Shown piece by piece: positions 1 to 64,000 of a stretch of 64,000 nt of DNA (position 1 is the stretch's first letter; each line of letters opens with the position of its first letter). The notes beneath the pieces are model-generated. The model did no database searches, had not been told where the DNA came from, and was given only the letters and a program-made list of their open reading frames with translations. Both the position numbers and the translations under genes were made by a program. Source of the stretch: Massalongia carnosa (lineage: Eukaryota). The stretch spans positions 496,001 through 560,000 of the forward strand of contig OZ287076.1 in the NCBI GenBank assembly GCA_965645245.1. Direction: 5' to 3'.

Positions 1-797
1 ACCTAGCCTTATCTCGAATAATGTCATCGCTAAGAGGGAGGCCTTGGCGCTGATAATTCCTCGCCCAAATTGATAAAGCCCGCTCTATATCGGGAAATTT
101 TCCTTTCGATCGCTTGATGGGCGAACGGCTCCCGTCTTCAGGGTAAAGATATTTTTCTTTTTGCCGCAAGACTTTGGAAACGGTGCTGCACCAAAGATCA
201 GCCACAGAGCTAGAGCGCTGTTCCGACGATGAAATCATTACCTTCTCTCGACACCAAATAACGCTGATTAGGGGTGGTTAGCCAAAGGCACTCGAAGGCT
301 AACGATTCTCAAGACATACATCCAATCTCGGTCTGTTTGATAGTGGGGTGGTCTTCATGATACTGACACATTTTTCGGCGATCTTGATCCGTTAAAGTTT
401 TCCTCGCTGTCGATGGCGCTGGGGTGCTTATAGCTGGCGGAGCCGAATGCGACGCAGCAGTTGTTGATAGAGGAGCGAGAGCGCGAGGCAAAGGAATAGC
501 AGTAGGGGGTCCTTCGGACGGATTCGTAATTTGGCTCGGCCACTGTGGCATAATCAGAGGATGTAAGGGCGGGTTAGCGGCGTAAGAGGTGTGAATTGAA
601 CGAGTATATATGGAATCCAGCGGAACGTGGGTGGAGGACATGAAGCCATAACCATTGTATTCGTGCAACGGCGACTGATGCGGCGAGTGGTCACTAGCGA
701 TTTCTACCCATTGCCCACTCCCAAAATCCTCGTCTTGCGGAGCGGAGGGATTCTGCTCGACTTTCATGCCCATTGAGTCCATGGCCGAATCTTGCAT
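1..797 (-). CDS. CENP-B/ARS-binding-protein-like HTH (Psq + CENPB-type) DNA-binding protein; 5' part only, runs off the window start
   Basis: Exons 797-320, 263-242 and 185-1 (GT..AG introns) give ...RKTLTDQDRRKMCQYHEDHPTIKQTEIGSLFGVERSTVSKVLRQKEKYL...KGKFPDIERALSIWARN...GLPLSDDIIRDKAR, the tandem HTH pattern of CENP-B/pogo-derived proteins. Confidence 0.85.
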
Positions 798-3449
798 GAT
801 TTGAGCGGAGAGCGACGGTCAGTCGCTTTCTATTGCAGGTACCGAGGATTTAATCGACGGGGTCCGATATGTGCCCTCAGGCTCGCTCAGGTACTCACGC
901 TCGTTCCTTGCAAGCGTCCCTGTACGAGTAACGTTTCCAGCGGCAGTCTGCATGCACGATTTCATGGCAGGTCCTCGTCGAGGTAAAAAGCTAGGCACGA
1001 CCACGCAAGTCAGCGACGTGGTACCGTCATTTTCAGCATGCACCTGAAACCGAGTGCATACCTGATGATTCAACCTGACCAGACAAACGGATCCACCAGA
1101 AGAGGTTTAGATTTGGACAGAGCCGATGACCAGTTTGAATTGGATGAAAGATTATATACTGCATGAAGATAGAGGTTGCATGGCCTTTTACCGGTCGGTA
1201 AGGGTTTTTTTGGGGAAGCTGCTGTCTCAGAGGTTCTCAGAGGGGGAGTGAGGTGGGTTCGGTACATGTACCTTATACCAAGTACAGATACCGAATAATA
1301 CGGTACGAACAATACCCGATGCGGTGTAGTGTCAGTACGGAGTAACACCAAGATTTATCCGTGCTTTATCGATTGGCCGAAGGGAAGAAACCATGGAAGG
1401 AGCAAAGCATAAACATGGATGATGTCAATCCGTTCGATTAACTCAATTAATTCAAAATATTCAAAATAACGCGGATAATTCCAATAGTTCAAATAACTCG
1501 CTTTCATTAATGTCCATTCGGTTCAGTTCGCAGAGTGTGACGGATCGTTACGGTTCATCGGTTGTGTCCAGTAGCTTGTCAGTGTCAGTATTCGTTAAGT
1601 TGCAGAGTCACTAGGATACCTCGGAAAGGCACTCCAACGACTTGATAACTTGCCTTAATGCCCGGCGGGTAGGCAATGTGCGGATAGGCAGATGAAAAGG
1701 TGTAGGTGGGATTTTGACGGCGGTTGGGCTGACACTAAACTCACAGATGCTTCCCACGACGCTCTTGATCCACCTCCGACCATACATCTCAGGGTCCCAC
1801 TACACCATCATCACTCCATCCATTATACCATTTTACCTTTTTACATTACAGTTTTACCTTTTTACCATTTTACCCTTTTACCTTTTTGCTTTTTGCGTTT
1901 TACGTTTTGCTTAGTTGTACTCATTTGTGCTTCTCCTTCCCGATGATGATTTCCAACCATACGGAGGGAATAGGCAAGTCTGGAAGGACGAGGTGCTCAC
2001 TTTGGTACCGGTACGTCTAGCTCTTCATTATGACAGGCTTGGACAGGCTTGGACAGGCGCAACAGGCAAAGACTGGCGAAAGGAGAGCGAGAGCGGCGGG
2101 TGAATCGGTGAATCGCTCACTAGAGCCAAAGTATAAGTTCTTTTGGGTAAAGCGACATTTTGTGCCCGCTTTCGCCATAGGATCAGTTAATAATTAAAAT
2201 CATTCCTCGGTTTAATTGGTAATTCGATATTTTTTAAGGAGTGTGGCCCCAGCGGGCTGCATTTTCTCCTGCGAATGACATGGAATTGAATCATCCACGG
2301 CTTAAATTCGCGGCGTCCCACCAATCAGCGTCTAGCGTCAGCCTGATATTGTTCCAATCATTTTTATTTACAAAATCGCAAGATAAGATCTTCCCATCTG
2401 ATACCCACTTCTCGCTTGTCGTCCACAAATGAGGGATTTGCTGCCAATTCTGGGACTGGCATCACGAGATCCGAAAGGGGACTCGATACTTTTCGTCAGC
2501 TCACGAGGAGAGTCGGCCTCTTGTGGATGATTGGAATAGCATCAAAAGTCTAACACGACGTGATCCCATTTTCTGCGATGGCATCAACCGACGCCGCGGG
2601 TAGTGTAGGCCAGATGACAGTTCTGAAGCGAAGGGAAATGGGCGTTGCTGCCCATTGACAGGGCGTTCTGCCGGCACCTGATGCTTGGCTGACCCGCCCT
2701 TAGCGGGGGAACAACCCAAATCCCTTGAACACAATGACACACTTGAGCCCTTGACGGAGCGATGGGCAGGCCCGTGCTCTAACTGCCACGGGTGCGACAT
2801 CGGGCTCCCCATAACATCGCATGATATGGAACCCCAACTACAGAGTACAGAGTACCTATACCACCTATACCCTCCCCTCCCCCCCCCAAATTGTAGACGT
2901 GGAGAACATGAACGTAAGTCTGTACGTCCTCAACCACGAAGTATCTATGTCTAAATAACCATTGGCGCTACGCCAGATAGGACCAAGAAAATCCTAGCTT
3001 TCTCGTGGATCGATCCAACTTTGCTCCCCCTCCACTAAGCGCTGATCGTCTTCGCATCCTTCACGGCGTCGAATGACATCGACCCCATGGTCGCTATGAA
3101 CGTCATTCGTCGCATTCCCTTCCACAAATACTATCTGAAAGATCCGGGGTACTAGCTCTGCACAACATGAGGCGTCTGTGTTGCCCAGCCCCTAACAATT
3201 AATAAACCGTGTCCCTTTTGATCGTAATGCGTAATTTCCACTCAATAGTCAATACAAAAAAATGGTCTCGACCCCGAGGAATCTGCTCAAGATGATTGCC
3301 CATAGCCAACTACCCTGCGTGGAGGACGTTTCAGCTGTCAATAACGTCAGGGCAATGGCTTGCACTTGCACTTGTTCGGCGCATGCTTTCCCTGTTCTAT
3401 CTGCATCCCGTGATAAGGGCAGCCCCCCGGCGGAAGTGATCTGCGTGTC

Positions 3450-4934
3450 TCACCGTTTGATGATAGTGACTGGCGAGAGTCAGCACAGCCTAGTACAGTA
3501 GAGCATCAGATACGCGAGGGGATACAGACTAATGTCTTCATCAGCGAGCTCATGCGAGAGGCCCACTCGCTGCGGCTGATGCTTCACGGATTGCCCATAA
3601 ACGATTGCATGCTTGAATTGCTCCACGATAGTCTTGTGAATTGCATTGCACTTTCGTTCTTGTCAGCCATGATCAGCAGGATAGAGAAGAGAAACCCACA
3701 AAATCCTCCACAGTGCATGCGTTCTTTCTGAGTACCACAGGCGTATTGTAGTCAGGAGATTTGCCCTTTGGCTTGGTATAGATTCGTCGAAGCTGGAGTT
3801 TCTCCCACATCTGCTCGAGTAGCTCGTCGATGTTCCATCCGTGTTCGGAGCTGATCGGGCAAGCGTTAGGAATCCGATAAATTAGGTCAAGCTCTTCGAT
3901 CGATATGGAGTCTATCTTGTTCAATGCATAGATAACAGGAATGTAGCTTCTACTCTTGGCCTCCAGGACATCGATGAGGTCGTCGATAGTTGCATCACAG
4001 CGAATGGCGATGTCCGCTGAAGAAATCTTATACTCGCTCATCACAGCTTTGATCTCCTGTACGTTGTTAGCAGCATAACCTCCGGCTGCAAAGAGAAGAC
4101 CAACTTCGTGATCAATGTGAGTCAGTGGAACCGTGCTCGTGATGCTGACTCCACCTTTATCTTTCTTCCGAAATACGATATTAGGTGGGTCCTTGTTGAT
4201 ACGAATACCAAAGCCTTCCAGTTCAGCCTCAATGACTCGTTTCTCCGTTAAAGGCTTGTTAACATCCAAAACAATGAAGATAAGATGGCAAGTCTTTGCA
4301 ACAGCGATGACTTGACGACCCCGACCTTTACCGTCCTTGGCTCCCTGGATAATTCCAGGCAAGTCAAGCATCTGGATAGCCGCGCCGTTATACTGAACTT
4401 GGCCCGGAACGGTAGTTAGAGTAGTGAACTCATATGCAGCAACTGTCAAGAATCAATTCCTGTCAACCATGATGTACTAGCAATCCCAACCCTCTGAATG
4501 CTGTCCGGTCAATTTGCTCATCAGCGTGCTCTTCCCAACCGAGGGAAATCCTATGAAACCAACGCTGGCGACACCAGTCCGAGCGACATCGAAACCGGCT
4601 GTTGAGTATTAACACCGTGCTCCTAAGTGGAGAAACTTCATATACTCACAGCCCCCTCCACCTCCACTTGAAGATGGCGTCAATAGCTCTCTCCGTAACT
4701 TCGCAAGTTTTGCTTTCAGCTGCCCCAAGTGATAAGACGTAGCCTTGTTCTTCTGGGTTTCTTTCGGGTAAAGTTGAGCCTCGCCGGATTTTTAAAAGAA
4801 AACTGGGCTATAACTTACTGGACATTTCGGCCTCGACATCTTTAATCTACGGGTGTGAAACATCAGCTCCTGTTTACCTTCAAGCGTAATATACTGATTG
4901 TTGCCGTACGCACCTTATCTGCAGTTGTAGCCAT
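3450..4934 (-). CDS. RBG1: Developmentally regulated GTP-binding protein (DRG1/Rbg1, OBG family with TGS domain), multi-intron
   Basis: Spliced product [43 protein letters not shown]...[25 protein letters not shown]...AAYEFTTLT...[19 protein letters not shown]...NKID...TIIKR*. The N-terminus is DRG1-type. Includes an in-frame 48-nt intron at 4057-4104. Confidence 0.95.
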
Positions 4935-5079
4935 CTTGCCGGTGGTGAGAGAACGAACGTCCGCAGAATTTCGCAAGATGGATCGAAGGATAGCGATTTC
5001 CGCTGGCGGGTTTGTGTGTTAGTTGCAGTGTTCTTTTTTCAACCTTACAGGGCTGAGCCGAAATCAACTGATGCCACTA

Positions 5080-6971
5080 ACCGTGCGGCTCACCTCCATG
5101 ACGCCATGACGCATTTCTCAAACTATTTACATTATATCCATTAATTGACCCTTTCAAAATGAAGCTATTCAAAATCAAAGGCTGACGTTCAGCTATCCAG
5201 CTTTCGGCCTTTTTACCCACCAAGCCAAACCGTTTAGCTATCGCTTTTCCATAGAGAAATATTTTTTTTGTCTAGCCGTCCCAGCACGCTTTGGACGACC
5301 CTCCTCCCTTTCCACCTCTTCTTGGGTACGATGTAGGTGATTGTGCCTCACATCTCGAACGGTAACGATTCCTCCCTTCTGAACAACGGTGCCAGCAAGC
5401 TTTTTTCGGGCCCTTTTAGCTTATGCAGCTGTATGTGTGGCTTGCAAGTCGCGTTGCGTCAATTCTAGTAAATTAGCGTTTGCAACCGACCCTTTGATAA
5501 AACGTCGCATTCTTTCTGGAGTAATTTCTTTATTATTATTCATTCGCTGAATAATGTTTTCCCCTTCCTTAGCAACATCTTTGGGCTTTTTGGGGGTATG
5601 AGGTAGGATTATTGTCTCCGAAGATGATATTGGTAGTGGTGGTAATGCCGAATTTAAAGCACGAATTTTGGTCAAGACTACCTCCGGATTGTAAGGTATC
5701 AACCCAGTTTTTTCCCAGGCTGATTTGATAGTAGATGATTTGAATGCCTTTGTACGAAATTGATTGAATGCGGCCAGAAAATCCCAGACGATTGAAGTCA
5801 ACGTCACCCCAACCGAATGGCGTTGTCAACCGCTTCAGCATGATAATGTTTCATTGGCTGAAAAACGCCAACGTCCAATGGCTGCGGCAAATGGGTTGAA
5901 TGGGGGGGTAATCTGAATAAACAAATCTTATTTTCTTTCGAATATTCCCAAAATTCATACGTTAGATGAGATCCATATCCATCCAACAAAAGAAGCCTAA
6001 ACGCTCCTTTTTGAACCTTTTTTGAATGAGCATTAAAATGCTTTAACCACTCTAATGCTAGAAAATCATTCGAATAGCCGCTATCGCTTGTAGTCAACAC
6101 GATATCATCTTTCAAATCATTCTCTAAGGCCCATTTGTGAAGTATGTTGACCCCTTTCAAAATCAAAAAGGATGGAACGCTTCCGCCAACTCCACTGATG
6201 CATTCGACCGAAGCTATATAGTCTCGATTGTCTGGATCAGCGATCATAATGCGTTTATGTGATGATAGTGTCACCACCAAATGGGTTACCCCACAGCCAA
6301 CTCGAAAGCCTGTCTCATCCATATTCCATATATCATCTGGAGTTATACCAAGAAGGGCTACAGTCGGTTGAAATGAAGAGAAATAAGTTTGAATATCCGT
6401 AACATTGTGAGCGTTTTTCCTTTCGGCTGCTAATGGCTTGCCTTTTTGCATGAAAAATTGGGGATTTCTTTTCAAGAATCGTCCGGTCCAGCATTTTCCT
6501 ACGCGGGTGAGAGAAGATGAAGACGAGGAAGGATGTTGCAATTGCAACAAATAATTAGCTGCACCGCGAATCAATGGCAATCTCATTGATAATTCAATTT
6601 CATCAAGAAATTCAATATAATCCTTCAAGGCTAGTTCTAGTGCAGCAGAGAGCCTCATATTGACTGCTTTTCGCTTGCTATATCCATGTAGTCTTATTTG
6701 AAATAGACGAGGTGAAATATCGAATTCTTTGGCACAGGCTGCGGCTGATTTGTATTTGTTCTTTGCAAATGCATCTAAGGCCTTTGCAATGTTAGCCTCT
6801 CGTTTCTTGTACGAATCAGACATGATGTGGTTGAATAGTAAATGGTTGATGATAGATGATAGAAAATTTATAAAAATGCGTCATGGAGATGATAGCGTCA
6901 TGGAGATGATAGCGTCATGGAGCACCCTGAGCGGAGCTGTCCATCGGATTTAGTTACCTCGTTCGCACGGT
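5080..6971 (-). mobile_element. pogo/Fot1-like DNA transposon (Tc1/mariner superfamily)
   Basis: Terminal inverted ACCGTGCG at 5080-5087 and CGCACGGT at 6964-6971, flanked by TA at 5078-5079 and 6972-6973. Subterminal CTCCATGACGC repeats occur at both ends, and a transposase lies inside. Confidence 0.92.
5150..6823 (-). pseudogene. Disrupted pogo/Fot1 DDE_1 transposase
   Basis: Motifs WNMDETGF, LLLLDGYGSH and PPHSTHLPQPLDVGVF. Frameshifts at about 5783-5810. In-frame TAA at 5421-5423, after which the frame continues AKRARKKLAGTVVQKGGIVTV. The 3' end is approximate. Confidence 0.9.
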
Positions 6972-7785
6972 TAATCCTCCGCTCTCATACCAAGCATCGC
7001 CTACAGTTTCCGCTACACGGTCGCTTGGATACTGATCTTGCATGTGCATGAGGAACATCAATTCAAAGGTCATCTGCTCAGGTTGCCATGCACGTCATAC
7101 CCACAATCAAAAAGGTACGATACATACTCTGTACTCCCTTATCGGGTCGGCATGGTTGCATTAACATCCCCTTTTCGATACATCCTGCCCTCCCCAGCCG
7201 CAGTAGCCTCCGTTTTGAGACTAATGCGTGAAAGCCACACTTCATTCAGCAGCCAGTCGATCATCTTCAAATCTGCATCGTCCTCTATTAGTTAGTTTAC
7301 CGTGTCGCTGCCCAACCAACCTGCCCTGCAGTTATTCACTATGTATAATTCCTCTCTTCCCTTGAGAAGCTATCCTCTAGATTTATTAGAGTATTAAAAG
7401 CCACATACTGCGATTTCTAGGAAACCGCGCTGCGATAAGTACTTTTGGGCCATAAATGTGGTCTGCCCTTTCAGGGATTCCATGTCATCTAACATACCTC
7501 TAAATCACCCTCCAATACTGTATGCTCTGAGAGAAGGGGACGGATCTAGCATCTCTTCCTTTCGCAAATAGGCTCTCCATCAAGCGCACCTTTTATTGAA
7601 TTCCCACAGGGCGTGCTTGCATCCAAAGCGAGCGTTACTCGTGCGTCTTATTGCAGCATCCATTATCTTCAAGGGCTATATCTTTACGTTCGAGTCACCG
7701 GTCAATCACCTGATATGCAGACGCGTCTTTCGGTACTGGAATGAATACCATGTCGAAAGGCAATCTAGGCTTGGCAGAGTATATC

Positions 7786-7890
7786 GATCCCAGACCCATC
7801 GATCCCAGGCCCATCGATCCCAGGCCCATCGATCCCAGGCCCATCGATCCCAGGCCCATCGATCCCAGGCCCATCGATCCCAGGCCCATC
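7786..7890. repeat. Minisatellite, 7 x 15 bp GATCCCAGGCCCATC (first unit has one mismatch)
   Basis: Read directly from the sequence. Confidence 0.97.
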
Positions 7891-8753
7891 GGTTCCACTG
7901 CCTTCTTTCAATTCTTCCCTGAATGACCTAGTTTTTTGGGGCCAGGAGCATCTTGTGTAGGGTGATTCGGATTTCAAAGTTCTTTGGGGAACAGGTTAGC
8001 AATTTAAAGTATAATATTAGGGGCAGGAAAATTGAGTCATACGTTCAAATGTGTTCTGTACCTTCCGGCTTGAATATACGCTGTGCAGGAGTTTCCAGGA
8101 TCGAGTATGTTTGCGAATCAAATCCCGTTCTTGCCCTCTGCTTCATTGCAAAACCTCTAGCGTGGAAAAGAAATGCTGTTGAATGAAACTTTATTCTTCA
8201 TACCTGCCCTCATATGCTTCTAGAATGCCGGATTTACTTTACAACAACATACGTCGCGAATCCCCAGGAGAACCCAATCCCAAACGTCATTGACCTCTAT
8301 TTTCTCCCTTAGTGATAAATAAAACGCCAATCCCAAATGATAGATAGTTGCTTCTCCCTTCGCCTCTTTGACCAAAGATAAAAGAAAAAGGGCATTTTGT
8401 AAAAAACGCCGGGTATCGAGAAGCGACCAAAAGGTTAAGATGAGAAAGGAAAGAAGGCTCGTGCTCTAGAACGTAAAGAATATGCTCGTTGAAACGCCCA
8501 CCCCCATTTGATTCTCTCCTGAAGTTGACCGTTGCTCCCGCGTGTTTTTGCAGTGTGATAATGCGTAAGATACAAATGACGAAGATCTTCCAGCCCGCAT
8601 GCAAATGTAAAGAGGAAATGCAAAATAACGAATTCACAGAAAATAAGTTGTGCACTCGTTGAGACCCTCCCTAGCTGTTACCTATTCTCCCAAAATCGCT
8701 TGTTCCACCGTTGACATGTCCTGCTATATACATTACCCGTCGTAATTAGATCT

Positions 8754-11700
8754 TCAATTATCGTTTCCGGCTCGGCTCCATGGATGCTCCATCACCTGAG
8801 TAATCGAGATGCGTTGATCGACATCACGGTTTAGCATTGATTGGATGAGATCAATCGAGGCATCACTCATGACCCATGGAATCCGGAGCTCATGGTCCAT
8901 GATCTCGTCGATACTGTAGAAAGGATTTTCTTTGTACACGAGCGTATATAGCAATATTCCTAGCGCCCAAACATCTTGTTCTTTACCGCGGTAGGATTTC
9001 CCTTGCAGGACCTCAGGAGCAGCATAATCTATATTACGAAAAGAGGTAAGTTAACAAATTATGCCCCTATTAGAATTCTGTAGGTTTATAATTATTCTTA
9101 CCGATTGTTCCCACGAAAACATCAAACGGACCATTTTTAATATAAGCCGCGCTACCAAAGTCGATGAGTTTGACTTTGTTCTCGCCGTCTAGGATAATAT
9201 TCTCGTCCTTAATGTCCCTATGGACCACTAAAGCCTTGGTGTGAAGGTGATGCAGCGCAGCTACGACTTGGAGAAAAATGTTCCGACACTCGGCTTCGTC
9301 CATGGTCGATCGCATTTCAATGTAGTCAAACAAGTCCATGCCTGGAAGACCATGAGGCACCATCTCAATGTAGTAATTTATGTCATCTTCAAAGAAGTCG
9401 GTCATCTCAACGATGTTAGGATGTCGATAGCCGTCTTTTCGGAGGTAATCGAGGACATGGATTTCCAAGGGCACCGTTCCAAGTTTTCGGTCTCGGGTCC
9501 AAGTATCTACTAAAATCCGTTTTTTGGTCACGTACTTGAGAACTACCTTTTTGCCACCATTTTTCGAGTACCTAGCTAGTTTGACCTGCCCGTACGCTCC
9601 TTGTCCCATTTCTTCGAGTATGCCAAAGTCAGTAATCGTCTTTTTCTTAGGCGGCTCCCTTGGTTTGCTTATTGCAACGGCTGGTTTTGGAGTGCTAAGA
9701 GCGTATTTTGGGGATATATCCGATATTGGCTGTGAAGCTGCTTCTTGTATCTGCTGTGACAAGAGCGAAACGGGTGATACCTCCCGCTTCGCATTATCAT
9801 CGGAGTCAACCTGTGGAGAATCTGTCCGACCGAGCTGACCGGGAGAAGGTTGCCGCGGTGTGCCTGGCCCAGATAACATCGGTGAGGATGATCCATCGGG
9901 ATGAAGACCGGAATGAAAATGACGTGAATAGGTAACCCATAGCGCAAAAACGACCTCTGACATGTCCACCAAGCCATGGTTGTCGCCTGATTCATCGGCA
10001 GAATCTTCGCTCTTCTCCTCAATCACGGTATCGTCAGAAATAGGGGTTTCGCTCCGTACTACCCGCATTTGAACGTCGACATGGATATCTGATCCATCAC
10101 GATGGCGCGCCACAAGCCCGGTGGTTTGATGGAAGATCGCCGCAGCATCCGTGTCCGTGTTACGGTCCCGCAAAACCAACAGTGCACGTGCTCTACGAAA
10201 GCTATGTTCCGGTATCACAATGCCATCAGTCATGATGATGTCTTCCTCATCGATGAGAACTTGTAACATTTTATCAAATAGAGGTATCAGATTATTGATA
10301 ACCAGTCCATCAGGATTGGAGTATCCGAAAAGCGCTGCGGAAAATACCGAATTTGAGCTTTTGATTTCCAGGGTTGTAGCTGACAGCACCATGATTCCAG
10401 CAATGTGTGGAAAACTCGAGATGCGCAAAGTTTGAAATTCTGAATCTACGGTGATGGATGTAGGAATGCTGATGCGTTCGGAATTCTGAGCAGCATAGTA
10501 TTGAATATTATTGACGGTGCCGAAATCTACAAGTGGCCCAATTGAGCTGGAAGAAGTTGGAAGCTTCGGGACGAGTTGTCGAATGTCTGTCCCGGAAGGA
10601 ATTACAGCGTCACCCCAGATGGCTCCAGTTGCTCCACTCGTGTGTGTAATGCGACCGTCTTTATCAATGCCTATGCATGCGACATCTTCGATGATCTCTT
10701 CCAAAACCCAAATAAGACCTCCCCGTTTCTCCTTAACCCATAAACTCGCGGATCCAGTATTTCCGTTACGTTTTTGAATCGGCACAACATCACCACATAG
10801 AAGTACACCACGCGATTTGTTTGATTGGTGGTTTTGGCGTCCTTTCGGTTTCTTCTTAGCATGGCTGGAGTCGCTGATACTGTCGCTTAGGGCTCTCTGC
10901 TTGGCAATTTGCCGCGAGGAAGGTTTGCTAAGCAAATGCGCTGTGACTCCACTCCTCATCGTGATTGAGGTTGGACTTGGAGTTATTCGGGTACCTCTAC
11001 CACTACTTTGACGGGACTTGGCCGCAGCTTCGGAGCCTGGTGAGTTGAGTCTCTCCTCAAGCCAGCTTCTCCGATCTTCTCTCACAACCTCAAGGATGCC
11101 CAATTTTCTAACTTCCGCTTTCGTAACGCCAAACACGAGACAAGCGAGGTCATTGGCAGCAAGTATTGTCCAAGGAGCGTGAGCCAGGGTGGTAAAAACG
11201 GCCTGTGCGGCGGGTACCCAGCGGTTAGCATGCCCGTGCACAACATTGGCGCCAGGAATCAAGGGAATACCAAGTCCGGTAACGGTTGTTGGAGAAAGTA
11301 TGAGGTGGTCATTATTACTTTCCCTCGCCGAATATGGTCTCGCTAATACTTCGACAAATTTGGTTTGTAGGGTGAGAAGAGATATATCGGTGTTTGTGCG
11401 CTTGAGTCTAGGTTGTTCTGGTATGACGCTTGCATTCTTCAGCCCAAACGAACTACCACGAGGTGACTGAGATTCTTCAGCCTCGGGGATTACGGTTTCA
11501 TCGATCTGAGACTGTTTAGGTTGACTTGATCCTGGTCCACAAGGCTCGATGTATTGTGTACTTTCCTGACCTGCAGAAACATCCTCTAATTGATTTGGAC
11601 TGTGTGAACGTGGTATGGGAGTCTTTTCAAAGGTATTCATTCCATCAACATTTGCAGGGCCAGTCAGAGGCCCATGAAAATCCCGTAGTTTCTGAGCATT

Positions 11701-12501
11701 GGTCAAGTCCTCGCCCATAATATTCGCCCGGGCAAGCAGCTCCATCATACTTTGGATTTCTGAATCGCCGCTCACTTTTGCCTGAGCCGTTATAAGTCCA
11801 GGGTGACTTGTGCTCCATCCTAGCCTCTCGCGCATAAAGTCCAATGTCCTTTTCAGGAGATTCTGACGGCTGTGTAGCACATCCTCGGATTGGTGAGCAA
11901 AAGAGAATGAGTGTAGAGACTCGGAGGGGAATCTAGTAAGATCTTCGCCCAAGCCAAGCGTTGGTGAGGTAGGACCACAGGGTGAGAACGCTCGGGCAGA
12001 CGATGGGCCAGATGTCATCGACGCAGATCTTGCAGGAAATGTGAACGAGGACTCTGGAGAAGGTGGATGAGAAGGATTTCGAGACGGTGCCCGTGATGCG
12101 GGTTGTTGGCGTATTCGTCGTAGGCCCGATACACCCAATCCATGTTCATGTTCGGCCACGATGGGCGAGAAAGTTGCTGTCTCCACTTCCGAAACGAAGC
12201 CAGTATCGATGGAAGACCGTGCTCTTTTCTTATCTCCATTCTTCCCAGCCATCCCGAAAAGGTTTCCTGTGCTCCGATTCTTCGGAAATGGTATTATATT
12301 GGCTGGCATTTCTGAGACGCGCTGGAAGTTGGATTGACGCAAATCCGGATCATCTGATTGAAGAATCGAGTCAGCGGGGCAATCAGATATATAGGTTGAG
12401 TAATTTCCCAATAAGGGCAGAAAACTCTGGTCTAAACGGACCAAATCTGTTGAAGAGGTATCTAGTGGCTTCCCGTGTCGCAAGGTTGAGCTCACCGTCA
12501 T
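8754..12501 (-). CDS. PSK1: PAS domain-containing Ser/Thr kinase (Psk1/Psk2/PASK family)
   Basis: C-terminal kinase with GQGAYGQV, KKRILVDTWTRDRKLGTVPLEIHVL, HRDIKDEN and DFG. Intron 9029-9101 joins to DYAAPEVLQG. PAS-like AVFTT..PWTILAANDLACLVFG. PSK1 versus PSK2 is not resolvable. Confidence 0.92.
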
Positions 12502-13085
12502 CGCGCGGTCCTAAATCAGGCATACTTCGAAAATATGCTCCAGACTAACTAACCCCTCTGGCCGCGACTGAGTTTGTAGATACTGTAGACAGCGACTCTC
12601 GCCGTGGCCAGAGAGTGTCAGTCGTGAGGGTCGCATAGGATGTTCACATATCACTGCACGAAGCCGCCGAAATCACGCTGTTGGGAGCACCCCGTGATCA
12701 AGCAGAACGACAAAATCTTATGGACTGTAAATAATAACTTTTCAACGAATAATCAGCAAGAAGTTCAAACAGCAACACCGGGCCTTCACATTCCAGACGT
12801 GAAGGTAGAGAGTATCGTTACATGCACCGTGTGAAGATGGGAGATGGACGGGAAAAACATAGGCAGACGTGGCAGACTTCACTTCGACATTCCATCATTC
12901 TGGAGCTTCTCTCGCTCGACAAGGCAAGGTTCAGTGGAGATTGACGTTTTCATCATCTTCCCATAGATACAGTCTGGATCACCAACTGTGTTCATGCATA
13001 GCGTTCTGGCTTGAAGAGAAAGAAGCAAATGCGGACCGATATGTAATCCCAATGGCTCTGCGAAGCGATCAACTTTACCCGCGTC

Positions 13086-16000
13086 ATGGAGACAGCAATT
13101 CGCTGGGCACCTAGCTCTACTCCCTCCGCACAGCGTTTCCTTGTTGCCGACGTCAACGGTCGCAGCTTTAGGCATTGCCGGGTGGAAAGCTATGATGGCA
13201 AGGACCTACGCTTCGAAACCATATCGACCCACCACAAAGTCCCGGCGTTCCGCGCCTTTGACTGGTCCCCACATGATGAAGCTATTGTCGCTGTCGGTCA
13301 ATGGTCAGGCGAGGCAACGGTCCTTCGGATTGATGATAGTTCTCAGTCGCTCTCCTTGCCCATCAAACATCAGCGACTCTGCAACGCGGTAACCTTTAGC
13401 AAGACTGGACGCTTAGCTACAGGTTTGGAGAGGGTACGGAACGATTTTTGTTTGAATGTTTGGGATATCAGTCAGCGCATATCGAGTGGCTCATCGTCTG
13501 CCTCAGGGGCTGGAAGGCACTCCCTCGAGCCGATCCGCAAACTCGCAAGCTCCGAGGCCATTACCAGCATTAAATTCTTCCCTGGTCAACCAGACACTTT
13601 GGTGTGTGGCGTCAAAGGGGCATGTACACGGGTATACGATATACGAGAGAGTACCGGGAACCCATCCCTTCAATTCCAGACTTCCTGCGTCCACAACATA
13701 GCCATCGACCCCCTAGACGAAAACTACTTTGCTTCGGCGGGACCTCCTAAAGACCCAATGATACACATCTGGGACCGAAGGTTAGGTTCATCATCAACGG
13801 CGGCAAATTTAGGCTTGGGGTCCTCGCAAAGCGGTCACCATGGCCCACTCCTGGAGTTTCGAAAGGCATTCGATAGCTCCACTTCTTCCGCTCAACCAAG
13901 TATATGGAGCTTACGTTACTGCAAAGGGCAGAGCGGTTGTCTTGGAGCTCTTGGTAGCACCGGTGACTACAAAATCTTTGAGACAAGGAAGGAATATGTG
14001 CCTGAAAATGCTCGCTCCAAAGCATACCATGACCCAAACTCCGATAGACCTCTTTCGTTTGCTCAGCAGCTATTTACGAAGCAAATTCATCACGTAGAGC
14101 ATGCGTTTGACGATCTAAGACATAGACGTCCTGAAAATACGCGTATAGTCTCGTTTGATTTTACCAATCTAGCTGGATCTATGGGAAGGCCGTGTGCAAT
14201 TACGCTCCGGGGTAACCAAGCTATCAATATCTATGAGCTCAAAGGACCTCCGTCAGCTCTAAGTTTTTCACCCACAGGAGGTCTTGCACGAAGTAGAAAC
14301 TATGTCAGTAGGAGAGGGTTATCATTTAATGATGCACAGTTGAATGAACATGTGGAAACAATATATCCGCTAATAAAGTTGGATGCTGCAAGCTCGATTA
14401 AAACGGTGCATGACAAAATAAGAGCCACCCGTCCGAAACATGTACAAGAGCCTATGGCCTTCAGAGTGCAAGTTTCAGGCGAGGAGCCTGGTGTTAGTGA
14501 AAAAATACATCTGTCCAGTCGTGAAGCTCATGAGGCTTTGTATGATTATCGCTCGATCAATGGAAATCTCAGCGTTGAAGATGCTTTGCAAGTTATGAAC
14601 ACTCCTTACCGTCGTTGTACTGAGGGGTACCTGTTTGATTGTGTACGCAACATGGATATTCTGTCCGACGATCCCTGGCTGCAGGATTTGTGGAATTGGA
14701 TTGGCCGTAGGTATGACTAGCTCTTTTACAAACTTCTTGCTGACATGAATCAGGAAGTAAGGACAACGCGGAAGACGAAGGCATGATGAGTGAGGGCATA
14801 GATCTAAGCTTCATCGGTGTGTTTGGTATTTGGAACAACGATTTGGGTAAGGGATGAATTGGGCGTTTTTTCAATATCCTTTGGCTTATCTGCGCCAGGT
14901 CAACAAAAGAACGCGCGCAGGGGGAACAAAATAGGGAATGACATGGAGGTTGCCAGCGCTGTCAGCGCCTTGTGTGATAAACTTCAACTGCCCGAGTCTT
15001 CCCCACGGAAGACAGCGTATCCAAAACACCGCCAGTTATGTCTGTATACCTGTGGCATTGGTCTCTCGCAGCCGCAACTTGAGGAAACTGTCAAAGAGCT
15101 TGTTTGTAATGGCCAAAACACAAGGGCCGCCGCACTAGCTCTCATCCACGATAAACCCAAGCTTGCATTCCTTGCTTTGAGGAACGGCGCTGCCTCTCCA
15201 GCACACCGCGAGCTTTCTATCGCCCTGGCTGGCTTCGTAAAGGGGAATACGGACGATATGTGGGAAGAAACGGTACGCGAAGTAGCCAAGGAACTCGACG
15301 ACCCCTACGCGCGAGCGATCCTCGCCCTGGTAGGCTACGGCGACTGGCACGACGTCCTGGCCGAAACCTCTCTCCCGCTCCGCGACCGCGTCGGTGTCGC
15401 TCTCATGTACATAGACGACGAGGAACTTGGCCAATACATCGCCACCGTCACGGCGGAAAGCATCCAGCACGGCGACGTCGAGGGCATTGTCCTAACGGGA
15501 CTGACGGAAAAGTCCATCCCCCTCCTTCAAAACTACTCCCGGAAATTCTGCGACACGCAAACCCCGCTCCTCGCCCTCGCTCACACCTCCCCGCGTTACC
15601 TTTCCCACCCGCTAATCGATCACTGGCGCCAAGCCTACCGGTCCTTCCTCAATGCCAGCCGCCTCTTCCTCTTACGCGTCCAATTTGATGTCCAATCCAC
15701 CAAACTCTCCACCCCGTCCGGAGCCCGCCAAAAACCCCTTCTCCCCCCGCCGCCTCGACAGATCTCCCTGCGCTGCAACAATTGCGATCACGCGCTCGAC
15801 CGCAACCCGGAAAACAACCCTTCGCCTGCGCCGCAGACCCCGCCAGCCGGCCTCGCCGCTAATAACAACCACGGCTCCATCTTTGGCGATGCCCGCTCCG
15901 GCACCGTCTGCCCCCGCTGCGGCCGGCATATGCCCCGGTGCGTCATCTGCATGCTCTGGCTCGGCGTGCCGGATCCGGGGTCTAAGGGCGTAGCGGCTGC

Positions 16001-16202
16001 GGCGGCTGCGGCTAGTGGTGGTGGCCATGAGAACGACAGGAATCGGGATCCCCTCCGAGAATTCGTGGTAGTGTGCAGGGGATGCTGGCACATGAGCCAT
16101 GCGGGGCACGCGGAAGAGTGGTTCCGCGAGCATGATGTTTGCGCCGTGCCCGGGTGCGAGTGTCGGTGCGGGGAGGTTGACGCGGGGGTTGGGGGGTTGT
16201 AG
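13086..16202 (+). CDS. SEA4: SEACAT/GATOR2 subunit Sea4 (MIOS): WD40 repeats plus C-terminal Zn-ribbon/RING
   Basis: WD40 N-terminus (RLCNAVTFS..LATGLERVRNDFCLNVWD), GDVEGIVLTGL, and CPRCGRHMPRCVIC...CRGCWHMSHAGHAEEWF..HDVCAVPGCECRC. Introns 14707-14753 and 14847-14898 restore the frame. Confidence 0.92.
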
Positions 16203-16906
16203 TTTTAGAGATCCGGGGGGGGGGGGGGGGTAGCTGTAGGAAAGAGAGGAAAAAGAGAGAGAAACGGAGAGAAGTCAGAATCCTTATCCTTGACCGCAAG
16301 GCTTTTCGCCATAAGAGCTCGGCACGCGACTTGTCGGTCCTTTTTATCTCTCTCTCTCTTGTTTGTTGGAGTTCATAGTTGCCTGTATTTTAAGATATTC
16401 AATTATTTCAATCAATCAACCCATCCATCCATTTCTTCAGCTCTCAGGAGACAGAACGCAAGCAAACGAATCAACCTAAATCAACAAACTAACCCCCCCC
16501 CAGAGAAAAAAGATTTGGTCACTCCCCATATAAGGGAGGTATCTTGCTAATCGTAACCTCCCCTAAATCTATCTATCTCATCTAGGTACTTACTTCCTTT
16601 CGCTTCCTCCTCTCAAAACCTGTACCAATCTCTTCCTTAATTAACACCCCCCCCCCCCCCATATCAAGCTACGAGACGCAAAACATATCATACCTATCCA
16701 TACTACCGTAGACATGATCCAAAGCGAAAACTCCCCCTCCTGGCAAATAGGCCCTGCGTTCCCCGATTCCTTATCCATATGGCGCCCGGTACAAGTTGTC
16801 CCAACAAGTCCTAGAACCGGGAGCGTATACAACACCCGCATTAATCTTCCACCCATAACTCCTCTTCATCATATCATAAAGCAACAGCGGCTCGCCCTCC
16901 TCCCCC

Positions 16907-18991
16907 TCACATCACAAGGCAACCCCCGCTCCTTGCCCTCCTCCGCCCTGCCCTCGGCCCCCCCCTCTCCTCATCCGCATGCACCATCCGCGCCTCCATC
17001 AGCCGTCTTCGTCTTCTCCTAGACCCCCCAGCCCCTGCTTCCTCGCTCGCCACCATGAATTCAGCCCACTTCCGTTCCAACCGCTTTGCTGCCGCCACAT
17101 CGCCCCGGAGTACGCGCTTCGTATGCTCATCCACCGTGTCCTGATAGAGGTGGAAGCACTTCAGCGCCACCACCTGCCCGCGCTGCGGCTCCGCGTTGCG
17201 CGACAGGATTTCGCGCACGCCGGTCCAGGTCACGTTTTGGCAGTCGTACACGACCAGGCGGAGACCGACAACGGAAAGTGGCGATGGGGTGGAGAGGTCA
17301 CGCATGTGCAGCTGGGCGGCAGCTTCGGCTAGGACCAGGTCGGAGACTCGCGTATTGTCGAGGACTAGGCTGCGGATGCGGATGCAGGCTTTTAGGACGG
17401 CAAGCATGCCTGTGTCGCCGAGAGATTCACAGAAGCTGATGTTGAGGTGCTGGAGGTTGGACGCACACGGGGATTTGGCGATGTTGAGGAGAGTGGCATT
17501 GGTGAGCTCCTCCAGCTCTTCCAGGTCGAGGTGGGTGAGCAAGGGGGTTGTTTCGAGCAGATCCGTCAGGGCGTCGTCGGTGAGGCGGTCGCAATGGGAG
17601 AGCTGCAGGCCGCAGAGATCGGGGACGTTGTGGGCGAGCGTTTGCACGCCCTGATCGGTGAGGGCGGGGCAGCGACTGAAGTCGAGGTGACGAAATCGAC
17701 GGGGATGGACCATCGCTCGGTTGGTCAAGGGGTCGATTTTGGGTTCCATGCCCTGCACCAAGACCGCAAGGGAGCCATCGTCCAGATCCTCGCAGTGAGA
17801 CACAATCAGTGTTTCCAAGGTGTTGCGGAGAAACAGGCTGTGCATGAACTCCTTGCTCCCCAGCCCTTTGAGTTCGCCCGCGCGGAGGTCGCGGAGTTTG
17901 GGGCACGCCACGACCACGTGCTGAAGCCCCTTCGCGTCGATGTTGGAGCACCAGGACACGTTGAGATGCTGCAACTGTGGGCACCTGTCCGCAATGGTTT
18001 TCATGGCGGAGTTGTTCAGCGCGGACAAGCCCGACACGTTAATGTGTACCAGGCGGGGGTTCCGCAGGAAGAAGCAATGCACGGAGCTCCGGTCAATCCG
18101 GCAGCCCTCAAACGAGAGGTTTTCGAGGTTCCTGCAGGCGTCGAAAATCTTACGGCCATCGCTCCCCCACCTCTCCTTCATCTGCACGCAGCCTCGAAGG
18201 TTCAAGTCTCTGATGAACGGTCCAGCCGTGGTCAAAATCTTGATCAACGATTCACTCGGTATCTCGCGATAGTATTTCTCCGTGTCCACGTTGATCCAGA
18301 GTTGCCCATCCAGACACATCTTGTGCCACGTCTTCGAGACGGCCGAGCATCTGATGATTTCTTTGGGCTTCAAAAATTGAAGGATCTGGACTTTGATCTC
18401 ATGCGGGAGCTCGCCCCAGAAGTCAAAGTTCACTCGCTTGGACACCGGCTTGATCCGCGCCGCTGGCCTGGAAAAATAATCTCGTGCTGCCTCCGACACT
18501 TCTGGCGTCGCTGCTGGCTGAACTTCCTTGACACCTACACGCAGGTCCGCCGGTAATGCGACGCTCATGGGCGCCATCGACGCATGATTCGCCGACTCGT
18601 TCCCCACGACCCGAATCCGGGCCCGAAGATCGAAGAATTGCGGATCTGAACCTGGCGTGCTGGCCACGGACGATGGAGCAGTTGAGAAGCCAGCCGACGA
18701 TTGCGACGAGTAAGAGTTCCCGTACGAATGGCCGTGAGCGAGCGCCGACGACGACAACGACACGCACGACATGGAGCCTTTTCCACCGCTCCGGTAGCTT
18801 GTAGGAGGGATTCGACCGATTTTGGCCAGGGACGGGGAGGATGACATTCGTTGCAAGCCTTGAAGAAACCGCCTGCACGCCCTGACCTTGGGGGGCTGCT
18901 CGAAGGGTAGTGGCAGCGGTTCGGCATGTGCGCTGGCTGGTGTCATGGTCCCAGGCGACTCCATCACGTTATCCGCGACAATTTGAGACAT
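16907..18991 (-). CDS. F-box/leucine-rich-repeat protein (FBXL2/FBXL20-like) with C-terminal CaaX box
   Basis: F-box FWGELPHEIKVQILQFL..KEIIRCSAVSKTWHKMCLDGQLW, cysteine-containing LRRs (LNLRGC, LNVSWC, LDFSRC, LQLSHC), ending ...RRRARSGGCLVM*. First ATG at 18991; an upstream exon is possible. Confidence 0.9.
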   Translation of the reverse strand: MSQIVADNVMESPGTMTPASAHAEPLPLPFEQPPKVRACRRFLQGLQRMSSSPSLAKIGRIPPTSYRSGGKGSMSCVSLSSSALAHGHSYGNSYSSQSSAGFSTAPSSVASTPGSDPQFFDLRARIRVVGNESANHASMAPMSVALPADLRVGVKEVQPAATPEVSEAARDYFSRPAARIKPVSKRVNFDFWGELPHEIKVQILQFLKPKEIIRCSAVSKTWHKMCLDGQLWINVDTEKYYREIPSESLIKILTTAGPFIRDLNLRGCVQMKERWGSDGRKIFDACRNLENLSFEGCRIDRSSVHCFFLRNPRLVHINVSGLSALNNSAMKTIADRCPQLQHLNVSWCSNIDAKGLQHVVVACPKLRDLRAGELKGLGSKEFMHSLFLRNTLETLIVSHCEDLDDGSLAVLVQGMEPKIDPLTNRAMVHPRRFRHLDFSRCPALTDQGVQTLAHNVPDLCGLQLSHCDRLTDDALTDLLETTPLLTHLDLEELEELTNATLLNIAKSPCASNLQHLNISFCESLGDTGMLAVLKACIRIRSLVLDNTRVSDLVLAEAAAQLHMRDLSTPSPLSVVGLRLVVYDCQNVTWTGVREILSRNAEPQRGQVVALKCFHLYQDTVDEHTKRVLRGDVAAAKRLERKWAEFMVASEEAGAGGSRRRRRRLMEARMVHADEERGGPRAGRRRARSGGCLVM

Positions 18992-19283
18992 TGTCGAGGG
19001 TAGAATACGGATGCAGCAGACAGCTTCTTGAATGTTTGCTGATTCAACGTACAAGTATCAGGTGGCCTTGGAAGAGGCTGGGTGTCGACAATAGGAACAC
19101 GTCAAGGGAGGGGGGGGGGGAGCCCTATGCAAGGGAAAGTCGTGTTTCCTACATCCACATGCGCATTCCCATCACACATCGATCCGTGACCGTGATAGCC
19201 AAGTGCCCACTGCTAGAGGAAGAGACGGACATTCAAGTCACGAGAATGAGTCGACACTTGATCAAGTGGGCGTGAGTGAACGA

Positions 19284-19378
19284 GTGTGGGAGTGTGAGAG
19301 TGTGGGAGTGTGGGAGTGTGGGAGTGTGGGAGTGTGGGAGTGTGGGAGTGTGGGAGAGTGGGAGAGTAGGAGAGTGGG
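19284..19378. repeat. (GTGTGGGA)n 8-bp microsatellite upstream of the F-box gene
   Basis: About 10 imperfect copies read directly. Confidence 0.9.
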
Positions 19379-19459
19379 TGTGTCGACTTTCAAGACATGA
19401 AGCTGATCCAAGGTTCTTATCGCGTATCGGAATTTCGCTCTAGTCTCTATCGATTACAG

Positions 19460-19744
19460 TACTCGGTATCGATTGCGGAATAGGTACTCTCTGTACGGAG
19501 TATGGACACAGTATGGACACACAGTATGTACCGACTATGTACGGACTAGCTGCTCTGTACCGAGTAACGTTACTCGGTATCGATGGTCCAAGCGGAACAA
19601 AGCGGGGTCAGGTGCTTCTTCGGATTTCGGGCTTTTCGGCTGCTGACTCCTCTAGATGACACCTTCTGACCGCTGAAGCATACGCCATGATCACAATCGA
19701 GGTACCGAGTACTCAGTAGAGGTGGGGACGAGAGGTACTCGGTA
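19460..19744. promoter_or_regulatory. Cluster of 7 TACNGAGTA motifs, including a perfect 22-bp palindrome (19558-19579), upstream of the F-box gene
   Basis: Copies at 19460, 19494, 19558, 19571, 19703, 19710 and 19736. A regulatory role is inferred. Confidence 0.55.
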
Positions 19745-20288
19745 CTTGTACCCTGTATACAAAAAAAATCCCTTCTGGTTATCATACATAGCGGCAACTT
19801 TCTCGTTCCCCCGCCTCTACCCAGCCTCTGTGCACATAAAGCGAATATGACCGAATACTTACCAGCCAGTCGTCAGTCCATAGCTGATCTCATCAGCAAA
19901 TATAAAAATGCTCGATGCACACTTATCAATGTGGAGGAGAACTCCTCGTGAAATAGTTTATAGGTATTACTCGACACGCGAAATACCTCATGATCCTTGA
20001 GATACAGAGGTGGGGAAGGGGTAAGAGCCAAGTAGCGCCATTTCCCCCATGGGGATATCCGGTGCGGTTTACCTGCGCACGTGAGGTTCGTCGTGGTGGT
20101 GCAGAGTGACTTTCGATGCCAGGAGAAACAAAAGTGGTGAGGAGCGGGCGAGATAAAGGGGCAGAGAGAGGCAGTGAGGGTGTGTTGGAGGAGCGGTATT
20201 TACGGATGTTGTATGCTAGGGCTGGAAAAGTGGTACGGCAACGCTCAGCACCAAACATGTAATTGATACACGGGGGGTATCGTGGTGT

Positions 20289-22203
20289 CTACGACGTGCC
20301 GTACCCAATCGACTCTCGGTTATCGTCCACCACGCGGCCGTACCTGCGTGAAGCGTTAGCGGAGAAGAAGACCAAAGTTTCCCCTGTTGGAGAAGGGAGA
20401 AAGGGGTGGAAAGCCGTACTCGATCAGAAGCCGGAACAACCACACCTCCAGATCATCGTTGCGCAAGACCTCTCCTGCCCACGCCCGGCCCTGAGTCGCC
20501 ACCGTCACCCCCTGCGGCTTGCCCGCTTCTTCCCGCTGGAAGTAACGCACGCTCTCCAAGTACTCGTCGCCGTGCAGGCTGAGCGGGATGTAATGCACCC
20601 ACGGGCGCAGCCACTCTTCGTGCCACTCGCGGAAAAGGGCCATCTTGTACACTAGGCTCTTGCTCTTGAGGAAGGCGTAGAAGCGGCCGCTGAACGCGTT
20701 GCCGTCCATGTCGAGGAGGTGCTTGTAGGCCCAAGCGTGGTGCTGCTTGGCCGGCGGGACGATGTCGAAGAATTCCTTCTGCGCATCGCAGTCGGCCGGA
20801 TCGCACTGGCCCACGTGCGAGAACTTGACGTCGAACAGATCCTTGTGGTCCGGTCTCGGCACGTCCTTGGCCTTCCAACCGGCGCCGCTGCTGGTGTTTC
20901 GAAGCTCCAGCACCTTGGCCGTGCCAAGAGCATTGATCTGTTCTACCACTAGTTGTCTGTGCTGACGTCTCCAGCCCCCGTCTCGAGAAAACCCGCCGGT
21001 GGTGGATCCGCGCCAGTACATTTGATCGTGCTTCTTGTCCCAGTCGTAATCTTGCCCTTCTTGATAAGCCACCTTCTCGGACCAGTACCATGGCGAAGGA
21101 TAGAGAATGTCTTGATAGCTGCTGATCTTGCTCTGGGAGAAGATTGGGAACAGGTCGTGAACAACATCGTAGGCATTCGGGCGATTGAAGAAACCAAAAC
21201 GTTCCCGCAAGGAGGGCGACAGGCATATGTCGGAAAAGGCGGTTTTGTTGGAGATAAAACCGAGCTCCGAGAATGAAAAAGAAGTTCGGTCGTCCTCGAG
21301 GTTCTCCTCTAAGGCGCGAGAAGGACTTTCGGGCGAGCACGAGACTCTCGAATGGGTCCACGTCGGTTGATGGGCAAATTTGTTGAATCTGGTCGTCTTG
21401 TATTCATTGAACCTAGTGCCATCATCCACATCCGCCGGTCTCGGAGACCAGGCGTTCTTCGGCGCATCGTTCTTAAACGCAGCGGGCATGGTCTGGTCCT
21501 TTGCCCGGGCCACCAGTCTACTCAAATCATCATGTGGAATCACCACCCGGGGTTCGTCGTGAATGTTAAATGGCAAATCCATGTCCGGAAGGTATTTGAC
21601 GAAGCTCTCGACCATGCCGGTTGTAGCTCTCTGTTGCCATTCCCCGCCACCCGCTGCACTGATAACCCTTCCATCCCGTATCAGCAGCCCAAGCAGTGCG
21701 TTGTCGAATCCTAGCGCTTCCCGAGCTCTTTCACGGATGACTGATGGTGGCAAGGCCCAGAACGGTAATAGCGAATTGTGGATGGTATCGTACTCGTCAA
21801 TCAACCGCACCCTCTTTTGTGTTGCAAACTCGTACCATTTGTCGAATTGAGGCGGCGGCGGAATCTTATACCTCCGCCGGTATTCCTTGACGGCTTTTTC
21901 CAGCGAGGAGGATTGCCTTTGCTTAAGCTCTTCAAACTCCTTCGTGGTAGTTTCGATTAGTTGATGAATAGGGTGGGAGGGGCCCGTCGAGGGAGGTAAT
22001 GGCTTGGCAACGTGAGCCGGAAGACTTTCGCGATGGGTAGTAGCCGGGAGTTTATGTGTCGGAGCGGCGCGGTCGGGATGGAGAAGCAGCAGCGTCAGGC
22101 TGATGAAGGCACAGAGCGCAAAGATACTAAGCAGTTGCGTGCGCCGTATCATTCTTCGTGGAGCGGACGTGACGTAGGCAGTGGCAGCACGAGGTCGGTT
22201 CAT
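20289..22203 (-). CDS. Glycosyltransferase family 90 (Cap10/Cxt1-like, probable beta-1,2-xylosyltransferase), type II membrane protein
   Basis: N-terminal TM segment, EYRRRYKIPPPPQFDKWYEFA, LPDMDLPFNIHDEPRV, WRGSTTGG, KHLLDMDGNAFSGRF, FREWHEEWLRPWVHYIP. Intron 20344-20419 gives the C-terminus EYGRVVDDNRESIGYGTS*. Confidence 0.92.
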
Positions 22204-22777
22204 GGAATCAGCGGCTAAGGCAACCGCCGATTTCTTTGGCAATAGGGGCGTTGCGGGACGGTTGAGAAACACTGGACTGAAGCGCTGGGCCTCAACTGTA
22301 GCGCTTGCCTTGCTCTAGACCTTTGGGCCTGGATTCTCATGGCTCCAACCCCTTCTCTACGCTGCCCTAGATCGTGGTTGCCTGTTACCTTCTGGTGGTA
22401 GGTAGGCTGAAAAAAGTGGGATTTTTCGGGGCGGCTACGCGATGCATTGTTTAGGGGATTCGCACTGCTAGGAGTCATCCTATGAAAATCCCTCGTCGTT
22501 CGTAGTATGGCGATTTGTGCTAAGCTTTTTTGCTTCTACCCTGTACGGTTGATCGATCGGTTTGGTGATGGTTTTGGGAGTCAATGTTGAGGAATTCTAC
22601 ACAATCCTAACAATATAGACCACTACAGATATGCTACCAATTTCGGGTCTGCAAAATGCCTTGAACACCTTAGCTAAGATAGGTATCTTCAATTAACTTC
22701 AGTTCACTGCTCCATCATGAAATACTGTAAACCATGCAAAATAGTACAGGACAACTATTCTTCCAATCTCGAAGGGC

Positions 22778-23671
22778 CTAAGTCTTCCGGCCCATTTCTG
22801 AGAAGTAATGACACGATGTCATATGGCTGGATGCCCCGGTGTACTGGTTGAAAATTGAACAGCCTAACTTTGCCGCGTTGGGGGGGGTGTACACTGAATT
22901 GACATCAGCTGTTGGCAAGTGAGGATAAACGTTGACATGGTCAACGACTCACAATGCAATGACACGGCAAACATCTCAGGATCAGGATTCGAGATCTTGT
23001 GCAGTCCAAGCTAGTACAGGGCTATATGTTGGCATCCGTTCATCAGAATGTGAGGTGCAAGTTTTCACATACATTATCTGACATATATGTCACCTGATCC
23101 TTGCTGTAAACGGTCTCCTTCTGGATATGTAACGGAGAGGGTTTTCCTTCCTTGATAGCATTGCGATCTGGCCAAGTGTAGAGAGACTCCTTCAGCGACC
23201 CATGAAGAATCTGGATCAATAGTCAGCAACGAGACTTGCTTTCAGGCAGGCATATTCCTTATTACTTTCATGACGCAGTGCGAATTAGCATGGTCATGGA
23301 TGGGGCTTTCATTCCCTGGTGTCCAAACCAAAATCAGCTGTAAATAGCAATTAGCACCCAATCTCCTCTAGTGTCTGCAAAGATGCCCGCCATCCACGCA
23401 CAAGATTGCTTTTTCCGTTTCCCCGATCGACAAGATTTCTTGTAAACGTCCGGCTTGGGTCTCTCAACGCGTATTGTGTCCATTCGGATTCGTTGGAGGC
23501 GTAATTCTGCATAAGCTCCTCCAGGCTCTTCGGGTCCACATCAGCCGAGTCGAGCCCCGACGATGGTCCAAGAACGTTGCAGAGGTCTTGCACCAGTTGA
23601 TGAAAGGCGTCGAGCGGCTTCGCAGACTTGGTGGGAGGCTTGAAATCGTTGTGCTCAACTGCAGAAGGCAT
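22778..23671 (-). CDS. CDO1: Cysteine dioxygenase type I (cupin), 5 exons
   Basis: [47 protein letters not shown]...[15 protein letters not shown]...AVSLHL/YTPP. The His ligands and the Cys-Tyr crosslink residues are present. Confidence 0.93.
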
Positions 23672-24592
23672 GCTTGCTGATGGGATAAAGGATAATAATG
23701 GAGACAGACATATTGCGAAAGGCAAAGGCTTTTTGCGAACTTAAGATTTGACGGCTCGCTCGTCTGATCGTGAAACGTCAGCAGGACGGAGATATTGACC
23801 GGTCCATATTCGCTCCTGGGTTCGCAGATCTCCGATGCTTTCAGTATGAACTAGATTGAGAGAATGCCGGATGCTCCACCGCATCAATCGAACTCGACTC
23901 CTCGCGGCCAAGTTAGCCATCGCAGAGGTGTCCGCCGAGGACCCTTGGCCAGGGATCCAAAGCAAGAGCCTCCCGCGAGCGAGCCCCATAACACGTGCCT
24001 GACCACCTAAAGGAGAGACTTGCCATTAGGTCACATGACCGTCCCCTTTGGGGCAATGTGTTGACGCCAAAAGGTCCGTAAGATCAGGCTCAGCAACGTC
24101 ACACTTAATCGGACACGACCATTGAGACGTCAAAGAATACATTATGATGTACGATTAAAACGGACCGCTGAGCATTTATTTACTCCCCTGCCCCCTGCTT
24201 CCTTGGCCCAGGCCAAATAACCCCTGGTCCTTATTCACACTCCTCAGAGGACCCAAACCGCAACTGGCAGCCAGTCAGATGGCCAAATCCAACATCTCTT
24301 CTATCCACATCCTTCATCTCCATTTCCATGATAAGTCCATTGATGCAGATTAGTGGTACATACACGTAGCTCAGCCGCGTGGGAAGTAACATTCACTGGC
24401 CGAGCGAAGCGCCCAGCACACAAAGAAACGCCACCGCCTACGAAAACGCCTCCTGTCCGATTCTCATCTTCCCGTCCTCCATCTCTTCGTTTGGGTAAGG
24501 CGCTTTCTTTCATCCGGCATACTGTAAAGATGCAGACAAACCGGGTAAAGACCATGCTAAGAACCCCGAGTTTCCTAACGAAGGCACGCATA

Positions 24593-27340
24593 TTATAACA
24601 TACCAAAGATATTCCTCGTAATCGGCGCCTCACCCCTCTGAACGGGGCTCCTCGGATCATCGTCCTGAGGTTTCGGGCTCAAAAGCGCTTGCTCGAAGAC
24701 CGACGACCCGGCGAGATCGCCCGCGGCGGTGCGATGAAACGGACTGGCCGTGAACTCTGCAGCGCGCGGGGAGAGGAGAGAGGGAGTTTCGGGAACGTGA
24801 TCCAACATGATGTGGTCCGCTCCGAACCGTGGCGGGGGCTGGTTTTCCGAGAAGCCTGCAGGCTCTTGACGGAGCGGTAGACGACGGGGAGCGTGGCGCC
24901 GGGCTGCTAGGCTACTGAACCCCGCAGGTAGAAGCTGGGGTGGTGGTAGCGAGTTGGCCGGAGGTGCAGGCACAGGTGGAGCCTCACAGAGCGGCAACGA
25001 AGGTACATTTTCACGGGTATATGGTCCGGATCTTTTGCTGGGTGGTGAGAATAGGTTATTGGTCGCGATATTTGTTGCCTTGGGTGGCGAGGGCAAAACA
25101 AAATGTGGCTTCTTATCAATATCCATGGCCTTTGGTAGGGATGTCCACGGAACTTGAAGATTCATATCAAGATCCATCGTCTTTGGCAGCGGCGGCAGGA
25201 CAAACTTGGCCTTTTGCTTCTCTTGTACAGTTATGGCATCAAAGCTGGATTGCACCGCTCCAGTGCTAGGGGACCATACCATATCAGGCGGAGCCGATGA
25301 CGGACCCGGGGTGACATCTCCGACCGTAGGAGTCTCGATGCTATGAGGGCCCTTATGCGGAGCGGAGGAATGGGTGCGGCCAGAGTGCGGACTCCGCTCG
25401 TCCTGGAATGGGGCGCTTAAGGGCGCCTTTTGGGAGCTTCGATGGACTGAGGCTGCTATACCGGAGTGGAGTTTTGCGGTGCTGTCCGCATCCGTCAGAT
25501 TCCATCGATGGCCGGGGTTTCGCCATCCGGGGCCGCCAGGCATGGGATCCCGTAGTATGCTGGATCTGAACTCGGAAAGTTGATAGATCAGGTTCATGTT
25601 GGGACCAATCCATCTGCTCCGGTTCTTGACCAAATCGTAGGCTTCCTGCACCGTAAGTTGAGGGTTCTTGTAAAGTCCATACGCAATGATAAGACTTGCG
25701 GACCGGCTCACGCCACACTGGCAATGAATTAAAACCTTCTTCCGCTGTTGGACCCTGGCATCAATGAGTTCACAAAGCCGCAGCAAGTCATCGACCACGT
25801 TAGTGTTATGATCCCAAGGAATATGAATGTATTCAGGCGATGAGTTGGGCGTTTGGGCGGTGCTCGAATTGCGTCGCAAACCCTCATTGGGCAGTGTCTC
25901 GAAAGCAGAGCGAAATGATTTGTCCGAGATCGCGGTCTGAGGCTCCGAGATACTCTCTCGACCAGCAAGAAAGGTACTCCCAGGCCCCAAGGACACCTGC
26001 ATCGCAGCGTTTTCTACTTGAGGGGTGGCATTCTCCGTCACAACCGGAAATGGGTTCTTGACCTCTCGAGCGACATTGAGAATTACATCGAACTCGGATG
26101 CTTCAACGTCGTTGGGTTCCAAATACAGGAATACAAACGGATCATATATGCAGACCGGACCTTGAGGATAAGCCGGAGACTTGGCTTCCCGAGACAACGG
26201 TAGCTCGTAGTCGCTTTCTTCTTGCAAATGATCTAGCGTTTGCACGGTTGTCGGGGACGAACAAGAAGAATCATTGTAGGATTGGTGAATGCTGAGCGGT
26301 GGACGAGATTTTCCAAGGCGGCTGGGAATCGACGGGTTTCCAAATGGGGGCAGTCGCATACCACCCTCGGGGGCAACAGTGGGAGAAAAAATAGCAACAT
26401 TCGAGGCGGCGTGTGAATAGCGTAAAGTACTGATATGAGGATCAGATGGTGTTTGTGGGACGTGGTTAGACCCGTTCCGAACAAACTGAGTGGTAGCGCC
26501 AGAATCAGGCGTTGAAAGGGTAAGCCCTAGAGTACTCGGCCGTCTTCGTGCCGGCTTCGGGGGGACAATGAATGATGGCGTCGGTGGAGCCGAGAATGGA
26601 TGGCCATTGGCAGGAGCTGCTGCCGTGGAAAGCGCTAGTCTCGGAAGCAGATGTGCTTGCCGGCTTGAAGCTGCGGTATTGACGAACAGGTTTTTGGTGT
26701 TGCGCATCTTTTTATTAGGAGAATCTGCGCGATTTAGGCTCAACAGGGTTGCTGAAGAGCTCGAAAAGCGCTCGTTTTGCTCCACGATATTGCGTGTTGT
26801 TCGCGCGCTCATCCCCAACGGTTTCAAAGACGAAAGAGGTAGCACGGAGGTGGGAGATTCTGGAGAAGAGCTTGGCGAGGGCTCGGTGAGGGAGGAATCG
26901 ACCGTCGAAATCGTGGTGGTAGGCGACGAGTCTGCCGACTCCAAGGCCGACATGGAATCTCGACGAAAAATAGGCGACGAAAAGTGAGAAATCGGAGAAG
27001 GTCTCTTCGCTACACCCACCGCTCGATTGGGAGGGTTTGTTGCAATTCCATCGTCTTCTCCCTCCCGCCACGCGTTCGTACCATCCCCAAAAACCGACAT
27101 AAATGATGGCAAAGATGCTAGGAGCGATTGAGGGTTTGCGGTGACAGGCATATTGGAGTCGCGCAGGTTGGCTGGCGATCTTCTTTTCAGAGGTATGGAC
27201 TGTGCTTCGGAACCATATGTTACGGTTGTGCGTTCAAAGGTTTTGTCCGAAAATGCATTGGAAGTCGTGGTCCGGCAGCCTGGTGAATAATCCTCTAAAA
27301 TCATCATGTCAGAACAGCATTCAACTACAGACAGCGTCAT
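24593..27340 (-). CDS. MSG5: Dual-specificity MAP kinase phosphatase (Msg5/Pmp1 family)
   Basis: AYPQGPVCIYDP..FLYLEP, EYIHIPWDH, active site VLIHCQCGVSRSASL, AYDLVKNRSRWIGPNMNLIYQL. The start codon is uncertain. Confidence 0.9.
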   Translation of the reverse strand: MTLSVVECCSDMMILEDYSPGCRTTTSNAFSDKTFERTTVTYGSEAQSIPLKRRSPANLRDSNMPVTANPQSLLASLPSFMSVFGDGTNAWREGEDDGIATNPPNRAVGVAKRPSPISHFSSPIFRRDSMSALESADSSPTTTISTVDSSLTEPSPSSSPESPTSVLPLSSLKPLGMSARTTRNIVEQNERFSSSSATLLSLNRADSPNKKMRNTKNLFVNTAASSRQAHLLPRLALSTAAAPANGHPFSAPPTPSFIVPPKPARRRPSTLGLTLSTPDSGATTQFVRNGSNHVPQTPSDPHISTLRYSHAASNVAIFSPTVAPEGGMRLPPFGNPSIPSRLGKSRPPLSIHQSYNDSSCSSPTTVQTLDHLQEESDYELPLSREAKSPAYPQGPVCIYDPFVFLYLEPNDVEASEFDVILNVAREVKNPFPVVTENATPQVENAAMQVSLGPGSTFLAGRESISEPQTAISDKSFRSAFETLPNEGLRRNSSTAQTPNSSPEYIHIPWDHNTNVVDDLLRLCELIDARVQQRKKVLIHCQCGVSRSASLIIAYGLYKNPQLTVQEAYDLVKNRSRWIGPNMNLIYQLSEFRSSILRDPMPGGPGWRNPGHRWNLTDADSTAKLHSGIAASVHRSSQKAPLSAPFQDERSPHSGRTHSSAPHKGPHSIETPTVGDVTPGPSSAPPDMVWSPSTGAVQSSFDAITVQEKQKAKFVLPPLPKTMDLDMNLQVPWTSLPKAMDIDKKPHFVLPSPPKATNIATNNLFSPPSKRSGPYTRENVPSLPLCEAPPVPAPPANSLPPPQLLPAGFSSLAARRHAPRRLPLRQEPAGFSENQPPPRFGADHIMLDHVPETPSLLSPRAAEFTASPFHRTAAGDLAGSSVFEQALLSPKPQDDDPRSPVQRGEAPITRNIFGML

Positions 27341-29963
27341 GATGCCAACACGCAATGCCGGTTGATGTCCAAGAACATGTTCGTGCCAGACCACGGTCTC
27401 CAAACCAAATGGGCAAAGGGTGACAGGTCACATGCAGGTACTTGGTTGATTGATAATATTCAGTTCGCAAAAGAACGAAAAACAGGAAGGATGCACTGCA
27501 CGGACTGACCTGGCGTTATCAGCGAAGCGCTGAGTTTTGGCACCGGGGGTGATAATATGCTGATTGGTGGCACACTGCCTTGCAGACCGACTTGCCCTTT
27601 TTTCCACCGTTCTGCTTCGTATTCTCTCTCAGCCGGCAACGTTTTCAGTTCCCCTCCTCCCGTGCCAGTCGGGTGGTAATCGAGCGCTTAGCGTGATATT
27701 GGGCAGGACGGGAAGGCTTTTCTGGGCAAGACAATTAAAGGCTGCACAACTCTCAGTTGGTCCGAGAATAACTATGGACGGAGACGTTGATGGTGGACAA
27801 GATGGGTTCAAGAACAAGAGTTGGGGGAGAAAGATGATCGGCTGAGGGTTGGACAATTCGGGCTTGATGGTTTCGGATGGACGAATGGCGATCAAGGAGC
27901 GTTAGGGTGGGGTCAGCCTCCAAGCGCTTTAAGATGGCGTCAACCAATAGCATCGATTCTAAGATTAGCTGGCACCTTGGCTCATCCAGGCTCTGGATTT
28001 GTACAGGTGGCAGGCCAGTGGCGGCACAAGGCTGAATTGTCAAATGGGAGGAATGGATTGGGGGGGAGATTGGGGATGGGATTGACGGTATGGAGTATAG
28101 AGTATGGAATGGATGGAGGATCTCTTGGGTTTGTGTACCGAATACGCTGAAAACGAGATTGTAGCTTTTAGCTAGGATTTAGAGAGGTGATCGTAAATAA
28201 AAGAGATCGTAGAAGGTGATGGCAAAAGGTGATGGCAAAAGGTGATGGCGAAAGTCGATGTGAGTTGGGACAATTATTTATGGTTCGTTCGCTTTGTGGT
28301 TTGCGGGTTTTGGGCTTTGCTGCTTTGTCAACGCGTGTTTAACGCAACAGCTTCTAGTTACTGTGTTGCAAGTACTTTGTACAACACACAATGTGCGACG
28401 GCGTTCTTACCAGCATGCACGATAGCGTTTGATGGGCAAATGGGTCACCACTGAATGACTGGATTAGGCAGGCCCATTCAGCGCGGTAAGGTTACCCGAA
28501 ATCCAAATCCAAAGTCCACCTTTAATCGGAATAGGTAATATGAAGGGGAAAGGGAAGGGGAAAGGGGAAAGGGAAGGGGGAGGAAGGGAGAGTCTGTATG
28601 TGTACTCTGTATCGGCCCCATACGCCGTTAGCGACTTGTTCGAAACCCGCAAACGGAGTCAACGTTTGATAACTTACATAAAACCCTAATCACGGAGGCA
28701 GTCGTACGCGGGATTGCTGTCACTGCTGTCACTGCTTTTACTGCTGTCACTGCTGTCACTCTGCTGTCGCCGCTGTCACCGCCAATCTGCAGAATCGATG
28801 CCTATTCAGGGTCTTGTGAAACGGATGGGTATTGGTAATGAAAGCACAATGCCCAAGAGTAATACGCTAATCTCAAAGGCTTTTTCGCAAGGAACACCGT
28901 TGCACGATTGGATTCAAAGGAGAGTGTTTCAGACGTACATATTTAGAAGCGGCAGTCCCTCACATGAACCTCCTTTCTCCCAGGTTTTCAGCCACTCGGC
29001 CACTTGACGGCCAAATAGCAAGCACTGGCGGAATCTGGTTAGAAGAGGAGTGCTCCGTAGTACCGTACATTTGATATACCTACCCACTCGGAGTATTCTA
29101 CTTACACACTTGCTCCGTCCACCTTAGCCAAGCCCATTTGTGCTAGCACTAGTAATGGGTTTGTTCCTTAGTCATGTAGCATTTGTACAGGGTATACGAC
29201 AGTGTCGAGAGCAAGACAGGCGAGGTGACGTGCCAACTTGCTCTATGCTGAAGGCTGAGAAATACCGAGTGCTGTGCAACACGAAAAACGGGACATGTAC
29301 TGCAGGATTCAACCAAACCAAGCGACAACGCAAGTAGTTTGGAAAAATAAGAAATGATAAATCCATCAACTACCGAGTACTTTTGGAAGGTTCGATCGAG
29401 GCAGCGTTAGGTCCTCTGTTCAGCGGACGGAATGCTTACATATGTACATACTCGGTACGTGTGACGGCCGAAAAGATGCGCTTATTCCTAGCTTTCCATT
29501 CATCCCACGAAATGTGCGTTATTCCTCATTAGGAAAAGATGCCGCCATTCAGAAGCCCTTTTCCCTGACCTTTCGCCATTCCCTTTGGAGCACGGATTTA
29601 AACCAATGAAAGTGCATCGTGTGGAGTAGCTCTTGCGCTTCGTCTTGTTCGGGGATTCGGGGATTTGCCCGTCACGATGGCTTCTCACCTTTGGCCGCAA
29701 CCAGCGTTAAACGTGATGTCGTCGGTTCGGGTTCAGAGTGCCGACTAATACTATAAACGATAAACAATATGTCAGGTTTCCATCGTACTCTACTCCGTAC
29801 ATGAATCGCGGTCGTTGTAGGATTCCTGGCTATTCTTATTCCTCACTGTTTGGCCCCTACGTGGTCGGAGCTGCGCGACATCTGAAGCGAGAGTAGCGAA
29901 AAAGAAAAAGGCTGCAGGTCATCAAACCCCCACCCCCCAAACCCGCCAAAGAGCGTTCTCAAC

Positions 29964-32806
29964 ATGCCATCGCGTGTCGTCGAAGCGGTGACACGTGAGA
30001 ATGATGACGATGATGACGATGATGATGATGGTGCCAAAACGTCTTCAGCATCTTCTTCCACACGTCCACCTTCCACTCCGTCTCTAGCAACATCAACAGC
30101 GTCCAAATTGGCCGAGAAACCATCCTTGCCAATTGGGAAATCGGTAGCGACGACAGGCCAACAATCGTCATCCACAAAAAACAATTCTGCACATCATCGT
30201 AACAATTCAACGACGGCCACTTTGCCACCGACAAACACTTCGATACCTCGTCCCTCGGAGATTCCAGCGTCTCGAAGACTACCATCATCGTCTTCATCCC
30301 AGTTGCTCTCCACCACGCTTGCCCCGTCAACCTTGTCTTATCCGGCAAAACAATCTGGCGCATCAAGCATTGACCCTCGATCTCCTCCAAACCGACGACA
30401 ACCTGCATCCCGAAGTAGTCACGGCATAGAAACATCAACAGGTCCTCCGCCAGCGCTAATCACCCAACGATCACATACTACCGATAGTGCATGGAAACAG
30501 CCTGCCTCTCTTGACGTGGCTGCTACTCGTCCTCAATTGAAACCGCGGTCGGAAACCGACCACAGTATCGACTCGATAATTCGTCTCGCGCGATTAACCC
30601 AAGGTGAAAAGAATACCAGCGAACCATCCAAAGTCATAAGTCGAGCACTTCGAGAGGCAGAAAAGTCTAGAGACAAAATGGCTTCATCCAGGACATCATA
30701 TAGACGCCGATCTTCCATGGAAGGTGATCAGGATCTGACACTTCGCAACCTGGAGAGCAAGGCGTCCTTGTACCCTAGTGCGACCTCAGCTGAAACCAAA
30801 GCTGGGACCAACGGTCATGGAGTAGAGCACTCAAGAGCCTCACAGGAGGATTTGTTTTTAGTGCTCGCAAAGTTGGATTCGTTTAATGAAAACAATCTGG
30901 AACCATCTACGAAGAGCGAAAGACGACGAGTAAGTCGACCTCTGCGGGCAGAAGCGTATTCAATCATGGGTCACGGCAAGGGTCTTCGATCGCAGCCAGT
31001 AGAGTTTACACACCCCCCCTCAGACCGAACTCAGTCTATCTATGCAATTGCATATTTCCTAGTTGCCTATAACAATGCTAATTTTTACCTTTGATATAGT
31101 CTCACATTAGTAATCTGACTGCCCGACAGTCTTACACTCCGCTACCGCCCTCCAATGTTCGACCACCATCTAGCGGGCGACGATTTCCAGGGCATACCAC
31201 CTCCTCAAGCCAGGAAACGGTGTCGGCACAATGGAGTCAATCTGGTCCTCCCATGGAAGCGGATTCGCTACCAACCACCCAGAGGTCTTCTCCCCGGGAT
31301 CGACGATATGCCGCTTCGGCGCATCCTTTGGACCAAGTAAAGAGAGGCTCTCAGCCGGTACCCACCTCATCACGGTTGCGGAGCGGATCAAACCGAGAGA
31401 CATCGCCTGAGTTGCCCGTGTCTCATGCGCGAAGGAAATCCATTCGCGAGTCTTCCCCGGAACGTTCCTTGCGAACATATAAACACTCCTATTTGGCATA
31501 CTCCACCAACGGCCGTTACAACTCGTCACCTTTTTCTGGTGCTCCGGATTCGATGGTTGATGCTGGCAAAAGACCCCAGACGCATCACGGTGATGGCACT
31601 GCATCCACGGTCTCTACCACAGCCCCATCCACCATCTGGGATGATGTAGAGGATCTCAAACACCGAATACGAAAGCTGGAGCTTACTGGCAAACTGCCGG
31701 TATCCTCGGACGCAGCGATCGCGACCGTATTTGGTGAGCGGCCGCCGACGGCAACGACGACGATGACCACCATATCGTCCTCGCCCAAATATGGTCGTAT
31801 CGACAGCCTCTCCCCTGGAGCAGCTACTATCCGAGGACCAGAAACCGCGGATTTGCATCCCCTCTTACATGCTGCGTTGGCGAAATCCAAACCTTTGATC
31901 GACGCGAATATCTACAAGGCATTGGAAGCTACGGCCTCGGATGCACTTACATTGGCAGCGATGGCAACGCCAGGTCCCTTAACGGCTACTGGTGGTACTG
32001 ACCGTCAAATTCGTAGAAAGGCGGATAATATATGCCGAAGCCTGACGGAGCTGTGTATCTCCCTGACGGCTGAGAAGTTGGAGCGAGACTCAGCCGCCGG
32101 TTACGCTCAAGCGGCAAACGGAGAGCGATCGACCAGCGTTCACCGCAGCATCGAAAGCGGACAAGAATCCAAATACCTGCGCGCCTCGAGCGAAGGGCCG
32201 GAGATGCGACCCACCTCCCGCGTCATGAGCCGACTTGAAGCCCGAAGAGCAAGCCTAGTGCAGTTCAACACCCCTCATACCCGGCGCACCTCCCCGCCTG
32301 AAGCCGTCACCCCGACTCAAACGGCAGGAATAACTCCCGTCTCAAGTAGCAGATTCAACCGTCCAGTCTCCCTCTTCCTCCGCCGAACGGCGCGTGCCAC
32401 CGAATCTCCCGACGAAAGACCCACCTCCCGAGCCATCACGGAAATCGCCCATTCCCGCCCCTCCCCTTCCTCCGCCGAGCGTGCACCTCGTGAATACACA
32501 TCCCAGCACCCACTCCCCAGCCCTTCGCGACGTTCCCCCTCCGTGCAGTCATCTCTACCGGTGCGACGCAGTTACTTCTCCATTACATCCATCCAATCGC
32601 CAGCCACACCAACAACGGTGCAGCAGGGTGGTCGGCGGTTTCTAGATCGCGGCACGACGCCGCCGTCGTCGGTGGAGAGCGCTCGTGCGGGGGAGATGCG
32701 AAGGGAGCGCATGGCGTCGCTGGGGAATTATGGAAATGGAGTCGGGACGCAGCGTGCCGAGGCGAGGTTGGTAAGCAGGCAAGCGGAGGGAGAGGCGGCA
32801 TTATGA
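29964..32806 (+). CDS. Conserved Ser/Arg-rich disordered Pezizomycotina protein (possibly Mto2/Spa18-like)
   Basis: Intron 30930-31099 (GTAAGT..TAG) joins two ORFs in frame. Conserved-looking blocks GTASTVSTTAPSTIWDDVEDLKHRIRKLELTGKLP, HPLLHAALAKSK and RRKADNICRSLTELCISL. The function is tentative. Confidence 0.75.
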
Positions 32807-33803
32807 GCATCGGGGGGGTTATGGCTAGGGAAAGAATGGGAGTTCTTATCGGTATACTCTTCCCCCGAGATGGGGACTTGACACGCTAGATTCGCACGCG
32901 TGAATGGAGAGGGTTTTTTGAGCCTGTGAATGATTTGGCTAAAACGGAAAAAAATTAAACACGAGGTTGGGAGGACGGTTGGCAGCGTTTTTGCTGCGAG
33001 CGTTCCATCGACGTCTTTGGTGTGACGTGGCGTTGCTTCTCCCTCACATTGGATAAATTTACATTTTTCTCCCCCCAATAAAACATCCACATTATGTATC
33101 TTTGGGGGGGTACGTATGCTCGTTCAACGAGCTAGATGACGCGCCAGCGACCACAAGCGATTAACCTGACCTTACGGCCTAGCCTTTCCGTTACATATCT
33201 ATTTTATTTTATTTTCTAGAATAGGTATTAGTTTTTTTTTTTCCCATCATGGTGCGCTTAGCCTTTTCTGCCTTTTCTACCTACCTACCTACCTACCTAC
33301 CTAGGCGGGTCAGACAAACAGCAGGTTTAACACGGCCTTTTCCGAACCCCTCTTCCGTCTCCATCTCTACCCTACAGAGTAGGTATGTATATAAACTTAT
33401 GTATCTTTCTTTTTTCTTCCTTTTTTGTGTACTTTGCGGATAAGTTGGGGTATAGGGAAGGGGGGAGTAAGGGATAAATTGGATGGAATAACAAACTACA
33501 AGTGAGTAGCAACACAGCGGATGTATGGATGTATGTATGTATGAGTGGGTGGGTGGGTGGTCTTTTTTTCCTTCTTTTCGTGCTCGTGCTCTTTTCTCTT
33601 CCACTCTCCTGTCCACTATGGACATGTTCGATCCTGGAACAAATTCAGCATATATATATGTTGATTAAAGCTTCGGTTTAGGGGGGGGGGGGGGGGTTCT
33701 AATTCCTTCCTTTTCCTTGTCCACTCCCAAAATTCTATGCGTTCCTATTTCCCTGTTTGTCCTAGTTATCTACACCAAACGGCATAACTGCGCACTAACC
33801 CCC

Positions 33804-35092
33804 CTAAACCCCTCCCCCCCCGGTAATTTCGCCGTTCCAAATGACCCCCCCACGCCTCCTCTCCACGCGATCCACCCACTCCAAGCCCACGCGCCCGTCC
33901 GCGTCGCCCTCCGTCAAGACGACACCATTGGCGCTGCGCCACCAGGTCAGCGCGCCGGCGTCGAGGCTGCGTTTCACGTTCACCCAGATCAGGACCGAGG
34001 CCGAGGCGCGTATGCCGGAGACGACAGGTTCGGGGGCCGAGGTCGACGCCGGTGGCGGTGGGGATGGAGACACGGCATCATCCGGAATGATTTCCTCCGC
34101 TGTCTTTCCCTCGTGGCCCTTTCGCGGCGCGGATTGCTCCATCTCAGCGGGCAACCTCAGGGCGAAATGCACGTGCCGCCTGCCCATCGGCTTCAGACCG
34201 CCGGAGCTGCGGATGAGCTTCCACGCCGCGTCGTTCGTGCCGTGGACGACTTGACCGGGGCAATCGGTGTCGGTGGGGCGGATGGGGGCGAGCAGGTTTT
34301 CGCTGGCGATGGGGAGGGAGTGGCCCTGCGTTGCGCGAATTTGGTAGTGGAAGGGGTTGAGAGGGTCGGGGAAAGGCGCGGCGGCGGCGGCGGTGGTGGT
34401 GGTGGTGGTGGAAGAGGAAGAGGAGGAGGAGGAGGAGGAATTAGGGTTGGGTAGAGAGGAGAGCGGGGTTAGGGCGAAGCGCTGTTTGGCGTTTGTGCGG
34501 ACGATGGACTGGAGTTCGGGAAAGGTGACGGCGAGGGAGGAGATGCGGGGCCAGGAGAGCTGGCAAGGTGTCAGCTTAGAGTTTTAGGCAAGACTGGGTA
34601 TTGCAAAAGGGAGACAATGAGAAAGGGAATTCTGAGGAGATGATGATGGTGAGGGCCGTGGATATAGGCTTGGGTATCGAAGGATGATTGCAATAAAGAA
34701 AGAAGAAAAAAAGCTAGCATCAGAAGCACTCAATCAATCACAAAACCTCTCATAGAAACCCTCCTCTGTCCCCTTCCCAAAAAAAAACAACTCAGAAAAC
34801 CTCCAAGAAACCCCCTCAACGTAAAGAGAGAAAATCACACAAAACCCCCCCTCAACCCCCCTCAAAGCAAAGCAAATCAAAAAGAAGGACCCAACCCCCC
34901 CCCCCCCCCCCAAAAAAATCCACCACATACCAAATCCCCAACATTCACCCACCCCGCCTCATCGACCCTCACCCCCTCCCTCACAGCGCCATGCCTCAAC
35001 AGCCAGCTCGCCGCCTTCGAAATCGCCGTTTCACGATCCTGTCCCGGTCTTGCCGCTCTGCCGCCGCCGCCTCCGGTTTTGGGACGCGCCAT
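33804..35092 (-). CDS. TPT1: tRNA 2'-phosphotransferase (Tpt1/KptA)
   Basis: Exon 1 ISKAASWLLRHGA. After intron 34560-34930: NAKQRF...IRATQGHS...VVHGT...GGLKPMGRRHVHFA...RSANGVVLT. Confidence 0.92.
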
Positions 35093-35180
35093 TGTGGGAT
35101 GGAGATGGAGGTGGGGGAGGAATCTTGATGGGGGGGATAGGAGGAGGAGAAGGGGACGGAGGATTGGGTTGGGGACGGGG

Positions 35181-35221
35181 ATGGGAATGGGAATGGGAAT
35201 GGGAATGGGAATGGGAATGGG
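35181..35221. repeat. (GGGAAT)n hexamer microsatellite upstream of TPT1
   Basis: About 7 copies read directly. Confidence 0.9.
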
Positions 35222-36343
35222 AGAAGCTATGATTGAATGTTAAGGGGGGGGGGGGGTGTTCTGGGTTTTGGTGTGAAAATGGGGGAAATGGGAATTATTT
35301 GATGGGTGGTAGAGTTATGGGGGGGTTATGTTTGGTGATGGGGGTTTTGTGGGTTTTGTGGGTGGATTGTGAGTCCGAGATTTTTTGGATTCGGGTAAGA
35401 TTTCCTTGATGACAATTGGTCGTGACCTATGAAAAGGAACACTTTGTGTGCAGAGTATGTGAACACGATCTGGATTGTGCAGCATGGAGAGTGTTTACGG
35501 TGCTCTTTGATGCAATGGGGGAGACTCTTAGATCTAGGAACCAAAAATACCAATTTTTGTAGTATAGGATCTCTATGGTCGAAAACAAAAGGATTGAATC
35601 CATTACATTCCGTCCTCCTATATCCTATAGGCTTTACTACCAACACTCCTAGCAAATATTCAGATAGACCACCATATTCGCCCCTTTTGACGACTCGAAT
35701 TACGAGATCTCCGCCTCTTGGGGTTGTTGAATTTCCTCTTAACTAGCTCTCGTCGTTTGCCTTTGATTATGCCACAGAATCTGAGATAGTCCGTCAAAGC
35801 AATCATCTTATAGAGAAACATGTGCTGAGGCTCCAGATCTAAAATAAGATATCCAGCATGCTGAGCGAGCCACCTTAAATCGGATTTGGCTTGATCTTGC
35901 CCGAAGTAGCTGTTTGAAACAACGCTTTCGACCGCTCTTTCCCAGGATGGAAGATCCCAGCTTAGGATCCAAGTGAAATGAGCCGCTTGGCAGGTATGCC
36001 TACCAAACTCGCGCGCGTATATATGTCTAGAAACTCCTTTCATAAGCATCCAGCAGGAACATGCGCTAACAAAGCGGAGGCTTGAAGACGTTGATGTTCA
36101 ACCATGAGTGGACTCCGTAACACTTGGGAGCAGTTGCGGAAGCACAGCTCGTAGATGACTCTGCTCTCCATTGATGGGAATGTTTCCTAAGGCCTGTCCA
36201 TTAGTTTGAGCAGGATTGCAGCCCTCAGAAATAACCATACAGATGATGTAGACTTTCTGAATATTCTTGACTCTGCGCTGGAGGTATAGGGGCAATCTAT
36301 GCTCACAACATCTTTATTGAATTTTCTGCTTTTTGGAGCTCGA

Positions 36344-37223
36344 TCAAGTCTCGAAGAACCCTCCATCGCTCCCTTCCTCATCCTGTTTCGGCAAGGCGTC
36401 TCTTCTACGCTTGCTTTTACCATCCCGACCGTTCGGCTTCTCAGATAATCCATTGTGGCGAGCTGTGTGTGGCCGTGATGGCTTTGTCTCTACATCTGGA
36501 AGCTCTCTGCCTAACTTTCCATTTCGCAATGCCTCCAACGTTCCTTCTTCCATGCAGGTTTCCACAACTGCCCAGATTTTCGGTTTTGGTGTTCCGTTCT
36601 GCTTCGGCCCTCTATTATCGGAGTGTTCCTCACCAGCAATAGGCGGTTCATTGCGAGGGTAGAGGCTATGATATTTTTCGTCAAGAGGATGGTAAATGGT
36701 GTAGTTTACGTCAACTTCGGCATTATGAAGGTCGGCTTGTAAAGCTTCATACTCAGTGGACTCCTTTGGCGCTGTAGAGAGGCGTTTTTGGATTTGCTTA
36801 TGTAGACGAGTAGCTTTTTTGCGTTCTGATAAGACGAATATTAGCACGATGGCTCTACTTGAATATTGAGATCGCCAATACGGGTCGCTAACCAAAGAAT
36901 CGCACCATATGATACTTTCCGATCATTTTTTGTTTTCGTTTCTCTTTGCTAGCCTGTTCGAGATCGTACTGGTACCCGGCCAAAGCTCTCTCTTTTTCAA
37001 TCCGAACGCCTGCGGGAAGCTTCTCAGCGTGGTTCAGCAGGCGATTAGTATCACGTATTTTCGCCTTCAGTCGGTTGACAGATAGAGAATCTGAAGGCCG
37101 AGAGTCGAAATCTGAGGGGTTGTGACGACGGCGTTTCTTCAGACGTGGCTTTGCCAAGGGCAAGATTGATCCGCGATTCGTCGAATCTGCTGCTTCCAAC
37201 TCCCGAGCCCATTTAGAGCCCAT
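36344..37223 (-). CDS. EFG1: rRNA-processing protein Efg1
   Basis: LKAKIRDTNRLL...IEKERAL...KMIGKYHMVRFF/ERKKATR...VDVNYTIYHPLDEKYHSLY. Intron 36826-36892. Confidence 0.9.
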
Positions 37224-39036
37224 GATGCAAGCTAATTTCTCCCTATTACTCCCAACACCTCCAGAAGGGCGAATCTTGACTATTTCTGCGAGACCTGTGG
37301 AGGGTACTTCATGCAATTAACTCTCTGAACGAATATTGCATTGAGAGCTGATATTGATTGCCTGTACGCCATCAAGCTTGGTTTATTATATCATGGCTAT
37401 GATAGCTCAATCATTGCAAACTGAATTCGATAGTGCTGAACATGAAGATCATCTTTAACAATTCCATGGGTTCAAGTTGCTAAAACCAAACTAGTTATCT
37501 TTACTTACGCCCTACGTATATATTTCCCGAAACATTACACTATAAATCTCTACCAGTTAAGTCAGGCGTTGGTAATCATTATAACCCTTTTTACCAGAAG
37601 GAACAATCACTCATCAACTGCATAAACTGCTTTCACTTGAGTAATAGATATCTAGGTATTACCGTAATGGCTACATAAAACCCTCTTGCTTCAGCACTTG
37701 CTATCTCAGCTTCAACAGTAGCTCCAGCATCAACTATCGGCTAACTGGGATGTAAAATCATCAAGTAGCAATCGAGAAGGCTCAACGAGATTGCAAGTTG
37801 ATCCTTCTGTTACAGGGCCCTGACATAAAACTGGAAAAAGTCAGTGAGATTAACTACCACTCAAAGTGCTTGAGCCGAACGAGAAATCCGACCGATAATA
37901 GTCTATGGGTGGTACGTGTGATACGGAAGTTGTCTTTCGGATTACTGATGAAAGAAATCCAAAGCGAAGAAAAGGAACAACGATATTATTATCTTATCTC
38001 GTTATCTTGTAGCACTGCGGCCAGACGACATCTGAACCTTTCTCGTTCCACCATTCATTCAAGCACCACAATCCCGCTTCCATTCAATCCGAATGTTAGC
38101 TCTCGCCCCTTGCAAGAACATCGTCCACCGCACCCATCATCGGGCCCCATTCATAATCGATACCATGTAATGATACATTAAGGGAGAATGGATTGGAAAG
38201 AGAAGGATAATTGTGGCCGATCGAGATGCTATTTGAAAGGAATTAAGGGGTAGGTGTATATATATGAAGAATATGACATAAAACACACCGTTGCAATACA
38301 GTTTAAAAAGATAATAATATACTACTGCGCTAAAACGAATACAAAGATGAAAATATAATGTGTGCCGCGTTTTAACATGTTTTGGTACGCCCTCAGCGCC
38401 TATGACTGGGCCACACTCGAAGCTTATTCTATTCGTTCGTTTTCTTCGCCTATTCTCAAATCTAATGTTAAACCACCGCCATGAAGGACAAAGATGCAGT
38501 TTTAGCGGTGAAAGAACGAGAAAATTATGTATGTTGGATTCCAAGTTGCCTGCAAGATACCCAATGAAGAGGGAAAATGTAGCAATACAGCAGAGGAGGG
38601 GAGAGAATACGTGATCGCTGTAGTGGTTCCAGACATTTTGCCGTATCTGATTGCTGAAGGTATTGGTGGAAACTATCAGCGAAGGTTTGCCATGTGTTTG
38701 ATGAGTGAGTAGTGGAGGGTTTAGGAGGTGTACAAGGCACAGAGATTGCCGTAATAGCTATGGGCAGTCCTGTGGGTGATATTGCAATCGAAGAGGTGAG
38801 ACTTGTAGGCTTCCTGTGGTGATCCCAAAGCCGATCATGAAGCTTCCTATTAGATACGTATTTTGCTGGAGTGACGACAAAAAGATTCGAATGTAGATAG
38901 CAGTGGTTCTGTATCGAATGACGATTCTGGCTGAACATCGTCTATAAGAATCGGTTGATTTCTATGGCGTATAGACTAGCCTGGGGGAAAGGCCTAAAAC
39001 GAGTCCAGAAAGAAAAGGCAAGGAGGAAAATCGTCA

Positions 39037-39414
39037 TTACAAGTCGTATGACGGACGCCATGGGTATAGCCTTGTGGCAAAGTCTCGAACACCAGTAATA
39101 TATATCTTCTGAAAGTCTACTTCGTCATTATCTTTACAGCGAACCTTGAAGGTCTCAAAAGCAAGTTGGGTAATGTCATCATGGTTTTTGTCGCAATTGA
39201 GGTCAAGGAAAACATATCGATAGTTTCTCACAGCACCTGGACGGTGAAGGTTATCCGTTTTTTGGAAATCTAGTTTCCGGGCTAACATTTTTTCGGCGAA
39301 AATTTCCAAGAGCTTATGCAAGTTTTTCTCCGCCTTATCTTCAGAAATTTCGGTCCTGCTGATAGGGTAGCAAATGCAGATTCTCTTCGGTAGGCGGTCC
39401 AAATCATAGTTCAT
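39037..39414 (-). CDS. Hypothetical small orphan protein (125 aa or last exon of a longer gene)
   Basis: ORF with globular-like composition, preceded by an intron-like segment (GTAGTT...GCTAAT...polypyrimidine TAG, about 39434-39512). No recognisable family. Confidence 0.35.
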   Translation of the reverse strand: MNYDLDRLPKRICICYPISRTEISEDKAEKNLHKLLEIFAEKMLARKLDFQKTDNLHRPGAVRNYRYVFLDLNCDKNHDDITQLAFETFKVRCKDNDEVDFQKIYITGVRDFATRLYPWRPSYDL

Positions 39415-42001
39415 TGTGAATGACTCGATATCGCTAGAGAAAAAGAGAGCGAAGAAAGGTCAGTGTCATTAGCTAAACTAACTACATCTAGTTAGCTAAG
39501 GTACTTAACTACCTTTCGGGGAGTCTGGAGGTGTTTGGCCCTGGCACGCCGGACACTTTCCAGGCAAGTGACGGTCTTGTACATCAAGAGAATGACCCAT
39601 CTGAGCTCGAGCAACAGAGCGGGGGATTGCTGCCCTGACGCGCTGTCGCACAATAGTTGATGTCGATTGGGTTTGAATGCCCACACTCGACCCAATGACC
39701 CATTCTATCATCACACATCTGGGCGAGGGTGTCAATGCAAGTATGTGAAGATCAAGTAATTGGGCCTTACTTTTTGTACCTCGCGAGAACTCTTCAGCGT
39801 CTCCCGGAAATTCTCGTGAACGAAACGACTTGGAGGATCTCGATGAAGCTATCGATGAGAACGTTGTGAAGGAGATAGGTTACATATCTATTGTTTACAT
39901 GATAACCTCTTCGGTTTCCCAAAAAGTGATACGTTCAATGATGAATGAGTTCATGCATGATGCACTTTCAAGGCATCGAATTAGAATGGAGCATGCACCT
40001 AAGCATGCGGGTCTTTTTTTCACATGTCAAGGTTATCAAATGTGATAACCAAGAAGTGTGTGATTTCTGAACGAGGTAAAACAAGTTGTAGATAGTTTCC
40101 AGTGCTCTAGTTAATCTGATTTCCCTGGCCAGGGCCAGGGGCTAAAATAGTCCGATCTTTTTCTTTGCATTAGGACGGTGGGACGATGTTTTCTCCACCG
40201 ACAATGCGGAAGAACTGTGTTCCTTAGACGACAAAAGATATTTGTCCTCACGCAACAAGAAGATAAGGAATGAAGTATACTTCAGAAACTAGGTTATTTG
40301 AATGATCCTAGGTTTGTGTATGGGAGATATTCTTGGGGCAGGAGTGAGCATTTTGAGTGTAAACCCGAATTTCGACTCCTCCGTAGAAGTCTCATACAAA
40401 GATAATGCCTTCCAACAAGGATCGAGTCTATGTTGCACTCTACTATCACAAGCGTGAGGGAGTGTAAGTCTGCTTGTGCACTATCTTGAAGAATCGTGAC
40501 TTATCTCTCTTTCTTGGATCAGCTATCACTGAGCTCTCCTCGTATCACCCAAATCTGATTCTGACGCTCTCGAAGGAACGACGAAATGCCATGTTACAAA
40601 CAAGCTCCAAATGCGTGGAGGTGTTCTCCAGTCAACCTGGGAATACGAGAGGACCGTCCTTCCTCCCATTAAGGCACCAAAACTCCTTGTGAAGGTCCTA
40701 ATGAGCAAGATTAAGAAAGCTCGAGGGGAATTCGAGAACTCTGTAGAATCAATTCCACTAGTGCAAGATATAGGACCCAATCTAATGACGATAAATCGCT
40801 CCACCTATCTGATTTACCCTGGCAACAGAACCCAGAATGGACGTGCCGAACTTGGGTGACGAATGCGGTGGCGCAGCTGGTACATGACAAGGTCCTAAGT
40901 AAGATCCTTCAAACAGCGAACACCGCCCATGTCTGAGTTCTTACAGGTGTCAAACCCGTGACCGACTGGCGAGTGATCGAAGCCGAATGCCGAGCGTATG
41001 CCCAAAGAAAGGAGGCGGAAGGCAGGTCCAGAACGTGGACAGAAACCACGCAAACCTATGATCTCATCGCAAAGCGTGAACTTGTCTCATGAATCCGAAT
41101 AGGTAATATGGCGATCGCTCAGGCCTCATTCATACTCCGCCTTTCCGTAACCAGATTATTAAATCTAGAGCCCGATAAAGAGGACACCACGACCTCTACA
41201 GGGGTGGGTGATATGGGCAAAAAAATGAGCCCTTCTCTGAGTCTACTCCGATCTAGACATCCTCAGGTTCAAGCTTCATATTGAAGTACCTATCTAGGTA
41301 TTATCAATCAATCAATCTCCACCTCACAATTCCGGAATATGTATATACCCCAAAACCAATTCTGCCATTCATGGCAGGAAGGAATATTGCGAAACGCAAT
41401 ACCTTAATTATCATCATCATCCCATCGCCTTCCTCCTATTCAATTAACCCCCCCCCTTTTTTTTTGATCCGCTCCGAACAAAAACCCCAAATAAAAACTC
41501 CAGACACAGCCCCAAGCCCAGGCCCAAGCAACAAGAGCCGTACTTAGTACACAGAGCGATCAGTTTGTCTAAACCCCCCTGTACAGATTTCCCGCTAGGA
41601 CATGTTTTCGGCTGCGCGCTGGAGCGGATTTTTTTTTATGTGGGGTGGGGGAAAGGGTTTTGATGGGGGGAATAAACAAATCATAGGTAATGAAGTAAGT
41701 GGGTTTTTGCTGTTGTTCAGGGGGGTTGGGGATTCTGGCTGTGGTTGGGGGGTTTATGGGGGAGGATAGATCTTCTAGGTCCTTGTGGCTGACTCTCCTG
41801 CCTGTCCTAAATTTTTAGACGTCCGGTTGGTGAAGAACTTCATCGTTGGATATAGATATAGAGAAGGTATTTATCTATTTATAAACCAAAGGAGGCCAAT
41901 ACCCAGTTGTACATATACACGTATGCTTACAACAGCGAGAAAAACAACCAGCCGCTATAACCAACCAAAAGGGTAAACAATCATGACTGTCTTGTTCAAC
42001 A

Positions 42002-43953
42002 TCACCATCCAAACCCCTCGCTGTGCCAAAACACCTCGCGGCCCTGTCCCACCCACCGCCCCACCTCTCTGCGCAGCGCAACGCCCATGCTCGCGGGCCC
42101 GCAGACGAGCACGGCCACTCTCCCATTCTCGTCGAGGGTGAAGACCTCGTCGACAACGCGTTTGAGATCTGGCCTTCCCTGACGCCGGTAGCTGGCGGTT
42201 TCTTCCAATGACGCTTCGCTTCCGGGGTCCTCGTCGTCTTGGAGTAAGTGGTTGTGCTCCAGCAACTCGATGGATTCGTCCGCAACTCCAGCTTCTGCGG
42301 TGGTTTGCTGGCGTGAGCCGGAGACATGGACCTCGAACCATGGGGGAAGTGGCGAGATTCCATCAGCCTCTTGCAGGTACTTGATCCCCCACGTCACTTC
42401 CTCCGCTTTGCGAACGCTCCACACGAATCGGACAGAGGATTCCGCAGGAGCACCTTTCCTAGCCTGCTGCAATAGATCCCGGTAGATGGGTAACGTGAAG
42501 GTTGCGCCCACTCCGCCCGCCACGAGAAGTATGCGATCGTATGATTTCAAGAGGTCTGGGAAGTAAGATGCGCCGCCATAGGGACCCTCGAAGAGCAGCT
42601 TTACTTGGGGCTGCTTGTGGGAAGTAGCAACGAGATTGTGCAAGAGCTGCGTTGTTCCGGCCAGAGGACGAATAATGAGGCGCAGATAGTGGTCTTTCGC
42701 GGGAAGGTTCGCGATAGTAAAGGGGTTTAGGCGGAGCTTGTTCAGGGGTGCAGCGGAGGTGGCAGGAAGAGAAAGGTATATGTGCTGGCCCGGCCTGTAT
42801 TTGCGATCCGCAAGTGTGTCTGAACGGAGAGACAGTGATAAAAGGGAGGTGGAAGGAACGTGCGTAAGGACAGCGGATGTATTGGTGGTGGAGATATTAC
42901 GTTGGAGTATGAGGAGAACGTAGATGACGACGGATTCAAGGATGTAAAGGCGTAAATGGGAGACGTGAAAATAAAGTACAGGGAGGAGGCATATGGACAA
43001 AAGGACGTGAAGGGTAAAGAATAGGTGATAAGAATAGTTGCGAATTTTAGACAAGGCTGTCGTGCCAATGGTCAGAAACATGGTGATTGCAAGAAGACCC
43101 AAAATGACGTCGCGATCTCGGATTCGTTTGGAAAGCAGGGAAGATTGGATGTAAAAGTTCAAATACATAGATGCATGGATGGAGAAGAATGCGATGAGAA
43201 TGCGACCGAGAACGCGGTGATAAGGGTTGAGTTCTTCGTGAGATAAACGGGTGAGGTATTGAATTGGGCTCCATGCTTTGGCAGCGAGAAGATAATGCAG
43301 TGGGAGTTGCGAAGAGGCAACAATGCCAAAGCGTTTCGTCAGATGTAGATAGTCTGGTTACAACGTGAGCATACTTTAAGCTGAAGCTTAATCACTTGCC
43401 CCTTCTGCGAGACAAAGGCATAAGTTCAGCTTAGGAGGTAGAACGGATGGTCTGTTAAAAATTCTAAAGGAATAAGGGGACTGGGTGCAGCATTGGAGTG
43501 GTCTCTTCATGAAAGAGAAGCCATTGTGGAATAATATGATGCCTTGAATTGAATATCCATATCAAACGCACCATCTCCAGTATCCTTGATCACCAAGAAC
43601 AGCAGCCAGAGCGTCCAGATGGCTCCAACAAGCCATTCTAGCCTCGTTCCCCAGCCCTGAAACATCTGCTCATCTAGCGCCCATCGAAGCCGGCTCCACG
43701 CGGAAGTTGATGATCCTACAAGCGGCTTTGAGAAATTTGATACCCGCGGGCTTTGATGCTCTTTGCCCTTAAAGCGGTAGCTGCTATTGCGAATCTTGCT
43801 AGCCAGAAATCGGATAGCAGAGAATAGTTGAAAAGAAAACAGCGGAATTATGAGTGCTGAGATCTGAGCGAATTGGCCATAACTATCGAGTAATTGACGC
43901 CGACGTTCTGTCTGGGCATTGTCCAGGTTGACAAAGTGGTATGAAACCCCCAT
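42002..43953 (-). CDS. Ferric reductase-like transmembrane flavocytochrome (FRE8/AIM14-like)
   Basis: DYLHLTKRFGIVASSQLPLHYLL, heme His in YHRVLGR..SIHA and FFTLHV..LYFH, PGQHIYL, NPFTIAN, EGPYG, LVAGGVGATF, VLVCGP, EVFWHSEGFGW. Intron 43354-43571. Confidence 0.92.
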
Positions 43954-45126
43954 TGTGATATTGGTGGATATTGCGCAGTGAGAGATCTCTGATGGCTAGT
44001 GTCACTGTTATGATCTATGCTGGAGAGTGTGATTTATCATCAGCCTTATAAACATATTGCTTGTTAAACAGATGTGAATACAAATCTTCTTGTTGAAGGA
44101 ATATTAAACCTTTGGTGGGTCAGAGAATGCGAGCTAATAAATTACTTTTTATAAACAGGTATTTTATAGTTATTCGAGTCAGGTGACCTGTCAATTAGCT
44201 AACAAGTTAACGTTAATCTACCCTCCGGATACGCCAAGAGACTTGTTACTCTTCCTACCTGCAGAGTATTTGGTATTCGAATCATTTTATCAGCATTAGT
44301 AACAGTTCGAAAGTCAAGAAGCTTTAAAATATCTGATAGGCATAGCGTTTCAGCATTCATGAACTGGCACTCTCGCCTTTTCGAAATTGATATGTACCTA
44401 AGTTAACATCTTGCAGTGTTAAGGGCTCAGTCAGCACCTTGCCACCGTGCCACATACCAATGAGCCAAGGTTAAGTTTACATATGTAATATGTGCGTGTA
44501 ACTGAGAGTTTATTACTGCTTCCATTTTTAAAGAGAGTAGAGCCACTTTAATTAGGCATGGGGAGAAGCGGCAAAGAAACTCAAAAATACAGCAAAAAAG
44601 AGAGCAACGAAAGAACGACGAAATCGAACAAAGCCCGTCTGTGCAATTCACCGCTAACCGCCCAATATTTCTTTTGCATCTCTTGAGCCAATATTGCAGC
44701 TCGTACTCAGGTAGTGCTACTCCCGCAAAGCTATACGTGGAGAAAGAACCTATACAGGTGGCATCTGGTAGGAAGAGAGGAGCCTTGGACATGATCAGTC
44801 TATACAGAGCTTCCATTCACTCAAAGCTATGATTCATCCAGACTACTAATTCACCCACAGCTTCGATTCATTCAGAGCTTCAATTCACTCGACACACATT
44901 TAGATATCTACCCTGACCTGGAGTGAATGATGCATCGGTGCAGTTTCACTTCCATGTGCTCGGTTATAAAAGTATAACATACTGCTTCCTAGCTAGCTAC
45001 ACATATTACACAGCTATCTCCATAAATGAACGACTGTCTTAAAATAATATAGATCTATCTGAAAGACGATATAATTTCTCTTAAGATTCAGAAGCACTTA
45101 ATCCCTAACAAGCCTTAATAGAAGAA

Positions 45127-45865
45127 ATGTCTGGTCAGGTAAAAAGGCGAAAGTTGGCCCACCAAGGCGACCAGAGCAGCCCAAGCAACCAAGGCCGCCA
45201 AGGTAGCCAAGGCAGCCAAGACGGCCAGGCCTACCAGGGCTACCTAAGTGATGAGAGTGACAGGAGTGGCCACGGAGACCAGAAAGACATGCGTGCGATC
45301 ACTCAAATTAGGATGGTAGCTCACCCTGGGGATCCAGAGTGGCTTAATAGTTCGACGAGCGGAAACAACTGGAGCCTTTATCTCCTTATTTCAGACGGCG
45401 AGGGTGGTGGCTCGGTTCGCGTGCGTATGAGGACCACGGGGCCTGGCGAGTCACTTGGGGAACTGAGTTTTAGGTCGGACTTGCCATACACTTTGCCCGA
45501 TTCCGCGATACAATATTGGGATTTTCCCATCATCCGCCCTAGCGTTACTGTTTTCAGCCTGCAGATGGCCATTTTTGAAAACAACCGGCATTATTACCGA
45601 ATGAACAAGAACGGGTTGGGTTGCCGCTATTGGATGTAAGTGATGCAGTTGCATTTCAAGTTCACGAAAACGTTTTATTTACATTTCTAACACTTGAATC
45701 AGTGGATGTGTTATGGCGGACTTTGTCGTGGCGGGTTATATTGAGGGAAATGCTTTGGAGGATGTGTGGCGAGTTTTACAGATGCAGTACTTCAGGTCTT
45801 CCTTTCCCGTATCTTTGGACATGGCTGAAGGCAAATTCTATGTACCAAATGCTTCATCACCATGA
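45127..45865 (+). CDS. Small fungal DUF7770-like protein with QG-repeat N-terminus
   Basis: NNWSLYLL...GSVRVRM...GEL...RHYYRM...GCRYW. Intron 45636-45702 (GTAAGT..CTAAC..CAG) continues in frame to ...EGKFYVPNASSP*. The family is assigned from recalled motifs. Confidence 0.7.
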
Positions 45866-48800
45866 ATATTATGCAGAGGCCACAATTGAGAAAGGTGCAG
45901 CCGTGTATGATTAAAGAAGGTGGATTGTATGAGTAGGGATGAAGTTTTGAATGATCGGATTAGACTAATGTAGATAGATAGATACATGGCATACTTTCAA
46001 AGAATAGTTGGCGGATTCCAGTATCCTTCCCCTACCCCTATAATATCGTTTCCCGACCATTCCGTTAGTGAAGATGGATGTGTACTTCACCTCTCTCATC
46101 CATCATTCAACGATTTCTTTTCTCCGCTCATTCGACAGTCTTCTCTCATTATATTCATATGTTTCTCCTAATAGCTCTCGGACATCATCTAACGATCTCC
46201 ATTTCTCATTCCTTTATTCATTTTTCTTTGGGCTACATATACAAAATCTGCATTTCAATCATTTCTCCCGCCTTCAGCGCAAGCATCAAACCAACCCATA
46301 GTATATAGCACAAGAACCACTTCGACCTTCAGTGCCCAAAATTTAGCACGCAACCTTTGGTAGCACGTACATCAAGCCTATCTACTACTATAGCCGACGT
46401 AAAATTTCTAGCAGTTGCATCATCACTATTAGTTTCACCAACACAACCCTCGTCTCCATCTTCGACTCTTTTCTTTGCCCTTCTCCTTTAGCTTGGAGAC
46501 AGTGCTCAACGGTATGATTATCAAGTTCACTCTTAGACTATTCCTATATATACCGTAGCGCGAATCAATATTTACAGCTTCGCCATCACACTCAGCACCG
46601 TCATTTCCTACAGCAGCACCCTCCTCAAACAACACCGTCATCATCAAGCAAACTTATATCAACCTAATCATTGACTCAATCTAGAGCAGCAACTTTAAGC
46701 AAACCGAGGGAAGTCCTATTATCAGTATGCAAGCCTTCAGCAAAGACAACATCCTCAGACATCCTCAAGACGAAAAACGATGTAAGCAGCGAGAGAGTTT
46801 AATAGCGGCCTTTGTATATCTATCAACACGCTTCCTTATCGCGTCAGAGCTGGCTCTTCCACTGGTGAGTTCAGAACTTTCGGGTAAAGGAAGATATTAC
46901 AAAAGCGTCTTCAAATTGTATTACCTTTTTTCCAGGGATTTATAAAGCATTTGATCCGGCTCTCAGTACCTAGATCCGTGGCGGAAGCCTTGGCTTCACC
47001 GAATGCCCCCTCCGTGAGTTGCACAAGGGATACCCTGTTCCTACGACTTTACTCTTCATAACAATCCGAGGCCTGATCATCGTCAAATGTACGTACAAAA
47101 ACTGACAGCAGCATCGAGGAGATCGAACCTTTCGAACCAAACAGTTGCTGAACAAGAGAGTCTCACGCAGAGGTCATGGTTCATCCACCGAATACCCAGT
47201 GATATGGAAGGAATATGGCCCTGAGTATGACCAGATGGATTAGCATCAAACAGATATATAAAAAAAAAACCAAAAGAGCCCTTCAAGGCCGATAAATAAT
47301 GAGCTGGCTTATATGATCAACAATAAATCCGGTAACCTCCATAAACGTGTCGAATTTTCGGGATAGAAGAATGAATATATCCCTTGAAAAAAAAAACATT
47401 AAAAAGAAATAACTACCAAGTACTCTTGGAACTAATGCAGCGAACTTGGAAAGAGGAAGAGCCGCAATGCCCTTTCACACCCCCTTCAATCCAAAAACAA
47501 AAAACAAAAAACACAATGTCAAGTCCAAGTCCAAGTAGTTACGTACATAACCATAAACATCCATCCCATCCCATCCCACCCACCAAACCCACTCACGCAC
47601 GAGTTGAAGAAAACCTATTTACCTACCTGCCTACCAAACCCGGCGCGCGAAGATCCGAGAAACCACTCTCGCTCGCTTATAACGAATATATACCGAGTAC
47701 TTAAACAGTGATCCCAACGGGTTATGGGGCATGTCGTGTCGTGCGGAATTCTGGGGAAAGTTAATGCGGCGTGAGTATCGACGTCTTTGGAGGAGTTGAG
47801 ATATAAATAATAGGGGCGAGAGGGGTGTTATATGAATAGATGGGTTCTGACCAGGAGAATTCAGCAAGAAGAAGAAGAAAGCGCTTTAATCAACTTGTGA
47901 TCTTTGCTACTAGCGAGTTCGAAGGGAAAATATATTTCTCATTTCTTATAATACTCGACGAACCTATTCTTAAAAAATACCTTGTACGACTCCTCCTCAG
48001 AAATATCATAATCCCATCATCCAAATTCAAGACTACTCGACCGCTGAAACCACATCTCTACCTCTAGCTCCTCATACCTCGTTCCTCTCGTCGGTCGCCA
48101 TCCTCAACCCTGTGCCTTCCGGAGAAAAACGCGAGAGAGGCACAAGGAATTCCCTTATCAACGAATTGAGAAGCAGCAACATCATCATCTTCCAGAGCCC
48201 CCAACCTTCGGAATAGGGGCACATTTCTGCAGGCCGCCTCGGAAGGTTATAGGTGTTGTAGAAGGAGAAAGACATCGATGCGGAGGCTTTCCTCGAGGCA
48301 ACCCTATTCCCCCGAGAAAAGAGCGGTTGATGGATAGATTGCCGTGGAGATTGGAGCTGCTATCAAGGCTTGCGAGGGGAGGATGAATGGTGATGAAGAG
48401 AAGCGGTTATGGATAGGTATTAGGGGTGAGGGTGCGGGAGCGGTCTTTTCGTTATTTAGGTTGTTATTTAAGTCTGCTTTATGTAGTTGAGCTTAGCTTT
48501 GTCTCGCGTAGGGGTTGTGTCCTTGGGAAGACGGTCGACGATTTCTTCTAGCGACTATTTTATCTATCGTTGGATGTCATTCGTTTGTGCATTTACTTGT
48601 TATGACGTGTTCCGTCCTCATCAGCTCGGTTTCGGTATATGTGGAGGTTATGTAAGTTCCCATTATCATCTTCAAGGTCTGGGGAAACCTCAGCATGAGA
48701 AAGATACTTTTCTCGTCCGTTTACCCAGCCGCTCCGAATATCAGGTCGTATGGAATCGATAAAGATCTTTTCTTGCTACTGTCGTCATCATGTTAGTATT

Positions 48801-48951
48801 TCTTGAACGGGTAAAAGTGAAACGAGATTTACCTACCATAGAGACAGTTATCTCCTCGGGCAATACAGAAAAGAACTTGAACCATTCATATATGCATAAC
48901 GATCTTGGAAGCATGCACAATTTAGTTCTCAACAACTTGAGTCTATGCCAG

Positions 48952-50670
48952 CTAGATATTATTATCTGCTCCGTTGTCTGCACCATTGTCTCGGGAGACC
49001 GGCAGCCGATCACCCAGCAGGTTCCAAATCGCCAGATCGCCTTCCCGCGTCCGGGCATAAGCATGTTGCACAATCAACGCTTTCACAGCCACAGGTACGC
49101 CCAGGGGATCTTGCCGCAGTAAATAGCCCGTGTCGGGGAGAGATAGAAAGTAGGCGGCCAGGCCGGCGACCTGCGCCGCGGCGAAGTTGGTGCCCAGCTC
49201 GCGCGCAAACCCGCTTCCGCCGTAGTTGGACGCACAAAGAACGGCCCCTGGGGCGTGGGTTGTGAGGAGGCCTCCGGTCCGGGACCACGGGTAGGCAAGT
49301 CCACGGATGTCGACAGCGCCTACGGCGATGGTCGACTTGTCGCCGGCGAGAAGCGTAGGGTAGGCCTCGATCAGGCCACGCGAGCCTGTGTAGTCTTCGC
49401 CCGCGGCATAGACCAGCACGACCTGATAATCGTCTCGGAGTTCCTCGACTAGTAGGGTGAAAGTGTGCGTTAGTTCATTCGGTTCAATGTCGTACCAGGA
49501 ATATTCGATGAGGAGGACATAGCCTTTGGCTGGCTGCTGGCGCACAACAACCTCGTTGTGAAGATAATTAAGGATCTGCACGAGTCCGTCTATGAGCGAA
49601 TATAGCCGGTCGATGATTTTGATGATTATCAACTCGGTTTTCTTCGCCACTCCGTAGAAGCTGGTAATGAGCGAGGCAAGGCATGTGCCGTGACCATCGA
49701 CGCTGGTTGTTGCCGCACGGCTGGCATCCAAGCCGTAGAAAAATTCTCGAATTGCTTGGCGCTCCGCGGTGAACTCGTGATGAGACACCGCCACGCCGTC
49801 GCACAAGAGAAAGACCACCGTTCCTTCACCGGCTGCTGCGTCGTATGAGTACGCATTCGCAAGCCTTGATTGAGACGCTGGAGTGGAGATGAATTTTAGA
49901 TTCTGGCTTGCGTCTGTGTCCCTTTGGATACTTCTATGCTTTGCAAGGTCTCTTTTCAAAGTTGCTGGTTCTGCCACTGGAGTCTCTCCTTTTTGGGAGA
50001 ACCCGCCTGATTTAATTATAATGCTCGAGACGACGGCCCGGACGCCAGGAGTTCTCAAGGATATTTCTTGGCTTTGCTCCCACGTCAGCGGGGCAACGAA
50101 CAAATATACGTCGCAAAGGTTGGATACGGATTTTCGAACCCTACCAGGGGCCATACTAATCAATTTGTCCCAAATCGCTTGATTCTGAGCCCTCATTACG
50201 CTGGTGGCGACCTGCTTCGCCAACATCTCTGCACAGCTCGAGGTAAGGATAACTTGATCCAGAGCCTTGCCACAATCATCGCCGACTATATTGGGATCAT
50301 CGCACTGTTGAGCGAGGGGAGGTGGCGCTGGGAAAGATGATGCTTGTACCGATGGCGGTGTGTCAGGATTGTATAGAGGTTCGGAAAATGTAGTCTCTGG
50401 GGAAGTTGATGTAGATTCTGTGCCTGTTTCTGGGGGAGCGATCGTTGACAGCTCTGATGGGTTTGGGTCTTGAAAAAGATTTAGGAATGCACTACCTAGA
50501 GCACCCACTGTGGTAACACCTGTCTCTAGAGCGCCTCCCCAGTTAGCATTCCATAACGAGTCCCCATCTTGACGACGGATCAGATATGTTGAGGTGCTGA
50601 GAGGCCCCTTCGCTATATAAAGTAGACAGAGAACAAGGAACAGTTGATTTCTCGACATGACGAAGAACAT
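48952..50670 (-). CDS. Secreted subtilisin-like (S8) protein, predicted catalytically inactive
   Basis: Signal-peptide-like N-terminus, YSYDAAAGEGTVVFLLCDG, GHGTCLAS, YGVAKK, AAGE, IAVGAVD, GTNFAAAQVAGLAAYFLSL. Confidence 0.88.
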   Translation of the reverse strand: MFFVMSRNQLFLVLCLLYIAKGPLSTSTYLIRRQDGDSLWNANWGGALETGVTTVGALGSAFLNLFQDPNPSELSTIAPPETGTESTSTSPETTFSEPLYNPDTPPSVQASSFPAPPPLAQQCDDPNIVGDDCGKALDQVILTSSCAEMLAKQVATSVMRAQNQAIWDKLISMAPGRVRKSVSNLCDVYLFVAPLTWEQSQEISLRTPGVRAVVSSIIIKSGGFSQKGETPVAEPATLKRDLAKHRSIQRDTDASQNLKFISTPASQSRLANAYSYDAAAGEGTVVFLLCDGVAVSHHEFTAERQAIREFFYGLDASRAATTSVDGHGTCLASLITSFYGVAKKTELIIIKIIDRLYSLIDGLVQILNYLHNEVVVRQQPAKGYVLLIEYSWYDIEPNELTHTFTLLVEELRDDYQVVLVYAAGEDYTGSRGLIEAYPTLLAGDKSTIAVGAVDIRGLAYPWSRTGGLLTTHAPGAVLCASNYGGSGFARELGTNFAAAQVAGLAAYFLSLPDTGYLLRQDPLGVPVAVKALIVQHAYARTREGDLAIWNLLGDRLPVSRDNGADNGADNNI

Positions 50671-53600
50671 GAGGACTTCAATGAACGAAGGAGGATCACA
50701 AAAGAGATGCCCGAACTAGATACGAACATGGAGTTCATATATGCTTTCCAGGCTCAATCAGCAGTGAATCCAATCATCGGAGCGAGCCGCCCAGATGAGC
50801 GAGGTGGTCTGCACCGACGAAGCTCGTGGCTACTGGCTTGAGGTATGCGAGGCCTCGTCTCATGTCGTCTATCCATGGCTTCGGATTGTCGGAGTTGCAA
50901 AGGAAGGAACATCGTTAGTCAATCAGGGCCCAAGGACGAGTTCAGGACGACAAATGACATAAAGTGTGATGGAAAGCCCTAATCTGAAACCTTATCGTTA
51001 TCTCTGCCGCCATCTCACTATCCCCAACGGCTGTTTCTATGTGATCACCACAGCGATTTGATCGTGGCATGGAAGTTCTCATCGGAAGACTGCAAGCATT
51101 CGAGTACTTCCATCGCAGGCTTGTTATAAAGAGGTGAGAGTCGTACTCCAGTGCTCCCAGAAGCTTGCACTCGAGACAATTTCAGAGAAAAGAAGGTTGA
51201 AGTGGAAACAGAAATAGATTAGAGAAAAAGCAAAGGACAAGCTCTTTCGGCCGGCCCATTACCAGTCCTGTTGTTACAGACGTGACAGAGTACGTGCCCT
51301 GCATCTGTGTACTCTAGTCTTGTGCCCGAAAGGCGGATCGGCGCCGCTTGCGGAGGTTCCCTCGTACTAATGACGTTCGTTATCTACAGAATTTCGTCAC
51401 TATTTTCGCAGAAAGTTTCATGCTTCGTAGCTGCTGATCTGGATCGATCCCGTGCTTGAACCGCGCAATTTCACGAGGGGAGCAGTCCACGAATACTACA
51501 ATAGGAAAGTAGGCGAAAAGTTTGCCATGTTTCTGGTTCATAAGGAGAGACAATTCCATTCTCAAATACCCCGACCAACGAGTTTCCGGGCAAAGCATCG
51601 TTTCCTTCGATATGCAGGCTAATCAGGAACGCCAAGATAGAACCATTTGAAAGATCATACTGATCCAACGACGTCATCCTCAAACAGCATATTAGTGGCT
51701 CTCGAGGACCCTATAAGCTCGATCATAGATGATTGTAACCATAGCTTCCGCTTCCTGAAAAGCGTCACGCTTCTTCCCGGAGAACAACAGCCACCATAGA
51801 AGTATGCCATCAGTACACTAACACTCGCTTTGTAAACAAAAGAAAACCTAGAATGCGACTTACCAAAAACCGTACTTAGTCTTTGGCCAAAGTCCCGTTC
51901 AGTATTTGCTCTGCTAAAATCCCATCCCCTCCCTGCACTTTGCAGTCCTCGATGAACGGCCGCATGAAGTCGGGCGAGAAGTTTTCCGCATCGAGAGCCA
52001 GCATACATCAATCTTTCCGTGTGGGGAATAGTGGATCTTGTTCCATCCTTTCAATCTCTAGGGGATGTAAACATTCTCCATCTATCTAGGTACCTACCAC
52101 CTACCTATTTTCCTCACGTTTATACTCTACAAGTCATCTACCATGATTGAGCACTTCAGAGATTCATTCGAGCGGGGAAGAAATATAAGACGAGCAGTAA
52201 ACAATGCGAAAACGGGGTCGCTGCCGAAGTACCCCTTTCAAGTGTAGTGGTAGGTGAAGAACTATAAAGGGTATGCCCAGTAGTTGACATGGTAATTGGC
52301 CCATAGTAGAAATCAGTGGTTTGTATATCTGCATCCTGTTCAGAATACAACATAAATAAACCAACACAACATACATACTCGTGTCGCCCAGAAGTGCTCA
52401 GTTTTTTTGTACACTAACCCAAATGAGGCGACACAAGTACAACAAAAGATGCTTTTTCCCCGGTCCTTACGCATGTAACCACAAATGACATAAGGAAAGG
52501 CCATTTAAAAATAACCATAGTAAAACTGATAATTTTATTTTACAAACCCGTCGAGTTATCTTCTCGAAATCAGAAACAACACGGATGAACTCGGGAGCGT
52601 TCTAATGCCGAGTGTTGGTTTATTCTGGTGGGCGTCAAGGTGGGAAGAAAGTGGTATTCCAATTACCAATGCCTTAAAATTTAGGTAAGCATTTTAACGA
52701 TAAGTTTTCAAAGGGGTAACGAAGTAGTACTCTCGTAGATAGAGAAGGTGGAATAGGAGGCGATGGGATTGGTTATCACGGGCATGTTCGCGTAGATAAT
52801 TTTTCCACAATCAGTTAGCTCATATCTCCAGAGATATTCGGTTTCTCCTAAAAGTCCCCGGGCTTCGAGTCTCGACACAACCACATATTTTTCGAGAGCC
52901 CTTTTGGTCCTGGACATCCACCACACAGTATTAGACAGTGTAGGTGGATCGGAAGAGACGAGGGAGGAGGCGATGAAGTAGGTGGTGAAGTCGTCGCTGT
53001 TCAGCCCGAATAAGTAACGCCACCTAACCCATCGAGCCAATGATTTGATAAGGTGCTCCAAATCAAGAGGCCAGAACTGCTCATCTAGGAATGTCGATCC
53101 CATAATGCAGTTTAACAGCCTCTTTCAATATTCGGACATAGATGACGTTGCTACACGTTACCTCCACCGTGTGATAGCAAGAAGCTGTAGGTCAGGGTCA
53201 CCTGCTGGGGCACTTCGGGTTGCAAATGCAAGCATCCATTTTTCGACGTGAATGGCGCTGCTTCACACCATTCCCTTCCATGAGGCGAATCTTTTTCTGT
53301 AGGTCTAGTCCCTTGCTCAAGGCGAGACACAGGTCCATCGAGGATGACCGAAGAGTAGCCCGAAGATGTCCTGCTTCAGCTCCTCCACAGTCTCAGCTCG
53401 AGTATCTACACGACCCTCGTGATGGCGCGTCTGAGAGATCTATTGCGATGCCTTGATATAGGAAGGGCGGGTCCAATTTGTCTATATAATCATCCTTAGT
53501 TCTTTTTGTCTCCCACTTGCTCCATCATTTAGTTCCAACCATCACTCTCAACTAATATTGAATCTGAAGTCCCATAATCCATTACTTTAGAACTCATCAT

Positions 53601-55401
53601 GCATTTTAAGACCCTCTCCTTGGCATTCTGTCTCGTCACCACGGCATTCGCGGCAAACACATGTACACCCGACCGAATGCCATTCTGTTGCACCGCTGTA
53701 GGGAACTGTATGAATCTAGGCACTTTGGCCTTGTAATTATTGATACTAAATCTTGTGATCAGGTCGAAATCTCCCTGTTAACAATCTTATTTACGGGTCC
53801 TGTGGAGCAAACGAGAACTCGAGATGCTGCAAAGTCTCTGGGTTCAACAATGTGGGAGATGTAAACATTTCCAGTTCTTCACATTGCTGAAACCTTTTTT
53901 ACTGATTCGAGATAGCCTGGAACCTTTACCGTTGGCGGAACTTCCAATAGCCAAACTGTTTGGAACTGCAATACCCCCAAGGTTAACTTTTAGACCTGCA
54001 CCTCTGCTTGCCATAGCTGAGAATTTCCGGGCGGGACACATGTTGGAGAGTATCTCAAGACGGACAAGCTATGACTGAGGGAAAGCTTTTTTATGGGTCG
54101 ATTGTCTTTTGGGATCCTAGAGAGTGTTGATTAGTGCCCATGAACATGCGTAATAATACTACCTAATCGCTTTTATGACTTCCATTTATTTTTCATATTG
54201 ATCCCATTAATCCTAACCAACACCCTAAAAAGTCTGCCATCCCCCGCACTTCTTCATATTTGGGTTCTACAATTCACACCTCCCTCCCCTTAAGTTAGCC
54301 ATGGCCCACTCCGCCCCCCCCCCCGCCCTGTAAGGCAACCAGTTAATTCAGCCCGTGATGGTTCTCCCCCCTGAAACTAAATTTTGCATCGACCTAACAT
54401 CTCTCTAACGAAGCTGTGAACTGAGCCCCGATCAGCACGACCAACAGTAAGGAAAAGAGAAAAAGAAAAGCAGTTAACCCTACATCGAGGTCTTAGCGAA
54501 TCAAAGACACGAAAGGCATGACGAGAGTACATAACAGAGACCCTGACAGCAGCGCGGGACATGTCATCTTTATGCAGCTATATATGTTTCCTAGGGGGAC
54601 CCATGAACCAGGCATACATGTAAGTTACATAAACCATATGCTTCACGTTCAAAAAAAAAAAAGGATAAGCCCCTTCTGGGGACTAGGAAGTACGGCGGTT
54701 AATCTATTTCGTTAGGTATCCACTTTTGGGGAATCCCTCTCCCTCGCCTAGGGTCTTTTATGGGAGTTTTATGCCGCCTTTAAGAGGCGAGAGCAGGAAG
54801 CCCTGTGGAACTCCCTGCCCCCCTTTTGTAAAAAAGTACTTTTTTTCGAGCATTTTGGCCAGTTCTCTTGTTCTGCTGTGCATCTTCATTGAGTTCTCTC
54901 CAGAAATCATATTTAATTTTTCTTTCCTCTCTCTGCGCAATATGTGAACCTCTTCAAAAGGCTGGGTGGGGGGTGAGTATTGAAAGCCTTCTCTGTGTTT
55001 TCCACCTTTAGATGGAAACCATCTATGCCCACACATCTCGTCGTCCTAGGGACAACAGAGGCGTTATTTTTATGTACATAGTGTACTCTGCAACTTGGTA
55101 GATCTTCTCAATCCGGCTGATTCTCCGTTTCAAATACCATAGTGAAGTTTTCTTTTTATTTCATTCTTCTTTCTTCTTTCTTGTTTTTTTAAAAACGGTT
55201 GCGTATAACGTACATATTGAGACAGAATGAATTACTGGGTTCGCGTTGCATTGACAGATGAAGAGATAATAGCCGCCTAAGCCTCTCCAGGTTAGCGTTG
55301 TTGCCTACTAGCACCGTTTTCATGAATTAGTACATATAACTTACGGACATAGTAATTGAGTAATGCTATTGAACATTTCCTTAGAGTAAGCATCAATCAT
55401 C

Positions 55402-57109
55402 ATGGCGAATGTTGCCATTAATGGCAAAAATGGCAAAGAAAGAATACCTCTGTGGTTAGATTGCGATCCAGGTACTGCCAGATGGAAGCATTATGGGAAT
55501 AGGCTAATGGCCTCCAAATATTGTCTTATAAGACCTAACATGGATAGGACACGATGTAAAAAATACCCCCCAACAACCAACCCCCCACCGTACCGATATT
55601 GACAAGCTCATGGAAAGGATGCATTCGCTATTCTCCTCGCTGCGCATCATCATTCCCTTCACCTTCTAGGTGTCAGTACCGTTCATGGTAACGCATCGCT
55701 CGAGAAAACCACGGCAAATGCTGGCAGCGTTCTTACGGCCATTGGAAAACCTGATGTGCCCGTTTATCCAGGAGCTGCGAAGCCATTTTGTAGGAAGGCT
55801 GTGCATGCCCCTGATATTCATGGTGAATCATTATCCTTCAACGTGCACAAATACCATTGACATGTTGAATGATGTCTTTAGGCGCTACTGGCATCGATGG
55901 CACCGATCTTCTGCCAAAAGCCGCTTGTCCACCCATAAGACACATCAATGCCATTGTCGCCATGCGTACGGCGCTGATGGCCCAAACTGAAGGCAAAGCC
56001 TGGCTGGTTGCAACTGGAGCCTTGACCAATGTGGCCTTGCTCTTTGTCACTTTTCCTGAAGTTGCTAGGCATATCAAGGGCTTAAGCATTATGGGAGGTG
56101 CTATTGGGGACAAATTTTCGAATGCAGCAATGGGTCATGTGCGCTCCAAGGTAGAGTGGATTGGGAATACGACAAGGTGGGCCGAGTTTAACATCTACGT
56201 AAGGATCCGTGCAATTCAATAATGAATTAGCCTTCTAACATAAGTTATGGGCTCATCATCTAGTGCGATCCTGAAGCTGCTCAAGCAGTTTTCTCTGATG
56301 TCGCTCTGGCTGCTAAGACAACTCTCATTCCGCTAGATCTTACACATCAAGTCCTAGCAACAGAATGGGTACGGAAGCGACTTCAGCGTACATCTCGTCC
56401 TCAGTTCGAGGCCAATCAGCGTTTAGCTGTGGCATCTGCACTACAACAATGGCAAAAACCACCTGATTCAGAAGGGCTGGCTGAGGGTGGACCAGCTTAT
56501 CCCAATTTGTTCCTGGACGATCAAATAATAGACGAAATCGTCAGTCAGCCTCTCGCATTTAGAGACGCAGACGATCTCCGAGCCATTCTTCCCGAAATAT
56601 GGCAGGATGTTTGGAAAGATGAATATGCTGGCAAAGTTTTTCGTGACATTCAAAAGGCAGTGGCTAATGTGGAAGACGAATCTCAAGGACCATACAAAGA
56701 CTTACCCCTTTCTGAACAAAAACTAAACATAAACCTCCGCAAAATGTTGCACGACCTTCTCATGTTCTTCGCTACCACCTACGCCGATGTTTTCGGCTTC
56801 ACCAGAGGACCGCCGCTCCATGACCCCATCGCCGTTGCCGTCCTTCTGAACGAGTCCTCCCATGAGCAACTCGAATTCGACGACAATCAAGGCGAAAGGT
56901 GGATCTTGGATGTTGTGACCGACGGCTTGCACAGCAGTAACCACGAAGAGAGAGGACAGGTGGGAAGGACCAAGGCACGAAAAGCGCTCGTGGGCGAGGG
57001 CGGCATACGCATTCCCCGAAGGCTGAACGTGCAGCGTTTCTGGGCCGTTGTGGAGGATTGCATTCAGCACGCTGAGGATGCGCTCGCGGTGCAGGCTTCC
57101 CCGTTGTGA
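55402..57109 (+). CDS. URH1: Inosine/uridine-preferring nucleoside hydrolase (Urh1-like) with a large internal insertion
   Basis: Exons 55402-55471, 55548-55555, 55618-55822, 55882-56198 and 56264-57109 give WLDCDPGHDDAFAI, STVHGN, IHGATGIDG, ATGALTN, MGG, AEFNIYCDPEAA, PLDLTHQ and GPPLHDPIAVA. Confidence 0.93.
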
Positions 57110-58071
57110 GCTTCGCCATGGTGGAATCGTTACAGTCTTTTCGATAAGCATCTTGAGGCTGATAGATGAATTTTATATACGACAATAGTGATCTTACGAT
57201 ATGACTCTGTATTGGACTGGAACAACAGTATATTACAGGATCATTTTACACCCCTTCGCCCCCCAACCTCCAACCCCCCTCTCAAAACACACAATCTCAA
57301 TCCTGCTATCCATACCTACACCCTCCTCACTACAACAAAGTTACCCCTTTTTTCCCCTTCTCATTTTTACCACCTAATCTCGCACTCCCAAGGAAAATCG
57401 CTAGCCAATTTGCCTTACCTCCTCATAGACACAGACCGAAAACACTAGGAAACCGTCACTGTGCTACACTACCTATTACTGTTATTACTGCTGCTGCTGC
57501 TGCTGCCGCTGCTAGTACTACCACCAACAAGAAACACTAACAACCAGAACCAATAAGTAAATCTCCATCTTCATTCCGGATTCATGGAGGCATAGGTGAA
57601 TAGAGGAGCGAGTGAACGAACGAACGAAGACGAATATTATAACGCAGGACTTTCTTTCGTTTTCGCTTGGTGCCAGGAGTGTGATGGTGAGTGTTGTGGT
57701 GGTGGTGGTGGTGGTGGTGAGGGTGGGCCGTGGGAGGGGAAAGGATCGAATGGGAAGGAAATTGGGAATAGGAAGGGGGAGATGGAGATGAATAAGAATT
57801 AATAAGTACGTAGATAAGAATAGATGAACGAGTTAGCGAAGAAATGGGTTGATGACTTGTAAAACTAGATAGACGACGATGACGATGATGACAATGACGA
57901 TTTATCTTGACGATACATTTTGTGTTTCGTTCCCTTTTCCCGGGTTTCTCGCACTTACCCTGGCTACCTCCTTTTTTCCGGCCCCCTTTCTCCCTCCATT
58001 TCCCCCTCCCTGCCCTCTCCCTACTCCCCCCTTCTCTCCAATAGCCCCCTCAAATCACCCTCCACCCCCCC

Positions 58072-58818
58072 TCATCTCCTCCCCTCAACCATCACAATAT
58101 GATACCCATGCGCCGTCTTCACTTCCGCCCACTTCGGCGCCACGACCGAGCTGGGCTCCAGCTCGTAGGCAACTTTCTCGAACTCGGCCGTCAGCGCGCC
58201 GCGCGTTTTCCAGCCTAGACTGCCTCCTGTTTGGAAAGGTGGAGGTGGGAAGGGGGTTAGTTGGTTGTTTTGGTTTGGCTAGGTTCTAAGGAGTTGAGGA
58301 CTGTGAAAGGGTGGGAAGATCGAACACGGGGTCTGGGTGAGCAGAAGAAGAACGAAGAAGAGCCAAATAAAATAAAAGTTCACAAACCCTGCCTAGCCTT
58401 ATCCTCCGAAAACTCCCTCGCCACCTCATCGAACTTAACGCCTTCCCGCAGCTTCGCCACCGCCTCCTCCTTTTTCGAGTGTTTCTCGCACTAAACGTTC
58501 CATCCAAATCCCCCCGGGTTTTTAAAGTTAGCCCTCCATCACCATCACAGACCAGCATTTCATGCCTCCGCTTATAACTTATGTACAGAGTAGGTAGGTA
58601 TCTTTAACTCCAACTCCTCTCAACTAAGGGAGGAAAGGTTGGGAAAGGAATGAGTGGGAAAGCAGGGGAAGAAGAAGGAAGAAATGGGTTCGTACGAGGA
58701 TATGGCGCGTGTTGATCGCTGTTGCAGGTTTAAGTTTGGAGGAGGAGTCGGGGTTGGTAGTTTTTGCGGAAGAGGATTTGGTGCCTGCTTTGCCAGCTGG
58801 TTTGGATTTGGGGGCCAT
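58072..58818 (-). CDS. PIN4: Parvulin-type peptidyl-prolyl isomerase (Par14/Pin4)
   Basis: Exons 58818-58696, 58490-58388 and 58226-58072 give a basic N-terminus then [17 protein letters not shown]...[23 protein letters not shown]...[17 protein letters not shown]. Confidence 0.95.
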
Positions 58819-59025
58819 TGTTGGTAGGGAAAGATTGGGGGAAGGGAAGGCTGGATGAGCTAATTGGGAGATGGACGATTGCAGGGAGATGGAGGAGGTA
58901 TTGAAGTTGATGGCACTTGAGAGTTAAATGGATTACGTACTCTGTAGATGCGATAAGATAACTTGTTAAGATAAGATGTGGATGCTGATTTGGCTTAGAC
59001 AATTCAGATAAGATAAGACTAACCA

Positions 59026-60434
59026 CAGTGGGTGTCAAAAGTTTTTACCTAATGAGGGTAGGATTTTTAAGCGAAAATCCCCCATGTGGATGAAATTTTT
59101 TTTAGATTTCCTCCCCCAATCAACCATGGCACCATCTACTCCACCACCACAGGCCAAAAAATCCCCTGATGCTGATACTATCAGAAAAACCCGCTTTTTT
59201 CATGCTATTGATCATCGGCCGGAAAATGTCACCATCAAAGATGTCTGCGAGCAGGAGAGCATCAAGCTCGATCGAGGAAAATATTGGCTGAAGCAACGCC
59301 AGCGTCTTGAAGACGTCGCCTATCGACGACGTTCTCGTAGCGCTCGACCTAAAAAAGTGAGCACTCAGTTGATAAATCAGATGCTGAATCCACATACAAA
59401 TAGCGTTCGCGATCAGCCGTACACCGTTACAATTGGAGCACTTACATATATATGCAATGCGACGTACACTGCAAAGAGCATTCAGTACTCGCAAACCTCG
59501 TGCCGCTCGATTTAAAAAAGCGAAGGTGAAAACGCTCAGTCAGAAAAACGAGCGACTACGAGTTCTATACGGGAAAGAGCATGAAAATCATACTATTGAG
59601 AATTTCTGGTAGTACGTTCATTTCACGGATGAGGCTCATTTCGACCTGGATCAAACGTACTAAGAGCGAGTTCTTCGAGAGGAAGGCACTAGATACGAGT
59701 TAGAAAACATGCAAAAGATGCCTGACATGAAGGGAGTAAAACTGCATGTGGCCGCTTCTATTTCGTGGCATCATAAAGGGCCGCTGACGTTTTACAATGA
59801 CGAGCACGACGCGCCTGAAAATCAGGTTCACAAGCCCAGAAAACCACGCAAGTCGAAGTATGAAACGGAGCATGATCATCGTCAGCGAATAGCTGAATGG
59901 GAGGCATCTCTACCTCACGATTTAGAGATTAAATCAAAAGGCAATAGCATGACTCAAGCTTATTATACGGAGCGTCTGCTTCCCGGCTATATGACTGAAA
60001 TTCATGAATGTCGTGTTTTTCATGATCGATTTTGCATCTTTCAAGAAGATAACGATCCTAGTCACGGCACACGATCTACAGACAATATCGTACGTAGATT
60101 CAAGGCAGCTAGCTGGATTGAAACGTTGAATCATCCTCCGCAATCCCCTGATCTCAATCCAACGGAAGGGGTATGGAATATTCTGAAACAGCGAGTTAGA
60201 CGGCGACGGTGCAGCAATGTGAGAGAGTTAAAACGGGTGATTCTAGATGAATGGGACAAAATATCTATAGATGAAATTCGGGCCCGAATTAAGGAGATGC
60301 CTGATCGATGTAAGAGATTAATAGCGACGGAGGGCAAAGCAATAAAATCCGATCTATGGTAAATTCTGATGATTTTGGTGAGGTGCCTTGAAAATTTTGG
60401 TGAGGCATTAGGTAAAAACTTTTGACACCCACGT
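59026..60434 (+). mobile_element. Tc1/mariner-type DNA transposon, inactivated
   Basis: Perfect 27-bp inverted repeat GTGGGTGTCAAAAGTTTTTACCTAATG at 59028-59054 and 60406-60432. The left end begins CAGT. No clean TA duplication. Confidence 0.92.
59126..60362 (+). pseudogene. Tc1-like DDE_3 transposase pseudogene (DD38E)
   Basis: HFTDEAHF, FQEDNDPSH and PPQSPDLNPTEGVW. +1 frameshift at about 59429; in-frame TAG 59610-59612 and TAA 59661-59663. Confidence 0.9.
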
Positions 60435-60539
60435 GAACTAGACTAGATGGATCTAAGATTAAGCCTTGTGTTCGATTCATATCAACAGTGATGGATATTG
60501 CACCTACTCTATTAAAACTAACGATATCTCTCTACTATC

Positions 60540-61812
60540 CTATTCACCCTTCCAGTCTTTCATTAAACCTATATCTTCACTTATCTCCTTCTCCTCCCCT
60601 TCATAAACTAATCTGTCCCCTTCCCCTTCGTTACGCTCACTCTCTAGGTGCACCCAGCTTCTACTTCTTTTCACTCCATTTCTCCCCGAAACAGAGAAAA
60701 GTGCTGACAATTCACGAATATATGGTGGAGCCCTACTAGAATACTTTCTTCTTATAGACTTCATCCTAGCTGTAGAACGGTTTGTTTGGTTTCCTAAAGA
60801 GTTTAGCGACGGTGATATGAGGCGGCATGAAGTTAGCCTCGAAGGTCGTCTAGTAGACGAAAGGTTTCGATCGGCAATGGGCCGCGTGATCGGAGCCGTA
60901 GCGCGAGTGATGGGGGTTGGGATCGAATGGGAAGACTGCAATATCTGGGAGCGGTTGGAGGGTAGGCTGGCCATCCATTTTGGAAGAGGTCGAGAGGGCG
61001 GTTGTGGTTGAGGAGGGGAAGGACGGCAAGGAAAAGTGGGTTTTTCGAGAAGAGGAAGGTCTTCTAAGCAGTATTTGCATAGAGGAACATTTTGAAGGGC
61101 AATTCCAGAGGGATCGTTGGTCCATGGTGGAGCGTGTATGGGAGTCTAATGTATAATGTGATCAGGCCTTTAACTAGCTTGTGGGGTTTATCTTATCCAT
61201 ATAGCAACCCCTTTCGTGGCACCTACAAAAGGGGGCTTGAACAGCAAAAGGAAGGGAACCACAAGGACATACCCTACACAAAAGGCAGCTAACGCACCCC
61301 CAATGCCACCAGCACCACCCGTAGCTTACACGCTCTTCCTTACGTGTAACCGTGTCCCCGCATGTCCAGCAGATAGAAAGGTTATGGATCCAAACCCAGC
61401 ATGTATGGCAGAAAGTTTTTAGTGCCTTTATTTTAGCAAAAGGGGTATACTGACTCAGCGCCGCTAAAGCTGCCGGGGCTGATTGGGGGAAAGCGCAAGG
61501 TTCGACGTGGTCAGGGATAGTATCAAGGCAGAGTGAGCATATGTGCTTTGACTTTCCATGTCGCGGATTGGTGATATTTTTGCTCGTATGGCTAAGGCCG
61601 CGAAGTGAATTAGAGATAGATTTGCGCGGTTTGAGCGTGGGCTGGGGAGCGAGTTCTTCCAGAAGCGGACAAAGGAGGGTACTCGAGGTTCGTATCCTCA
61701 ATGGAGGAGGGATGAGATGTCCACGGATCGGCAAGTCTGAGGAATGGAGCTGATGAAGAGATGGAAGGGAGAAACTAGTATGGAGACAAGGTAAACGGTT
61801 TGTAGGACCCAT
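60540..61812 (-). CDS. LIM-type zinc-binding domain protein
   Basis: CSLC..FCHTC, then CWTCGD...WWHWGCVSCLLCR. Intron 61146-61272, then PLCKYC and RPLPKWMASLPSNR. The 3' end is less certain. Confidence 0.75.
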
Positions 61813-64000
61813 TGAAGAGGAGAGGTAATGCTGTGGAGCGTAAGAGCTTCGCAAATATACTCCGTAACAATAGTGTAGCCTGAGTTTAATAATGAGTAAA
61901 AGATTCCCAGAGTTAGGTGTTCGTAGCGCATAGATTTGCAGAATGTAGAGTTTGGGATGCAGTAAAGAATGAGGCACCACACAGTCATGACAGTATTGCG
62001 CCGATATGTGGGATGCATTGATGACCTGTGACCGCATTAACAGGATCTATGGAAGGCATTTAATTATCAGGTGTTACTGGTACCTTCCTGATTTGAGGGT
62101 TTGACGCTAAATGATCTCAAAATTGAAATCGCAAACTTAGGAGGTTAGATCGACTATTCACCCAGTATGAAGCTTCCAGCGTGGTGTTAACACCGTTCTA
62201 TGAGAATTAAGACATACATACTTTGAGCTACCTCCTACTGCTCCTAGTCCTTCATAAAAAGATGAACACCATATGCTACCCTTCCTGCCATGAATCTAAA
62301 TACCAAATGCTATGGTCTCCCATCTCTTCATCCAGCATATGCAATTTTAGCACAAAAAACTGCCACGTCGTAATTGAGCACTCCCACGATTTGCGCCATT
62401 AATTTCCACTACAATAGTAACGATATAATCTAGAGGTATGTTATCGATAGGTTTAGCTTGTGCATGAGTTCCAGCTGAAGCAGGGTTAGCTATTGATAAG
62501 TAGGGGTCTGAAGGTCGTCACCGATTCCTTTCTTGTTGCACACCGCTGGTAAGCGGCTCTAATTTGATATATTAAGGAAATATACGATAAATGATATTTA
62601 GTAGCCTGGAGACTGCTAAAATTAAGGACCTTAGTTAAGAACTCATGAGTGTTGAGAATGGATACACCTGAAGCATGGGTAGTAGTTTAGAAGATGAAAA
62701 CGATGTTCTAAGCACTGAACTAATATTTCATTTATAAGATCCCAATCGACACGAAATAGATTTTCCAAGTAAGCACTTCTTGTAAGATCCAGAGGAATTT
62801 GAAAGAAGACTCGAGGTCTCGGATATAACATCGGGAAGGCACCGACCAAGTCTCGTTCAATACAGAAACGCATGATGCAAATGATTCGGCCACTACTCCT
62901 GTCCTTGTGTAATGCTTCCTTATGTTAAGAGCCAAATTAGTTAACGTTTCGCCATCATTCTTGAGGGCCGAATGGATAGATGCCAACGCCGCTAGATCAT
63001 ATGCGTGCAATTTTGATATCATCATGTGCTTCAAAGACGTTAATCAAGCATGAAGAGCTTGACTTATGTTATTTCCAAGAACAAAATGACAGAGGGTTCT
63101 ACTCTAAAGCTTAAAGCACCAGTCAGTTGGAGTATGCAGGAAGGGCAAGTGATTTTGATGCAGCGTAGAAGATAGAGAGTATAGCCGTAGTTACTCTGCC
63201 CTGCCATTGCTGATCAAGTAGTGTTCATGTGCATAGAGATTAAGGTACCAAGGGAAACCGAAATGGACAAAAATCAGGAGTTTAGGACCCAAACTTCCAG
63301 CTTCATTGAACCCAATCAGAATTATTAATATAAAGACCGGAAAGTATCAGCATCAAAAAAAACACAAATAAATGGCAAGATTATCGGAAGGACACCATGT
63401 CTTAATGGCAATATGTACGGTAAAGACTATTTCTGCCTAAACGGTTATGTGGCATCGGCACTGACCTTGAGGATTTTAAGCTAGTTTGGTGAGATATATT
63501 GTTGGATTTATCCATGGTATGTTTTGTGCTGTCTTTTAGCTACCTTGGCCTAGTTACGTTATGTAATGTACCTAGCGAATTAGACCTGACTAACCGTGTT
63601 TTTTATCCTCGACTCCAACTTCAATTGCTCAACAATGATAGAGTAAAAGAATTATAGTAAATTAATTGCTTTCTTGGACTGGATCACTTGTATTGAATGC
63701 TTTCTTTAGAAAGGATCCGAGTCAAATGGCTATATGTGGAGTGTCTCATAGTTGTATGTACTCTACTCTGTAGACGGGACCGAGTTGTTAAAGTAATCCT
63801 CTAGACTCAGGAGATATCTAATTCAATTAATCTGACTAACAAGTGATCTCATGGGCCATGCAAGCTTGCTCTATCTACTCACAAGGAAACGTTGAAGAAT
63901 CAAAATTGACCATCTTCGAGGAGCTGCAGAGTAGCCCTGCATTACATGCATACTGTGAAATGACAGGACCAAATCATCCGCAAGGATTAAGTAATTAAGT

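Follow-up and report, generated by a model that had tools for sequence, protein, structure and literature searches.

The genome of Massalongia carnosa, a lichen-type ascomycete, encodes an Urh1-type nucleoside hydrolase with what is most likely a translated, lineage-restricted insertion of about 100 residues, probably a small acidic five-helix module for which an HRDC-like fold is the best assignment. We give this reading a probability of about 0.62. The insert is present in the DNA, is confined to sequences of this species and has coding-like statistics, and the motifs of the hydrolase are intact.

We identified five exons of the hydrolase gene on the + strand of the window (the whole 64-kb stretch of DNA analysed, to which all positions refer). 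Together they give a coding sequence of 1446 nt for 481 amino acids, with a single terminal stop. The gene model combines reading of the sequence, tblastn with two relatives (P0009 and P0050) and a check of the frame of the joined exons, and has the following features:

55402..55471, + strand: exon 1, with ATG at 55402 and its 3' end within the first part of the DXDXXXDD motif (tblastn with P0009 and P0050, and frame check)
55548..55555, + strand: exon 2, an 8-nt micro-exon (GACACGAT) that gives the H-D of DCDPGHDD
55618..55822, + strand: exon 3 (tblastn with relatives and joined-frame check)
55882..56198, + strand: exon 4 (tblastn with relatives and joined-frame check)
56264..57109, + strand: exon 5, 281 codons and TGA, containing the insert and the catalytic HDP
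56387..56734, + strand: insert region within exon 5, a stop-free run of 116 codons (aa 242-357), of which about 95-110 are without counterpart in relatives

The four introns are 76, 62, 59 and 65 nt long, with the donors GTACTG, GTAAAA, GTGAAT and GTAAGG. The micro-exon was accepted because no other splice pattern restores the PGHDDAF of the relatives.

The translation of exon 5 alone scores 65.7 bits (E 7.3e-18) with the Pfam family IU_nuc_hydro (PF01156), for which the cut-off is 34.2, and the best solved relative, found by sequence match to the PDB, is S. cerevisiae URH1p (PDB 8rih). Among the matches listed, the closest database proteins are those of lichen-forming Lecanoromycetes (e.g., Pseudocyphellaria aurata and Lasallia pustulata). 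In the spliced frame the motif DCDPGHDD occupies aa 20-27 and HDP aa 386-388. The host protein is an Urh1-type group I nucleoside hydrolase and an ordinary member of PF01156, and it retains the whole catalytic core, with DCDPGHDD, HDP and the LDLTHQ strand in place. With URH1p and the group I (IU/CU) hydrolases it has in common the family, the catalytic His-Asp and the calcium/ribose motif DXDXXXDD; the roles of these motifs are those given in PMC11241417.

The insert region is part of one open frame (56264-57109) and is flanked by the LDLTHQ strand region on one side and by the LRKMLHDLL helix on the other. In the comparison with 8rih, chain positions 218 and 222 pair with query residues 38 and 151, respectively, so that about 110 residues of the insert region are unmatched in yeast URH1p. 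The yeast enzyme has about 4 residues directly before helix alpha8, whereas the M. carnosa hydrolase has about 100 extra residues there. In a 20-row alignment of homologues (alignment A1), the linker at the insert site measures 16-45 residues in 18 of the 19 other sequences. The sole other carrier of the insert is P0003, a protein of the same species that is 99% identical. The closest relatives without the insert have no intron at the site, and their reading frame runs straight through. Thus the long stop-free run that the initial annotation had reported, in a place where Urh1 relatives have a short linker, was borne out by the translation, by 8rih and by the alignment. The exact boundary is ambiguous in tblastn, in which the linker of P0009 aligns with the first residues of the insert and that of P0050 with the last.

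The variability of this linker bears on an alternative reading, in which a variable loop has grown neutrally into a helical or partly disordered stretch that is translated, has neither an HRDC relationship nor a function, and is tolerated owing to the surface position of the site. The range of loop lengths among lichen fungi is in keeping with such an origin, as are the low-complexity fillers that occupy the variable linker in Agyrium, Trapelia and Villophora. The insert itself is not low-complexity, which speaks against the idea. We regard neutral expansion as a serious, if less likely, alternative and return to it with the predicted fold.

The distribution of the insert is narrow. An exhaustive phmmer scan with its 116 residues against 1.84 billion representatives returned the same-species P0003 as the only match, and a Pfam search with the insert found no family at E<=10. 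Taken together with the alignment, these negative results indicate that, within the collections searched, the insert is limited to one species or to very close strains. Among the matches listed (120 of 462 homologues of near-equal length), the best local alignment covers 38-58% of the query for all but P0003, and this covered portion is the part downstream of the insert. The HRDC family PF00570 was absent from these 120 homologues and from all five longer ones. All five of the longer ones are gene models fused with neighbouring genes. The insert is therefore not a common annotated feature of the family, given that 8rih, the alignment, the phmmer scan and the homologues listed all lack it outside this species. 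The initial annotation knew of no described example of such a protein, and a full-text search of an open-access library likewise gave no paper that joins a nucleoside hydrolase and HRDC.

The insert did not arise during assembly, since four of four runs (three studies) have contigs that span it, and no joint or insert-less form was seen in them. These contigs look like genomic DNA, since they keep the introns. Three of the runs are identical to the window where they cover it. The fourth (X5), which matches the 30,375-nt contig that encodes P0003, differs by 19 substitutions and one 1-nt deletion over 1811 nt. Differences between the window and X5 number 1 in the 300 nt of the insert, 5 in 263 nt of introns (Fisher p=0.10) and 13 in 1142 nt of other exons (p=0.32), a comparison too small to show constraint on the insert.

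Several possible origins of the insert were considered. With regard to a transposon or introner origin, blastn and tblastn gave no further copy within the 64-kb window. At the insert itself, direct or inverted flanking repeats do not go beyond chance matches of 9-11 nt, and there is no target-site duplication. The phmmer scan yielded no source gene by sequence. Internal duplication was rejected: when the insert was aligned by Smith-Waterman with the remainder of the protein it scored 23 and 25, and the shuffle means were 26.0 and 26.0. An intein was also considered and dropped, the stretch being shorter than inteins usually are.

The sequence between 56388 and 56687 behaves as coding sequence. 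It has no stop in frame and 3-7 stops in each of the other five frames. Mononucleotide shuffles of the 100-codon stretch were stop-free in 51 of 20,000 trials (0.26%) and in 1,007 of 300,000 (0.34%). Codon usage was scored against 15 long ORFs of the window (7,872 codons, a training set in which two ORFs are transposase remnants and several are without a Pfam match). The in-frame score of the insert is 0.113, compared with a mean of 0.117 (sd 0.067) for 137 true in-frame pieces of 300 nt. Frame +0 scores highest of the six frames, and among off-frame pieces its value would rank at the 99th percentile. The 1,007 stop-free shuffles (mean -0.013, sd 0.036) all fell short of this score. The statistics of the insert are thus coding-like, and its long stop-free frame is more than chance. 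With these codon statistics and the open frame in hand, we consider it quite probable that the insert is translated in at least the main isoform.

The same figures weigh on a second alternative, that the stretch is a constitutive intron, recently gained, long and open in frame by chance, so that the mature protein would have a short linker. Signals of the form GT...CTAAT...AG do exist in it:

56388..56687, + strand: 300 nt that could be excised in frame as a putative intron or exitron (GTACAT ... CTAAT at 56664-68 ... AAG), proposed from sequence motifs

Excision would also leave a linker like that of the relatives, and the GC content of the insert (0.47) falls between the figures for the introns (0.36-0.49) and exons (0.42-0.58) of the gene, figures computed with boundaries that were off by a few bases. 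GC and GC3 fail to tell intron from exon in this gene. Against an intron stand the rarity of an open frame among shuffles and the coding-typical codon usage that no stop-free shuffle matched. The stretch, at 288 or 300 nt, is 4-5 times longer than the other introns of the gene. Because the closest relatives are intron-free at the site, an intron there would have to be a recent gain. For an intron of the introner type, the expected terminal repeats, target-site duplication and second copy are absent in the 64-kb window. We consider a constitutive intron most improbable.

Exitrons are in-frame, protein-coding internal regions of exons that are alternatively spliced, and are known mainly from plants and humans. 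The insert resembles them in that it lies within a coding exon, is stop-free and has a length divisible by three, with GT...AG ends and a branch-like CTAAT. As an exitron it would be coding and yet spliced out of a fraction of transcripts, giving one long and one near-canonical short isoform. The letters that the initial annotation had pointed out, bounding 300 nt in frame, are where it placed them: GT at 56388-89 (GTACAT), GCTAAT at 56663-68 and AG at 56686-87. An additional upstream AG at 56674-75 provides a second in-frame option of 288 nt, ending at 56675, and the branch A precedes the two candidate AGs by 8 or 20 nt, so that both excisions would keep the frame. The weak donor has parallels in the gene itself, in which three of the four accepted donors are likewise without G at +5 (GTACTG, GTAAAA and GTGAAT), and the AAG end recurs in one of the introns. 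Removal of the 300 nt would leave a linker about as long as those of the closest relatives, judged by the alignment and tblastn, in line with the near-normal length that had been expected.

Signals of this quality nevertheless turn up in ordinary coding sequence. When 159 true coding pieces of the window, matched in length, were examined, 24 had a loose in-frame arrangement of GT, branch and AG, and 3 had a stricter donor pattern, picked post hoc. Chance thus produces splice-like signals as good as these in 15% of coding pieces. The introns of the gene itself (59-76 nt) are far shorter, and the joint was seen in none of the four runs, all of which gave DNA-like contigs. We therefore judge splicing of this kind improbable, and prefer the reading in which the insert is retained and translated.

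The predicted structure of the insert is a five-helix bundle. An AlphaFold2 model made from the single sequence reached a mean pLDDT of 67.6 and a pTM of 0.58 (pLDDT over the five models 67.6, 60.3, 53.2, 50.1 and 49.9), with these elements:

56396..56446, + strand: predicted helix 1 (insert residues 4-20), which recurs in the exon-5 model
56447..56518, + strand: long low-confidence loop (residues 21-44; pLDDT below 50 at 26-28 and 30-37)
56519..56680, + strand: predicted helices 2-5 (residues 45-53, 61-67, 70-73 and 78-98), which recur in the exon-5 model

Beyond insert residue 99 the tail of the model is disordered. A model of exon 5 made with the alignment of homologues is poor (pLDDT 57.6), because half a hydrolase domain cannot fold alone; the helices of the insert recur in it. 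We infer that the insert is translated and folds as modelled, and the picture that emerges is of an acidic five-helix module, an orphan by sequence, that would be joined to the enzyme by flexible linkers.

Whether this fold is HRDC-like was approached by several searches. The initial annotation had recognised an HRDC helical pattern in the sequence, a proposal that fared poorly in a Foldseek search of the insert model against the PDB: nothing was found at E<=0.001, and no HRDC domain was among 64 rows with E<=10. A structural scan independent of Foldseek (VIA), covering 48,161 representative chains, gave matches that span model residues of about 7-99. Of these, 21 chains had Z>=5 and none Z>=8, values to be read with the caveat that Z below 8, or below about 13 for helical bundles, may mean merely a common arrangement. 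By entry titles or chain ranges, HRDC entries or HRDC-like entries of Rpb4/RPC9 make up 13 of the best 50 chains (Z 4.5-6.4); the C-terminal domains of Rpb4/RPC9 are counted here as HRDC-like, being of the same fold superfamily. The structural matches are:

7a6h_D: Z 6.4
9mu7_D: Z 5.9
2rhf, RecQ HRDC3: Z 5.8, 71 residues aligned on a 76-residue chain, rmsd 2.8
2cpr, EXOSC10 HRDC: Z 5.8
3ayh_A: Z 5.7
5vzj_J, Rrp6 residues 435-518: Z 5.7
2e1f, WRN HRDC: Z 5.6
2hbj, Rrp6 residues 433-516: Z 5.3
1wud, RecQ HRDC: Z 5.1, 73 residues aligned on a 77-residue chain
1yt3, RNase D residues 209-289: Z 5.1
4nlc: Z 5.1
5x4z_D: Z 4.6
1d8b, Sgs1 HRDC: Z 4.5

Unrelated bundles score alike (the Nab2 N-domain 5.8, PRIN2 5.8 and GIPC GH2 5.0). 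In the ESM Atlas the nearest clusters are unnamed (0.90-0.93), and HRDC is the only Pfam-bearing cluster displayed (score 0.75, 108 shared features); by the tool's own notes such neighbours are leads only. The ESM recognition value of the insert is 2178, under the 2300 reached by 91 of 100 known-family proteins.

Comparisons of sequence gave no HRDC membership by Pfam, phmmer, BLASTP or hhalign. BLASTP of the insert against the E. coli RecQ HRDC returned just an out-of-register match with 8 identities in 27 positions. With hhalign, a RecQ/RNase D HRDC profile gave a probability of 0.35%. This profile was built from the HRDC regions of E. coli recQ and rnd and from Enterobacterales RecQ at 85-100% identity, and is so narrow (Neff 1.5) that the negative result carries little weight. 

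HRDC domains have a short connection between helix 1 and helix 2. The model of the insert superposes on nearly whole domains of the HRDC type (RecQ, WRN, Sgs1, RNase D and Rrp6/EXOSC10, PF00570, and also Rpb4/RPC9), but no sequence similarity to them was found, and in the model helix 1 is separated from helix 2 by a loop of 24 residues with low confidence. The context differs as well. HRDC domains are appended to a helicase or nuclease, as C-terminal accessories of RecQ helicase or RNase D/Rrp6, whereas the insert is strongly acidic and internal, within a loop of a nucleoside hydrolase. The structural scan and the ESM Atlas are weak and partly independent, and they agree, which makes an HRDC-like topology plausible with no claim of homology. 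On these models we put the odds that the fold is HRDC-like at about even. What stood of the earlier proposal is thus the five-helix model, the 13 of 50 structural neighbours and the HRDC cluster at 0.75; what did not stand is any match by Foldseek, Pfam, BLASTP or hhalign.

These results also divide over neutral expansion of the loop. It would account for an insert that is an orphan in Pfam and phmmer, for fold matches that are weak and mixed with unrelated bundles, and for the low ESM recognition. It accounts less well for a sequence that AlphaFold2 folds on its own with a pTM of 0.58, for 13 of 50 structural neighbours belonging to one fold class, and for matches that extend over 71 of 76 and 73 of 77 residues. 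The folded, translated module is the reading that we carry forward.

The composition of the insert (12 K+R and 21 D+E, net charge -9, pI 4.36) makes binding of nucleic acid by it unlikely, and the nucleic-acid-binding module suggested by the initial annotation was set aside for this reason. The position of the insert can be related to the yeast structure. According to PMC11241417, group I enzymes without ligand have a flexible helix alpha8 and a flexible beta3-alpha3 loop, both of which become ordered upon ligand binding; alpha8 of URH1p ends at residues 242-246, His254 is catalytic, and yeast URH1p is active as a monomer. With the chain index of 8rih equal to the numbering used there plus 3, the alignment with 8rih places the insertion immediately N-terminal of alpha8. 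The insert would then occupy a surface connection of variable length before alpha8, a mobile helix that closes over the active site. Since the length of this connection already differs from one lichen fungus to another, a flexibly linked domain should be tolerable there, with the catalytic motifs untouched. Anchored to a mobile helix, the insert could modulate closure of the active site or offer a binding surface. If it acts at all, it may serve as an appendage near alpha8 for regulation or for protein-protein contact; otherwise it would be a neutral expansion of the loop.

A more elaborate reading would have an HRDC-fold module, either captured and diverged too far to be recognised or formed de novo, at the base of alpha8, where it would gate catalysis or tether a partner and would be switched by an exitron (56388-56675 or 56388-56687). 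We consider this combination quite improbable. If true, an HRDC-like domain inside IU_nuc_hydro would be a domain architecture not described before, and the exitron would be a rare one for fungi. For the simpler reading, in which the insert is translated and folded, M. carnosa would offer a clean natural case of a young, orphan, domain-sized insertion in a well-understood enzyme. Adjoining a helix that gates the active site, such an insert would be useful for the question of how new domains arise and are tolerated, and would test whether an HRDC-type bundle can occur outside helicases and nucleases. At the least, the insert is a real and mildly surprising species-specific insertion of domain size, and its weight is modest, as it concerns one species.

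The locus also calls for care in annotation, as automatic gene models could wrongly remove the insert or wrongly retain it. The 8-nt micro-exon was apparently overlooked in several database gene models of relatives. Relatives of the hydrolase are labelled uridine nucleosidase by their database sources, and the ORFs neighbouring the gene are ordinary fungal nuclear genes.

The fifth exon of the nucleoside hydrolase gene (56264-57109) is heterogeneous in third-position GC content (GC3), with a sharp step within this single exon that begins immediately 3' of the insert. GC3 is 0.29 for residues 201-241, 0.34 for the insert and 0.71 for residues 358-481, and the mean for exons 1-4 is 0.46.

In the protein collection the insert occurs in only one further entry, P0003, the 99%-identical hydrolase from the same species. 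Its gene model was called in prokaryote style and begins within the insert (window position 56429 onward), apparently at a GTG codon taken as Met. Compared with the window, P0003 has a Pro to Arg replacement at 56691 and a Val to Ala replacement in the C-terminal part.

Two open frames in the neighbourhood are transposon remnants:

5807-6880, minus strand, transposase open frame with a DDE_1 domain (E = 1e-17)
59664-60359, plus strand, transposase open frame with a DDE_3 domain (E = 2.9e-09)

The DDE_3 frame lies ~2.5 kb downstream of the hydrolase. Neither frame shows any likeness to the insert.

The His-Asp of the calcium/ribose motif (DXDXXXDD) is encoded by a micro-exon, flanked by introns of 76 nt on one side and 62 nt on the other:

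55548-55555, plus strand, hydrolase micro-exon of 8 nt, GACACGAT

In the 20-row alignment with homologues, several relatives' database gene models (P0026, P0095 and P0099) have extra or aberrant residues exactly at this position, which suggests that the micro-exon is often mis-annotated. Other database models fuse the hydrolase to MIOS/WD40 domains, ribosomal protein S3 domains or PF07808 (P0123 and P0124 from Xylographa, P0125 from Psora, P0126 and P0127 from Sordariales). These are probably neighbouring genes that were merged. The window has a MIOS-like gene of its own, ~39 kb from the hydrolase:

13047-16199, MIOS-like gene

Downstream of the hydrolase by ~1 kb, and on the opposite strand, is an exon of a peptidyl-prolyl isomerase (PPIase):

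58072-58278, minus strand, parvulin-type PPIase exon (Pfam Rotamase, E = 7.1e-09)

As read from the sequence, the gap between the two (about 57200-58050) contains tracts rich in C/T and tracts of trinucleotide repeats, such as a run of GCT around 57490-57515.
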